Sequence record: PP952070.1
Direction: 5' to 3' (one strand)
Length of the DNA stretch: 53,660 nucleotides
DNA from: Staphylococcus phage Pel53
Below the pieces are notes generated by a model that had not been told where the DNA came from, made no database searches, and worked only from the letters and a program-made list of their open reading frames with translations. Of the stretch, positions 1 through 53,660 are shown in pieces. How positions within the stretch are numbered: the first letter of the stretch is position 1; every line of letters starts with the position of its first letter. A program made the position numbers and the translations under genes.

Positions 1-1449
1 ATGGCAATTCCAATTTCCGATATCATCCAGGTCAACATTGCGGTATCTCCAAACGCTGTTGCCGTGGAAGGTTTTGGTCCGCTCCTGTTTCTGAGCAAAG
101 ATTTTTCTCCGGCACCAGGTGAAACTGTTCCTGTGCGCCAATACACCAGCATGGCTGCTGTCTCTGCTGATTTCCCATCTGGTGAAATCTATCAGGCTGC
201 TCTGGCATGGTATTCTCAGAAGCCAACTCCGAAGTATTTCTTAGTGGGTGCTGTTACTAACGAAAGCACTACCCCAGCAACATCCGGCTCCGTGACTGCA
301 TCTGCTGCTGCAACTTTGGATACTATTAAGGCACTTACTAATGGTGTGTTGTCTTTGGAAATTGATGGCGTAGTTAAGTCTACTGCACCAATCAACTTCT
401 CTTCGGCTCTCGACTTTGATGCCGCTGCTTCTATGGCTAATGCTGCGTTCATTGCTGCCGGTATTCCTGCCGTAATGTCTCAAACCACTGGGACCTTTAA
501 AGTCACTGCCAACTCTGTTGGTGCCAACTCCATCATTAGCGATGTGTTTGGTACTGCTGCTGCGGCATTCAAATTAGATTCTGCCTCAAGTCCAGTATAT
601 GCACAAGGCACTGATGAAGTATCTATCGGCTCTGACTTGAACGCAATCTTGAACTCCACGTTCAACTTCTTCTTCGTTGCAATTGACCGCAAATATCGCG
701 GCAGTGCTTCTGGCGATGTTCAGATGACCGTTGCCAAGTGGGCAGAAGCAAACGAGAAAGTGTTTGGCTGGGCTGACAGCGATAAACAAATTCTGGTTCC
801 TGGTGCTGAGTCTAGCTTCAAGCGGGCTAAAGAACAGAACCTCCAGCGCTCCTTGCTGGTGTATGATGCCTCTGACAATGGTGACGAGTATCCAGAGATT
901 TCTATCCTGGGTCGTGCATCAACTGTCAACTTCAACGTTGCAAACTCTTCACTTGTCCTGGCATTCAAACAAGGTCCAGCTATTAAGACTGCTGACCTAT
1001 CTCCGAACCAACTCGCTGCACTTGAGCGTGTAAATGGTAACGCATTCATCAACGTTGGCGGGAACACTATGTTCTACAACGGCAAGATGGCTGACGGCAC
1101 TTGGTTCGATACCGTTCAGGGTGTTTCTTGGCTGACCGCTAAGATTCGTGCGAACGTATTCAACCTGTTCTACACCTCCACTACCAAGATTCCTTGGACT
1201 GAAACTGGTGTGGCTCTGGTAAACCAACAAGTAACTCTGGCTCTGGAACTGGCTGTGACCAATGGTCTGATTGCCCCAGGTTACGACAATGAAGGCACCT
1301 TCTATGCAGATGGCTACAAAGTCTTGTCTACTGACTTGGCTCTGATGCAATCTCAGAAAGGCGCTCGTATCTGGGAAGGTACTTCCTTCATTGCAATTGG
1401 CTCTGGCGCATTGCAGGGTGCAGTTATCTCCGGCAACTTCGTTCAGTAA
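1..1449 (+). CDS. putative contractile tail sheath protein
   Basis: 482-aa ORF starting at window position 1. It lies immediately upstream of a small tube-like ORF and the chaperone/TMP block (sheath-tube-G/GT-TMP order typical of myoviruses). Codon usage is host-preferred (ctg/cgt/ccg), as for abundant structural proteins. Confidence 0.55.
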   Translation: MAIPISDIIQVNIAVSPNAVAVEGFGPLLFLSKDFSPAPGETVPVRQYTSMAAVSADFPSGEIYQAALAWYSQKPTPKYFLVGAVTNESTTPATSGSVTASAAATLDTIKALTNGVLSLEIDGVVKSTAPINFSSALDFDAAASMANAAFIAAGIPAVMSQTTGTFKVTANSVGANSIISDVFGTAAAAFKLDSASSPVYAQGTDEVSIGSDLNAILNSTFNFFFVAIDRKYRGSASGDVQMTVAKWAEANEKVFGWADSDKQILVPGAESSFKRAKEQNLQRSLLVYDASDNGDEYPEISILGRASTVNFNVANSSLVLAFKQGPAIKTADLSPNQLAALERVNGNAFINVGGNTMFYNGKMADGTWFDTVQGVSWLTAKIRANVFNLFYTSTTKIPWTETGVALVNQQVTLALELAVTNGLIAPGYDNEGTFYADGYKVLSTDLALMQSQKGARIWEGTSFIAIGSGALQGAVISGNFVQ

Positions 1450-1460
1450 GGGTGCGATAA

Positions 1461-1916
1461 GTGAAACAATATTCTTTCTATAATACCGACCTCATTATCG
1501 ATGGTGCTCGTGTAGATGGTTTTACTTCTGGTAATGCCATCATCACGGCTCGTCGTAACGCACCTCAACACCTGCCTGTTATTGATGCATATGGTAAGTT
1601 GGCTGTGGCTACCACGGCTGACCTGTCTGGTACGATTACTTTCCCGCTTCTGCAAACCGCAGACTGGAACGAAATCCTGTACAACCGTGCTCAGTTAACT
1701 CAGGCAACTGGCCTGTCTGGCAACAAATCTCTGTGGCAACCGCTCCAGATTCAGATTGTTGACAAGATGGGTGATGTGCTGGTCAATGGTGTAAACGGCG
1801 CTATCTTGCAGCAACCTGCAATTCAGCGTGGCGTATCCTTCACGTCTAACGTGTGGGCTATCTTTGTAGAACGCCTCCAGATTAAGACTGGTTCTTATCC
1901 GGAAATTGGCGTTTAA
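1461..1916 (+). CDS. putative tail tube protein
   Basis: 151 aa, directly after the sheath gene and before the chaperone pair. Its size and position match P2 FII/Mu tube proteins. Confidence 0.5.
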   Translation: MKQYSFYNTDLIIDGARVDGFTSGNAIITARRNAPQHLPVIDAYGKLAVATTADLSGTITFPLLQTADWNEILYNRAQLTQATGLSGNKSLWQPLQIQIVDKMGDVLVNGVNGAILQQPAIQRGVSFTSNVWAIFVERLQIKTGSYPEIGV

Positions 1917-1928
1917 TTTGGAGTAAGT

Positions 1929-2387
1929 ATGGCTTGTGAATTGCTTCAACGTGAATTCACAAACTCCAAAGGTGAAACAGTGTTAGTCGTTGTTCGACAA
2001 TTGTCGGCTTCGGCTGCACTGTCTCTTCATGCGGAGTTGGTAAGCAAGGTTGGTTCTCGTGTATTCCCATTCATCGAAGGTAAATATAACTTCGCTGATA
2101 TTATATACTTGATGCAGCAAGTAGAGCATACCGTATTCACAGAATTGTTTAAGCGTGTTATCAGCATGCAATCGTCCAAAGATGGACAAGAAATCAAACC
2201 TGCATTATATGATATGCAGTTCAATGGCGAATTGATGTTGTCTTGCCACGTCTTTGCTTTCGTACTAGAAGCAAACTTCCTTGATTTTTTCAAGCAAGGG
2301 CTCGAAATCAACGAACAGAGACGGTTGGAGGCGGAGGAAGCATCCAAGCTGGCAGAGCAGAAGAATTCGAGTCCGGAGACAGTTTAA
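1929..2387 (+). CDS. tail assembly chaperone (G-like, zero-frame product)
   Basis: 152-aa ORF between tube and tape measure. It contains the slippery heptamer T TTT TTC (2285-2291) in the zero frame. Confidence 0.6.
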   Translation: MACELLQREFTNSKGETVLVVVRQLSASAALSLHAELVSKVGSRVFPFIEGKYNFADIIYLMQQVEHTVFTELFKRVISMQSSKDGQEIKPALYDMQFNGELMLSCHVFAFVLEANFLDFFKQGLEINEQRRLEAEEASKLAEQKNSSPETV

Positions 2388-2563
2388 TATCCCTGTTCCC
2401 AGACATAAAATATTTTCTGCATCGTCCTATAATCGAAGACAGTTCTCTCTGCAAATTATGTGAATTGCAAGATGGGACCTATTCGATTATGGACTTATTG
2501 TTATTCCATGACATTCTCGATTTGCGTAAGAAACTCGAACCAGTAGATGAAGACAATGGCTAA
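1929..2563 (+). CDS. tail assembly chaperone GT-like fusion via programmed -1 frameshift at 2285-2291
   Basis: After a -1 slip on T_TTT_TTC, the -1 frame stays open for 91 codons with no ATG start of its own and terminates at TAA 2561-2563, overlapping the tape-measure start (2547). This is the classic G/GT arrangement. Confidence 0.5.
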
Positions 2564-5500
2564 TCAAAAAGATTTAATGAAGTTGAGTGCTAATGAGTTA
2601 ATTGCATTAGGCTCTCAAAGCGGTCTAACATTCCATGCTGGTATGAAGAAGTCGCACATGGTTCAGCAACTTAGTGCGAGTGCTGCGTCAGGATGGATGG
2701 ATACAAATGCAGAATTAATGGGTGGGTCGTTTGAGGATGATAGTTTAATCACTGAATCCTTTGGTGACTCTTCCATGATTTCTGATGCTGCCCACATTGC
2801 TCAAATGCTTTCTGGTGCTGGCTATACAGAATCATTTCATAATGCAATGAACGGACCTCTTCACCATGTAGAGGCAATCAACACATACATGGAAAGGCTT
2901 GGTGTCAACACAGACGATGTGTGGATGCACATGCCAAAGTCCAATCCGAACTTGCCGCAAGGTAACTTCAACATGCTTAATGCCTACATGCGAGATACTT
3001 TGCAAGGGCATCAAGATATTATGCCAGAAATCCCAGGTCACTATGCTGGTAATATTATGGCTGAATACTCCACCAACCGTGGAAACATTGCCGATTCATA
3101 CAACTACATGGCTCACATGTATGTCGACCGTGAACAATATGGCAATCACGAACAATACGCAAGAGACATTAGTCGAGTTGCCAAACGTCTGGAACAAGAG
3201 TTGCCCTCAGCCTTTAAGGAAGTTGGGTACACCTCAGCCTCTAATGTAGGAAATAAATCGGCCCCACATATTTCGTACATGGATGCACTTCCTCAGATTG
3301 GTTCTCCCTCAATTGTTTCTGATATTGCACATCCTCGTGCCCCTCTTAACGCATCTGGACTTCCTCTTGGTTCGTTTGGTGGCGGCATTAAGGCTGAATA
3401 TTCCTTATCTGCATCCCTATCTGGTTCTCCCGGCTGGTCGGATGTAAGCAAGACACTCTACCAAGATGTTTCTGGCGTAGTTAAGTCTGTGGCAAAGGCT
3501 TATTCTGGTAGTGCTGAAAGAGGAATGAATGCACACCGCACCCAATTTTCTGACAGAGACTTGATTCTCGACTCTGCTTCTCGTTATGCAGACATTGCAG
3601 ATGTTCGTTCTGGGTACGACAACCTTAAGAAAGATATTGGTGACGACCCTCTCTACTCTGGTTCATCCATTCGTGGTGTTCTTGAGAACGCACACCAATA
3701 TAATGAAGCAGAAGTTTCTAGAATATTTGACCCTGCCGAGCGTTTAAGAAATACTGGACCTGCTGAACTTAGTACATCCAGTGAGTTTACGGCAAATTTA
3801 AATGAACCGACAAGTTGGAACTCTGCAAGAGATAGAAGAGAGTCTATTGCTATTGCAAATCTCGATAGTGCTAGCGTTGGACAGCCTAGTTCGGTTAAGT
3901 ACCATGATTCGCTCGAACAAGGTACGCAGGAGTGGCTTGATTTTCGTAAGCAGTATGATATTACTGGCTCTACTATTGGTGATTATTTGGGCCACAACCC
4001 CGCAACCAATAATAGCCCAATACATACAATGGGCGAAAAGATTGGCCTCACGGTAAGAAAGGATTCACCACGAGCGCGTGAGAACTTTGAGCGTGGTCAT
4101 AGATTAGAGGCGTGGGCCAGGCCCAGGGTAGGTGAACGGTATGGTGTTGAAATAGCTGAAACTGGTGCAATCACAAACGACAACTATCCTGGCATGATGT
4201 ACTCACCAGATGGATTAATTGGTGATGATGCTTTGTGGGAACATAAAGCTCCAAATAACTTTAAAGATTTGGAAACAACTCCAAACTACATGGACCAGAT
4301 GCAACTTGGTATGCATTTGAGTGGTCGTAGTCGCACACTGTTTACCCAAACTGTTGGCGAAGAATCCAGAAGTCAGTGGGTTGAAGCCGACCCAACGTGG
4401 TTTGAACGTAACAAGAACAAGATTGCATCTTCTCAAGCACGTATGAATGCTGGCCGCGAGTTTATGGAAAGCTCCGACCTTGAAGGCAAAGACCTTGTTA
4501 GTGAAACCCGCAAAGTTATGTCCGGTGATGGAATTTGGGGCTACCAGACTCGTGACCACAGGGAAGGTGAGGGATATACTGCTGGCAAGCGCGGGATGGC
4601 TAAATTTAGTGCCGCTGCTGGCACTGCCGATGACCCGTTTATTGGCTCCCATTCTTCCTACAACCCAGAAGCATCTCGCTCAGATTACCAATCAAACTCC
4701 CCAGCAACCACAGGGAATGGTGACACTGGTAATGATTCAATGGCACTGTCTGTTAAGAAAGGTATCCTTGCTGCTCAGGAAGAGAATAAGCAAAAGGGTA
4801 TTGGTGCAGATGCGGACTTTGATGGCAAAGCCGATTCAATGGGCTGGGACCGTGAAAGATTTGATGCTGCCAATGGTGGTGGGAGCGGTGGTGGTGGCGG
4901 TCGTGGTGGCCACTTTACAAGTGGTGGCAACTACTTTGATGACTACGGTCGTATGGGTGGTTCCTTAGCTGCTGGTATTGCTGGTGGTAGTATTGGTTCA
5001 GCATCCAACGGAGTTATGCAAGCATTGATGGCAACTCCTGCTGGACGTGTAGCTGCTGTAGGCATTGGTGCTATTCAGATTGGCAATGAAGCTGCTGAAT
5101 ACATGAATGACTTTATCGGCAACTCACTTGATGCAGGTGTGGCGAATCCTAACGAATACTCTTCTATGTCGCAGGGCTTGGAGATGTTGGGACTCAACTC
5201 ACAACAAGCATCACGTCTGAATCAAACCACACATAGTGCCTATAACACCATGCTTAACGGCGACCCTAGCGGCGCTGTGAACATTGTTCGTGGCAGTAGG
5301 GGATTGCTAACCATAGGTGATATTCGTGCGACAGGCGGCGACCCTGTGGCCCTGGCTCGCATTATGCAGGAAAGAGGCCAGGAGCGAGGGTGGAGTCAGG
5401 CCCGTATCGCAGGTGCTGCCGAAATGGCTGGCCTACAGGGAATGGCGCGAGCGTATGACCGCACGGAATACAGCCATGAGCAAGCTGGCTCGGTGGTAGA

Positions 5501-6251
5501 AGCAGGCAGAAACTCTGACTTTGCCGAAGGTATGGCTCAATCAGAAATGTTGCAGGGAAGCCGCGCACGCGTGCTGCCTAGCTACAACGTGCCACAAAGT
5601 GTTCTATCTAATGGCGCTCCAATCTTCGAAGCCGGAAGTGCTGCACTTGACGGTGCTCGTACTGGATTCAATCAGGCTCGTGAGTTTGCTGGAAGTGTTT
5701 ATGACTTTATCGCTCAGGAAGAATCCGGTGGTCGTGAATATAACAAGGATGGTTCTCGTGTAACAAGTCCTACTGGTGCTCGTGGAATAATGCAGGTTCT
5801 TCCTTCAACTGCCCGTGACCCAGGATTTGGAATCACGCCGTCTAACGGAACTCCAGAAGATGATGCACGAGTTGGTCGTGAATACTATGCCGCAATGTAC
5901 AAGCGTTATGGCGACCACGAGAAAGCAATGGCTGCTTATACAGATGGCCCTGGCAATGTTGACGATGCCATTGCTGCGAAGAAGGGGGATTGGCTTACTG
6001 CTGTTCCCAAGCAGGCACAGAATCGCGTCAAAGCATTCCGTGAATGGTCAAAGTCTTCTCAATCTATGGAAGAGGGTGCTACAGGGTTTACTCGCAATGG
6101 AATGTCCTATGGTCAAACCCAAACTGTTGTCAATCTTAATATTGTGGCTAAGGTTAACAACCAAACTGCCTCTGCTACAGTTGCAGTTCCTGGTGGCCAG
6201 ACTGTAACTCAGCAAATGAACATGAACAACGGTGCACAACAAAGGCGTTAA
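2547..6251 (+). CDS. tail tape measure protein with C-terminal soluble lytic transglycosylase (SLT) domain
   Basis: 1234 aa with a Gly-rich central region (GGGSGGGGGRGG). The C-terminus carries SLT family-1 motifs: QEESGGREYN (catalytic Glu), GIMQVLPSTA, AYTDGPGN. Confidence 0.8.
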   Translation: MKTMANQKDLMKLSANELIALGSQSGLTFHAGMKKSHMVQQLSASAASGWMDTNAELMGGSFEDDSLITESFGDSSMISDAAHIAQMLSGAGYTESFHNAMNGPLHHVEAINTYMERLGVNTDDVWMHMPKSNPNLPQGNFNMLNAYMRDTLQGHQDIMPEIPGHYAGNIMAEYSTNRGNIADSYNYMAHMYVDREQYGNHEQYARDISRVAKRLEQELPSAFKEVGYTSASNVGNKSAPHISYMDALPQIGSPSIVSDIAHPRAPLNASGLPLGSFGGGIKAEYSLSASLSGSPGWSDVSKTLYQDVSGVVKSVAKAYSGSAERGMNAHRTQFSDRDLILDSASRYADIADVRSGYDNLKKDIGDDPLYSGSSIRGVLENAHQYNEAEVSRIFDPAERLRNTGPAELSTSSEFTANLNEPTSWNSARDRRESIAIANLDSASVGQPSSVKYHDSLEQGTQEWLDFRKQYDITGSTIGDYLGHNPATNNSPIHTMGEKIGLTVRKDSPRARENFERGHRLEAWARPRVGERYGVEIAETGAITNDNYPGMMYSPDGLIGDDALWEHKAPNNFKDLETTPNYMDQMQLGMHLSGRSRTLFTQTVGEESRSQWVEADPTWFERNKNKIASSQARMNAGREFMESSDLEGKDLVSETRKVMSGDGIWGYQTRDHREGEGYTAGKRGMAKFSAAAGTADDPFIGSHSSYNPEASRSDYQSNSPATTGNGDTGNDSMALSVKKGILAAQEENKQKGIGADADFDGKADSMGWDRERFDAANGGGSGGGGGRGGHFTSGGNYFDDYGRMGGSLAAGIAGGSIGSASNGVMQALMATPAGRVAAVGIGAIQIGNEAAEYMNDFIGNSLDAGVANPNEYSSMSQGLEMLGLNSQQASRLNQTTHSAYNTMLNGDPSGAVNIVRGSRGLLTIGDIRATGGDPVALARIMQERGQERGWSQARIAGAAEMAGLQGMARAYDRTEYSHEQAGSVVEAGRNSDFAEGMAQSEMLQGSRARVLPSYNVPQSVLSNGAPIFEAGSAALDGARTGFNQAREFAGSVYDFIAQEESGGREYNKDGSRVTSPTGARGIMQVLPSTARDPGFGITPSNGTPEDDARVGREYYAAMYKRYGDHEKAMAAYTDGPGNVDDAIAAKKGDWLTAVPKQAQNRVKAFREWSKSSQSMEEGATGFTRNGMSYGQTQTVVNLNIVAKVNNQTASATVAVPGGQTVTQQMNMNNGAQQRR

Positions 6252-6282
6252 TGAGTTGGGGAGAAATCCCCAGCTTACTTTA

Positions 6283-6300
6283 ACATTAGTTGAATATGTA
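6283..6300 (+). promoter_or_regulatory. phage promoter-like motif upstream of first post-TMP gene
   Basis: acattagttgaatatgta, 24 bp upstream of ATG 6324. Confidence 0.4.
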
Positions 6301-6323
6301 TTAATTTCAATAGGTATATTGCA

Positions 6324-7418
6324 ATGCCGTGGCTACGCAGAGTTGAAGTAATAGTTTCACGTAAAGAAGACCCAAGTATTCGAACAACATTTAAATCACA
6401 TCGTATTGATTTCGAAGTTCGTTCTACTGTTGGGTGGCCCGCCGATACAGCAAACATAACTCTGTTTAACTTGTCATTAGAAGAAGTTAAGTTCCTCCAG
6501 GACAAGACTTACGGAGATATGTATATTGAAATTCGTGCAGGGTATGCAGAAGATGAACGTGGGGCTTCTAATGGTGGTGTCAAGAAGTTTGGTCAGAAGG
6601 CCGAACAAAGCAACCGTGTAGAAGTGAACACCACTTTGCCAACCATCTTCTCTGGCATCATTACAAACGCAGTTGGCTACAGAAAGCCTCCTGAGCATGT
6701 AACACAACTGTTTTGTATCTCCAAGGCATACGGTGCATCTACTGATTTCAAACAGTTGACTGCAATCAAGCCTGGAACTAAGCTCATTGATGCGATGCGC
6801 TCAATGTGTTCTGACTATGGATTCAATACTATCTCTACATTCGGTGTGGAAGATTCAATCCTTGAAACAATCATGCCTCGTGGGCGTGTGTTCCATGACA
6901 CATTCTTAAACGAATTTCGTAACATGCTTGGCGAATACAATTTGCTATACACTGTTACAACTGGTGAAGTGCAAATCTTCCCAGATACCTTTGGTGATAA
7001 GGATGCAGTAAATAGAATGTCCAAAGACAGAGAGCCAGTTAAGCTGGATGCCAACTCCGTCATTGGAAACCCTGTTGCTGGAATCTGCACCTATACTTTA
7101 AATACATTCCTAAACCCATCTTTCCAACCAGGGATGATTCTTGATGTATCTCCTTTGCTTGGCGACAAGCTGCTTGCCAATGGTGTGACTTCTGTTAGTG
7201 GTGATGGAATTGTTCTTAACACAGACCAGTCTGTATTCCGTTGGGCTGTCGAGGACAAATACTTTATCATGGAAGTTGTGCATAAGGGTTCGACTCACAC
7301 AACCATTTATCAAACATCAATCACTGCAATCTTGGGTGGCAATACAATGATGGGTGGTAAGGAAGCTGCGTGGCAGGAAATGTATGCTAACAGTGGAATG
7401 GCAATGGAGTCATTTTAA
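6324..7418 (+). CDS. tail/baseplate protein (hub or DNA-circulation-like, uncertain)
   Basis: 364 aa, immediately downstream of the TMP and preceded by the phage promoter-like motif at 6283-6300. No diagnostic motif recognised. Confidence 0.35.
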   Translation: MPWLRRVEVIVSRKEDPSIRTTFKSHRIDFEVRSTVGWPADTANITLFNLSLEEVKFLQDKTYGDMYIEIRAGYAEDERGASNGGVKKFGQKAEQSNRVEVNTTLPTIFSGIITNAVGYRKPPEHVTQLFCISKAYGASTDFKQLTAIKPGTKLIDAMRSMCSDYGFNTISTFGVEDSILETIMPRGRVFHDTFLNEFRNMLGEYNLLYTVTTGEVQIFPDTFGDKDAVNRMSKDREPVKLDANSVIGNPVAGICTYTLNTFLNPSFQPGMILDVSPLLGDKLLANGVTSVSGDGIVLNTDQSVFRWAVEDKYFIMEVVHKGSTHTTIYQTSITAILGGNTMMGGKEAAWQEMYANSGMAMESF

Positions 7419-8305
7419 TGTCTATCTTTGATACCGACCTCATTGGTGGTGTGTCCAAAGGCTTGAAGAATTTCAGCTACGGGCATCATCCATCTATTGT
7501 TATGTGGTCCAATGGACCTGCATCCCAGAAGGAAGAAGAGTCTGGACTGTTTGGTGGATTTGCGAAAGCACTTGAGAGCTTACCCATTGTTGGTGAAGCT
7601 GCCACCGAAAGTTTTAACTCTTTTAAATTTGATGCGATGGTTAGTGAAGAACACGCATCCGAAACAACTGTAACCAAGTTCCCTGTAAGTTCCGGCTTCA
7701 TGGTGAGTGACCACGTTATTAACCAGAACCGTATGCTCAAGTTGACTGCTGTTGCTGTTAACATGCAGAACTCTTCCATGTGGTCCGCTTCCATACAGGG
7801 TTTGTCAGTTGCTTCTGGTGCAATCTTCAACAGCCCAATTATCCCAATCCTTGGTGGCATTGCTGGTGGCGTTGCTTCTGCATTTGAAACAAGCAACCGA
7901 ATCCAGTCTACCTACGACTTGTTTAACAGCTTCCGTGTTACGGGGCAGAAGTTATACATCTCCACCATTCTGGGACCTTATTTGAATTGCGTAGTAACCT
8001 CAATCAAAACCAAACATGATAAAATGACTTCTGCAATGTTGTCAGTTGAAATCCTGTTTGAAGAGTTGCAGACGGTTGATGAAGATGTTCTTGCCAGCGA
8101 AGCTCGTAAGGCAATGGAATCAATGTCTGACTACTCTGAATTTGCAAAGGTTGCTCAGAGTTTGGGTATGGGTGTTCTTGGTGGTGTTCCACTTCCAGGA
8201 CTCGGTGCTATTGGCACACTACCCACCAAACAGTTATCCAACTTGAAAGGTAAGTTGAGCGAACTTGCTTCTCCACTTTCTTCCATCAAGGGACGTATCC
8301 TATGA
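7418..8305 (+). CDS. tail/baseplate protein
   Basis: 295 aa, start overlaps the previous stop (ATGTCT.. at 7418). Position within the baseplate block. Confidence 0.35.
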   Translation: MSIFDTDLIGGVSKGLKNFSYGHHPSIVMWSNGPASQKEEESGLFGGFAKALESLPIVGEAATESFNSFKFDAMVSEEHASETTVTKFPVSSGFMVSDHVINQNRMLKLTAVAVNMQNSSMWSASIQGLSVASGAIFNSPIIPILGGIAGGVASAFETSNRIQSTYDLFNSFRVTGQKLYISTILGPYLNCVVTSIKTKHDKMTSAMLSVEILFEELQTVDEDVLASEARKAMESMSDYSEFAKVAQSLGMGVLGGVPLPGLGAIGTLPTKQLSNLKGKLSELASPLSSIKGRIL

Positions 8306-8664
8306 TTGAGCAGGAACAACAAGCTCTAAAACAGATTGCTGAACTTCTGCCTACCGGATATGTGAAAGGTGTTCCCTACGATATAAGTAAGGATGTTTCG
8401 TTTGAGTTCAATGGTGTGACAGTTAAAATGTCAGCACTGTATTTAAACGAATACTTAAACTGCTACATGTTTGATTTAGCATGGGGAGCCACGAATAAAA
8501 TATTCGGAATCCCTATTCGCTGTGGTATTAATATTCTTAAGCAATATAAGACTCCACTGCCAAACATGTATGCAGCCAACACAGTATTCCCTGGTGAAGA
8601 AGTAACAAGCTACCGACAACTCTACCTATTCATTATTGATGAGAGTGTACTCGAACGTGGCTAG
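8302..8664 (+). CDS. small baseplate-associated protein
   Basis: 120 aa, translationally coupled (ATGA overlap) in the baseplate block. Confidence 0.3.
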   Translation: MIEQEQQALKQIAELLPTGYVKGVPYDISKDVSFEFNGVTVKMSALYLNEYLNCYMFDLAWGATNKIFGIPIRCGINILKQYKTPLPNMYAANTVFPGEEVTSYRQLYLFIIDESVLERG

Positions 8665-9451
8665 TCATAACAATAACCAAAATGCTCCTGACATTAACAC
8701 AAGTTATCCAGGGCATATATACAACTTCGATACAGTGACGCAGACTTGTGAAGTCCAGCTTGCAATCGAAAACTTGTTTGTGGGTTATGCCGAAGCCTAT
8801 TCCTTGCAGCCTAAACAGAGGTTGCAGGGGGTTCCTGTACAATTCATCCAGGGTGGCGGTTGGAGTTTAACCCATCCGGTTCCCGATGGTACGCCATGCT
8901 ATGTACATTTCTCGCAACGAGGGATAGACCATTGGTTGGCCGAGAACAAAGACAGCGCTGGTTTAAGAAACGGGCGACCTGCTCCTGAGTTTAGTCAGTT
9001 GTTCTCTTGCAACGCTGCCGTATGTACCATCGGGACCCAGCCTTTGACTAAAGTTATTCCAGGATTTAATGGTGGAGTAACAGAACTGCGCAACGCAGAC
9101 AGAAGCCAAAGACTAACATTGCATGGTGATGGTTTAATTGAAATCATTACTGGTGCTGCGAAGATTCAAATCACAAAAGATTCGGAGATTCTCATTGAAG
9201 TTACGTCACAAGCTACAGTTAAAGCGCCGCAGATTACATTGGATGGCGACACGACCGTTACAAAATCCTTAACAGTGTTGGGTGGCATGGCTGTATCTGG
9301 CATCAAAGATGGTTCCACTGCAACGTTCACTGGCAACTTTAAGATGGATGGTAACATGGTTCAAACTGGTTCCCTCACTCTTAATGGTATTAAGGTTGAT
9401 GGTCACACTCACACTAACCCAGAAGGCGGCGATGTTGGGCCGATGAAATAA
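8636..9451 (+). CDS. baseplate central spike protein (P2 gpV / Mu gp45-like)
   Basis: Start uncertain: in-frame ATG at 8636/8639 or GTG at 8657. The C-terminus GIKVDGHTHTNPEGGDVGPMK resembles the P2 gpV C-terminal HTHKHPGDSGG motif; the N-terminal OB-like region resembles gpV. Confidence 0.65.
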   Translation: MMRVYSNVASHNNNQNAPDINTSYPGHIYNFDTVTQTCEVQLAIENLFVGYAEAYSLQPKQRLQGVPVQFIQGGGWSLTHPVPDGTPCYVHFSQRGIDHWLAENKDSAGLRNGRPAPEFSQLFSCNAAVCTIGTQPLTKVIPGFNGGVTELRNADRSQRLTLHGDGLIEIITGAAKIQITKDSEILIEVTSQATVKAPQITLDGDTTVTKSLTVLGGMAVSGIKDGSTATFTGNFKMDGNMVQTGSLTLNGIKVDGHTHTNPEGGDVGPMK

Positions 9452-9822
9452 TGGCTGGAAATTTAGCTCTTGATTCAAACCACGACATTATTATTGGGCG
9501 TGGAACAACTCGTATTTCAGGTGCGGCTCAAGTTGCTCAATTGGTTAAGTGTCGGTTGTTGACAATCTTCGGAGAATGGAAGCTCGACAATTCGTTGGGC
9601 TTACCGTGGTTCGAAGCAATCTTTACCAAGCAAGTACGTCCATCGGATATTGAGGCAGCAATAGCCAATATTATTCGAGGAACTACTGGTGTACAGCAAC
9701 TTATCTCAATTGAGATTGATGCAGACTACCGAGCCAGAAGCCTTGGAATCTCCTTTACTGCATTGTCTGATTATGGCGACATTACGGAATTCTTAACATG
9801 GCAACAATCCAATACGGCGTAA
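9451..9822 (+). CDS. baseplate wedge protein (gpW / gp25-like)
   Basis: 123 aa, directly after the spike gene with ATGA-type coupling. Size and position match P2 gpW. Confidence 0.5.
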   Translation: MAGNLALDSNHDIIIGRGTTRISGAAQVAQLVKCRLLTIFGEWKLDNSLGLPWFEAIFTKQVRPSDIEAAIANIIRGTTGVQQLISIEIDADYRARSLGISFTALSDYGDITEFLTWQQSNTA

Positions 9823-10955
9823 CAGATAACGGCTTTGTTCGTAAACCTGTAGCCGATGTTGTATCAAATCTTAATAACAAATTCATTGCTGCATTTGGTT
9901 CCAACTTTGATATTAGTCCTGAATCACCTGACGGACAATACATTGGAATTATGGCAGATGAGATTGCATCGTGTTGGGAACAGGCCGAGCAGGTATTTAA
10001 CTCTTACCGTCCAGGTGCTGTATCCGGCATTGGTCTTGATAACGTATGCGAACTGACGAACACTGTTCGATATGTTGACAAGCCTTCTCAAGCAACTGTC
10101 TTGTGTGCTGGTGATATGGGAACTGTTGTTCCTGCTGGCTCTGTCGTAACAGATGGAACCATGCGCTTCACCCTCGACACAGACGTAACACTCCCAGGTG
10201 ATGTAACTGTTATTGCAGAAGAAGTTGGTGAATATTATATTGCACCAAACACAATCAACCAAATTGTGACTCCTGTTGCTGGATGGACTTCTGTCAATAA
10301 CGAAACAACTGGCGAGACAGGTATTAACTATGAACCAGACCCACAACTTCGAGCACGTCGAGAAAAGACTACGGCAGTCAGTAGCACAGCCACGGTCGAA
10401 GCCATCTATGCTTCACTCGCTGACCTCGATATTGATTACATTCGTGTTCGTGATAATGATACCGGCTCTCCTATTGGCAGCCAGCCTTCTGGGACTATCT
10501 TTGTTGTAGTTGATGGTGGCACCAGTAACGATATTGCTCGACGCATTTATAATGCCAAGACTGGTGGTGTTCCAACATATGGCGATATCACAATCACTGT
10601 AGCAGACTCGAAAGGTTATCCGCACGCTATCCACTTTAGCCGACCAACCTACACAGACATTTATGTCAAAGGTACGTTCCGTCGTCGCACGAATGCCAAC
10701 GTAAGTTCGAACGATGCTATTCGCCAATTGACCGAAGCAACTGTTAACTACCTAAACTCCCTGCAACCAGGTCAGAGTGTTGTGTGGTCAAACATGTTTG
10801 CTCCAATCATGGCTGCAACACAGTCGCTTGAAATTGATTCATTGTTCATTGGCATTGCCCCAAACCCAGCTGGCATAACGACCATCGATTTGGACATTGA
10901 CAAGCGTGCTCGTGGCGTTGCTGCTAACATCTCCTACTCTGACATAACGGTGTAA
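9798..10955 (+). CDS. baseplate protein J-like (gp6/gpJ family)
   Basis: 385 aa, following the gpW-like gene. Conserved P2 order V-W-J-I. Confidence 0.5.
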   Translation: MATIQYGVTDNGFVRKPVADVVSNLNNKFIAAFGSNFDISPESPDGQYIGIMADEIASCWEQAEQVFNSYRPGAVSGIGLDNVCELTNTVRYVDKPSQATVLCAGDMGTVVPAGSVVTDGTMRFTLDTDVTLPGDVTVIAEEVGEYYIAPNTINQIVTPVAGWTSVNNETTGETGINYEPDPQLRARREKTTAVSSTATVEAIYASLADLDIDYIRVRDNDTGSPIGSQPSGTIFVVVDGGTSNDIARRIYNAKTGGVPTYGDITITVADSKGYPHAIHFSRPTYTDIYVKGTFRRRTNANVSSNDAIRQLTEATVNYLNSLQPGQSVVWSNMFAPIMAATQSLEIDSLFIGIAPNPAGITTIDLDIDKRARGVAANISYSDITV

Positions 10956-10956
10956 C

Positions 10957-11598
10957 ATGGCTGGTAAACATGGCTTAGACATGCTGCTTTCGCAGTATGC
11001 ACTTTCACCAAACCTCCGCAAATATATTTCAATCTTCTTGGAAGAGTTTGCAGAAGTTAAGAAGGCCATGACTGACTCGATTAAGTATAGATACCTTGCA
11101 GATTCGTTCGGCATCATGGTCGATGACCTTGCATATATTGTAGGGGCTTCTCGTACAATCTACGGTGCCGCAGCACTTGGATACTTTGGCTTCTATGCCA
11201 ACCCAGGTGCATTTCCTGCTGGTGATGATAATGACCCAGGTGTTGGCGGTATTCTGAAATCAGATTACGACAAAGACTCTGGGGACTTTGTTCGAACAGA
11301 TGCGCAGTTGAAGAACGCAATACGCGCTCGTATCATTAAGATAACTGGCAACTGTACTATCGAACAGCTTATCATGTACATTGAGTTAGTTGTTGGCAGA
11401 GAACTAAAACTTCAAATCATCGAAGGGTTCCAGACAATGGACTATGTTGTTCACGAAAGACTGTCTGTAGCTGAGAAGGTTCTCATGGCGTATATGCTCC
11501 CGAACTTTAAACCTGTTGGAATTAAGATTACCCTCGCAGATACTGAGGGAAATATCGCCCTGGTTTATGGTTCCAAAGATTATCCTCCGGAGAAATAA
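10957..11598 (+). CDS. baseplate/tail protein I-like
   Basis: 213 aa, follows the J-like gene. Position matches P2 gpI. Confidence 0.4.
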   Translation: MAGKHGLDMLLSQYALSPNLRKYISIFLEEFAEVKKAMTDSIKYRYLADSFGIMVDDLAYIVGASRTIYGAAALGYFGFYANPGAFPAGDDNDPGVGGILKSDYDKDSGDFVRTDAQLKNAIRARIIKITGNCTIEQLIMYIELVVGRELKLQIIEGFQTMDYVVHERLSVAEKVLMAYMLPNFKPVGIKITLADTEGNIALVYGSKDYPPEK

Positions 11599-12743
11599 TG
11601 ACTCAACGTCTTAAGTTTAAATTTCCTTGGGCGCAAGACGGTGAAGTTACAGACCCGGACTTGGACACCACTGCGCCAAGTTTTATCGCAAACAGATATG
11701 CCAACTTGGGTTGGGAGGTTGAGAAGCCGCCTAACGAGTGGCAGAACTTCCTATCTCAGATTAGTGATTTGAAGATTATCTCTCTTCTGTTTGGCGGTAT
11801 TGCTGAATTTGATTCAAGCGTGACTTATCCGGTTGGTGCAGTCTCTTCTCTCAATGGCATTGTTCGTGTTAATACGTCTACTGGTTGGGAAGAGATAATG
11901 GACCTCAAGCAGATTGACTATCTTAACGACGTCAGTAACTTGAAGTCTATCTATGATAACCACTTAGCTGCAACCAATCCGCACCAAGACACTGTAGATA
12001 CCATAACTGATAAGACCTATAGCAAGACCACTATAGACGATGCTTTTGGGAGTCCTACAGACCCAAGAACTATTGTGTACCACAAACTGCAAATGGGCCG
12101 TGTTCACCAAGAAACTCCCGAACAACTTGGGACACTCCCAACATCTGGTGGTACATTCACTGGTCCTGTAACTTTCCTTGGTGGGATGCTTCTCGCATCA
12201 AACAAGAAAGTAAGTATGGACGGTGGAACTGGGCGGGTCGAATTCAGAAGTGGTGATTTGGTTCTATCCATTGACGCACTTGGCAATGTAGTCTGGAGTG
12301 TGGGTGGTGAAGAGTACCAAGTGATGACAGAATTGAACTACTCAGAGTTCCAGATTCGTTGGGGAAACAGGTTCGCACTACCGCAGCCATACCTCGATAT
12401 GAACATGAAAACATCTATCAATGATGCCATGTCAACTCGTGGATGGACTATTAACACGACAGGTGCTCCAGTATTTAATGCTCGCGGTGGGATTAAGGTT
12501 GACGACAACACAATAACCTTCACAGGTTTTGATGTGTCCTGTCCAACATCCATTGTAATGTATGGAAGAGATGCTGCTGGAAATCTTATTACAGCAAAGT
12601 CCATAATGGCACCATCTGCCGGATACACCTCAATGGCGACCCTGTTGACAAACATGGGATTCACCTCTGCCATTTGGGTTGAAAGAATTATTTGTTACCC
12701 AACTCTTACCGCATATCAACAAACAATGTTAGTGAGGCCATAA
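11598..12743 (+). CDS. tail fibre protein (proximal)
   Basis: 381 aa. Contains NPHQDT and a phage-fibre repeat TSGGTFTGPVTF that is shared with the next ORF. Confidence 0.6.
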   Translation: MTQRLKFKFPWAQDGEVTDPDLDTTAPSFIANRYANLGWEVEKPPNEWQNFLSQISDLKIISLLFGGIAEFDSSVTYPVGAVSSLNGIVRVNTSTGWEEIMDLKQIDYLNDVSNLKSIYDNHLAATNPHQDTVDTITDKTYSKTTIDDAFGSPTDPRTIVYHKLQMGRVHQETPEQLGTLPTSGGTFTGPVTFLGGMLLASNKKVSMDGGTGRVEFRSGDLVLSIDALGNVVWSVGGEEYQVMTELNYSEFQIRWGNRFALPQPYLDMNMKTSINDAMSTRGWTINTTGAPVFNARGGIKVDDNTITFTGFDVSCPTSIVMYGRDAAGNLITAKSIMAPSAGYTSMATLLTNMGFTSAIWVERIICYPTLTAYQQTMLVRP

Positions 12744-14125
12744 TGGCGATTCGTCCTAAACTGAACCGAGTCTGGACTTCAAACAACTCTGTCGCAAGAC
12801 GTGACCCAGGTGATGCAAAATATCTCCAGGGCTGGGTTGCAGAGATTCCAACTTACCAGGTTCTTAACTACCTGCAATATAAGATTGACACCACAATGCT
12901 TGCCCAAGCTGAGCGTGGAATCTTTGAGTGGGGTGATGATGTAAGTTATGGCGTTGGTAGTTTGGCTTGGGACGAAACAAACAAAACGATTTATGTTTGT
13001 ACAGTAACCAACCCAAATAAAACCTTACGCCCAAGTGCAAACCTTGCACAGTGGAGTCCAAGCTCCATCCAAGTTCCTCGTGCAAATTACGATGCAATTG
13101 TCACGGCAATCAATGCCCACATTGCAGACGTAACTACAAACCCGCACCGAGTAACTGCTGCACAAATTGGTGCTTATAATAAGGCCGAGTTGGATTCGAT
13201 TGTTGCTAACTACCGTGCAATGGTTTTAGCACACACCACAGATTACAATAACCCACACCAACTTACTGCAACTCAGGTTGGTGCTGTTCCTGTAACTGGT
13301 GGTACATACACTGGTGAAGTAACTTTCACAACTGTGTATTTGAATGACTCCAAGACTGCACAGATTGTAAATGACAACGGATTGTACTTGCGTAATGGAA
13401 GCTATTACCTTGGTATCAATGGTTCTACAGGGAATCCAGAAGCTGGCACTGCTGCAAGCAAGTCCCGTATTGTAACCGAGTTAAACTTCCCAGATGTTAA
13501 GGCGGCGCAAGAGCCTGAGTATGCCCACTTAGAACCTACGTTCCAGATGAACTTAGTGAACTCTCTCAATATTGTAAGAGGCCCTGGTACAGTAGAGACA
13601 TCTGCCGGAATGAACGTCCAGTTTGACCAAGCTAATGGTGGCGTATTCCTGTATGACCAGGGTGGGGCAGGTAATTCAATAAACGGTAGTGATGAACTTG
13701 TGAGCATAGGTGAGATTGTACCATTTACTATCGCATTTGACTACTACCCAAACAACCCAATAGATTCCTCATTGTGGCAGTTTGTAATAGGGATGCATGG
13801 ATACAAAGTCTTGTTCCGACAAAACAACAACCTGGCCTTGGAAGTTAGAAACAGTGTTGGAAGTAATGTGATTGTATGTGCAAACTCCTATGTTGCACCA
13901 CCATATGTGTGGAGCAGGATAGTGGCAACATCGGATGGGATAACGTTCCGTCTTTATATGAATGGCGTACAGATTGCACAAGAAGCTGCCTTTGCAACCT
14001 ACAACACCCCAGCCAGTAGAAAATTCATATTGAACTTTTTATCAAATGTTAAAAAGGCTGTTCGGTTCCGTGGATTTAGGATTTGGCCTTATGCGCTATC
14101 TGCTAAACAAGTTTCAACTTTATAG
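12743..14125 (+). CDS. tail fibre protein
   Basis: ATG at 12743 preceded by gtgagg; the upstream ATG at 12692 overlaps the previous gene. Contains NPHRVT, NPHQLT and the repeat VTGGTYTGEVTF. Confidence 0.6.
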   Translation: MAIRPKLNRVWTSNNSVARRDPGDAKYLQGWVAEIPTYQVLNYLQYKIDTTMLAQAERGIFEWGDDVSYGVGSLAWDETNKTIYVCTVTNPNKTLRPSANLAQWSPSSIQVPRANYDAIVTAINAHIADVTTNPHRVTAAQIGAYNKAELDSIVANYRAMVLAHTTDYNNPHQLTATQVGAVPVTGGTYTGEVTFTTVYLNDSKTAQIVNDNGLYLRNGSYYLGINGSTGNPEAGTAASKSRIVTELNFPDVKAAQEPEYAHLEPTFQMNLVNSLNIVRGPGTVETSAGMNVQFDQANGGVFLYDQGGAGNSINGSDELVSIGEIVPFTIAFDYYPNNPIDSSLWQFVIGMHGYKVLFRQNNNLALEVRNSVGSNVIVCANSYVAPPYVWSRIVATSDGITFRLYMNGVQIAQEAAFATYNTPASRKFILNFLSNVKKAVRFRGFRIWPYALSAKQVSTL

Positions 14126-14134
14126 GATTCAAAA

Positions 14135-15190
14135 ATGGCTAAAGGTTATTCTTTAGATGCGTTGGTCCAAGAACATTACGGTAAATTTGCCAATCTTGGA
14201 ACAACCAATATCAACAATCTATTTGGTATTGATGCGGTTGGTGCATACCCACAACCAATCTCTGCCAATGCTAGTGTGGCAAACGGATACCCAAGTGGTG
14301 CTATTGCAGGTACTCTTGAGGTAATTCCCCACAGTGCCAACGTGGCTGGTCACGTAATGCAAAGGTATACGAACTATACATCCTCACCAGGAAGCGCAAG
14401 TATCAGAAGTTGGTTGAGGAGCCAGGCTGGCTCTAATGACTCATTTTCAAACTGGATAGAGCAAGTAGATATGAACAATATCTATAATGCAATCTACCCG
14501 ATTGGTATTGTATTGAAGTTTGACAATGCTACCAACCCTAACAACGCCTTCACTGGAACTGTGTGGGAACAGATTGTAGATGGTCGTACTGCCCGTGCTG
14601 CGACTGGTCCAGAAGCTGGAACTGCTGATGGTCAGATTGGCTCAGTGGCTGGTTCTGATACAGCTAACATTGCTGTAACCAACCTACCAGGCCACACACA
14701 CGGGATGCAGAACCACACCCACGGCATTGCATCTCACACCCACACGATGACACACACGCACTCTATCAATCACCAACACCCAAAGCACCAGTCAACAACC
14801 AACGGCGCACACATCCACGCCGTAACAGGTAAGACTACGACCAACGGGAACCACACCCACGGTGCCGCTATGGGTAACAACGCCAACGTTACGCCAACTA
14901 TATTTGCTGGGTCAGACTCTGGCCAGGTGACTACGAGAAACGTTCTTTGGGCTGGGGACCACTCCCACGACCTCAACGGGACGGCAGGTACGGCTGGCGA
15001 CCACTTTCATGAAGTGGCACTGCCCAACTTCGTAGGAACCAGTGGCGGCTCCAGCGCTGCCAACACAGGCGGCACGGCCCTTACCTCTGGCAGTCCTAGC
15101 AACAACAACACTACCTCAACTGGTGACGGCACGGCACTTAACGTGCGCAACTCGTCCCATTATTATGCCTTCTGGAAACGGGTGGCTTAA
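14135..15190 (+). CDS. tail fibre / receptor-binding protein with His-rich HxH repeats
   Basis: 351 aa. Dense HTHGMQNHTHGIASHTHTMTHTHSINHQH and GDHSHD, GDHFHE boxes like metal-binding His boxes of T-even distal fibres. Polymorphic-looking C-terminus. Confidence 0.55.
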   Translation: MAKGYSLDALVQEHYGKFANLGTTNINNLFGIDAVGAYPQPISANASVANGYPSGAIAGTLEVIPHSANVAGHVMQRYTNYTSSPGSASIRSWLRSQAGSNDSFSNWIEQVDMNNIYNAIYPIGIVLKFDNATNPNNAFTGTVWEQIVDGRTARAATGPEAGTADGQIGSVAGSDTANIAVTNLPGHTHGMQNHTHGIASHTHTMTHTHSINHQHPKHQSTTNGAHIHAVTGKTTTNGNHTHGAAMGNNANVTPTIFAGSDSGQVTTRNVLWAGDHSHDLNGTAGTAGDHFHEVALPNFVGTSGGSSAANTGGTALTSGSPSNNNTTSTGDGTALNVRNSSHYYAFWKRVA

Positions 15191-15197
15191 GGAAATC

Positions 15198-15539
15198 ATG
15201 GAACGCTTATCCATTCAGATGTTTCTGGACCTAATGCACCAATATGGCGTATGGCATGGATTATTGGCTGGTCTGACGGCTTTAATCCGTGGGGCATACG
15301 AGAGTGAGGGTTTGAGCAAGGCGTTGCTGGATGCGGCGCTATGCAGCCTGATTGGCTTGTTTGCCTTTCAGGTTGCTGGCACATTCGAAACTTTCACGAC
15401 TAACGTCACTATGCAGTTAGTTCTTGCTATTGTTATCGGTGTGATTGGTGCTAACCTCATTATCACAACTGTCAGGGAAAGTTTCTCTGGCGCAATCAAA
15501 CAACTTAATCCTTTGACGTGGTTCAAGAAGGCACGATGA
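15198..15539 (+). CDS. holin (three predicted TM helices)
   Basis: ATG 15198 with aaggaaa RBS. 113 aa with three hydrophobic segments and a charged C-terminus (WFKKAR). Immediately upstream of the endolysin. Confidence 0.6.
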   Translation: MERLSIQMFLDLMHQYGVWHGLLAGLTALIRGAYESEGLSKALLDAALCSLIGLFAFQVAGTFETFTTNVTMQLVLAIVIGVIGANLIITTVRESFSGAIKQLNPLTWFKKAR

Positions 15540-15556
15540 AATGATAAGGAACTCGA

Positions 15557-16111
15557 ATGCTATCATTCAAAGTTCTTGCACTTCTGACAGCTTTAGTTCA
15601 CATCAACGCCCCAGCTTCGGTTGGGGTAGTGAATACTGCTATTACAGATTTTGCAAGTCATTCTTATTTAAATGGAAGTCTGAAACTATCTTCTTCACAA
15701 CGCAAAGAGCTAGAATGCTACGCTAAAGTTATCTGGTATGAAGCTCGTGGAGAAGACAAACATGGAAAGATTCTGGTAGCTAATGTCGTCCGTAATAGAA
15801 CTGAGTTCGGGAAGCCATTCGCTAACACCGTTTGTAATGTTGTCTATCAACGCAATCAATTTGCATGGACACGAGAAGCAAAGAAGAAGAATGCTCAATG
15901 GAAGCATGTAGCAAAGGTTAATTATGCCACAGAACAACAACAAGTTCTGGACACCATTAACGTTGCAATCTCTTTTGTATTATTTAATCAACCCTCTGCC
16001 ACCAAAGCAACTCACTTTTGTACAGCATCGGAGAAGTGTAACTTCAAGAATGTTAAAGGTTTGGGACGTTATGGTGGTCATAAATTCTATGAGTATCTAG
16101 GAAATCTGTAA
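15557..16111 (+). CDS. endolysin, SleB-like cell-wall hydrolase with N-terminal signal-anchor (SAR-type)
   Basis: [29 protein letters not shown] matches the SleB/Hydrolase_2 family core. The hydrophobic N-terminus [20 protein letters not shown] suggests a signal-anchor-release endolysin. Confidence 0.65.
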
Positions 16112-17229
16112 TGGCTTACACTACCTTTTCACAAACCAAGAATAACCAATTATTAGAACCAATGTTCTTTGGCCAGAACGTTAACGTTGCTCGATATGAC
16201 CAACAGAAGTACGGCATATTCGAGAAGTTAATTGAGAAACAATTGTCATTCTTCTGGCGACCGGAAGAGGTAGACGTTTCCCAGGACCGTATTGATTATC
16301 AGAAGCTACCTGCAAACGAACAGCACATTTTCACCAGCAATCTTCGTTATCAGATTCTTCTGGACTCTATCCAGGGACGTGGACCCAACACAGTTTTGCT
16401 TCCAATCGTGAGCATTCCTGAATTGGAGACGTGGATTGAAACCTGGTCTTTCTCCGAGACTATTCATTCACGTTCTTACACCCACATCATTCGTAATATT
16501 GTTACAGACCCAAGCATCATCTTTGATGAAATCGTAACTAACGAACACATCAAAGCACGAGCAATTGGCATCTCCCAATACTATGACGAACTCCAACAAC
16601 TTACTGCATTATGGCAGTTGTTCGGAGAAGGGAACCATGCTGGTTATGAAATTAGTCTGCGTGAGTTGAAGAAGAAGCTGTATTTATGCCTCATGTCCAT
16701 CAACGCACTGGAAGCAATTCGCTTCTATGTCAGCTTTGCTTGCTCATTTGCCTTCGCTGAACGCAAGCTAATGGAAGGAAATGCCAAGATTATTCGACTG
16801 ATTGCACGAGATGAAGCACTCCATTTGACCGGAACTCAGCACATGCTGAATATTCTTGCAAGTGGAAAAGATGACCCAGAAATGGGCGAAATTGCTCAAG
16901 AATGTCGTGAAGAATGCCAGAAATTGTTCGAAGATGCTGCCCAACAAGAGAAAGATTGGGCCGATTATTTGTTCAAAGATGGCTCCATGATTGGCCTAAA
17001 CAAGCAAATTCTGTGCGGATATGTGGAATATATCACGAATATTCGTATGCAAGCAGTTGGATTAGATGCTCCATTCAAAGGTGCAACTAACCCGATTCCA
17101 TGGATTAATGCATGGTTAAATTCGGATGCTGTACAGGTTGCTCCACAAGAAACGGAGATTAGTTCCTACCTGGTTGGGCAAATTGACTCCGAAGTTGACA
17201 CCAATGCACTCGGTGGATTCGAGTTGTAA
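16111..17229 (+). CDS. nrdB: class Ia ribonucleotide reductase small (beta/R2) subunit, strikingly E. coli-like
   Basis: 372 aa. The N-terminus [34 protein letters not shown] and long stretches ([58 protein letters not shown]) closely match E. coli NrdB as I remember it. No nrdA in the window. Confidence 0.85.
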
Positions 17230-17540
17230 CGATTAAATGGGAGAAGAGATTCGATGCGTTAGCGTCGTTTCTCTTTGAGCTAGAATAAAATAAGTAAGTT
17301 TTCAATATTACTTATTCCCAATATTGCTACAATATTTAAAGTAATATTAGGAATGCGTAAAGTTCAAAACCAAATGGTACATGGTCGGTCAACTGTATCT
17401 AGACATAGACTCGTTCACAATCGGTCAGCTGTATCTAGCCGGAATTTGTTCGAACCCGTTACGAAGTAACAACAGAAGTCCGACTATGTTATAAAAAATT
17501 TTTATATAATTTTTTTTTAATTTAAATATTGTTACGGAAT

Positions 17541-17618
17541 TAATGAGACTCGAATTGTTTCAATATTAATGAGACTAGAATTGTAACGATATTGACGAGA
17601 CTAGAATTGTGGCAATAT
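17541..17618. repeat. three tandem 26-bp iterons TAATGAGACTnGAATTGTnnCAATAT preceded by an extreme A/T tract (17492-17530)
   Basis: Direct reading: aatgagactcgaattgtttcaatatt / aatgagactagaattgtaacgatatt / gacgagactagaattgtggcaatatt, contiguous with no spacers. Confidence 0.7.
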
Positions 17619-17790
17619 TATTTTTATTTTTGAGGTGGCGGGGAGGGGAAGCCCAACGTCCTATCGGACTTAAAATACGGTCCCTACCCCAACTTTTTCC
17701 TGTAGCCTATCGGCTTTCAAACAACACCAAGTTAGGTAGTGGGTCAAGGTCAAAGTCTCCGTGCTGTGCTAACAATGGCACAGGGTTGTG

Positions 17791-17810
17791 ATATTAGTTG
17801 GACGTGAATT
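17791..17810 (+). promoter_or_regulatory. phage-specific promoter-like motif (consensus ACATTAGTTGGAtgTGAA) upstream of RNAP gene
   Basis: atattagttggacgtgaatt. One of about 10 copies of the same motif, all on the + strand in intergenic positions 0-140 bp upstream of gene starts. Confidence 0.5.
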
Positions 17811-17874
17811 GTGTAATGGCTACGCTATTATAATCCGTTTCATTCAAATCATACACAATCTTGGAGACTTACAA

Positions 17875-19815
17875 ATGACTACTATCTCAACTCAAACTAT
17901 CAAATCTGTTGTTCCTGCTATCACTGCTCTGGTATACCGTGCCAAAGAGAAGCAGAACTATATGGTTCCACAGACTTGTGCTATTGCTGCCTTAGCCATC
18001 TTCAAGATGATGACGTCTTTCACACGTGATGACGTTATTCCTGCTATCTCGATGGTTGAACTGGCTTCTGCTTCTATTGCTGATGCCAACCGTTATAACA
18101 ACGATTTGAAATCAATGCACTATGTTGACCCAGCTATCAACCTCATTGGTTTAGCTAAGCACTTTGGCTTCATCACCATGAACGAAGACAAATCGTTCCA
18201 GATGACTGATGCATGGGTTGAACTGGTTACAACCAAAGATACCTCAGTTCCATTCACTGAGAAGGTAACAACTGAATCTCGTCGCAAGCCTTTCGTTAAA
18301 GGTGGCAAAGTTAAGCCATCCAAGACTCTGAAAGCTGCAATCGAATTCCTGCAAGATACTGAATATCACGTTGATGCAACAATGGTTAAAGTTATCTCTT
18401 CCATGTTAGAACAACGTACATTTGGTGGCTTACAGATGCCAGAAGCAATCCAGACTGAACTCCATGTTTGGAACAATGCTGTAGCAATGGTTGGGCAGGA
18501 CACTCTGTTCTCTGACTACTTTGCTGATAACCGTGGTCGTTTGTATCACGTAGCATGTGCTGGTCCTAACCCACAATCATCTGACTTTGCTCGTTGCTTG
18601 TATTCCCACAATGTTGAGAACACTGTGAGCAAGTTTAATGCTGATGGTTCAACAACTCTGGCATACAACATGTTCATGCTTGAGCTGGAAGATATTGCTG
18701 GTGGAGACTGGACTTCTGCAAAACGTTTAACTTATGTTGCACAGAATCCTGCTGGTTCTCTAGCTCGTATGCTGAATATGCCTAAAGGTGAGCGTCCTTC
18801 TAAGCCATTCACTTATGTTCGATTAGCTCTGGATTGGTTCAAGTTTGAGACTACAGGTGAGTGTGATTCTCGTGTAGGCTTTGGCTTAGATGCTAAATGT
18901 TCTGGTACTCAATATCTGGCATTCATTGCTGGTAATATGGAGATGGCTCGTGCAACAGGTCTGGTTGATTCTGAGACTAAAGCATCTGACCCATACCAGT
19001 TATCTCTTCGTGAACTGTTGAAGTTATTAGACCGTTCTTCAATGAAACCATCCGCTGAAATTATGGATGAATTCTTGAATCCGAAAGCTGGTCGTAAGTT
19101 TATCAAAACTCCATACATGGCTATCCAATATGGTGGTGGTAAAGCTGCATTAACTGGTTCTTCTGACTTCATTGCATACATGACAGAAGCTCTCCAGATT
19201 CCTATGGAGAAAGCTGATGCATTTGCTGAGCTTTGTGTTGAAGCAATTCATAACGCATTGGGTGAGAAGATTAACATGTTCATCGAGAAAGCTGCTGATG
19301 CTGCATACAATCGTTGTGTTGAACTCAACAAAGAGTATATCACCTATAAGCACACTGATGGTCAAGTTGTAATGAAGCCTTGCTTCCCATCTCGTGATGT
19401 TTGTGATGCATTCAGCATTCGTGTTGATTCTCAAACTCGTGTCATCTTTGGTCAGATTCAGGAGAATAGGCCTTGGACTATTCGTGAGTCCAATCCAACT
19501 AAAGAAGAATTCAAACGTACCTTCGTTGTTAACTACATTCAAGGTATTGATGCATTGGTTGCTCGTACTGTTGCAGTCAAAGCTAAAGAAGCTGGTCTTC
19601 GTGGCTTTACTTCAATTCACGATTGTTTCCGTTGCTGCTTAGCTGATGCTCCTCTCATGATGGAAGTGATTCGTTCTGCTTATATTGAAATCTTTGTTCA
19701 TAATAATCAGTTTGAATCTCTGTCTAAGCAACTTGGTGGCATCAACATGTACCATGAGAACATCGTAACAGAAGAGCTTCTGATGAGCGAACACGCTTAC
19801 TACTTCTGTCAATAA
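17875..19815 (+). CDS. T7-like single-subunit RNA polymerase, N-terminally truncated (about 646 aa)
   Basis: Motif A GLDAKCSGTQYLAF (T7 DGSCSGIQHF), motif B RKFIKTPYMAIQYGGG (T7 R..K....YGS), motif C TSIHDCF (T7 HDSFGT). ATG 17875 with RBS ttggagac. The track ORF starts further upstream at 17788 but lacks an RBS. Confidence 0.8.
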   Translation: MTTISTQTIKSVVPAITALVYRAKEKQNYMVPQTCAIAALAIFKMMTSFTRDDVIPAISMVELASASIADANRYNNDLKSMHYVDPAINLIGLAKHFGFITMNEDKSFQMTDAWVELVTTKDTSVPFTEKVTTESRRKPFVKGGKVKPSKTLKAAIEFLQDTEYHVDATMVKVISSMLEQRTFGGLQMPEAIQTELHVWNNAVAMVGQDTLFSDYFADNRGRLYHVACAGPNPQSSDFARCLYSHNVENTVSKFNADGSTTLAYNMFMLELEDIAGGDWTSAKRLTYVAQNPAGSLARMLNMPKGERPSKPFTYVRLALDWFKFETTGECDSRVGFGLDAKCSGTQYLAFIAGNMEMARATGLVDSETKASDPYQLSLRELLKLLDRSSMKPSAEIMDEFLNPKAGRKFIKTPYMAIQYGGGKAALTGSSDFIAYMTEALQIPMEKADAFAELCVEAIHNALGEKINMFIEKAADAAYNRCVELNKEYITYKHTDGQVVMKPCFPSRDVCDAFSIRVDSQTRVIFGQIQENRPWTIRESNPTKEEFKRTFVVNYIQGIDALVARTVAVKAKEAGLRGFTSIHDCFRCCLADAPLMMEVIRSAYIEIFVHNNQFESLSKQLGGINMYHENIVTEELLMSEHAYYFCQ

Positions 19816-19822
19816 GATAACA

Positions 19823-19850
19823 AGCCCTGTAGAGATACGGGGCTGTTCTT
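19823..19850 (+). terminator. putative terminator hairpin after RNAP gene
   Basis: agccct/ggggct stem with a 10-nt loop, followed by gttcttg. Confidence 0.3.
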
Positions 19851-19895
19851 GTGCATTAGTTGTTAATGAATTAAATCAAATTGGAGACTTTATAA

Positions 19896-20062
19896 TGTTT
19901 ACAGTGACCTTAGTAACCTATTACGGCAAGCAAGTTTGTGAGAAGTTTGAGACTTTAGCAGAAGCAAGAGCCTTTGCAGCTCGTGAAGAGAATATCTATG
20001 TAGAGTGTGAAATCACAGATGGTGACAAAGTCTACGATGTAGTTAAGCCTGAACTCCACTGA
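19896..20062 (+). CDS. small hypothetical protein (55 aa)
   Basis: ATG 19896 with RBS ttggagac. MFTVTLVTYYGKQVCEKFETLAEARAFAAREENIYVECEITDGDKVYDVVKPELH. Below the 60-aa track cutoff. Confidence 0.55.
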
Positions 20063-21160
20063 TTCCCAATATTCGGACAATATTGTTGCATGTAATATTG
20101 TCCCGATATTCGACATTAGTTGGATATGAAGTAACAGAATACGGAGAAGTATTCCGCATGTCATGTTGAAATCATTCTAGAAACATTTCAGCATGTCAAC
20201 TAAACACACAGCGTTGTAATGATGTGGCAATCATTGAACTCCCTGTCTTTGGCCGGACAAAGTTCCAGCAACCATGTGTGAAGTAGGAATATTATTCGAA
20301 ACTGTTCTTCAACCTAAGCATGTTCACTTGTTTCAATTGAGCTACATCTCCTATTATCAAGGCCCACCCACAAGCCGGGAGATAACTTTGGTAATATTGG
20401 AACTTTTGGACATGCTTCTTTCTTTCAATCAGAATTCGAAAGAAGAGAAGTGTCGGAGCAAAGCCTCTCGTTTTCACGCAGAAGCCGCCCCGATTTTGAG
20501 CAACAAATATTGTGGCAATATTGCTACAGTATGGCATGTAAATATTGCTACAAATTGGCATGTTAGAATGTGGCAGAATTGTTAGAGGACTAATCACCTC
20601 GAAGATACAATTGTCTACCAATCCGGCATGTTAATTTTGTAACAATATTTGTGCCAATTTCGCATGTAATAAATGTATCAATATTCACCCAATATTCTTG
20701 CAACCCGCATGAATACTGGCTTCCAGCCAAGCGAAGGCTTTATCATCGCATGTAAATATTGTGACAATATTGGGATAAAACCCTTTATTTATTTCTGTAG
20801 TTTTGTATTAAATGGTCGGTTTTCCGTACCTATTGCGCCACTTCTTGATGTGCCAAATACATTCCAAGATAGGAGCAAACCTGTAATTAATGATGCATGT
20901 TTGATTGTGACTAAATTCGTTCATTTGGCGGATGAATTGGTTGCAATTAAGCATGTCCATTTATCATTAGTTGCATGTGAATAAGACCAAATCTCTGTAA
21001 ATTCTGCTGAAATTGTGTGGCAGATTTTAGAGAGATTATGTCTCCAAGCTAATCATTGTAGTTTTCGACACTTGTTGTGTCACATACTCCCTACAACTTT
21101 AAGGTGGATTGAGGTAATACAGGACCTCCACAATCGTTCTGTAGGGAGTTTTCCCTTTAA
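20063..21160. repeat. ORF-poor repeat region with about 14 copies of GCATGT(A/T)A(A/T) and many CAATATTG palindromes
   Basis: Seen directly: ttgcatgtaatattg, ccgcatgtcatg, cagcatgtcaac, aagcatgttcac, ggcatgtaaatattg, ggcatgttagaatg, ggcatgttaatttt, cgcatgtaataaatg, cgcatgtaaatattgtgacaatattgg, tgcatgtttg, agcatgtccat, ttgcatgtgaat. Several resemble extended -10 elements (TGnTAATAT / TGTTAGAAT). Confidence 0.6.
20113..20131 (+). promoter_or_regulatory. phage promoter-like motif with no ORF for about 1 kb downstream
   Basis: acattagttggatatgaag. Next convincing gene starts at 21175. Confidence 0.45.
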
Positions 21161-21174
21161 CTTTGGAGAATAAA

Positions 21175-21423
21175 ATGAGTTCTATTACAAAGTTGGCAAA
21201 GTTTGCGGACTTACCTGATGGTGCAATCTTCACTCTGCGCTCTGTCAAGTGGATTAAAGTTAATGAATCAAAGCTGTACGATGCTGTAGGGCTGTTTGAT
21301 TCAAGTAAGGCATGTAATCTTGGTGCCAATACTATTGTAAGTATTGAAATTGAGTTAACTCACGATGATTCTGACTCTGAGGAATCATTCCGTAACCTGC
21401 CTGGATATAGTGAGGGCTTCTGA
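21175..21423 (+). CDS. hypothetical early protein
   Basis: ATG 21175 with RBS ctttggagaataaa. The track ATG at 21163 lies inside the RBS. Confidence 0.5.
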   Translation: MSSITKLAKFADLPDGAIFTLRSVKWIKVNESKLYDAVGLFDSSKACNLGANTIVSIEIELTHDDSDSEESFRNLPGYSEGF

Positions 21424-21653
21424 TGAATTATGCGCTGTATTGTTATTTAAACAAACAAGGCTTTGTTAAGCACGCTTTGGTTAACATTAAAACTAAGGAA
21501 GTGTTGTTGGCCGACCAATCGATTGATGACTTCAGATTGGTATGGAAGAAAGCAATGCATCCTGAACATGTTTGGGAAACAATTCAGTTAGATAAGCACC
21601 ACAAAATTGTGGCAACTGCTACTCGTCCAGACCATATTCTACCAAGAGGCTAA
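21423..21653 (+). CDS. hypothetical early protein
   Basis: 76 aa, ATGA-coupled to the previous gene. Confidence 0.45.
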   Translation: MNYALYCYLNKQGFVKHALVNIKTKEVLLADQSIDDFRLVWKKAMHPEHVWETIQLDKHHKIVATATRPDHILPRG

Positions 21654-21655
21654 TC

Positions 21656-21844
21656 ATGGACTTCATCGTCTACTTTAAGTTAAATGGCGTAGAGCAAAGT
21701 TTGTACTTCAATTCTTTACTTCGTTTACAGCAGTGGGCGGAGAAGTTTGTTGGTTATGACTTTGATTACATCAACGCATGTACGCCTGACGAACATGAAG
21801 AAATCGTGTTCAGTTCTTTAAATCAAATTCTGGAGGCAAAATGA
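21656..21844 (+). CDS. hypothetical early protein
   Basis: 62 aa, tightly packed. Confidence 0.4.
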   Translation: MDFIVYFKLNGVEQSLYFNSLLRLQQWAEKFVGYDFDYINACTPDEHEEIVFSSLNQILEAK

Positions 21845-22014
21845 ACGACCAGCAATTCAACACATTCATGCAGCAGATTAATCATCAAGAACTGATGGAT
21901 GCCATCAAAGGCAAGAAGCCAGTCGAACGTAAATATCGTAAAATTGATAATTATATGCCAACAATCATTGCATGTGTTGGTGTTGCTATTGTTCTATACT
22001 TCCTGGTGAAATAA
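21841..22014 (+). CDS. small membrane-anchored protein (C-terminal TM)
   Basis: 57 aa MNDQQFNTFMQQ...PTIIACVGVAIVLYFLVK. ATGA overlap with the previous gene. Confidence 0.45.
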   Translation: MNDQQFNTFMQQINHQELMDAIKGKKPVERKYRKIDNYMPTIIACVGVAIVLYFLVK

Positions 22015-22097
22015 TGGATATTGTAAAGAAATTAGTGTTCTGCATTCTAATGTTCCCTCTGGTGCTGCTCGTTGTGGGCAGCTTCTTAATCTTCTAA
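22014..22097 (+). CDS. 27-aa hydrophobic micro-protein
   Basis: MDIVKKLVFCILMFPLVLLVVGSFLIF, TAATG overlap with the previous gene. Single TM peptide. Confidence 0.3.
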   Translation: MDIVKKLVFCILMFPLVLLVVGSFLIF

Positions 22098-22109
22098 TAA
22101 GGCAATTCC

Positions 22110-22406
22110 ATGTCAATTCAGAAATTCCTTGATGTAGCAAATGTTGCTAAAAATTCGATTCCAAGCAATCCTGACATTCTGACCTCAATGCGTGTTGATG
22201 TTGCACTTCTGGCTTTGGCTGGTGAGCACATCAATGTACTTGAAAGGCAAGTGTATGACTTACAAACTGAATCAGACCGTCGAGCAGAGGTGTTGATTGA
22301 GTTCCAGAAATCTTACGATGCCCTGCAAGAAGACCGAAACAATTTGCAACAACGACTTGCAGATGCACTTGAAGAAATTGAAAGGTTAACACCTCCAACC
22401 AAATAA
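22110..22406 (+). CDS. hypothetical coiled-coil protein
   Basis: 98 aa, heptad-rich (LQQRLADALEEIERL). Confidence 0.45.
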   Translation: MSIQKFLDVANVAKNSIPSNPDILTSMRVDVALLALAGEHINVLERQVYDLQTESDRRAEVLIEFQKSYDALQEDRNNLQQRLADALEEIERLTPPTK

Positions 22407-22421
22407 CAATCGGGAGTTATT

Positions 22422-22685
22422 ATGGCTACTAAGACCGGAATGATGATTGTCCCAAGCCGTAATAACTCTTTAAGCGGCTTTACTCCATATAAAATCTATG
22501 AGGTAATTTCTGGCACTGGTGAAGCAAACCTGTCAGAAGTTGCTTTGAAGTTGGGCCGTATGGTCCACTCCGACATTTCCTGTAACGTGCTCGACGACGA
22601 AGGTAAAGTCCGATTTGTAACAATGGATTTCTTCCGTGAATTTAAATTAGAATCCGAATTAGGAGTTTTATACCATGAAATTTAA
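22422..22685 (+). CDS. hypothetical protein
   Basis: 87 aa with RBS gggagtt. Confidence 0.45.
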   Translation: MATKTGMMIVPSRNNSLSGFTPYKIYEVISGTGEANLSEVALKLGRMVHSDISCNVLDDEGKVRFVTMDFFREFKLESELGVLYHEI

Positions 22686-22902
22686 ATGTGTTGCTTCCAA
22701 CAAAGACTACGTTCCAGTTGGCCTAATCATTGAGGGTGAAGCTATTTCACCTTTGGAATTTAAAGTTACCAAATCTGCTGAGAGCATTTCTCCAGCATTT
22801 CGTAAAGGTGCTGTCGTTCCTATGAATGGTGCATTCTGGACATGGCAGCGCGACCATCGTGAAGAGTTTGTAGATATTTGTGAACAAGGGAGTTTACAAT
22901 AA
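22675..22902 (+). CDS. hypothetical protein, paralog A (MKFKCV family)
   Basis: 75 aa. Shares MKFKCV, IEGE, GAFWTWQ motifs with the next ORF. Confidence 0.5.
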   Translation: MKFKCVASNKDYVPVGLIIEGEAISPLEFKVTKSAESISPAFRKGAVVPMNGAFWTWQRDHREEFVDICEQGSLQ

Positions 22903-23132
22903 TGGCTAAATTCAAATGTGTAAAATCAACATCCTATGGAGAACATTCTCCCAAAGTTGGTGATATGATTGAAGGGGAACTCGCACAAGTTCAGCGAAAC
23001 TATGGGACTGTTACCAGAATAATCATCTCGAAAGTCGGTGACCGCAAAGATGCCAATGGTATGCCTTATTGGGATGTTAGAGAAAGTATCCCGCTGGAGG
23101 GTGCTCTCTGGTCTTGGGAAGAAGTTAAATAA
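22902..23132 (+). CDS. hypothetical protein, paralog B (MAKFKCV family)
   Basis: 76 aa. MAKFKCV ... GALWSWEEV. Tandem duplicate of 22675-22902. Confidence 0.5.
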   Translation: MAKFKCVKSTSYGEHSPKVGDMIEGELAQVQRNYGTVTRIIISKVGDRKDANGMPYWDVRESIPLEGALWSWEEVK

Positions 23133-23195
23133 TTTCCTCAACCATTCTTATAATGAGAGTGGTTGCTGAATATTATTAATTAACTTGGAGCATTT

Positions 23196-23486
23196 ATGAA
23201 ACAACGTACTCGTTTACAACGTGACCCAGCCACAGGTCGCCTGTTGCCAGCATATTTGAAAGTTGGTGACTTAGTTTATACTCGTGACTTTGCTTTTGAT
23301 ATTTGCCCAAGCAAAGTTTATGTAGTTCTTGCCACCAGCTTGTCAAAACCTAAAGTGTTGTTTGGTGCACTTGAGCCAATTCAGCTGACCGGAACTCAAT
23401 TTGTGATTAAAGACGAATCTGGTTGTAACCGTATCTTCAATCTCGAAGGTGGTCTGTCTAAATGGGAGAAGATTAAGCGTGGGTAA
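23196..23486 (+). CDS. hypothetical protein
   Basis: 96 aa with RBS cttggagc. Confidence 0.45.
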   Translation: MKQRTRLQRDPATGRLLPAYLKVGDLVYTRDFAFDICPSKVYVVLATSLSKPKVLFGALEPIQLTGTQFVIKDESGCNRIFNLEGGLSKWEKIKRG

Positions 23487-23499
23487 GAACTATATAGAA

Positions 23500-23712
23500 A
23501 TGTTTAAAAGACTCAATGTCAATGGACAGGAGTTCTTGTTAAACGATGCAAGACAAGATGTAGAGCTGTCTGATAAATACAGCTCCTCATACCAGAGAAC
23601 TATTGTAAAATGGACGTTCTCTTACATATCCTATAATCTTCCAGGAGAAACGCTTGTAATTAGCGGTTCTGGTGATTCCGTATTATCCGCTTTGGAGAAA
23701 CTAAAGCAATGA
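23500..23712 (+). CDS. hypothetical protein
   Basis: ATG 23500 (MFKRLNVNGQEF). The alternative upstream ATG at 23449 overlaps the previous gene. Confidence 0.4.
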   Translation: MFKRLNVNGQEFLLNDARQDVELSDKYSSSYQRTIVKWTFSYISYNLPGETLVISGSGDSVLSALEKLKQ

Positions 23713-23996
23713 ACAAGAATTCAATCGTTAAATATGTTGGTGAAACTAATTCCAGCTTCACCAAAGGCAAGAAGTACAAAATCGTCGCAGGTCGTGGTGA
23801 CGGAGTTCCTCGAAACAGTGGTACATTGGGTGCGTATATTCAATCTCCTTTGGGTTTTGTCGTTATTGATGATAACAACGTTCTACTCTATCGTACATTC
23901 TCCAATTTGTGGGAGCTTGTGGAAGATTCTGGTGAAGTAAGTTGGTATAAACCTGAATCAAATATCGACCCTATTCCTATTTCAAAGACGATGTAA
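23709..23996 (+). CDS. hypothetical protein
   Basis: 95 aa, ATGA-coupled. Confidence 0.45.
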   Translation: MNKNSIVKYVGETNSSFTKGKKYKIVAGRGDGVPRNSGTLGAYIQSPLGFVVIDDNNVLLYRTFSNLWELVEDSGEVSWYKPESNIDPIPISKTM

Positions 23997-24035
23997 ATTA
24001 ACAAGGAGCATTCATTGAGTGTTCCTGATTAATTC

Positions 24036-24058
24036 AACATTAGTTGGGTGTGAATAAC
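24036..24058 (+). promoter_or_regulatory. phage promoter-like motif
   Basis: aacattagttgggtgtgaataac, 16 bp upstream of ATG 24074. Confidence 0.5.
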
Positions 24059-24073
24059 ATTTCTGGAGGTTTT

Positions 24074-24556
24074 ATGTATAAGTTTAGCCCAATGCAGGAT
24101 GGAGTTACACACATAAATATTTATACGCAAGGAAAGACGCAATTAGGTCGCGCACTGTCGAACCTGTTTGATTGCGAATTTTCTGTGCCAGGATATGGAG
24201 ACTTTAAGTCTCTGGAAGGATTCTGGTATTATTATCTTACAGGGTGTAAGCATGAAGAGCTAAAATGCCTTGGAGGATTTGCGGCAAAGAATTTTGGAAG
24301 AAAATTCCCTTTTGACAGGATAGACGAAGAAACTACTGGTCCGGTTGGAGAACAACGGGAAGTAATACTGGAAGCAATAAGGTGTAAGCTGAGGCAGAAT
24401 AAATGGATTTGCAAACTATTGAAGGAGTCAGAACTGCCGCTAGCACACTACTACGTGCCGAAGGGGAAAGAATACTCCATGCAGTATTCAATATCAAAGT
24501 TCCAATGGCAGGTAGAGGAATTTGAAAGGCTAAGAAAACTCCTCAAGGGTGTTTGA
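24074..24556 (+). CDS. hypothetical early protein (160 aa)
   Basis: ATG 24074 with RBS ctggaggtttt. MYKFSPMQDGVTHINIYTQGKTQLGRALSNLF... No family recognised. Confidence 0.5.
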   Translation: MYKFSPMQDGVTHINIYTQGKTQLGRALSNLFDCEFSVPGYGDFKSLEGFWYYYLTGCKHEELKCLGGFAAKNFGRKFPFDRIDEETTGPVGEQREVILEAIRCKLRQNKWICKLLKESELPLAHYYVPKGKEYSMQYSISKFQWQVEEFERLRKLLKGV

Positions 24557-24593
24557 TTATCAGGGTGCATTTACGAGTGTACCCGAATAATCC

Positions 24594-24613
24594 AATTAGT
24601 TGGATGTGAGAGA
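24594..24613 (+). promoter_or_regulatory. phage promoter-like motif
   Basis: caattagttggatgtgagag, preceded by a 7-bp-stem hairpin (24563-24584). Confidence 0.45.
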
Positions 24614-24681
24614 CAAAGCTATTCCGTGGTTAGCAATGTCACTGAAACTTAAACTGTAATTAACTTAAGAGAATCTTAATC

Positions 24682-25053
24682 ATGGCACAATATTCAGACG
24701 TAAACACTGGCATCATCGGTTCCAATGGCTTCAAGAAAGACCCAAAACATCCCGACGTTCGTGGACGTATTAACGTTGACGGAATTTGGTATTGGGTGTC
24801 TGGTTGGAACAAACAAGCCAATGGTAATGAATTTACCTCGCTGGCACTCACCATCATGACCCAAGAACAGGTTGATGAAATGATGCGTAAGCGTGAAGAG
24901 AAAGCTAAAGCCAAAGCTCAACCTCAAGCCGCTGCTCAACAGCAACGCCAGCAACCTGCTGCACAACAGCAAGCACCTGCTCAGCAACAGACGCAGAACA
25001 GTAACTACAATCCGAACGAGCCGAAAGACTTCGACGACGACATTCCGTTCTAA
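24682..25053 (+). CDS. small SSB-like protein carrying the E. coli-type SSB C-terminal tip (DFDDDIPF)
   Basis: 123 aa: a short OB-like N-terminus (GIIGSNGFKKDPKHPDVRGRINVDGIWYWVSGW), a Q/A/P-rich linker, and C-terminal DFDDDIPF identical to the E. coli SSB tail tip. Confidence 0.6.
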   Translation: MAQYSDVNTGIIGSNGFKKDPKHPDVRGRINVDGIWYWVSGWNKQANGNEFTSLALTIMTQEQVDEMMRKREEKAKAKAQPQAAAQQQRQQPAAQQQAPAQQQTQNSNYNPNEPKDFDDDIPF

Positions 25054-25066
25054 TTGGAAATGCCCT

Positions 25067-25186
25067 ATGAAAATTTTATGTTTTATAGGGCTACATAATT
25101 GGGAAATTTCACATACAAACGATTATGTAACCTTTTGGGTGTGTAAGCACTGTTCAGCAATGCGTGAGGAATATCATGGCAACTAA
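25067..25186 (+). CDS. 39-aa Cys/His zinc-ribbon-like micro-protein
   Basis: MKILCFIGLHNWEISHTNDYVTFWVCKHCSAMREEYHGN. Overlaps the next gene start. Confidence 0.3.
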   Translation: MKILCFIGLHNWEISHTNDYVTFWVCKHCSAMREEYHGN

Positions 25187-26078
25187 CGTTATTGAAATAC
25201 CTGCCAATTTAGTCAAAACTGGCGATGTTGTAGTTCACAACAATAAAGAGTATCTGATTGTGAATATCCTCAGATTAGGTGTAGTTCAACTGCAATATTC
25301 TGGTGGATATTTCAATTACGAGTGGGACCAAGCAGTCAAAATATTAGACAAACGCCCTACAACAGATTCTTTTGCAAAACCTACCACAACCCGTGCAGTG
25401 TTGGCACACCAAGTGCGACCTGGAGACACCTTATCTTATGGAATCAAGTTCTTTGATATAAAGGAAGTTAAAGACCTTGGGGAAATCCCAGAAAGAGCGG
25501 TTCGCTTAATCCATGAAACAGGCTACTTTGACTTTTCACTTAACCGCATAGTCCACATTGTCAACAAGCCACCAGCTTTGGAAACTCCAACAGCGACATT
25601 CAGCACACAGATAACACCAGTATTTCTTCCATACGAGGAAGCAGTGAAACCATTCTCAGACGAAGAGGATGTTAAAGGTGCTGATGTTGAAGTTGGTGAT
25701 GTTATTTGGATTAATGGCAATTGGGCACTTGTAACAAATGTGTATAAGCATCCAAATTCACCATTCAATAAAGTCAATGTTGAATATGGTAAAGTCAAAG
25801 GTTTGCAAGTACGCCTAACATTAACTGGAATCTATTCAAGAAAGGTAAGAGCAGTAATGGAAACATTAAATATTCAAAATGCAATCGAAGCACAGCGTAT
25901 TCTTCTGCAAAAGCTGGAGCAAATGCTGGACCTACAGCAACTTGCACCAACAGTAGACGGTAAGATTGCAATCGGCAACTGCAACATTCGCGTGGACAAG
26001 GCATCAATCGTTAAAGCCGCACGTGATGAAATGAAAGTTGCTGCAAGCAAATCCGCAGAGCTTATTAAGAAATTATGA
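25176..26078 (+). CDS. hypothetical protein (300 aa)
   Basis: ATG 25176 with RBS gagg. No recognised domain. Confidence 0.5.
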   Translation: MATNVIEIPANLVKTGDVVVHNNKEYLIVNILRLGVVQLQYSGGYFNYEWDQAVKILDKRPTTDSFAKPTTTRAVLAHQVRPGDTLSYGIKFFDIKEVKDLGEIPERAVRLIHETGYFDFSLNRIVHIVNKPPALETPTATFSTQITPVFLPYEEAVKPFSDEEDVKGADVEVGDVIWINGNWALVTNVYKHPNSPFNKVNVEYGKVKGLQVRLTLTGIYSRKVRAVMETLNIQNAIEAQRILLQKLEQMLDLQQLAPTVDGKIAIGNCNIRVDKASIVKAARDEMKVAASKSAELIKKL

Positions 26079-26237
26079 GAATCTTCTGCAAACTGTTTGG
26101 GCATAGTTGGGAGTTAGTCACAAAGTGTGGAGGTGTGAAAACCTACATGTGTACCTGCTGCCTGAAAATCAAAGAAGAGTAATTAACAGAGGTCATTCCA
26201 CTTCGAGTGGCCTCGATTAATTATCACTGGAGCATTC

Positions 26238-26588
26238 ATGAAAACTTTATACATTGCACTTACAATTTTGTTTGGAGTATTCGCATTCAAATCAGAAGCA
26301 TCTGTTCGCAGCTTCCAGTGTGGCGGGTACAAAATGTCCGTTGAAACAATTACAATGAGCCAGCCACTCATTGCAACAATTTCTTTGCACGAAGGTACAT
26401 GGATTGAGATTCCAGATAATGGAAATCCTAACCCAATGTCAACAGTGTTCTACAATACACAGAGCAGTAAGCTGGCCTTAGTTGGTGTTGACGCTGAGGA
26501 ACGTTTGGTGCTACAGATTTATCGTGACATTGACTTCTTTCATGCCAAATTTCCATTGTTATCAACCTATTGTAAGGAAGTTAAATGA
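26238..26588 (+). CDS. secreted/periplasmic protein with N-terminal signal peptide
   Basis: MKTLYIALTILFGVFAFKSEASV... then the mature part. RBS cactggagc. Confidence 0.5.
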   Translation: MKTLYIALTILFGVFAFKSEASVRSFQCGGYKMSVETITMSQPLIATISLHEGTWIEIPDNGNPNPMSTVFYNTQSSKLALVGVDAEERLVLQIYRDIDFFHAKFPLLSTYCKEVK

Positions 26589-26818
26589 CGTCATCTGAAT
26601 TTACCATTGATGGAGTACCATACTTACTCGAATCCAGTTGCGAATATCGCCACTGGTCAGTAATTCGCGACCGAGTAATTAAATTCTTGGAGCGAGTAGG
26701 GAAAGATGCAATTATTCTGACCACGGCCACCGCGGAAGGAACAACCGAAATCAATCGGGAGTCTGTGTCTTTTAAATTAACCATCAACCCAACAGGAAAT
26801 ACATTCCGTGAAAGTTGA
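26585..26818 (+). CDS. hypothetical protein
   Basis: 77 aa, ATGA-coupled. Confidence 0.4.
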   Translation: MTSSEFTIDGVPYLLESSCEYRHWSVIRDRVIKFLERVGKDAIILTTATAEGTTEINRESVSFKLTINPTGNTFRES

Positions 26819-27069
26819 AGAACTAGCTGACCGTCTCGCGGCAGCAAAACGAGAGCTTGCAACTCACTCAAACCGCCTTGAAACACTCAAAGGATTCGGT
26901 ACAAAAACCGAAGACATTCAGTTATTCACTGACAACATCTGGTTTTCAATGAATCGTGCGCAGTTTGTCCAAATTCAAGAAGGTCGTCTCGATGAATTGG
27001 TCAAGCGCGTAGCAGCATACGAGAATTTGCTCGTAACACTGCAAGCAACTCTGGATTTGGAGTTGGAAA

Positions 27070-27083
<14 letters not shown>
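26808..27083 (+). CDS. hypothetical coiled-coil protein (GTG start)
   Basis: 91 aa, KVEELADRLAAAKRELATHSNRLETLKG... Confidence 0.35.
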
Positions 27084-28319
<1,236 letters not shown>

Positions 28320-28327
<8 letters not shown>

Positions 28328-28559
28328 TTTAAATATTGCCAAGCTGGAGGCTGGATTGATTGTTCACCACCAGCCTCGAAACACTTTCTATCGTATTCTT
28401 GGGCCTACAAAGATTAAAACCCATTCCGGAGATTGGGTAGATGGGTTTGCTTACCAGGAAGTGAAGAAATATGGGAATCATACTTTCTTGAGTATTGATT
28501 CTTCTACTATCTACACACGACCGAAAGAGTTATTCGACTCAGATTGGAAAACACTATAG
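28320..28559 (+). CDS. hypothetical protein
   Basis: 79 aa. Confidence 0.4.
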
Positions 28560-28767
28560 TTCCAGGCGGGTTTCTTCGAAGTGCCAAGCGGGTTTTGTAC
28601 TCGCATTGGCCTTCGGCTTTAGTCTGAAACATTAGTGGGATTTGATTCTGACCTCTTAGGGAAGAAAGGCATTATACACCTATCGCCAAATGGGTGTCAA
28701 GAACTTTCTTCATTTATTTTAATTTATTCTTATTATTCTTTTTGTTTGGAATAATGGAATAATTCTG

Positions 28768-28787
28768 AAACATTAGTTGGAATTGAA
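28768..28787 (+). promoter_or_regulatory. phage promoter-like motif abutting ATG 28788
   Basis: aaacattagttggaattgaa. A weaker copy lies at 28627-28645 (aaacattagtgggatttga). Confidence 0.45.
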
Positions 28788-28964
28788 ATGATTAAAGTTC
28801 TGGAAAAAGATAACGTAACCTTCACACGCCAATGTGGGTTATGTTCCTCTGTTGTGTCTTATGTGTTCTCTGATTTAAAGATGCGCAAAGGAAAGAATGT
28901 TCGAGGATATTTCGCATACAGATTTATTTCATGTCCTGTGTGCAATACAGATATTCGACATTAG
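28788..28964 (+). CDS. 58-aa CxxC...CxxC zinc-ribbon protein
   Basis: MIKVLEKDNVTFTRQCGLCSSVVSYVFSDLKMRKGKNVRGYFAYRFISCPVCNTDIRH. Its stop TAG is embedded in the next promoter motif. Confidence 0.45.
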   Translation: MIKVLEKDNVTFTRQCGLCSSVVSYVFSDLKMRKGKNVRGYFAYRFISCPVCNTDIRH

Positions 28965-28981
28965 TTGGAATTGAAGAAACA
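28957..28981 (+). promoter_or_regulatory. phage promoter-like motif followed by about 600 bp with no convincing ORF
   Basis: cgacattagttggaattgaagaaac. Downstream there is only a 24-codon ORF (29018-29092), then a GGCCaaagGGCC hairpin. Confidence 0.45.
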
Positions 28982-29599
28982 ACATCAGATAAGGACTTTG
29001 GAGGAGGCCGCCATTGGCAATGAGCCTTAATATATCCAAACCAAAGTTCTTTTCGATGGAATGTTTCCATCAAAATACATTTCTATTAACCTAGGCCAAA
29101 GGGCCGAATAGTTTCCACGATAGATTGAAATTCGCTATATTGTGGTCGATGTATTGGGATGAATTGGTACTGAATAAGCAAGCTGTTAGGGCTGAATAAT
29201 TAGAGGGTTATGCCTCATGCTTATGTTAGTCATTCGAAAATAGGTTTGTGTCACAAGCCGCTGGTGCTCCGAGGAAGTCGGACAAACAGGGCTTAGAGTG
29301 GCATAATCCGCACAAAACCAAGCCACCAGCTACGCCAACGCTGGGATTTGGGTGAATGTATTGGGAAGGGTTATAAAGCCTCTGCGACACGCCTGAGCCG
29401 TAAGGCGACAACACTCATGTGATTAGCGTATCGCACCCTAACGGGAGTAACCCTTCACCAATGCAGTTATCCAGAATTGACACAAACGGTAGGCAGTGGC
29501 CTGATTTTCGGCCTTCCTGCGCTACTCTGTGGTCTGTTTCATGGGCCAAAAGATAAGAAGAGAAGTCACAAACACTGAATCGAAAATTGGAGAGTTCCT

Positions 29600-29890
29600 A
29601 TGATTCGCAAACATTCTATCCGGGTCATTAAGGCCCGGAATGTCCACACAGGAGAGATGGAAGCATTCGCTTTCTTGGGTGGAAGGTTTTATTTATTTGG
29701 CTGGGAAGTAAGCAATTCAGAGTTTAAATTCTTTATGGATATGTATTCGATTAAAGAGTTGTTAAACAATGCAACCTACGGACCATCCTTCATGGAATAT
29801 TGTTTCGGCAAGCCAGTCGAGCATCTTCTGTCCAAATCCTTTATCTACAGCTGGACAACAAACCAGCCAATGTATGGAGTTCCATTTTGA
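29600..29890 (+). CDS. hypothetical protein
   Basis: 96 aa with RBS aattggagag. Confidence 0.5.
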   Translation: MIRKHSIRVIKARNVHTGEMEAFAFLGGRFYLFGWEVSNSEFKFFMDMYSIKELLNNATYGPSFMEYCFGKPVEHLLSKSFIYSWTTNQPMYGVPF

Positions 29891-30177
29891 ACTTACAAGA
29901 CAAATCCAAAGAAGAGTTGATTGAGATTATCCAGAAAGAGCACGAACTCGCTGGCATCACAATCAACTTTGAACTCCAGGCAATGCAAGCTGTTGCTTTG
30001 GGTCATGGCCTAATGGCTACACTCATTCATGCCAAGAATGTGTTAGGCGTTAACGACGAAAAATATCAAATCATTGAGAAAGCTGCGCAAGAGCGGATTT
30101 CGCAGTGCTTGGTTACATTAGTTGATTTAGGAATTGATGCAGAAACTGCAAATAATCGAATCCTAAGAGGCCACTGA
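29887..30177 (+). CDS. hypothetical protein (TTG start overlapping previous stop)
   Basis: About 96 aa, LNLQDKSKEELIEIIQKEHELAG... The track ATG at 29800 overlaps the previous gene for 90 nt. Confidence 0.35.
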   Translation: MNLQDKSKEELIEIIQKEHELAGITINFELQAMQAVALGHGLMATLIHAKNVLGVNDEKYQIIEKAAQERISQCLVTLVDLGIDAETANNRILRGH

Positions 30178-30178
30178 T

Positions 30179-30670
30179 ATGTTAACACAATCCAGATTAA
30201 GGGAAGTTCTCATATATAACCTGGAGTCTGGACTGTTTACTTGGAAGATATCACTAAGATATGGTGATGCTGGAAAGGTTGCAGGAACTCTGGATAAAGA
30301 TGGCTACATAACCATAAGGATTGATGGCCGTCTATACAGGGCGAACAGACTTGCATTCTTATATGTCCTTGGAAGATTTCCAAACGGTGTTGCAGACCAT
30401 ATAGACCAAGTGGTTACAAACAATGCTTGGAATAATCTAAGGGAAGCAACCTGCGTAACCAACGGCTACAATAGGAAGAACAGTTCAAACAATACGTCTG
30501 GAGTAAAGGGCGTGTATTGGGACAAGGTTCGGAATAAGTGGGTTGCAAGAATTTCGGTGAACAAGCGAAGATTAGTTGTTGGTGAATTCAACAAACTATC
30601 TGATGCAGAGGCTGCAATAGTATCTGCGAGAAACAAATATCACGGAGAATTTGCTAATCATGGCCTTTGA
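30179..30670 (+). CDS. HNH homing endonuclease with AP2-type DNA-binding domain (paralog 1)
   Basis: DHIDQVVTNNAWNNLR...N (HNH core) and NSSNNTSGVKGVYWDKVRNKWVARISVNKRRLVVGEFNKLSDAEAAIVSARNKYHGEFA (AP2). Four paralogs in the window. Confidence 0.75.
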   Translation: MLTQSRLREVLIYNLESGLFTWKISLRYGDAGKVAGTLDKDGYITIRIDGRLYRANRLAFLYVLGRFPNGVADHIDQVVTNNAWNNLREATCVTNGYNRKNSSNNTSGVKGVYWDKVRNKWVARISVNKRRLVVGEFNKLSDAEAAIVSARNKYHGEFANHGL

Positions 30671-31331
30671 AGATGATAAGGAAATTGCGTTACAAATTTG
30701 TAAGCAATGGTTAATTGATAATGATGCATCCTACCTCGCCAAGGAAGATGTAATTATTATGTGGGTACATTTCAACCCAGAGTCCAAAAGAGGCGAGTAT
30801 CAAAGATACAAACTTAAAGAGGCTTGCCGCATTATTAAGGCAACTCGTGCCGGACTTGCTGCAATGAAATACATCCGGCCAGAGATGCTGATGCTTGCTG
30901 CACAGGAAGAAGAACGTGCATATAAGCAAGCTGTTAAATCCCGTTCAACTGTTCCTCCAGAGTTCTTTAATTTGGAGCGCGCTGGTCACTTCAACAATTT
31001 AGAAATGTTGACGCTGTGCCTATTGCAAGAATTAGTTGGAAGAGGACAAAACATTGAAGCTGTTTGCCTTGGGGAACTCGTGAAAGAGTTGTTCTTGACA
31101 AAGGGCTTTGCTGTACCTAATCGCACACTTCGTTGGAAACTGCTTCGTGCTGTTGAAAGTGAAGCTGGTGTGATTATCCGTGACCGAACCAACCGCATGA
31201 CCGTAACAGGTGTGGGACGTTTTGTTGCGATTCAAATCGAGGGTATTGACGACTCGATTACAACTGAACTCACTGTCGCTGAGACAAAGGATTTAGTGAT
31301 TAAATCAATCGAACGATTCAATATGTATTGA
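30660..31331 (+). CDS. hypothetical protein (223 aa)
   Basis: ATG 30660 overlapping the HNH stop. No domain recognised. Confidence 0.45.
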   Translation: MAFEDDKEIALQICKQWLIDNDASYLAKEDVIIMWVHFNPESKRGEYQRYKLKEACRIIKATRAGLAAMKYIRPEMLMLAAQEEERAYKQAVKSRSTVPPEFFNLERAGHFNNLEMLTLCLLQELVGRGQNIEAVCLGELVKELFLTKGFAVPNRTLRWKLLRAVESEAGVIIRDRTNRMTVTGVGRFVAIQIEGIDDSITTELTVAETKDLVIKSIERFNMY

Positions 31332-31360
31332 GTTGTTTGTTAAATCAGAGCAGTCCTGAC

Positions 31361-31381
31361 ACATTAATTGGATGTGAAAAG
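31361..31381 (+). promoter_or_regulatory. phage promoter-like motif
   Basis: acattaattggatgtgaaaag, 75 bp upstream of ATG 31456. Confidence 0.45.
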
Positions 31382-31455
31382 AGAAAGGCTCTTTAATTTT
31401 ATCTACAGTCACGTCACCGTGGCGTGCAAAACTATTTAATATAAGGTATATACAA

Positions 31456-31794
31456 ATGGCTAAGATTGTAACCGTAACTCAGTACGAAGCTAACGATGGT
31501 TCCCTGTTCCTGAGCGAAGCTGAGTGTAACGCACACGATTTTAAACTGGAAAACGGCGCTAAAATTGATGCTGCTGTTGAAGCGTTCGCAAACACCAACA
31601 AACTGATTGACCGTTCTCGCTCAATGCAGACCAACACCGCTGCTGCATTCCTGGCATTCTATCTGCCGTGGGTTGAAGCTGGTTGTCCGGAAGTTGAACG
31701 TGTTGCGTTCGACACCGTGAAAGAAGTTAAGGTCGAAGAAGAAGCTGCTGTTGCAGTAGCAGAAGCTGCTGTTGAAGAAGCTCCGGTATTCTAA
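31456..31794 (+). CDS. abundant-looking acidic early protein (112 aa), host-optimised codons, C-terminus EEAPVF
   Basis: Uses almost exclusively ctg/ccg/cgt/gaa/aac/ttc codons. Estimated net charge about -11. Strong RBS taaggtatatacaaATG. Confidence 0.55.
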   Translation: MAKIVTVTQYEANDGSLFLSEAECNAHDFKLENGAKIDAAVEAFANTNKLIDRSRSMQTNTAAAFLAFYLPWVEAGCPEVERVAFDTVKEVKVEEEAAVAVAEAAVEEAPVF

Positions 31795-31911
31795 GTTGCC
31801 AAGAGCAAACTTGAGAAGCTAAGCTAAATCGATCTGGCATGCACTGGAAGTTGTCCGGTGCTGCCTTGAACCCATTCTGAAATGAAGAGTGGGCTTCAAT
31901 AACATTATTTT

Positions 31912-32370
31912 TTGAGTGGTGTTATCGAAGTGAATAAACAAACTGCATATAACATAGCCAAGATATCCAAAATGACTTGGTACAGACATAACCAAGGATA
32001 CTTCTTCAACCACATAACAACTGGTGGGAAGAGGTTTATGGTTATGCGGCATGTGCTAAACTTCTATATGGCACACGGCTGGATTCCAGATTTTGTCGAC
32101 CACATAGACAACATACCTGGCAATGACGACCCAAGCAATTTACGTGCTGCCACAAAGTCACAGAACGCACACAACTCCAAAGTGAGGTCAGACAACTCTT
32201 CTGGAGTAAAAGGTGTGAGCTGGAATAAACAGTATTCCAAGTGGTATGTGGAAGTTAAACTGCATGGTAAGAAGCACTTCGGAGGGAGATTCCTCGAACT
32301 TGCTGATGCCAAACGTGCGGTAGAAAATTTACGCAAATCGCTACACGGCGAATTTGCAAGACAGAAGTAG
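31912..32370 (+). CDS. HNH-AP2 homing endonuclease (paralog 2)
   Basis: DHIDNIPGNDDPSNLRAATKSQNAHN and NSSGVKGVSWNKQYSKWYVEVKLHGKKHFGGRF..AKRAVENLRKSLHGEFA. Confidence 0.75.
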   Translation: MSGVIEVNKQTAYNIAKISKMTWYRHNQGYFFNHITTGGKRFMVMRHVLNFYMAHGWIPDFVDHIDNIPGNDDPSNLRAATKSQNAHNSKVRSDNSSGVKGVSWNKQYSKWYVEVKLHGKKHFGGRFLELADAKRAVENLRKSLHGEFARQK

Positions 32371-32901
32371 TTTTCTGAGTCTTACGACGGGCCTAAACTG
32401 CCTGAAGTTATTGCGACTGTTTTAAACACTAAACACAAGTGCAAATGATTCTGAAATGCGAGTTGCAGCTTAATTAAATTTAAGTTCTCTCCGTGGTCTT
32501 CCAATCCCATGTAACCAAATTTGGCGCATTGTGGCTTCGAGATGTGATTAATAAATCGGAGCATTAATTAATTTGTATTCTGCGATGTAATGCAGACTTA
32601 AGTCCCTCAGTGCGCGTAGGGATGTGACAGAGTGCAAACTTAATTCATTTAAAGTGAATTGCCCTGAGCATGGACATAAACTGCTCTAACCAGTGGTTTC
32701 CACAACGGTGGAATAAATTAGGTTGCCTGTTGGTACTTGGGTTCAACACCTGCTTGCACTCGCAAAGTAGTGCCTCGTACCTGAGATGAAGTGAGTCGGG
32801 ACCATCAATCCCACGTTATGTCAAAACACAGTAGATGACTCACAGATTCTACAAGCCTCGCAGTTCGGGAAAACCTGCGTTACCAAAACCCACCTTATTT
32901 T

Positions 32902-32994
32902 GGACGAGTAGCTCAGAAGGTCTGCTCCAGAGCTTAGTCAGGTAGAGCAATCTGTTCGACAGATGTGTCGTTGGTTCGAATCCAACCTCGTCCA
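32902..32994 (+). tRNA. atypical tRNA gene: canonical acceptor, T arm and anticodon-like arm, but a 21-nt extra segment within the D-arm region. Possible tRNA-Arg(UCG)-like or pseudo-tRNA
   Basis: GGACGAG...CTCGTCC acceptor pairing, GTTGG-TTCGAAT-CCAAC T arm, discriminator A. TAGCTCAG[AAGGTCTGCTCCAGAGCTTAG]TCAGGTAGAGC gives a canonical D arm only if the bracketed 21 nt are removed. Anticodon stem ATCT/AGAT with loop GTTCGAC. CCA not encoded. Confidence 0.5.
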
Positions 32995-33020
32995 CCCTTA
33001 ACAACAAACATGGAGTCCTT

Positions 33021-33161
33021 ATGGATTTTGATGCATTAGACAATTTGGACTTCGGTGCTGCCGAAGAAGCAATTGAAGAACTTAAGAAGAAGCAGGACGA
33101 AGAAGCAATCGTTCCTGGTGCTGGCGATAACGACTGCTCAAGTGGTGCGTGTGCCATCTAA
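33021..33161 (+). CDS. 46-aa acidic peptide ending CSSGACAI
   Basis: MDFDALDNLDFGAAEEAIEELKKKQDEEAIVPGAGDNDCSSGACAI with RBS catggagtcc. Function unknown. Confidence 0.3.
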   Translation: MDFDALDNLDFGAAEEAIEELKKKQDEEAIVPGAGDNDCSSGACAI

Positions 33162-33169
33162 GGTGATTC

Positions 33170-33394
33170 ATGCAACAGCTTAAGTCAATATTTCTTGGCG
33201 TCTTGACTGCATTGGGCATTCTCGTTGCAGTGTTCCTCAAAGGTAAAAGCTCAAGCGTCAGGAAAGCCAAAGAGAAGCAACTTGATTCGTTAAAAGAATC
33301 TATCGAGATTAAATCGCATGTTCAGAAAGGAGTGTCTAGCAGTTCTGATAGCAATGTCGATAGTGAGTTGCTCTCAAAGTGGGTTCGTAAGTGA
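33170..33394 (+). CDS. i-spanin (Rz-like): N-terminal TM plus charged coiled-coil periplasmic domain
   Basis: MQQLKSIFLGVLTALGILVAVFLKGK then KEKQLDSLKESIEIK.... The o-spanin gene starts inside it in another frame. Confidence 0.6.
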   Translation: MQQLKSIFLGVLTALGILVAVFLKGKSSSVRKAKEKQLDSLKESIEIKSHVQKGVSSSSDSNVDSELLSKWVRK

Positions 33395-33527
33395 CTATTG
33401 CTTGATTGCACAACCAATATATTTGGATGTTGCAGAAGTAAAAGTTTTGTCACGCGAAACCAAAACACAGATTTTAGTCCACAATGAAACGTGGGCACAA
33501 AAGTGTTCGAAACTTACCCGACAGTGA
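33318..33527 (+). CDS. o-spanin (Rz1-like outer-membrane lipoprotein), overlapped architecture
   Basis: Signal plus lipobox LAVLIAMSIVSC followed by a short mature domain. Starts within the i-spanin gene in a different frame. Confidence 0.6.
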   Translation: MFRKECLAVLIAMSIVSCSQSGFVSDYCLIAQPIYLDVAEVKVLSRETKTQILVHNETWAQKCSKLTRQ

Positions 33528-34503
33528 GTGAACAAATGCTCGCCATCGCATCAACATTTGGCAGTCCGGTACGGGACTTTAAATACACGTACAATATAGT
33601 CGAGGGAGTGCGCGACTTTAAATAACGAGACTCTAGCTACTTGTAGCGTTGGTGGTGTAATCCCATGCGTTTGGAAGTAGGACTCCAACTCAAACAAGCC
33701 TACAAATTGCTCTGGGCATAACAATTGAAATTGCTGCCTCCGAGGACGGAAGCCCCGTAGTGAACGCGAGAAGTTCAGGTGGTCACTTCCTAGAACAGTG
33801 TCCGTATTTACCGCGATAAGGGAGCTTGGGAACGGTAGCCCTGTCTTGTCAGCATTAATGACACGTTGGCCGCGTAAAGGCCACAGCGTCTGACCAACGT
33901 ATCGGTCACCAAATTCAAAGGATTCGTAGAGTTAATGAAACCTGCACTACTGGATGGGGATGTAGCATCCGAGTCCGACTGTGTAATTGTGAACGTGGAG
34001 TTCACCGAATCCGCCAAATCAATGGGCTAGTGCAAATGTCAGTCACTAGAAGATGTGTTGCAAAACGTCTTCCATAATGTGCAAAATGTCAGTCACGTGC
34101 CCACCACTTTCCTAATAGTTTTGCGTCTATTCAAAACGCAATAAGAAGCGTCTGGCATACCGTAGCGATACGGCTCAGTTGCGCTGATTGTGATGTGTCG
34201 AAAGAAAGTTCAGGCTTTTGTTTGAGTTCCTCCTCATCTCGAAGTTAGCTGGATTCAAAATCCAGACTATGTTCCTATTCACATGAAATATGCAAGCCAG
34301 GGTTCTTAATATCTGACATAGGTATTAAGCGGGTTTATACTTTTCCCCGATGGTCCCCATAAACAAGGTTGATTCACTTGGGCGGTTCGAATCAAATTTA
34401 ATAAGTGTCTTGGCCGCAGTGGAAACATCATTTAAGCCAATATATTGTAATGTTCGTAATAGTCCACGTCAGGGCACTTACTTAAATTTAACTGGAGAGA
34501 AAC

Positions 34504-34725
34504 ATGAAAACTGCTGAAATTGCCGAAGAGATTTACAAGGCTGTAATAGCCAGCCAAATTACCAGTGAAGTCCTGCATATGGATATTGAAGAAGTTCGCA
34601 ATGCCTTTGGTGGTTTTGCAATCTTGTCAATAGAAGCTGCGGAAGCACTGACAAACACGTACAACCATCGCGAATATGAAAAGCGTTCTGTACTAAATGC
34701 GTCTTTACAGGCGTCATTGAAATAA
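34504..34725 (+). CDS. hypothetical protein
   Basis: 73 aa with RBS ctggagagaaac. Confidence 0.45.
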   Translation: MKTAEIAEEIYKAVIASQITSEVLHMDIEEVRNAFGGFAILSIEAAEALTNTYNHREYEKRSVLNASLQASLK

Positions 34726-34765
34726 TACCATTATCATGGTGCGGAGCTAATTAATCTCCCACCAT

Positions 34766-35236
34766 ATGAACCGGAGTCCAACATTGACCAAGCTGTCCAA
34801 GAAGTTTGTGTTAGACTGTGCTGCAAAAAGGTTTGACCAAATCAATTGGACTTGCAGTGGCAGATATGCGAGAACGGCAATATACCTTGGTGGAAGACAC
34901 TACAGTGTATGTAGGCACGTACTTGTATTCTACATGCACACAGGAAAGGTTGTTGACAAAGTTGACCATATTGATGGAAACACCTTCAACGATGTTCCAG
35001 GCAATTTGCGGGAAGCAACTCAACTTCAAAATTGCCACAACAGAAAGATAAACTCCAACAACTCGTCCGGAGTCAAAGGTGTGCACAAAGATTCCAGAGG
35101 GAAATTTGTTGCAAGATTGCGGGTGGGAAATGGTAAAAGAATTTTCATAGGCAACTTCGATAAGCTAGAGGATGCCGAAATAGCTATTAACAAGGCCAGA
35201 ACATTATATCACGGAGAATATTCAAACAATGGCTAA
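34766..35236 (+). CDS. HNH-AP2 homing endonuclease (paralog 3)
   Basis: DHIDGNTFNDVPGNLREATQLQNCHN and NSSGVKGVHKDSRGKFVARLRVGNGKRIFIGNF..AEIAINKARTLYHGEYS. Confidence 0.75.
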   Translation: MNRSPTLTKLSKKFVLDCAAKRFDQINWTCSGRYARTAIYLGGRHYSVCRHVLVFYMHTGKVVDKVDHIDGNTFNDVPGNLREATQLQNCHNRKINSNNSSGVKGVHKDSRGKFVARLRVGNGKRIFIGNFDKLEDAEIAINKARTLYHGEYSNNG

Positions 35237-35888
35237 ACAAATTACTGTCGCACTTGTAGATAGTATGGGAAGCGACCTAACAACTGTTAATGCTGCGCGA
35301 GTTTCTTACGGTGCAGAGTCCCACGAAATGTCACTGCGCGACGAGAAGTTGATTGAATTTCTTGCCAAGCATAAACACATTACGCCGTTCCGTCATGCAC
35401 AGGTAACTCTTCGTTGCAAAGCTCCAATCTTCATTGCACGTCAACTTGGCAAACACCAAACTGGTTTTAGTTGGAATGAGGTTAGCCGTCGTTACAAAGA
35501 TGGCGAAGCAATTTCAATCGAATGCTTTGTTCCGGAAACTGTGTTTGCACGTCCTCAGAAATTGATGACCCAGACTGCACAAGCTGTTGAGCCAGAAGTG
35601 GCAAAAGCAGTCTCAGAAATTATTGAGTATGCGAATCGTCGGGCTGTCCGAGAATATGAGTCATTAGTTGGATTGGGTGTTGCTCCAGAACAAGCTCGTA
35701 TGGTTCTGCCACAATCCATGATGACTGAATGGGTTTGGACTGGTTCTCTTTATGGCTGGGCATCCATGTATAATCAACGTTCCTCCGAACATGCGCAGTA
35801 TGAAGTTCGCTTGTTTGCGGAAGAAGTGAATAAAATTATGTCAGAACTATTTCCGGTTTGCTGGAAGGCTTTGACCAATCAGGAATAA
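35229..35888 (+). CDS. thyX: flavin-dependent thymidylate synthase ThyX
   Basis: ThyX signature: FRHAQVTLRCKAPIFIARQLGKHQTGFSWNEVSRRY (RHR...S...R-like motif) plus a C-terminal conserved Arg. 219 aa. Confidence 0.7.
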   Translation: MAKQITVALVDSMGSDLTTVNAARVSYGAESHEMSLRDEKLIEFLAKHKHITPFRHAQVTLRCKAPIFIARQLGKHQTGFSWNEVSRRYKDGEAISIECFVPETVFARPQKLMTQTAQAVEPEVAKAVSEIIEYANRRAVREYESLVGLGVAPEQARMVLPQSMMTEWVWTGSLYGWASMYNQRSSEHAQYEVRLFAEEVNKIMSELFPVCWKALTNQE

Positions 35889-35893
35889 TATAA

Positions 35894-37657
35894 ATGAACG
35901 TCAAGCAATGTGTTGCCAAGATTAAGCACGATGTACCAGACTGTAAATCCACATCTGGCAAGTCTTTACAGGTTTGGTTGAATGTCGATGAAGCTGGTAA
36001 TAAGAACTTCTCTGGTTACTGCTTTGCATGTGGCGTTCTCGTTCCGAATCCGTATGGCAATAATCCGGAGAATATTCCGGAAATTAAAGTCAAGACTCCA
36101 GAAGAAATTCAGGAAGAAATTGACGAAGTAACCTCGTGCCCTCCATTTGATTTAGACCATCGCAGTATTGAACCAGAATTCTGGAAAGCTGCTGGTGTTC
36201 GTCTACTCTACTCAGAGTTTGATGGCAAGACTCCGAATGCTTTGGCGCATGGATATACCAAGAATGGCAAACTTGTTCGTTGGAAGATTAAACTTCTGAA
36301 CAAGAAAGTTATGTGGTCTGTTGGTGATACTCAGGGCAACGACCCATACAACTGGATGGCTGCAAAAGCTATTGGCGGTAAGACACTGTTCATCACAGAA
36401 GGTGAAGAAGACTGTATCGCATTGCGTCAAATCCTCAAAACTATGAACCGTGGTGGTGCATATGAAGATTTGGATTTTGCTGTAATTAGTTTGAGTGATG
36501 GAAGCGATTCCGTACACAAATGTTTGTCACCAGTTGCAGAAGAAATTAAGCAACGTTGGGAACAGGTTGTTATCGTATTTGATGATGATGAACCTGGTCG
36601 TAAAGCTGCAAAGGAAGCATGTCGTTTACTGCCTGGTGCAATGATTGCCACACTTCCTGCCAATGATGCCAACGACTGTTTGAAACGTGGCTTATTGAAA
36701 GCTACTCAATCTGCTGTTGTATTCCGTGCTGCTCGCCCTCTGCCTACAGCTCTTGTCAATAAAGAACTTCTTATGGAAGAACTTGATGACGAAGTTGAAC
36801 AGGGTGTGGACTATCCTTGGAATAAACTGACTGACTTAATGTTTGGTCAGCGTCGTGCCGAAGTTATCTCAATCGGTGGTGCAGAAGGTGGTGGTAAGAC
36901 TACACTATCTCGTCAGATTGTACATCACAATATCATTCAGCATGATTGGGGAGTGTTTACTGCATACATGGAGGAAACTCCTGCGGAAACATTACGCCGT
37001 ATGGCTGGCCTTAATGACAACTTGCCGTATTGGGAACCTGCGTTTACCCGTGAAGACCCTCGATACGATGAAGCGAAGTTCCGTCAAACTGCTGCGAAGA
37101 TGCTTCGTAACATGGAGATTTGGGACCGCAAGCAAGCTGGAGAAGACCCTTATGAAACTTGGGATGGGTTAAAGACGATTCTTCGTCAGATTGGTCCAGA
37201 CATTGATATGTTTGTTCTTGATAACTTAACCTACTTATCGGAAGGGATTTCTGCCTCAGAGAAGAACGACTTCTTAGGCAAGCTGTATGCAGACATTACC
37301 AAGCTGGCAGACCAATACCAGTTCCATGTTAATATCTTGTCGCACCTTAACCCTGTGGCAAAAGGTCAGCGACCTCATGAAGATGGTGGACGAATCAAGA
37401 AGTCAGACTTTACTGGCTCTCGTGCTGCTGCTAAATATTCTCATGGTATGTTTGGCTTCGAGCGTAATAGTCAGGCAGTAGACCCAAACTGCTCAATCAT
37501 TCGTTCTATCAAAGCTCGTAAGAGTGGTAAGACAGAAGGCTTCAAGACGTACTATGACTCAGACTCAGGTCGAATCATTCAACGTTCTTGGGATGACTCC
37601 TTGTTCGAAACCAAAGAGATTGTTCAACTCACTAAGAAGAACGGTCCGCATCAATAA
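35894..37657 (+). CDS. bifunctional primase-helicase (T7 gp4-like): N-terminal zinc-binding/TOPRIM primase plus C-terminal DnaB-family helicase
   Basis: N-terminal CxxC zinc ribbon (CFACG). TOPRIM-like ITEGEEDCIAL...FDDDEPGRKAA. Walker A GGAEGGGKTT and Walker B MFVLDNLTY in the C-terminal half. Confidence 0.8.
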   Translation: MNVKQCVAKIKHDVPDCKSTSGKSLQVWLNVDEAGNKNFSGYCFACGVLVPNPYGNNPENIPEIKVKTPEEIQEEIDEVTSCPPFDLDHRSIEPEFWKAAGVRLLYSEFDGKTPNALAHGYTKNGKLVRWKIKLLNKKVMWSVGDTQGNDPYNWMAAKAIGGKTLFITEGEEDCIALRQILKTMNRGGAYEDLDFAVISLSDGSDSVHKCLSPVAEEIKQRWEQVVIVFDDDEPGRKAAKEACRLLPGAMIATLPANDANDCLKRGLLKATQSAVVFRAARPLPTALVNKELLMEELDDEVEQGVDYPWNKLTDLMFGQRRAEVISIGGAEGGGKTTLSRQIVHHNIIQHDWGVFTAYMEETPAETLRRMAGLNDNLPYWEPAFTREDPRYDEAKFRQTAAKMLRNMEIWDRKQAGEDPYETWDGLKTILRQIGPDIDMFVLDNLTYLSEGISASEKNDFLGKLYADITKLADQYQFHVNILSHLNPVAKGQRPHEDGGRIKKSDFTGSRAAAKYSHGMFGFERNSQAVDPNCSIIRSIKARKSGKTEGFKTYYDSDSGRIIQRSWDDSLFETKEIVQLTKKNGPHQ

Positions 37658-37664
37658 CAGAGCT

Positions 37665-37696
37665 TCTACGCTGCATGGTTCGCCCACCAGCGTAGA
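37665..37696 (+). promoter_or_regulatory. 9-bp perfect stem hairpin (TCTACGCTG...CAGCGTAGA, 14-nt loop) between primase-helicase and DNA polymerase genes
   Basis: Directly read. No T-run follows it. Candidate RNA processing site or attenuator. Confidence 0.35.
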
Positions 37697-37744
37697 CCTC
37701 ACCAAATCCATTGGAGCCATACTGTGTTGTATCCTTGGGAAAGA

Positions 37745-39658
37745 ATGTATGCCAGTGACATTGAAACAACTGGTCTGTTGGAGCAAATGCGTAAGCAAGC
37801 TGCCCCACGTCTTCACAACATTGGGCACATTGATGTTCAAACTCGTGAAGAAGTTGTGACAGAGTGGACTGACCGTAAATCCATTCAAGCATTCCTGGAC
37901 TCAGGTCCAACATTAATTATGCACAATGGCGCAACCTTTGACTTTGAAGCATTGAAGTTCTTGGGTTACGACGTTTCAAAATGTACACTAATTGATACTT
38001 TATTTATCAGTTGGTATCTGCAACCTCGTCGTGTTAAGCACGGCTTAGAAGGTTATGGAGAAGAGTTTGGTGTGCCTAAACCAGTCATTGATGATTGGGA
38101 AAATCAAACTCAAGAAGAATATAACCATCGTGTGATGGAAGACTGTAAGATTCAGTTGAAGCTGTGGGAACAGCAATATATTCAACTTCTCAAAATTTAT
38201 AAAACTCCTGGCGAAGTTAGACGTTTTATTGAATACCTTATGACCAAAGCTCGTCAACAAGTTATTCAACAACGTACTCGCTGGAAGCTGAACATTGAGA
38301 AAGCATTGGCATTTAAAGCCAAACTTGAACCAATGATTAAAGAGAAGACGGATGCGCTGGAAGCATCAATGCCACGTGTTCCCGAGTATGTTATTAAATC
38401 GCGTCCTGCCAAATGCCACAAGATGAATGGACAATTGTCCTCAACTGGTATGAAGTGGAAAGCCGTCTGTGATGCAAATGGTTTGGACTGGAAAGACCCA
38501 GACTTGCACATTAAGGTGCTCAAGGGTTATAAAGAACCTAACGCCGGTTCTCACGTACAAATTAAGGATTGGTTGTTCGGCCTTGGCTGGGTTCCAGAAA
38601 CCTTTAAGTTTGACCGTAACAAAGAGACGGGCGAGACTCGCCAAATCCCTCAAATCACAGTTAAGGATGAAGATGGCAATCCCGAAATTTGTCCGAGCTT
38701 GCATAAGCTGGCAGAAAGAAACCCCGACTCTGGTATTCAACATCTTATTGGGATGGGCGTGTATAAACACCGTCTGTCTGTTGTTAATGGCTTCCTTCGT
38801 GACGTCGATGAAGATGGGTTCCTTACTGCGCGATGCGGTGGCCTTACCAATACTTTACGCCTTAAACATCGCGAACTTGTTAACCTCCCTTCTATTCGTG
38901 TATTTGGCGGTGAAGAACTGCGTTCAATGTTGGAAGCGTGGCGCGAAGACTACGAACAGTTAGGCTCTGACTTGTGTTCACTGGAAGACCGCTGTAAGCA
39001 CCACTTCCAATGGATGTATGACCCTGAATATGTTAAGAAGCAGTTGGCACCAGACTATGATGCTCACCTTGCAATCGGCGTAATCGGTGGGTTCATCACT
39101 GAGAAAGAATCTCAGGACCACAAGGACGGCATACAGAAATGTAAGCAACGTCCAATGTTTAAGACCACTAACTATGCTTGTCAGTATGGTGCTGGTATTC
39201 CAACTGTTGCTCGTTCTGCTGACTGTGACCAATCAACGGCTGCACGTCTGCATAAAGCATATTGGGACCTGAACTGGTCAATCAAAGAGATTGCTGCTAA
39301 TACTAAAGTCATCACAGTTGATGGTCAGATGTGGCAACAGAATCCAGTAAACAAATTCTGGTATTCTCTTCGTACAGAGAAAGACCGCTTCTCAACATTG
39401 TGTCAGGGTACTGGTGCATATGTGTTTGATATCTGGTGTAACAACATCATTGCAATTTGTAACGAACGTTGGGGCTGTGACCCGCTTCTGTCTGGACAAT
39501 TCCACGATGAATTGATTCTCCAAGTTAAGAAAGGTTTCCGTGATTTGTGGACGGACTTGCTTAATGAGGCAATGGAACGTACCAACAAAGAACTTAAACT
39601 TAACCGTGATTGTGCATGTGATGTACAGTTCGGTGATAACTACGCGGAGATTCACTAA
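37745..39658 (+). CDS. family A DNA polymerase (T7 gp5-like) with 3'-5' exonuclease domain
   Basis: MYASDIETTGLL (Exo I DxE), HNGATFDFEAL (T7 HNGHKYDVPAL). Polymerase motifs near the C-terminus: KQRPMFKTTNYACQYGAG (motif B K...YG) and HDE (motif C). Confidence 0.85.
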   Translation: MYASDIETTGLLEQMRKQAAPRLHNIGHIDVQTREEVVTEWTDRKSIQAFLDSGPTLIMHNGATFDFEALKFLGYDVSKCTLIDTLFISWYLQPRRVKHGLEGYGEEFGVPKPVIDDWENQTQEEYNHRVMEDCKIQLKLWEQQYIQLLKIYKTPGEVRRFIEYLMTKARQQVIQQRTRWKLNIEKALAFKAKLEPMIKEKTDALEASMPRVPEYVIKSRPAKCHKMNGQLSSTGMKWKAVCDANGLDWKDPDLHIKVLKGYKEPNAGSHVQIKDWLFGLGWVPETFKFDRNKETGETRQIPQITVKDEDGNPEICPSLHKLAERNPDSGIQHLIGMGVYKHRLSVVNGFLRDVDEDGFLTARCGGLTNTLRLKHRELVNLPSIRVFGGEELRSMLEAWREDYEQLGSDLCSLEDRCKHHFQWMYDPEYVKKQLAPDYDAHLAIGVIGGFITEKESQDHKDGIQKCKQRPMFKTTNYACQYGAGIPTVARSADCDQSTAARLHKAYWDLNWSIKEIAANTKVITVDGQMWQQNPVNKFWYSLRTEKDRFSTLCQGTGAYVFDIWCNNIIAICNERWGCDPLLSGQFHDELILQVKKGFRDLWTDLLNEAMERTNKELKLNRDCACDVQFGDNYAEIH

Positions 39659-39903
39659 TGCGTGTTTTAGCTCTATACGACCGACACGAATTAAAGATTC
39701 ACCAAGCTGCTGGCGACATGCCAGCTACACAACTGGCGCTGTCTGCAATTGAGATGAACGCCTTGGCATTATTTGGAAGTGGTTTTGACGACAACGAAGT
39801 CTACAAAACTGCAATCGCTGCTCTGAAAGATTCTAAAGATTTCTCAGACACACAATCTATCCTGTCCGACCTGGACATTGACTCTCACATTATTGAAATT
39901 TAA
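39658..39903 (+). CDS. hypothetical protein (81 aa)
   Basis: ATGCGT start overlapping the polymerase stop. Confidence 0.4.
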   Translation: MRVLALYDRHELKIHQAAGDMPATQLALSAIEMNALALFGSGFDDNEVYKTAIAALKDSKDFSDTQSILSDLDIDSHIIEI

Positions 39904-39914
39904 AGGTACTCAAA

Positions 39915-40778
39915 ATGGCATTTGCTGCTCCTACTCTGGCCTCGAACAAGACTCCTTCTGCTGCACCATTACTGGAAGCGGGTGGTTATCCTGCTCGTGT
40001 CTGCCGTATTATCGACCTGGGCTTACAGCCAGGCTCTGCTAAATATCCAAACCCATCTCTGAAACTTCTGGTTACTTTCGAACTGCTCGACGAGTACATG
40101 AAAGAAGTTGATGGCAATGGTGCTATGGTCATGGTCCAAGACCCGGACGAAGATGACGGCGTAATGATGGCGAAGAATCTTGAAGACAAGCCGCGTTGGT
40201 TTGACTTTGAGTTTACCTACAACGCTGATGGCTTCATGGGTGACAACTCCCACATCTACAAATTCGCTAAAGCGATTGATGCTCTGGAAGTTAAACAGAA
40301 TCTGGAACAAGGTATTCAGGGCCACCCTGCTAAGAACCTGCCAGATTGGCTGGGCGAACCTCTGGTTGTTGGCATTGTTCAATACACCAAACAGTCTGGC
40401 AAGAACGCTGGTCAGGTTGCGAACAAGGTTGCTACCTTCTCCCCAATGAAGTCCAAAGAGAAGAAAGAAGCCAAAGCTCTGGTTAACCCGACTGTGTTCT
40501 TCGACATGTCTGAGCCAGACCTGGAAGTATTCAACAAACTGCCTGGTGGCGATTCCCCTTACGCAATCAAGAACCGCATTACTGCTGGTGTTGACTTCTA
40601 CAAAACCAAACTGTCTGTTCTGCTGGGCGGTAAACCTGCTGATGATTCTGTTCCGAATCAGGCTTCTGATGAAGAAGTTGATGCAGCAATGAAAGCTGAA
40701 CTGGAAGCTCAGGCTGCTGCAAAAGCACAGCGTGAAGCGGAAGGTGGTGCTGCTGGCGGCAATGGAATGCCCTTCTAA
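39915..40778 (+). CDS. single-stranded DNA-binding protein (T7 gp2.5-like position) with acidic tail ending GNGMPF
   Basis: 287 aa, host-optimised codons. Acidic Ala/Glu-rich C-terminal tail with terminal aromatic Phe as in T7 gp2.5. Located between the polymerase and exonuclease genes. Confidence 0.55.
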   Translation: MAFAAPTLASNKTPSAAPLLEAGGYPARVCRIIDLGLQPGSAKYPNPSLKLLVTFELLDEYMKEVDGNGAMVMVQDPDEDDGVMMAKNLEDKPRWFDFEFTYNADGFMGDNSHIYKFAKAIDALEVKQNLEQGIQGHPAKNLPDWLGEPLVVGIVQYTKQSGKNAGQVANKVATFSPMKSKEKKEAKALVNPTVFFDMSEPDLEVFNKLPGGDSPYAIKNRITAGVDFYKTKLSVLLGGKPADDSVPNQASDEEVDAAMKAELEAQAAAKAQREAEGGAAGGNGMPF

Positions 40779-40786
40779 TCATAGTT

Positions 40787-40810
40787 GGCTCCTTCGGGAG
40801 CCTTTAATTT
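40787..40810 (+). terminator. intrinsic terminator: GGCTCC-TTCG-GGAGCC stem-loop followed by TTTAATTT
   Basis: Perfect 6-bp GC-rich stem with a TTCG tetraloop and a T-rich tail, immediately after the SSB stop. Confidence 0.65.
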
Positions 40811-40823
40811 GGAGCTAACCAAA

Positions 40824-41846
40824 GTGAGTAAGAAACGAGTATTGTTGCTGGTAGACGGCGACATGGTTGCATTCAGCCACTGTGCTGCTGAAGAGTACGG
40901 CAAAGACCCCGAAGATATTAACTTTGCTAAGATTCAAATGTCGATGGATTCTAAAATGGAATTCCTCGCCAAACGTGCTGGTGCCACGGAAGTAATTACT
41001 TTCATCTCCCCATCCAAAACAATGCGTAACGAATTTGCTCCTGACTATAAGGGCAACCGTGATGGCGTATGGCGTCCAGAAAACCTTAAGAATGCGAAAG
41101 CACATCTCATGGTTGCATGGAACGGAATGTGGATGAAAGGTCTGGAAGCAGATGACCTTCTGGCTGTATTCGCTCGTCATGAATACGAAGCAACAATGGG
41201 TAAACGTAATGAGATTAAAAGCCTCACGCGTATTGGTCCGTGCACATATGATGAAGTTTGGATTGCGTCGCTTGACAAAGACTTGCGCCAAATCGGACAA
41301 TTCGGTGACACTGGTCCAGTAATTAAACACTACCAATGGGAGCGTGAATCTCAGGGTATTGGTGAGAAGATTGTAATCCCGAAGGATTATGGTGAACTCA
41401 AATTAATTATCAAAGACAACGGTAAATCTAAGAAGAAAGAAGTTAAAGGCTGTGGCCCTAAATTCTTCTTGCATCAACTCCTTATCGGCGACTCAACGGA
41501 TAACGTTATGGGTTGTGGTGTGTTGGAAGAGAAGATTTACAAGACTGGTGCTAAGGCTGGAGAAACATACTTCCGTCGCAGTGGTGTCGGTGCTGTCGAA
41601 TCTTTCGAACTTTTGGATAAGACCACTACTTATGCAGAAGGTTTGAAGAAAGTTATTGGTGCATTTATCATGCGATTCGGTGACGGTTGGGAAGAAGAAC
41701 TCCTCAAAGTTGGTCGTCTTGTGTATATGCATCACCAAATTGATGATGGTAATCTCGTTCGCTTGTGGCACTACAAAGGTGTCATTGACCGATTCCATCT
41801 TAAAGAGAACCGTATAATCCCTCATGCAGAGTATCTCCAGAAATAA
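40824..41846 (+). CDS. 5'-3' exonuclease / flap endonuclease (T7 gp6 / T5 D15-like)
   Basis: GTG 40824 with RBS ggag. N-terminal RVLLLVDGDMVAF (FEN-family PIN-like motif). Acidic clusters consistent with the FEN family. Confidence 0.65.
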   Translation: MSKKRVLLLVDGDMVAFSHCAAEEYGKDPEDINFAKIQMSMDSKMEFLAKRAGATEVITFISPSKTMRNEFAPDYKGNRDGVWRPENLKNAKAHLMVAWNGMWMKGLEADDLLAVFARHEYEATMGKRNEIKSLTRIGPCTYDEVWIASLDKDLRQIGQFGDTGPVIKHYQWERESQGIGEKIVIPKDYGELKLIIKDNGKSKKKEVKGCGPKFFLHQLLIGDSTDNVMGCGVLEEKIYKTGAKAGETYFRRSGVGAVESFELLDKTTTYAEGLKKVIGAFIMRFGDGWEEELLKVGRLVYMHHQIDDGNLVRLWHYKGVIDRFHLKENRIIPHAEYLQK

Positions 41847-41857
41847 TTGGAGTTGAA

Positions 41858-42382
41858 ATGGCTTACGGTTATTGCGGTACGGAAGCCAAGTTTGTTTCTT
41901 GGCTCCAGTCTGCTATTCGCAGTGTTTGGTCTAAACACCCAAGCAAGCTATCTCTTATCCAGGCTCGACGTGTGGCATTGAAAGTTGGTACATCCAACAA
42001 ACCAATATTCCACATTCAGTGTTACCACTGTAAGAAACTGTATAAGCTGAAAGAGATTGAAGTGAACCACAAGAAGCAGGTTGGAGGACTCCTTAAGTTG
42101 GAAGACCTTCACCGTTTTGTGGACAACCTTTTATTGGTTCAACCAGAAGATTTGGAACTGTTGTGTCATGATTGTCATGGCATCATCACATACATGGAAC
42201 GATATGGAGTATCTCGTCGAGATGCAGTCATAGAGAAGAAGTGTATTGCCTTTGCCAAATTGAAGGATAACGAGCAAATTGCCAAGTGCAAACTCGCCAA
42301 GATTGACCCAATCCCTAAAACCAAAATCGGACGTAAGAATGCTGTCCGAGAATACTTGAGACTGAATCTTAATGACTATTAA
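41858..42382 (+). CDS. HNH / endonuclease VII-like zinc-binding nuclease (putative junction-resolving or packaging-associated)
   Basis: CYHCKKLYKLKEIEVNHKKQ ... CHDCHG: CxxC...HNH...CxxC arrangement. Confidence 0.5.
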   Translation: MAYGYCGTEAKFVSWLQSAIRSVWSKHPSKLSLIQARRVALKVGTSNKPIFHIQCYHCKKLYKLKEIEVNHKKQVGGLLKLEDLHRFVDNLLLVQPEDLELLCHDCHGIITYMERYGVSRRDAVIEKKCIAFAKLKDNEQIAKCKLAKIDPIPKTKIGRKNAVREYLRLNLNDY

Positions 42383-43127
42383 GCTTCTCGATGATGGTAC
42401 AAAATATACGAAGGCTCGCGCTCATGATTGGGAAGACCCAGACTGTCAAATCAAAGGACGCTGCGAACTCTTCATCAAGATTGACGGAATTCGAGCTATC
42501 CGTAATAAAGCAGGTGGTGTCTGGAGTCGTAATTCCAAACCCTTACCTCATTTATCGCACCTGGAGTTCAGAGATGCTGAGATATTCCGTAATAGTTGGA
42601 ATGAGACTTCTAGCATCCTCGGTCGTATTGACCCGCCTACGGTCGCACTAACCCAAGAAAACGTGTATGAGTTGAGTGATGGTGCTGTTGACCCACGCCT
42701 GTACATCGGCTGGTGCAAGGACCCAAGCAATGAAAACCTTAAGGCATTGATGGATAAATATCTGGCGCTTGGTCATGAAGGTATTATCGTCCGAGATGCA
42801 AAAGGTAAGTGGTGGAAGATTGTACCATATAAATACGCCGATGTGAAGATTACTGGTATGAAAGAAGGTACTGGTGCTCTCAAAGGTATGTGTGGCTCTA
42901 TCTCCTCTAACTACGGCAGTGCTGGCTCAATGGTGAAAGACTGCCTGGCAGACCACGGCATCCCAGAATCAAACACTGCAATCCGCAAGTGGTTGTGGGA
43001 ACATCGTAACGAGCTAGTTGGTTCGATTATGCAAGTTCGATATCGTGAGAAGACAGAGGCTGGTAAATTCCGCTTCCCTTCTTTGGTTCGCCTTCGTACA
43101 GACAAGAGCGAGGAAAGTTTTGATTAA
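42372..43127 (+). CDS. ATP-dependent DNA ligase (minimal, about 250 aa)
   Basis: Motif I KIDGIR (K-x-D-G-x-R adenylation site). Size comparable to minimal viral ligases. Confidence 0.7.
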   Translation: MTIKLLDDGTKYTKARAHDWEDPDCQIKGRCELFIKIDGIRAIRNKAGGVWSRNSKPLPHLSHLEFRDAEIFRNSWNETSSILGRIDPPTVALTQENVYELSDGAVDPRLYIGWCKDPSNENLKALMDKYLALGHEGIIVRDAKGKWWKIVPYKYADVKITGMKEGTGALKGMCGSISSNYGSAGSMVKDCLADHGIPESNTAIRKWLWEHRNELVGSIMQVRYREKTEAGKFRFPSLVRLRTDKSEESFD

Positions 43128-43746
43128 GCGTTTAGCTGTCATTCTCAATGGCCCACCTGGCTGTGGTAAAGATACAATTGCCAACAAGATAGTTGCTGCT
43201 GAGGAATCATACTTTCTCGGTAAGCGTCGATTCACTAAACACCAGTTTAAGGATGCACTGTATGAGCATACTGCCAAACACTTTCAAGTCGATGTGGACA
43301 AGTTTATCCACTATGCTTCGGACCGTGACCTCAAAGACTCTATCTCCCTTGCAGGTCTTGGTGGCAGAACACCTCGTCAAGCTCTTATTCACACTAGTGA
43401 AGACATCTATAAACCTCGCTACGGACAAGACTACTTCGGTAAGGTTGAAGCTGCTCGTGTTGAAGAACTCACGGGGCGTATGGGTGGCGTTATTAATGTC
43501 ATTTATCCCGATGGCGGTTTTGGCGATGAAGTCGTTGCCATTGAGTCTGCTTATGATTTTATCATCATTGTGCGTTTGCATCGTGATGGTTTTGATTTCA
43601 CGGGCGATTCTCGCAGATACATCAACCTCCCAAACACACCTACCCGCGTAACAGTGGATGAACATCTAATTGATGGTAAGGTGGATGATTCCGTATTCAA
43701 AGTGTTCAACTGGATTGAACGCATAACTTATCAAGTAGAGAAATAA
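43120..43746 (+). CDS. deoxynucleoside monophosphate kinase (P-loop)
   Basis: Probable TTG start 43120. VILNGPPGCGKDT Walker A near the N-terminus. Confidence 0.6.
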   Translation: MIKRLAVILNGPPGCGKDTIANKIVAAEESYFLGKRRFTKHQFKDALYEHTAKHFQVDVDKFIHYASDRDLKDSISLAGLGGRTPRQALIHTSEDIYKPRYGQDYFGKVEAARVEELTGRMGGVINVIYPDGGFGDEVVAIESAYDFIIIVRLHRDGFDFTGDSRRYINLPNTPTRVTVDEHLIDGKVDDSVFKVFNWIERITYQVEK

Positions 43747-43748
43747 CC

Positions 43749-44378
43749 ATGTCCTGTATGACCCAAGTTGTTGCAGTTAAACGAGTACACCCTAATGCGA
43801 AATTACCTGTGTATGCTACAGCTGGCGCTGCTGCTGCTGATGTTTGTACTGTATCCGATACCACTGTTGTTATCAATCCCGGCTCTTCTGTTGTTGTCGA
43901 TACTGGCCTCCAGTTCGAAGTACCAATTGGATACGAACTCAAAGTGCATAGCCGTAGCGGTCACGGCTTTAAGTCTGGTATTCGCCTTGCAAACTGCACA
44001 GGTATTCTGGATTCCGACTATCGCGGTAATCTTATGGTTAAGCTGCACAACGACTCGGACACAGCCTTTGTTATTCAGCCAGGCGAACGTGTTTGTCAAG
44101 TGCAAGTTAGTAAAGCTACTCAACATCATTTCGTTGAAGTTGACCGCTTGAATGCAACTGGTCGTGGTGAAGGTGGCTTTGGTTCAACTGGCCGTGTAGA
44201 GCTTGGCAAATATGATAGCCAACCTATTCCTGCTGGTACTCATCACCACACTGCTGCCGGAATTGGTGGCTCCCACGCTCACAGTATCTCTGTTGTCGGT
44301 GGTGGTGTGAAGGTGTCTGTGCCAGGCACTGTTGAAATCGTTGGAACTCCAACCCACAACCCAAGCATTGGTAAGTAA
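43749..44378 (+). CDS. dut: dUTPase (trimeric, five motifs) with about 55-aa His-rich C-terminal extension
   Basis: AGAAAAD, HSRSG, GILDSDYRGNL, QPGERVCQ, RGEGGFGSTG motifs. Followed by ...PAGTHHHTAAGIGGSHAHSISVVGGGVKVSVPGTVEIVGTPTHNPSIGK. Confidence 0.75.
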   Translation: MSCMTQVVAVKRVHPNAKLPVYATAGAAAADVCTVSDTTVVINPGSSVVVDTGLQFEVPIGYELKVHSRSGHGFKSGIRLANCTGILDSDYRGNLMVKLHNDSDTAFVIQPGERVCQVQVSKATQHHFVEVDRLNATGRGEGGFGSTGRVELGKYDSQPIPAGTHHHTAAGIGGSHAHSISVVGGGVKVSVPGTVEIVGTPTHNPSIGK

Positions 44379-44417
44379 TATCTCGACATTCTCAGTAACT
44401 AATTGGAACCTATCTGA

Positions 44418-44747
44418 ATGAAACTGTCCTCACCTGTTGTTGTAAACAATCGCAAAGTCAAGTTTGCATATTTGAAATCCACCGTCACCTCAACTGGCGG
44501 TGGCACTTATCTCACCCGTGCACTTGCAACGCGCAATGAAACAGGTGCGGATGTTATCGTTTTCATGCTTCCTCGTGGTGAAAATACAATCAAGAACGTC
44601 GAACGTATCAAGCGTGGGCGCGAAGATTTAATGTCGGCTGTAAAGCCGCTAATACTGCCATTTAAGATTGTGGTGGTTGTTGGTTCTACCCAACAGTATC
44701 TTGAAGATTTCTTTAAAGATATGGATTGGAGCGATATTAAATATTAA
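44418..44747 (+). CDS. hypothetical protein (109 aa)
   Basis: RBS ctgaATG. No family recognised. Could alternatively be a small terminase subunit (position only). Confidence 0.4.
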   Translation: MKLSSPVVVNNRKVKFAYLKSTVTSTGGGTYLTRALATRNETGADVIVFMLPRGENTIKNVERIKRGREDLMSAVKPLILPFKIVVVVGSTQQYLEDFFKDMDWSDIKY

Positions 44748-44801
44748 GCGGCACGCATAATAGGGAGGCTATCTGGCCTCCTATCTTATTCGGAGTCGCT
44801 T

Positions 44802-44987
44802 ATGCGCACAATTCAATGTAGTAACTGCCATTACGAAGTGGCAGAGGATGATTTCATCGTCCAACAATGTCCTATCTGTGATTCATTCATGCCACTAAAT
44901 CGACTGATTTTAAAAGCCGATTCTAGTTTGGGCAACATCATTCGCATCAATCCCGTGCAAACTCAGCCATTAGTGGATTGTGATTAA
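44802..44987 (+). CDS. 61-aa zinc-ribbon protein
   Basis: MRTIQCSNCHYEVAEDDFIVQQCPICDSF: CxxC...CxxC. Confidence 0.45.
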   Translation: MRTIQCSNCHYEVAEDDFIVQQCPICDSFMPLNRLILKADSSLGNIIRINPVQTQPLVDCD

Positions 44988-45498
44988 AACCAAAGAGAAC
45001 GAATCAATGTCAATATTAAGAGACAGATTGGTTCAATTACTTCACTACGACGAAGCTACTGGCATCTTTACATGGGTGCACGCCAACAGTAACAGAGTCA
45101 AAGTTGGTGATGTTGCAGGCACTATTGGAAGTGCTGGTTACATCTACATTAAGGTTGACGGGGTACGCTATGGCGCACACCAGCTTGCATTCATCTTTAT
45201 GGGTGAAGAAGTTCCTGAAGTAATTGACCATGTAGATACCGTACCTTCCAATAATGCTTGGTACAATCTACGTCCTGCCACTTGCCAGAATAATTCCTAT
45301 AACATCGGAATAACTTCCAGAAACACCTCTGGAATAAAGGGAGTTGGTTGGGATAAAGAGAGAAAGAAGTGGGTTGCCAAAGTCTCACTAAATGGGAAAC
45401 AACACACTCTTGGAAGATTTACATCTAAACTTGATGCTGAGGCTGCTGCCAAGCTGTTTAGAGAGAAGAACCACAAAGAATTTGCAAGGAGTCTGTGA
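44980..45498 (+). CDS. HNH-AP2 homing endonuclease (paralog 4), immediately upstream of terminase
   Basis: DHVDTVPSNNAWYNLRPATCQNN and NTSGIKGVGWDKERKKWVAKVSLNGKQHTLGRF..AAAKLFREKNHKEFA. Confidence 0.75.
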   Translation: MIKTKENESMSILRDRLVQLLHYDEATGIFTWVHANSNRVKVGDVAGTIGSAGYIYIKVDGVRYGAHQLAFIFMGEEVPEVIDHVDTVPSNNAWYNLRPATCQNNSYNIGITSRNTSGIKGVGWDKERKKWVAKVSLNGKQHTLGRFTSKLDAEAAAKLFREKNHKEFARSL

Positions 45499-47513
45499 TG
45501 GCAACTGATGACCTCGGACCGGAGTTTAATGATACAGTAGCCTCGTATCTTGCCAAACACTACGGTGACGTATTAAAAGTCTCAAGAGAAAGATTCTGCA
45601 TTCTATCTTTGCCATTGCTCCGTCGATATATTTCAGAAAACTCTGCGATAGTTGACAGCTATGAAGAACAAATTCAAGCAGAGTTAGAAGGCCAGGGTCT
45701 GGAAAACGATGCTGTATTGCGTTCCGTTTTCCGAGCACAACTTGAGCGCCTTCGCTCTGGCGATAAGAAAGATTCAACTGCGTATGCCGACGAGTTGAAG
45801 AAAGGAATCCAAGCTGGTGTATCTGACCGTGTAGCTGGTTCGACTTTAGAAGAGCCAACTTCTGAACACGACAATACACAAGAGCTTGTTGATAAAATCT
45901 TGCATGACCCACACAACGTTGACCCAACTGTAATCCCAGCCAGGGTTGCAGAACAAGTCCGTAAAGTTTTGATGAAGAGTTTTGAAGCATTTGGTAAATG
46001 GCAGTTCCATATTCAAATGGGATTCCCATTCCAGTCTCAAGACTTTCACGATGTAATATTCAAAGTAGGTCAGAAAGTTGTTGACGGTGAGATTGACCGA
46101 CTAATTGTCACCATCCCACCACGACATTCTAAGACTCAGCTTATGAGTATTGCTCTACCACTGTATTCATTTTGCCACAATGAATCGAGCCACAACATTA
46201 TCACCTCCTATGCAGAAGACGTTGTATTGGAATCTAGTGGTTACATCCGTGCAGTAATGCTGGACCCACTGTTCCAACGCATATTCCCGAAGGTGAGAAT
46301 CGACCCTAACAAACGTTCACTTGAACGATGGGGTACGACCAAAGCTGGAGTTATGCATGCAGTACCTACTGGTGGTAAACTGACTGGTAAAGGTGCTGGA
46401 CTTCTTGTTGCAAACTACTCCGGTTGCTTTGTGGTGGATGACGTTATCAAACCAAAAGACGCCTACTCTGACACAGTTCGAGCAGAAATCAACGACCGAT
46501 TTGATAACACCTTTATGTCCCGTCTTGCCAATGATGGGTGCATAACAGATTCACGTGGAAGCCAAATTAAGTGCTCACGTACTCCAATGGTTATCATCAT
46601 GCAGCGAGTTCATGACCAAGATTTAGTTGGCTATATACTCCGTGGTGGTTCCTCTGATAAATACCATTACCTCAATATCCCAGCGATTGTTGAGAAGGGT
46701 GTTGGCAGTGCGAAGTGGTACGACAAATTAATTAAGAAGCAGAACTACACTCATGCTATTCCGATTCTTTATGATTTGAACAGGAAGGAAGAGAAGTCTG
46801 CATTGTGGCCTTCACGTAAGAGTTTAGAATCTCTGGAGGCAATGAAAGAGTCCAACCCATACACATATAACTCACAGTATGCTGGCGACCCGTCTGCTCA
46901 AGGTCATGGCCTTGTTAAAGAAGATTGGTGGCAAGAGTATGAGCCAGACGCTTTCGACAGAAGTCGCATAGTTAGAAGTTTCATTACTGCTGATACGGCA
47001 TCAACTGCCAAATCTTATTCTGACTATTCGGTCCTTAAGCATTGGGGCGTGACTAAAGAGCGTGATGTATATTGTTTGGATATCATGCTCGGCAAGTTTG
47101 AAACTCCAGAACTCAAGACCGCTATAATCGACTTCTGGAACAAATGCAACAAGTTGGATTTAAGAGCTGTGGGCTGTATTCCTCGTGCTTTGTACATGGA
47201 AGATAAGTCTGCTGGACAATTCTTGAACCAACAATTTATTAGAGATGGGAGTGTCCGAGTCTTGCCGCTGCCGCGTGATGGCGTAAATGGTAATGACAAA
47301 GTAACTCGATTCCTAAACGCAATCCCATATTTCTCCCAAAAGAGGATATTCTTCCCTGCTGGTCATGAACACATCGACCACGTTAGACGTGAAATACTTG
47401 GATTCACTTCTTTGGGTAGTGGTACTGGACACGACGATTGTGTCGATAACGTTTCAGATATGGTTGCAATCGAATTCTCAGGCCCAAGTGCCAACTACTC
47501 GGCATGGATGTAA
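45495..47513 (+). CDS. terminase large subunit with about 190-aa N-terminal extension
   Basis: Deviant Walker A TIPPRHSKTQ, Walker B CFVVDDVIKP, C-terminal nuclease region with conserved Asp residues. 672 aa. Confidence 0.75.
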   Translation: MMATDDLGPEFNDTVASYLAKHYGDVLKVSRERFCILSLPLLRRYISENSAIVDSYEEQIQAELEGQGLENDAVLRSVFRAQLERLRSGDKKDSTAYADELKKGIQAGVSDRVAGSTLEEPTSEHDNTQELVDKILHDPHNVDPTVIPARVAEQVRKVLMKSFEAFGKWQFHIQMGFPFQSQDFHDVIFKVGQKVVDGEIDRLIVTIPPRHSKTQLMSIALPLYSFCHNESSHNIITSYAEDVVLESSGYIRAVMLDPLFQRIFPKVRIDPNKRSLERWGTTKAGVMHAVPTGGKLTGKGAGLLVANYSGCFVVDDVIKPKDAYSDTVRAEINDRFDNTFMSRLANDGCITDSRGSQIKCSRTPMVIIMQRVHDQDLVGYILRGGSSDKYHYLNIPAIVEKGVGSAKWYDKLIKKQNYTHAIPILYDLNRKEEKSALWPSRKSLESLEAMKESNPYTYNSQYAGDPSAQGHGLVKEDWWQEYEPDAFDRSRIVRSFITADTASTAKSYSDYSVLKHWGVTKERDVYCLDIMLGKFETPELKTAIIDFWNKCNKLDLRAVGCIPRALYMEDKSAGQFLNQQFIRDGSVRVLPLPRDGVNGNDKVTRFLNAIPYFSQKRIFFPAGHEHIDHVRREILGFTSLGSGTGHDDCVDNVSDMVAIEFSGPSANYSAWM

Positions 47514-47515
47514 AT

Positions 47516-47728
47516 ATGGCGGTTATCACTCGCTTAGATGCCCGCTCACGCAAGAACAACTCCTTCCAGATTCAAGATTTGGAAGGAAACATTTTGTGTG
47601 TGATTGAGGCAGTTTCTACCACAGAGAGTGACTGTGTTAAATTAAAACACGAGTCAAATCTGCGACTCCACACCTCCGACAACATTCAAATTGTTAAGGG
47701 TAATGGAACTGTTCTAAGGAAGAAATAA
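47516..47728 (+). CDS. small hypothetical protein between terminase and portal
   Basis: ATG 47516 (MAVITRLDARSRKN...). Alternative start 47504 overlaps the TerL stop. Confidence 0.35.
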   Translation: MAVITRLDARSRKNNSFQIQDLEGNILCVIEAVSTTESDCVKLKHESNLRLHTSDNIQIVKGNGTVLRKK

Positions 47729-49044
47729 TGACTTCCAAAAAGAAAAACAATCTCTCTGTTAAAGTTGCAGATGGGTTAGAAAACCTTGTAACAGGGTTGG
47801 GCGGTCAGGCAGATAAGTCTACTTTTAATCAGTGGTCTTTCTCCAACAAGAACGCGAACTATCGCGAACTGATGAACCGCTTCCGTGAGGATTGGGTATC
47901 ACAGAAAGTGTGTACCGTTATTCCTCAGGACATGACGCGTAAGTGGCGACATATTGATAGTGAAGAAGGACGCAAAGCAGATAAGAAACTTCGTATCCGC
48001 AAACTGTTCCGTGAAGCATATCAATGGGCCAGACTATATGGGACTTCATTTGTATTACTCGACTTGAAAGGGACGGGTAAACTTGATACACCATTGCGTC
48101 TGGATAACTTGAAGACTGGATGCATTAAGTCCATGAGAGTTATTGACCGCTCACGTTTATTTGCCGCAGGAACTATGGTGTTGGACCCTCTGAGTCCTCA
48201 TTATGGTTTGCCAGAATATTACACTCTGGCGGGGTATCCCGGCTATATCCACTACACTCGTTTCCTTCGGTTCGAGGGTACTGAACTCCCACTGTTCGAA
48301 TTCCAACGTAACATGTGGTACTCTGATTCGGTACTTATTCCACTGCTGAAAACGATTGACCAATTCTATACAACCGCTGCTGCTGCTGCCAGCTTAGCAC
48401 AGGAAGCCACCATTGATGTGGTAACTGTAGAAGGCTTGCAATCTCTGCTCACATCACCGGAAGGTGAAGCTGCTGTGATGAAGCGCTTCAAATTAATGAA
48501 GCTGGCTAAAAGCATTTACAACGTCTTAATTCTCGATAATACTGAGAAGTATGATACCAAGTCAATTGCACTATCTGGTGTGAAGGATTTGATTTGGGAA
48601 TATTTGAAGATAGTTGCTGCCGCAGTTGGTATTCCGGCTACACGTTTCCTTTCTGCATCTCCAGACGGTATGAATGCTACGGGCGAATCTGACCTCGTAA
48701 ACTATATCGACTTGTTGACTGGCTTGCAGACTTCTGTGTTCGACCCTCGTTTAGATGTGGTAGACAAGATTGTCCAAGCGCACTTTGGCATTGAAGAATA
48801 TGACTATGAATGGTTAGATATCTTCCCTGAATCCAACGTTGAGAAAGCGGAGCGAGCTAAAGATTTGGCATTCGCTGTTGACCTGTTGGTTAACAACGGA
48901 ACTATTACCACACAAGTTGCAAACGAAGTCATGTTCCATTCGGGCGTGTTCGGAACTTGTGACCTCGGTAAGCCAAATCCTAAACCTCCTAACATCCAAA
49001 AGGGTAACGCAAGTGAAGCAAAGCCAAAACCTGGTTCAGCTTAA
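47728..49044 (+). CDS. portal protein
   Basis: 438 aa between terminase and scaffold/protease. Acidic, conserved middle region; position diagnostic. Confidence 0.6.
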   Translation: MTSKKKNNLSVKVADGLENLVTGLGGQADKSTFNQWSFSNKNANYRELMNRFREDWVSQKVCTVIPQDMTRKWRHIDSEEGRKADKKLRIRKLFREAYQWARLYGTSFVLLDLKGTGKLDTPLRLDNLKTGCIKSMRVIDRSRLFAAGTMVLDPLSPHYGLPEYYTLAGYPGYIHYTRFLRFEGTELPLFEFQRNMWYSDSVLIPLLKTIDQFYTTAAAAASLAQEATIDVVTVEGLQSLLTSPEGEAAVMKRFKLMKLAKSIYNVLILDNTEKYDTKSIALSGVKDLIWEYLKIVAAAVGIPATRFLSASPDGMNATGESDLVNYIDLLTGLQTSVFDPRLDVVDKIVQAHFGIEEYDYEWLDIFPESNVEKAERAKDLAFAVDLLVNNGTITTQVANEVMFHSGVFGTCDLGKPNPKPPNIQKGNASEAKPKPGSA

Positions 49045-49126
49045 CGACGAAGATACCGTGAATGAAGTAGTTTTGTTAACCGACAAGGCTACTCTGACGA
49101 CCCGTCGTTTACGTGACTCTGGCGAA

Positions 49127-50077
49127 ATGATTGCAGAATGCACCATTGCTCGTACTGGCATCATGCTGTACAAAGCGAAAGAACTTGGTGACATTGCAAA
49201 ACATCTGGACCCAGAATCTATTTGCCGTGTTCGCACCAAGCCGGAAGTATTATTTGATGAAGCAACCATTGAAGGTTGTCGCTCAATTCCGGTTACTATC
49301 GGTCATCCAAAAGATGACGTCAATATCAAGAACAACAAAGAACTCCAGAAAGGGTTCATCGAAGGTCGTCCAATGGCAGACGGTTCTTTCTTGGCTGCAT
49401 CAATCGTTTTGAATGATGAGCAAGCCATTCGATTAGTTGATTCTGGCGTTGACCAAATCTCCCTGGGACATAATGCCGAACTGGCTGTTTCCGAAGATGC
49501 TGATGCAGACTTCGATAAAGTTCGTATTGTCCCTAACCATGCTGCAATTGTTGTTCGTGGTCGTGCTCAGACTACTCGCATTGGCGACTCTGGTGAAGAG
49601 ATTTCCATTGTTGATAAAGCAACCTTTGATGTTGTTGAAGCAGAGCGTGATGCAGCGCTTGACAAGATTACCACTCTTGAGCAGAAACTTGCTGATGCAG
49701 AAACTGCACGACTATCCGATGAAGCCATTCAGGCTGAGGTAGACAAACGTGTTGTTGCTCGTACAGCACTTCTCATTGATGTGGCCCGTCTTGGCGACGA
49801 GTTCTCCAGTCTTGATTTCTCCGGCAAGTCCGATTCGGAAGTTAAGTTGGCTGTAGTTAATAAATTGCATGACAAGGATTTCAGCGATAAGAGTGAAGAT
49901 TATATCTCTGCTCGTTTCGATGCAGCACTTGAAGATTGTGATTCCATTACTTTGGGCGATGCCCTGAATCAATCTATGCAATTCACTGCTAAGAAAGATT
50001 CAGAAGCTCGTAAGCCTAAAGTTTCTATTTCCGAAGAAGCTAACAAACGTCGTTTAGAACGCTTCAACTCTTTATAA
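49127..50077 (+). CDS. scaffolding protein, possibly with N-terminal prohead-protease-like domain
   Basis: Start uncertain (GTG 49058 or ATG 49127). Host-optimised codons. C-terminal half is coiled-coil (AERDAALDKITTLEQKLADAETARLSDEAIQAEVDKR). Confidence 0.5.
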   Translation: MIAECTIARTGIMLYKAKELGDIAKHLDPESICRVRTKPEVLFDEATIEGCRSIPVTIGHPKDDVNIKNNKELQKGFIEGRPMADGSFLAASIVLNDEQAIRLVDSGVDQISLGHNAELAVSEDADADFDKVRIVPNHAAIVVRGRAQTTRIGDSGEEISIVDKATFDVVEAERDAALDKITTLEQKLADAETARLSDEAIQAEVDKRVVARTALLIDVARLGDEFSSLDFSGKSDSEVKLAVVNKLHDKDFSDKSEDYISARFDAALEDCDSITLGDALNQSMQFTAKKDSEARKPKVSISEEANKRRLERFNSL

Positions 50078-50086
50078 GGTAAGACA

Positions 50087-50560
50087 ATGCCAAAGCAAGA
50101 TTGGTCTATTAATACTGGTGCAGCATATGCAGGTGAGCAATATGGCCTGGCTACCACCAACTCTCAGCGCCTGACTTTCAATGCCGAAACTGAAATGGCT
50201 AACTTTGGTTTAGCTGTTGTTCAGGGTACTGCTTCTAATCAGGTTAAGCCTGGTATTGGGGTCGACGGCACTGTTCTGGGCATTACTATGCGCCAGATTA
50301 ACATCGAATCCGCAACCCGTCCTGGTGACGGCACTGTTGCAATCAAAGCTGGCTGGCCTCTGGGCGTTATGCTGTCTGGCCCAATCATGGTTAAACTGGT
50401 TACTGCAATCACTGATAAGAACATTGGTGTATCTGCCACTGGTCAATTTGGTGGCGTTGATGGCACCTACACTGCCGCTACCAACCTGACTGCACTTCGT
50501 TATCCTGCTGCTGCTGGTGACGTTGTTCCGGTCATGATTAACGTAGTCCCAAAGTCGTAA
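50087..50560 (+). CDS. head decoration protein (lambda gpD-like position), zero-frame product
   Basis: 157 aa, Gly/Ala/Val-rich beta-type protein immediately upstream of the major capsid gene. Slippery CCCAAAG at 50548-50554, six nt before the stop. Confidence 0.55.
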   Translation: MPKQDWSINTGAAYAGEQYGLATTNSQRLTFNAETEMANFGLAVVQGTASNQVKPGIGVDGTVLGITMRQINIESATRPGDGTVAIKAGWPLGVMLSGPIMVKLVTAITDKNIGVSATGQFGGVDGTYTAATNLTALRYPAAAGDVVPVMINVVPKS

Positions 50561-50853
50561 CGCCACCTCCAGCACCTACAGTATCTGCTGTAGCTGCGGT
50601 TGTAACTGCTGACGCATCTTCTTCTGATGCCACTGTGACTGTAGATAAGCTGTTTACATTCGGCAACTCTACAGCAACGGACTATGATTTCGCTGTTACA
50701 CCTGCTGTGACTGGTGTTTCTGTGGCGGCAAACGGCACTGTGACTGTCCTGAATGAGACAACCACAGCCACTTCTGCGACAATTAAGGCAACAAACAAAA
50801 CAACCCCTAGCGTAACTGCATCTAAAGAAATAGCAATTACGCCGAAGCCTTAA
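50087..50853 (+). CDS. decoration protein C-terminally extended by programmed -1 frameshift (adds about 100-aa Ig-like domain)
   Basis: The -1 frame is open from 50542 to TAA 50851-53 with no ATG of its own. It encodes PKVVTPPPAPTVSAVAAVVTADASSSDATVTVDKLFTFGNSTATDYDFAVTPAVTGVSVAANGTVTVLNETTTATSATIKATNKTTPSVTASKEIAITPKP, a Thr/Val-rich Big_2-like composition. Confidence 0.5.
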
Positions 50854-50856
50854 GTT

Positions 50857-51915
50857 GTGATGGCGCAATTATCAGTTGCGCCTCACCAAACAAATGGATT
50901 AATTTACATGCCTAAGATGATTAAACTGGCCGACGGTTCTGAATTTGAACTGAATGACGCCATCACTCGTATCCAGGATTCTGGCACTGTTGCCCTGAAC
51001 GATGACGACGCAGTATACTTTCAACGTCAGCTTGAGTTCATTGAAGCTCAAACTTACGACACCCTGTATCCTGAACTGGAAGCGCGTGCTGCTTTCGGTG
51101 TGGACACCACTGGCGGTGCTGGCGTAAACACTCTGACCTACCGTTCTTACAACCATGTTGGTAAAGCTCAGGTAATTAACGCCCGTGCAACCGACCTACC
51201 GAAGTCCAGCATTTCTGGCAAAGAATACAGCGTAACTGTTAAATCAGTTGGTACTGCATTCGATTATGACATTGATGAAGTAGCATCTGCTGCTGTAACT
51301 GGCCTGCCGCTGGAAACTCGTAAAGCAAACGCTGCTATCCGTGGTTACGAGCAGTATGTTAACTCCGCTGCATGGTACGGCGACCAGGCTAACGGCTTCG
51401 TTGGCTTCTTCGAAAACCCAGACATTACCAAAGCAACTGTTGCTGCTGGTGCTGGCTTATCTACTAAGTGGGTCGAGAAGACTCCAACCGAAGTTATTGC
51501 CGACCTGACCACTGCTGTGTCTGCAATGTATGCCTCTACTCTGAAAATCATGCGCCCTGATGAAATCTGGATGCCTGTTGAGCATGAGCAGTACATCTTC
51601 AACACCGCACGTTCTGAGCAGTCTGATAAGACGATTGGTCAATTCTTCATTGACAACAACCAGTTCATCAACTCTCGTGATAAAATCAAAGGTCTGAACG
51701 CAATCAAAGGTCAGGGCGATGCTAGTTCTGATTGTTTCGTCGTTGTTTGCCGCAATGCAATGGGTAACCGTACTTTCCGTCTGCGTGAGCCTCTGCCGCT
51801 GACCTGGCAACCAGTACAGCTTCATGGCCTGATTTATGAAGTACCTGGCCGTGGTCGTTTCGCTGGCTTCCAGGCGATGTATCCGGCAGCAATCTCTATC
51901 AACTCCGGCATCTAA
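50857..51915 (+). CDS. major capsid protein
   Basis: 352 aa with host-optimised codons, after the decoration gene and before the head-completion genes. Confidence 0.65.
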   Translation: MMAQLSVAPHQTNGLIYMPKMIKLADGSEFELNDAITRIQDSGTVALNDDDAVYFQRQLEFIEAQTYDTLYPELEARAAFGVDTTGGAGVNTLTYRSYNHVGKAQVINARATDLPKSSISGKEYSVTVKSVGTAFDYDIDEVASAAVTGLPLETRKANAAIRGYEQYVNSAAWYGDQANGFVGFFENPDITKATVAAGAGLSTKWVEKTPTEVIADLTTAVSAMYASTLKIMRPDEIWMPVEHEQYIFNTARSEQSDKTIGQFFIDNNQFINSRDKIKGLNAIKGQGDASSDCFVVVCRNAMGNRTFRLREPLPLTWQPVQLHGLIYEVPGRGRFAGFQAMYPAAISINSGI

Positions 51916-51962
51916 TAAAATAGGGCGGGACTATTCTCGCCCACAACTTAAGAGAAATAGTA

Positions 51963-52403
51963 ATGCAGATTAAGAACAACGAATCCCGCAACCTTCAATT
52001 CTTCTTCTATAAGAAAGGGAAGTCTGGCAAATCTGAACTGGACTTTATTCACATTCCTGGTGGCGCAACTGTAGAAATTGATGACGAAGTTTACAAGTCC
52101 CTTACAGCATCCACGACGGAAGTTGAAGAACTGCGCGAAGAAGTGGTTCAGCTTGATGACGAGAATATTGGTGCTTCTGTTAAGACTGGTAAAGAAGCTC
52201 TGGTCATCAAGGAGTATTACAGCACTGGTAAAACTCGTAAAGTTAACCTGGTTAAAGAAGCAATCAAAGCTGGTTCTCTTACCATCGTTGAACGTGTGAA
52301 AGTTGGTATGCCTGATATTGATGCTATCCTTGTTAAGAACGGGGTTGACGTTAAGGGTATGCCAGAAGATGTTAAACTGGCTCTCTACGATAAGTTGGCA
52401 TAA
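51963..52403 (+). CDS. head-associated protein (146 aa)
   Basis: Position in the head module. Possible Ig-like/decoration or head fibre protein. Confidence 0.3.
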   Translation: MQIKNNESRNLQFFFYKKGKSGKSELDFIHIPGGATVEIDDEVYKSLTASTTEVEELREEVVQLDDENIGASVKTGKEALVIKEYYSTGKTRKVNLVKEAIKAGSLTIVERVKVGMPDIDAILVKNGVDVKGMPEDVKLALYDKLA

Positions 52404-52792
52404 TGATTACACTGACCGATTTGGTGAAACGTTATCCGGCTATGGCTGACATGACCCAAGACCGTTTTGATATTCTAACTGAGGATGCAAAACTTGTAAT
52501 GGGAACAATCGAATCGCGTTGGTGTGGGTTTTATGACCCAGCTATGGCATCACTTATTGCGCATTGGTCTGCAACTATTGACGACCTAATGCCTGGTGAT
52601 GCCGCAATGCCAGCTATGCCTGTTAGTCGTACCGATGTGGACGATGTTCAGGTAGAGTTTAGCGACCGAATCATTTCAACAATTCCTTATGTTGAAGCTG
52701 ATTTCATGTCAACTATGTACGGTCAACGTTATTTGCAATGGCGGCGCATGGCATTTGCTGGGCCGAGGGTTAGTCCTGGGTTTCAATTTTGA
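52403..52792 (+). CDS. head-tail connector / head completion protein
   Basis: 129 aa, ATGA-coupled. Position only. Confidence 0.35.
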   Translation: MITLTDLVKRYPAMADMTQDRFDILTEDAKLVMGTIESRWCGFYDPAMASLIAHWSATIDDLMPGDAAMPAMPVSRTDVDDVQVEFSDRIISTIPYVEADFMSTMYGQRYLQWRRMAFAGPRVSPGFQF

Positions 52793-53151
52793 TTAACCAA
52801 CGTCGAGCATTTAACCGATACACAACCACTCGTATGTATCTTGAGGTATATCAAGAAGGTTACTACGATGACAAAAATAATTGGGTTGGTGATACATATG
52901 CTCCAAAGAAACCAATCCGATGTACTCCAATACCTTATGGTGACAGGGATTCTGGCGTAAGTGGTCAATCGCTTAAAGCTACAGAAGTCGGAGAGCGCCA
53001 ACCTGCATTCATGCAAGTACATTCCCGAACTGAAATGCCGATGAAGTCCATCCTCACTATCTACGGCCTTCGTTATAAAGTTATTTCTGTTTCTGACTAC
53101 AAGGCGGCTGGGTTCTTTGAAGTCATTGCTGCTAAGGAGTTAGAGAAATGA
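52789..53151 (+). CDS. head-tail joining protein
   Basis: 120 aa, coupled. Position only. Confidence 0.35.
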   Translation: MINQRRAFNRYTTTRMYLEVYQEGYYDDKNNWVGDTYAPKKPIRCTPIPYGDRDSGVSGQSLKATEVGERQPAFMQVHSRTEMPMKSILTIYGLRYKVISVSDYKAAGFFEVIAAKELEK

Positions 53152-53660
53152 TTTATGATGAAGATATTCAGGCGTTGAAGGATATTGTGGACGTCTGTGT
53201 TGGCGTCCCACGCTTCTCTTATGAGATGCAGATAAACGCACCTCGACCAGCTGATAACTACGCCGCAATAAAGTGTGTGTCGTCAGTTAATCCAGGCTTT
53301 GACGAAACCCGAATCGAAGTCCGCAATGGTGAGGAAGTATTTGTTACGAGAGGGATTCGTATACTTACTTTCTACATTCTCTTCTCACGTCGTGGGAGTG
53401 AATATGTTAAGTTTGACAACTCCTTCTTCCGTCCAGATGTTCAGGCTATGCTTAAGAGCAAGGGCTTTGCAACACTAGACAAAAATCCACTGAATCTTGC
53501 CTCGTTAACTCTTGAGACAAATTGGGAATTCCGAGAAGGAATCCAAATTAAATTCAATGTTCTGCGTGAAGACGTAATGAATATTGGAACAATGTCTGAC
53601 GCCAGTGTTGGCGGCAAATTCTATGATGGTGGTGAACCCATCCTAATTAAGGGAATCTAA
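53148..53660 (+). CDS. tail completion / sheath terminator-like protein
   Basis: 170 aa, last gene before the sheath gene when the sequence is circularised. Ends exactly at the window end (TAA). Confidence 0.35.
   Translation: MIYDEDIQALKDIVDVCVGVPRFSYEMQINAPRPADNYAAIKCVSSVNPGFDETRIEVRNGEEVFVTRGIRILTFYILFSRRGSEYVKFDNSFFRPDVQAMLKSKGFATLDKNPLNLASLTLETNWEFREGIQIKFNVLREDVMNIGTMSDASVGGKFYDGGEPILIKGI

Follow-up and report, generated by a model that had tools for sequence, protein, structure and literature searches.

A predicted large structured RNA at the inferred terminal-repeat boundary of a Carltongylesvirus genome

Results

Features of the locus

In this work we have examined a stretch of 53,660 nucleotides (record PP952070.1, deposited as Staphylococcus phage Pel53), referred to below as the window, which is a Carltongylesvirus genome (Chaseviridae, phiEcoM-GJ1-like). 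The region of interest, 20063-21160, lies between a gene for a 55-aa protein and the first early gene, in the interval that follows the RNA polymerase (RNAP) gene. It opens with an imperfect palindrome with 27-nt arms (20058-20120, +), which carries four AATATT boxes around the GCATGT at 20088, sits between the stop codon of the 55-aa gene and the promoter-like element P1, and is 79% similar over 42 nt to 17310-17348. P1 itself (20113-20134, +; CATTAGTTGGATATGAAGTAAC) is a copy of the predicted phage-RNAP promoter motif, annotated as a putative phage promoter in GJ1 and SA91KD and conserved in 4 genera. The motif ATTAGTTG occurs 14 times in the window, all on the + strand, against 2.7 expected, and the copy at 20113-20131 is real. 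A second copy, P2 (CATTAGTTGCATGTGAATAAG), lies at 20964-20985 (+).

The initial annotation described this stretch as ORF-poor, saturated with GCATGT-type and AATATT-containing words and located downstream of an orphan promoter, and this observation was confirmed. In 20063-21160 we counted 12 GCATGT on the + strand and 1 on the - strand, 1 GCATGA, 13 AATATT, 8 AATATTG and 7 CAATATT. The full 8-mer CAATATTG occurs only 3 times, so the earlier figure of at least 9 such cores over-counts the 8-mer, although it is correct for the AATATT core. GCATGT is not enriched genome-wide (36 found, 39.7 expected), but 13 of the 36 fall in 20088-20978, which is 1.7% of the window, and 12 of those are on the + strand. 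CAATATT occurs 37 times against 11.1 expected, a number reached in 0 of 100 shuffles, with fifteen copies in 20067-20772 and 7 in 17303-17619, in agreement with the earlier remark that this core recurs upstream of the RNAP gene. The 17-bp palindrome AATATTG-N3-CAATATT with up to 3 mismatches occurs 24 times against 5.0 expected, and fourteen of these are in the two clusters.

The companion cluster (17303-17670, +) lies just left of the terminal repeat. It contains AATATT palindromes, three 26-nt tandem units, the only strong sigma70-like promoter (TTGACG, 18-nt spacer, TATTAT; 17592-17621) and the inferred left boundary of the repeat at 17664-17670.

Coding status and conservation

The initial annotation had regarded the two 103-codon open reading frames as spurious, and had named conserved small ORFs in relatives as the finding that would speak against its view. 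We found that the two 103-aa + strand ORFs and a 109-aa - strand ORF carry stops or frameshifts in all 12 relatives compared, including genomes about 90% identical. The region is non-coding, and the hypothetical proteins annotated here in some records are therefore spurious. In contrast, the 1.1 kb is conserved across 4 genera and the words are positionally conserved: GCATGT is invariant in 13 of 13 genomes at 20156, 20534, 20558, 20626 and 20895, and identity across genus representatives is 0.89 for GCATGT columns against 0.68 for other columns. Scans of ten small proteins encoded beside the region (the 55-aa gene upstream and nine early genes downstream) gave no Pfam DNA-binding domain and only PHROGs families without known function.

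The inferred right end of the terminal repeat

By homology with Mangalitsa (mapped with PhageTerm on a TruSeq library), 4HA13, Y2, PM1 and Myduc, the right boundary of the roughly 2.8-kb direct terminal repeat, and hence the right physical end of virion DNA, is inferred at about 20450-20459. The five phages agree within about 10 nt, and repeats of about 3 kb are found in the family. The boundary falls in the least conserved linker of the region (conservation 0.49-0.61). The published repeat boundaries of PYps23T differ and fall inside two promoter-motif copies that share ATTAGTTGGA. Since the five other phages disagree, we treated PYps23T as an outlier, possibly a junction artefact at the 10-nt microhomology.

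Search for host promoters and known RNA families

The initial annotation had suggested sigma70 prediction as a check on a possible bank of host promoters. Our position-weight scan gave nothing above 8.3 on the + strand inside the region, which equals scores inside the RNAP coding sequence, and coding DNA reaches 8.8. The real-looking host promoter upstream of the RNAP gene (17592-17621) scores 11.2, in the top 0.01%. A separate promoter scan found 10 sites against 14.1 expected from shuffles. Four TGnTAnnnT matches occur on the + strand, but -35-like elements are absent. The best extended -10, TGTTAGAAT, reads TGTTGGAAT, with G at -11, in GJ1, SA91KD and flopper, and becomes TGTAAGAAT in 4HA13 and PM1, so that A at -11 is lost in close relatives and T at -12 in other genera. 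We also compared the words by eye with the consensus sequences for sigma54, CRP, ArcA, TyrR, Fur, LexA and DnaA boxes, and none fitted in spacing. No tRNA was found, and Rfam gave no hit at the gathering score, with only two chance miRNA hits at E of about 0.4.

Predicted folding of the sense strand

The 993-nt + strand of 20128-21120 folds with a minimum free energy of -308.9 kcal/mol against -233.0 +/- 7.7 for dinucleotide shuffles (z = -9.8), whereas coding controls give z = -0.8 and -1.1. The - strand reaches -274.1 kcal/mol (z = -5.4) under RNA parameters, while under DNA parameters the two strands are equal (-138.2 and -137.2). Of 327 predicted pairs, 37 are G.U. Six other family members, from both subfamilies, show the same + strand bias, with + strand z of -4.0 in Y2, -6.1 in PM1, -8.9 in 4HA13, -8.3 in Myduc, -6.6 in PVN02 and -6.8 in VPs20. 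The - strand is always 39-105 kcal/mol weaker, and in Myduc its z is +0.7. Sliding z-scores over 200 nt blur the signal because they cut hairpins of 90-120 nt. In independent folds of 7 genomes, 4-8 of the 9-13 GCAUGU words pair word-to-word, at homologous positions.

The predicted fold begins with domain A (20133-20306, +), a multi-branch structure which includes an 11-bp hairpin at 20162-20195 flanked by two GCAUGU words, a hairpin at 20218-20235 (AAUGAU/AUCAUU) with 4 compensatory pairs, and a hairpin at 20236-20265. In hairpin B (20317-20416, +), GCAUGU 20318 pairs with ACAUGC 20410 and the apex is the invariant UCCU[AUUAUMAA]GGC[CCnnnCACAA]GCCGGGA. The pair next to UCC/GGA occurs as C-G, G-C, U-A and A-U, and the same architecture, with different outer stems, is present in 10 genomes of 6 genera. 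The hairpin-B motif occurs only on Chaseviridae-like contigs, with 15 in IMG/VR, 10 in metagenomes and 0 in 185,579 bacterial and archaeal genomes. Hairpin C (20417-20448, +; CUUCUUUCUUUC / GAAAGAAGAGAAG) is the last element inside the terminal repeat, and hairpin D (20507-20532, +; AUAUUGUGGCA / UGCUACAGUAU), beyond the inferred boundary, is built from AAUAUUG-type words. In hairpin E (20533-20655, +), GCAUGU 20558 pairs with GCAUGU 20626, a word-to-word pairing seen in all 7 genomes folded, and AAAUAUUG 20540 pairs with CAAUAUUU 20643, below a conserved apex (GGAYUAAU..CGAAGAU). In this hairpin 95.4% of cells are paired against 26-42% for slid controls, 8 pairs show double changes, and covariation is 0.297 against 0.161 (0/500 shuffles). 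An A/U-rich linker of about 40 nt with little predicted structure follows (20775-20815, +). It is A/T-rich in every genus but not conserved in sequence, is flanked by the conserved blocks AATATTGTGACAATATTGGGA and ATGGTCGGTTTTCCG, and belongs to the part of the window with the lowest GC (0.356 for 20501-21000).

Downstream of the linker lie hairpin H (20843-20869, +), with the loop GCCAAAU (20852-20858), and hairpin F (20882-20975, +) of about 40 bp, whose 3' arm embeds P2. In hairpin F, GCAUGU 20895 pairs with GCAUGU 20951, the 20-bp core holds six G.U pairs and the apical loop AUUUGGC (20923-20929) is complementary to the loop of hairpin H. RNAalifold on a poorly aligned hairpin F block returned nothing; with per-genome folds and a mechanically trimmed alignment, the apical stem was 96.4% paired, 7 of 7 pairs showed double changes and covariation was 1.18 against 0.32 (0/500). 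The H and F loops are complementary in five sequence variants, namely GCCAAAU with AUUUGGC, GCCAAUU with AAUUGGC, GCCGAAU with AUUCGGC, GCCAAU with AUUGGC and a G.U variant; the loops co-vary in four variant forms, which indicates a kissing loop. The last part (20984-21149, +; z = -4.3) is a structured leader of the first early gene, with hairpin G (20984-21043), a small hairpin (21067-21081) and a long hairpin (21086-21149). CUCCAA at 21041-21046 is predicted to pair with the Shine-Dalgarno sequence UUGGAG at 21163-21168, ahead of the start codon ATG at 21175.

Discussion

We consider it likely that the region is the template of a sense-strand RNA of about 1 kb with very heavy secondary structure. 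Our analysis shows what the words are: GCAUGU is self-complementary in RNA (G.U, C-G, A-U, U-A, G-C, U.G, that is, four Watson-Crick pairs plus two G.U), so direct repeats of GCATGT on the + strand behave as inverted repeats in the transcript and close long hairpins, and AAUAUUG pairs with CAAUAUU in the same way. The predicted RNA is a chain of conserved hairpins, domain A followed by B, C, D, E, H, F and G, whose loops are invariant, and a 5-7-nt kissing interaction links the loops of H and F. However, minimum-free-energy folds of 1-kb RNAs are unreliable in detail, and only the hairpin at 20218-20235, hairpins B, E, F and H and the kissing loop have comparative support. The position of the terminal-repeat end between hairpins C and D rests on homology with other phages. 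Everything that concerns how the element works is inferred, including the transcription of the RNA itself. In this view, the phage single-subunit RNAP would start at P1 and run through the region into the early genes, so that the RNA would be at least a leader of about 1,050 nt. The near-perfect 30-40-bp helices of F, E and B, the latter two of about 30 bp with internal loops, exceed the roughly 20 bp of double-stranded RNA expected of an RNase III site and are the kind of duplex cut by host RNase III, which would release stable structured RNA and a trimmed early mRNA, and the anti-Shine-Dalgarno CUCCAA may gate translation of the first early gene. These two proposals rest on general knowledge and on invariant columns, with no covariation to back them. 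P1 is only a motif on present evidence, as ICTV states that the promoters of the polymerase have not been identified, and our literature searches found no transcript data and no paper on non-coding RNA for any member of the family. GCAUGU is also invariant rather than merely paired, which points to sequence-specific recognition that pairing alone does not explain.

The interpretation given in the initial annotation was partly supported, since a long non-coding RNA, the option which it listed last, is the best supported of its proposals, although it saw neither that the repeats are base-pairing partners nor that the inferred end of the terminal repeat lies inside the region. Its leading idea, a bank of strong host sigma70 early promoters comparable to T7 A1-A3, is not supported by the promoter scans or by conservation and appears very unlikely, even though AATATT probably serves as a -10 element in the promoter upstream of the RNAP gene. 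Roles at the DNA level, as operator, origin or packaging signal, are not excluded. Could the palindromes instead be bound by a dimeric phage or host protein on both sides of the terminal repeat, controlling P1 and the host-type promoter of the RNAP gene? This is possible, if tentative, and could coexist with the RNA. Seven sites have 1 mismatch or fewer, one site (17603-17619) lies between the -35 and -10 of the only strong sigma70-like promoter, two sites end 4 nt before P1, and half-site deviations are not compensated within a site. AATATT palindromes also fill the cluster at 17303-17619, which lies upstream of the start site of the host promoter and is not strongly structured, and the DNA itself is palindrome-rich on both strands (z about -5 to -6 with DNA parameters), so cruciforms or protein sites are possible as well. 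On the other hand, in Loessnervirus the left cluster uses different words (GATTCG) while the right cluster keeps AATATT, the AATATT words inside the region are predicted partners in hairpins D and E, and an operator array does not explain the strand bias of GCATGT or the G.U asymmetry.

A primary replication origin of the T7 type, in which transcription from P1 or P2 through the A/T-rich tract primes DNA synthesis and the structured RNA is a pre-primer as in ColE1 RNA II, seems less likely. The position directly after the RNAP gene is that of the T7 primary origin, the replisome is T7-like (a Toprim plus DnaB_C primase-helicase, a family-A DNA polymerase and a 5'-3' exonuclease), and TGGTC follows the tract on the + strand. 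Nevertheless, structure and conservation extend well beyond the tract on both sides, the origin of T7 is not known to need a structured RNA, and GC skew was uninformative here. It is also doubtful that the arrays flanking both repeat boundaries are terminase or pac-type recognition elements, analogous to the short-repeat arrays beside the terminal repeat of T7, with RNAP transcribing from P1 helping to trigger cutting, as at the T7 concatemer junction, where the RNAP-lysozyme complex pauses to start packaging (PMC3276506). The right boundary lies inside the region in 5 phages, related clusters lie just outside both boundaries, and both boundaries share a YCGGR motif (left CCTATCG/GAC, right GTGTCG/GAG, the slash marking the boundary). 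However, the boundary itself is the least conserved segment, the arrays extend 500 bp beyond it, GCATGT words occur on both of its sides, and the RNA-specific covariation is left unexplained.

Perhaps this is a previously unrecognised family of large phage RNAs, specific to Chaseviridae, whose fold does mechanical work at the genome end. The evidence does not rule this out, but we regard it as improbable. Such an RNA might form a pRNA-like or cage-like assembly through the H-F loop contact acting between molecules, might couple the phage RNAP to terminal-repeat cutting and packaging or to priming of replication, or might be a decoy for a host double-stranded-RNA-recognising nuclease or defence system through its repeated invariant GCAUGU:GCAUGU duplexes. 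Chaseviridae are being developed for biocontrol of E. coli, Erwinia, Pectobacterium and Aeromonas, yet their transcription programme is unknown, and this 1-kb gap is either left blank or filled with spurious ORFs in GenBank records. It now has a testable identity, as it appears to be a conserved, kissing-loop-containing RNA, present in both subfamilies and absent from Rfam and from bacterial genomes, which offers RNA biologists a large structured RNA with a tractable coliphage host and phage biologists a target for roles in early expression, replication start and terminal-repeat formation. More generally, strand-biased direct repeats can be RNA inverted repeats when the word is self-complementary through G.U pairs.

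Several known systems resemble this element in part. Non-coding, repeat-rich DNA also lies at the inner edges of direct terminal repeats that carry the earliest genes, as in the short repeats left and right of the T7 terminal repeat and the non-coding repeat region at the inner end of the T5 terminal repeat. The functions of those arrays are themselves unsettled, and the repeats described here have RNA-specific, G.U-dependent pairing and covariation. Like the ColE1 RNA II pre-primer, for which a folded RNA is needed in priming, and the T7 primary origin, the region would have a promoter-driven transcript next to an A/T-rich tract, but we have no evidence of an RNA-DNA hybrid, RNase H site or initiation point, and structure continues downstream of the tract. 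The packaging RNA (pRNA) of phi29 is likewise encoded next to a genome end and has two loops with covarying complementarity, which in pRNA drive ring formation. However, pRNA is 120-174 nt, belongs to a protein-primed phage and has no homology to the present RNA, in which the H-F contact may form within one molecule or between molecules and for which no link to the portal has been shown. The structured early leaders and RNase III sites of T7-like phages (R0.3, R1.1 and others) share a phage with a single-subunit RNAP, long hairpins in non-coding RNA ahead of and between early genes, and helices long enough for RNase III. Here there is about 1 kb of contiguous predicted structure instead of isolated hairpins of about 60 nt, with invariant loops and a covarying kissing loop, no sequence or Rfam similarity, and cleavage that is only inferred. 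Lastly, the large structured non-coding RNAs found in phages and prophages (GOLLD, ROOL and HEARO classes) are also of several hundred nucleotides or more, phage-borne, strongly conserved in structure, provided with loop-loop contacts and of unknown function at discovery. The present RNA matches none of these Rfam families, sits at a fixed locus between the RNAP gene and the early genes, is split by the inferred terminal-repeat boundary and is probably continuous with an mRNA.

Genomic context and word composition of the region

The 1.5 kb around the region is 91.7% identical to Escherichia phage phiEcoM-GJ1 and matches 78 phage records, all of which are Chaseviridae or close relatives, so that the window represents a circularly permuted assembly of a Carltongylesvirus genome. 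The single-subunit RNA polymerase (RNAP) gene lies at 17876-19815 and is followed by a 55-aa gene at 19895-20062, whereas the first block of small early genes starts at ATG 21175. The same gap is left unannotated in phiEcoM-GJ1, Mangalitsa, SA91KD, flopper and 4HA13, apart from two "putative phage promoters". Elsewhere in the genome, three HNH_3 homing-endonuclease-like genes, one with an AP2 domain, are interspersed in the replication module (30179-30670, 31912-32370 and 34766-35236). No tRNA gene was detected in the whole window, although phiEcoM-GJ1 and ST32 are reported to carry a tRNA-Arg.

The initial annotation described 20063-21160 as an ORF-poor region saturated with repeated words, and this observation is of a real and unusual feature. 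By exact counting we found GCATGT 12 times on the + strand and once on the - strand, GCATGA once, AATATT 13 times, AATATTG 8 times and CAATATT 7 times, while the full 8-mer CAATATTG occurs only 3 times. GCATGT is not over-represented in the genome as a whole (36 found, 39.7 expected), but 13 copies crowd into 900 nt, 12 of them on one strand. CAATATT occurs 37 times in the genome against 11 expected and forms two clusters, one in the region and the other at 17303-17619. The core of the GJ1 "phage promoter", ATTAGTTG, occurs 14 times against 2.7 expected and always on the + strand, with copies at 20115 (P1) and 20966 (P2). Another copy of this motif, at 28772-28790, ends only about 8 nt before an ATG with no Shine-Dalgarno sequence, suggesting a leaderless or near-leaderless mRNA for the 58-aa ORF at 28788-28964. 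The three ORFs of 103-109 aa in the region are interrupted by stops or frameshifting indels in all 12 relatives examined, and the region is non-coding.

The inferred inner end of the terminal repeat

According to ICTV, Chaseviridae genomes are linear with terminal repeats of about 3 kb. Mangalitsa carries a PhageTerm-derived repeat at 1..3234, obtained from a TruSeq library at 1,333-fold coverage, and the repeats of 4HA13 and Myduc are placed at 1..3120 and 1..3202, respectively. The Y2 and PM1 records hold both repeat copies, so their boundaries can be read directly, giving repeats of 2,608 and 2,665 bp. When aligned to the window, all five place the left boundary at 17664-17670 (CCTATCG|GAC) and the right boundary at 20450-20459 (GTGTCG|GAG), which gives, by homology, a repeat of about 2.79 kb carrying the RNAP gene. 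The right boundary is about 390 nt into the region, in its least conserved stretch. Both boundaries share a short YCGGR motif across genera, the corresponding sequences in 4HA13 being CGGAC|TT and CCGGACA|TT, and this hints at one sequence-specific cut at both ends. PYps23T is the exception, since its published boundaries (positions 1 and 2339, corresponding to 17805 and 20123 in the window) fall exactly inside two promoter-motif copies that share ATTAGTTGGA, whereas the five other family members place the ends about 140 nt further left and about 330 nt further right. This may be a real difference or a junction artefact at the microhomology.

Search for host promoters

The interpretation offered in the initial annotation was only partly supported: its favoured reading, a bank of strong host RNAP promoters, is not supported, whereas the reading which it listed last, the template of a long non-coding RNA, is. 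A first sigma70 scan found fewer sites than were found in shuffled sequences. We also carried out a weight-matrix scan based on general hexamer frequencies from the literature, in which the site upstream of the RNAP gene (TTGACG, 18-nt spacer, TATTAT; 17592-17621) scored 11.2, in the top 0.01% of the genome. Nothing on the + strand of the region exceeded 8.3, which is no better than sites inside coding DNA, and the most promoter-like word, TGTTAGAAT, has G at -11 in three close relatives. On the antisense strand there are high-scoring sigma70-like sites (9.2-11.6) at 20136-20199, 20628-20657 and 21055-21083. Two of them, at 20194-20199 and 20628-20633, arise from the reverse complement of GCATGTCAA / GCATGTTA (TTGACATGC, TAACATGC), and the one compared with relatives (21055-21083) is not conserved as a promoter.

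The only strong sigma70-like promoter, that at 17592-17621, lies about 45-75 nt to the left of the inferred left end of the terminal repeat. The RNAP gene copy at the left end of virion DNA would therefore lack it, and only the right-end copy, or a circularised or concatemeric genome, has promoter and gene joined. Three 26-nt tandem units (AATGAGACTnGAATTGTnnCnATATT) at 17525-17619 overlap this promoter, and the ATGAGAC within them resembles the GTATGAGAC word repeated in the equivalent gap of Nefertitivirinae phages.

Conservation and predicted RNA structure

An alignment of 13 genomes from four genera showed that the whole kilobase is conserved. GCATGT is invariant at five positions, and the word columns are more conserved (0.89) than palindrome half-sites (0.77) or other columns (0.68). 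An ORF-free gap of 1.0-1.35 kb after the RNAP gene exists in every genus examined, including the other subfamily, in which the oriented word is GTATGA(GAC) instead of GCATGT. What, then, are the repeats? RNAalifold paired the GCATGT at 20558 with the GCATGT at 20626; as RNA the word is self-complementary through two terminal G.U pairs. This hairpin (hairpin E, 20533-20655) is 95.4% paired across nine genomes, against 26-42% for slid controls; eight pairs show double changes, and its covariation score was reached by 0 of 500 shuffles. In independent folds of seven genomes, 4-8 of the 9-13 GCAUGU words pair with another GCAUGU at homologous places. AAUAUUG and CAAUAUU also pair, in the predicted hairpins D and E.

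Folding of the whole presumed P1 transcript (20128-21120) gave -308.9 kcal/mol against -233.0 +/- 7.7 for shuffles (z = -9.8), while two coding controls gave z-scores of -0.8 and -1.1. The reverse strand is 35 kcal/mol weaker (z = -5.4), but with DNA parameters the two strands are equal, and the asymmetry therefore comes from G.U pairs, which make up 37 of 327 predicted pairs. The same holds in Y2, PM1, 4HA13, Myduc, PVN02 and VPs20, where the + strand z ranges from -4.0 to -8.9 and the - strand is always weaker by 39-105 kcal/mol. The leader of the RNAP gene (17700-17899) is itself strongly structured on the + strand only (z = -5.3 against -1.1 for the - strand).

Hairpin B (20317-20416) has the same apex in ten genomes of six genera, with unrelated outer stems, and one of its stem positions occurs as C-G, G-C, U-A and A-U. 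Myduc carries two tandem copies of the hairpin-B module (2785-2960 and 3003-3178 of its genome), both inside its terminal repeat. For hairpin F (20882-20975) we took exactly 7 nt on each side of the invariant apical loop; this stem is 96.4% paired and all seven pairs show double changes. The loop of hairpin H (GCCAAAU, 20852-20858) is the exact complement of the loop of hairpin F (AUUUGGC, 20923-20929), and the two change together: GCCAAUU occurs with AAUUGGC in PM1 and Okapia, GCCGAAU with AUUCGGC in two metagenomic contigs, GCCAAU with AUUGGC in another, where both loops are one base shorter, and there is also a G.U variant. A covarying loop-loop contact of this kind is a mark of a specifically folded RNA and would not be produced by operator DNA or simple processing hairpins.

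We found the hairpin-B core motif on 15 IMG/VR stretches, all from contigs of 51-57 kb or fragments of them, and on 10 metagenome contigs, while it is absent from 185,579 bacterial and archaeal genomes. Rfam has no matching family.

Interpretation

In our view, the region is best described as a new, family-specific, large structured RNA, or RNA leader, that straddles the inner end of the terminal repeat. We are fairly confident of a structured sense RNA, but much less so of any particular downstream function. The analysis itself establishes that the region is non-coding, that its structure is conserved and specific to the sense strand, that helices covary, that there is one tertiary contact and that, by homology, the repeat boundary sits at the position described. 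The remainder, including transcription itself, is inferred. P1 would be an active promoter for the phage polymerase, so that the RNA would be a leader of about 1,050 nt running into the early genes, and P2, inside the 3' arm of hairpin F, would give a shorter leader which is itself structured (z = -4.3). The 30-40-bp helices may be substrates of RNase III, an inference from the general properties of this enzyme. Lastly, the invariant CUCCAA (21041-21046) may mask the Shine-Dalgarno sequence of the first early gene; this pairing is predicted, but no covariation was found to support it.

Other readings can stand beside the RNA. GCAUGU is invariant and not merely paired, which suggests that something reads the symmetric GCAUGU:GCAUGU duplex. 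The AATATT palindromes also occur with the same 17-bp geometry in the cluster to the left of the repeat, where one of them overlaps the host-type promoter, and 33 nt of that promoter region are 79% identical to 20491-20522, just right of the repeat. A DNA-binding regulator is therefore still plausible. None of these readings, nor those considered below, excludes the RNA.

Comparison with T7 keeps two further roles possible. The position after the RNAP gene, the T7-like replisome and the A/T-rich tract at 20775-20815 are compatible with a T7-type origin. In addition, a GGTCGGT-containing block (ATGGTCGGTCAACTGTATC and ATGGTCGGTTTTCCG) occurs on both sides of the terminal repeat (17381-17400, 17418-17436 and 20813-20826), is conserved in all genera and contains TGGTC, a recognition word of the T7-primase type. 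The location of the region at the repeat end is compatible with a role in packaging, for which there is a precedent in T7, where RNAP pauses at the concatemer junction to start packaging (PMC3276506).
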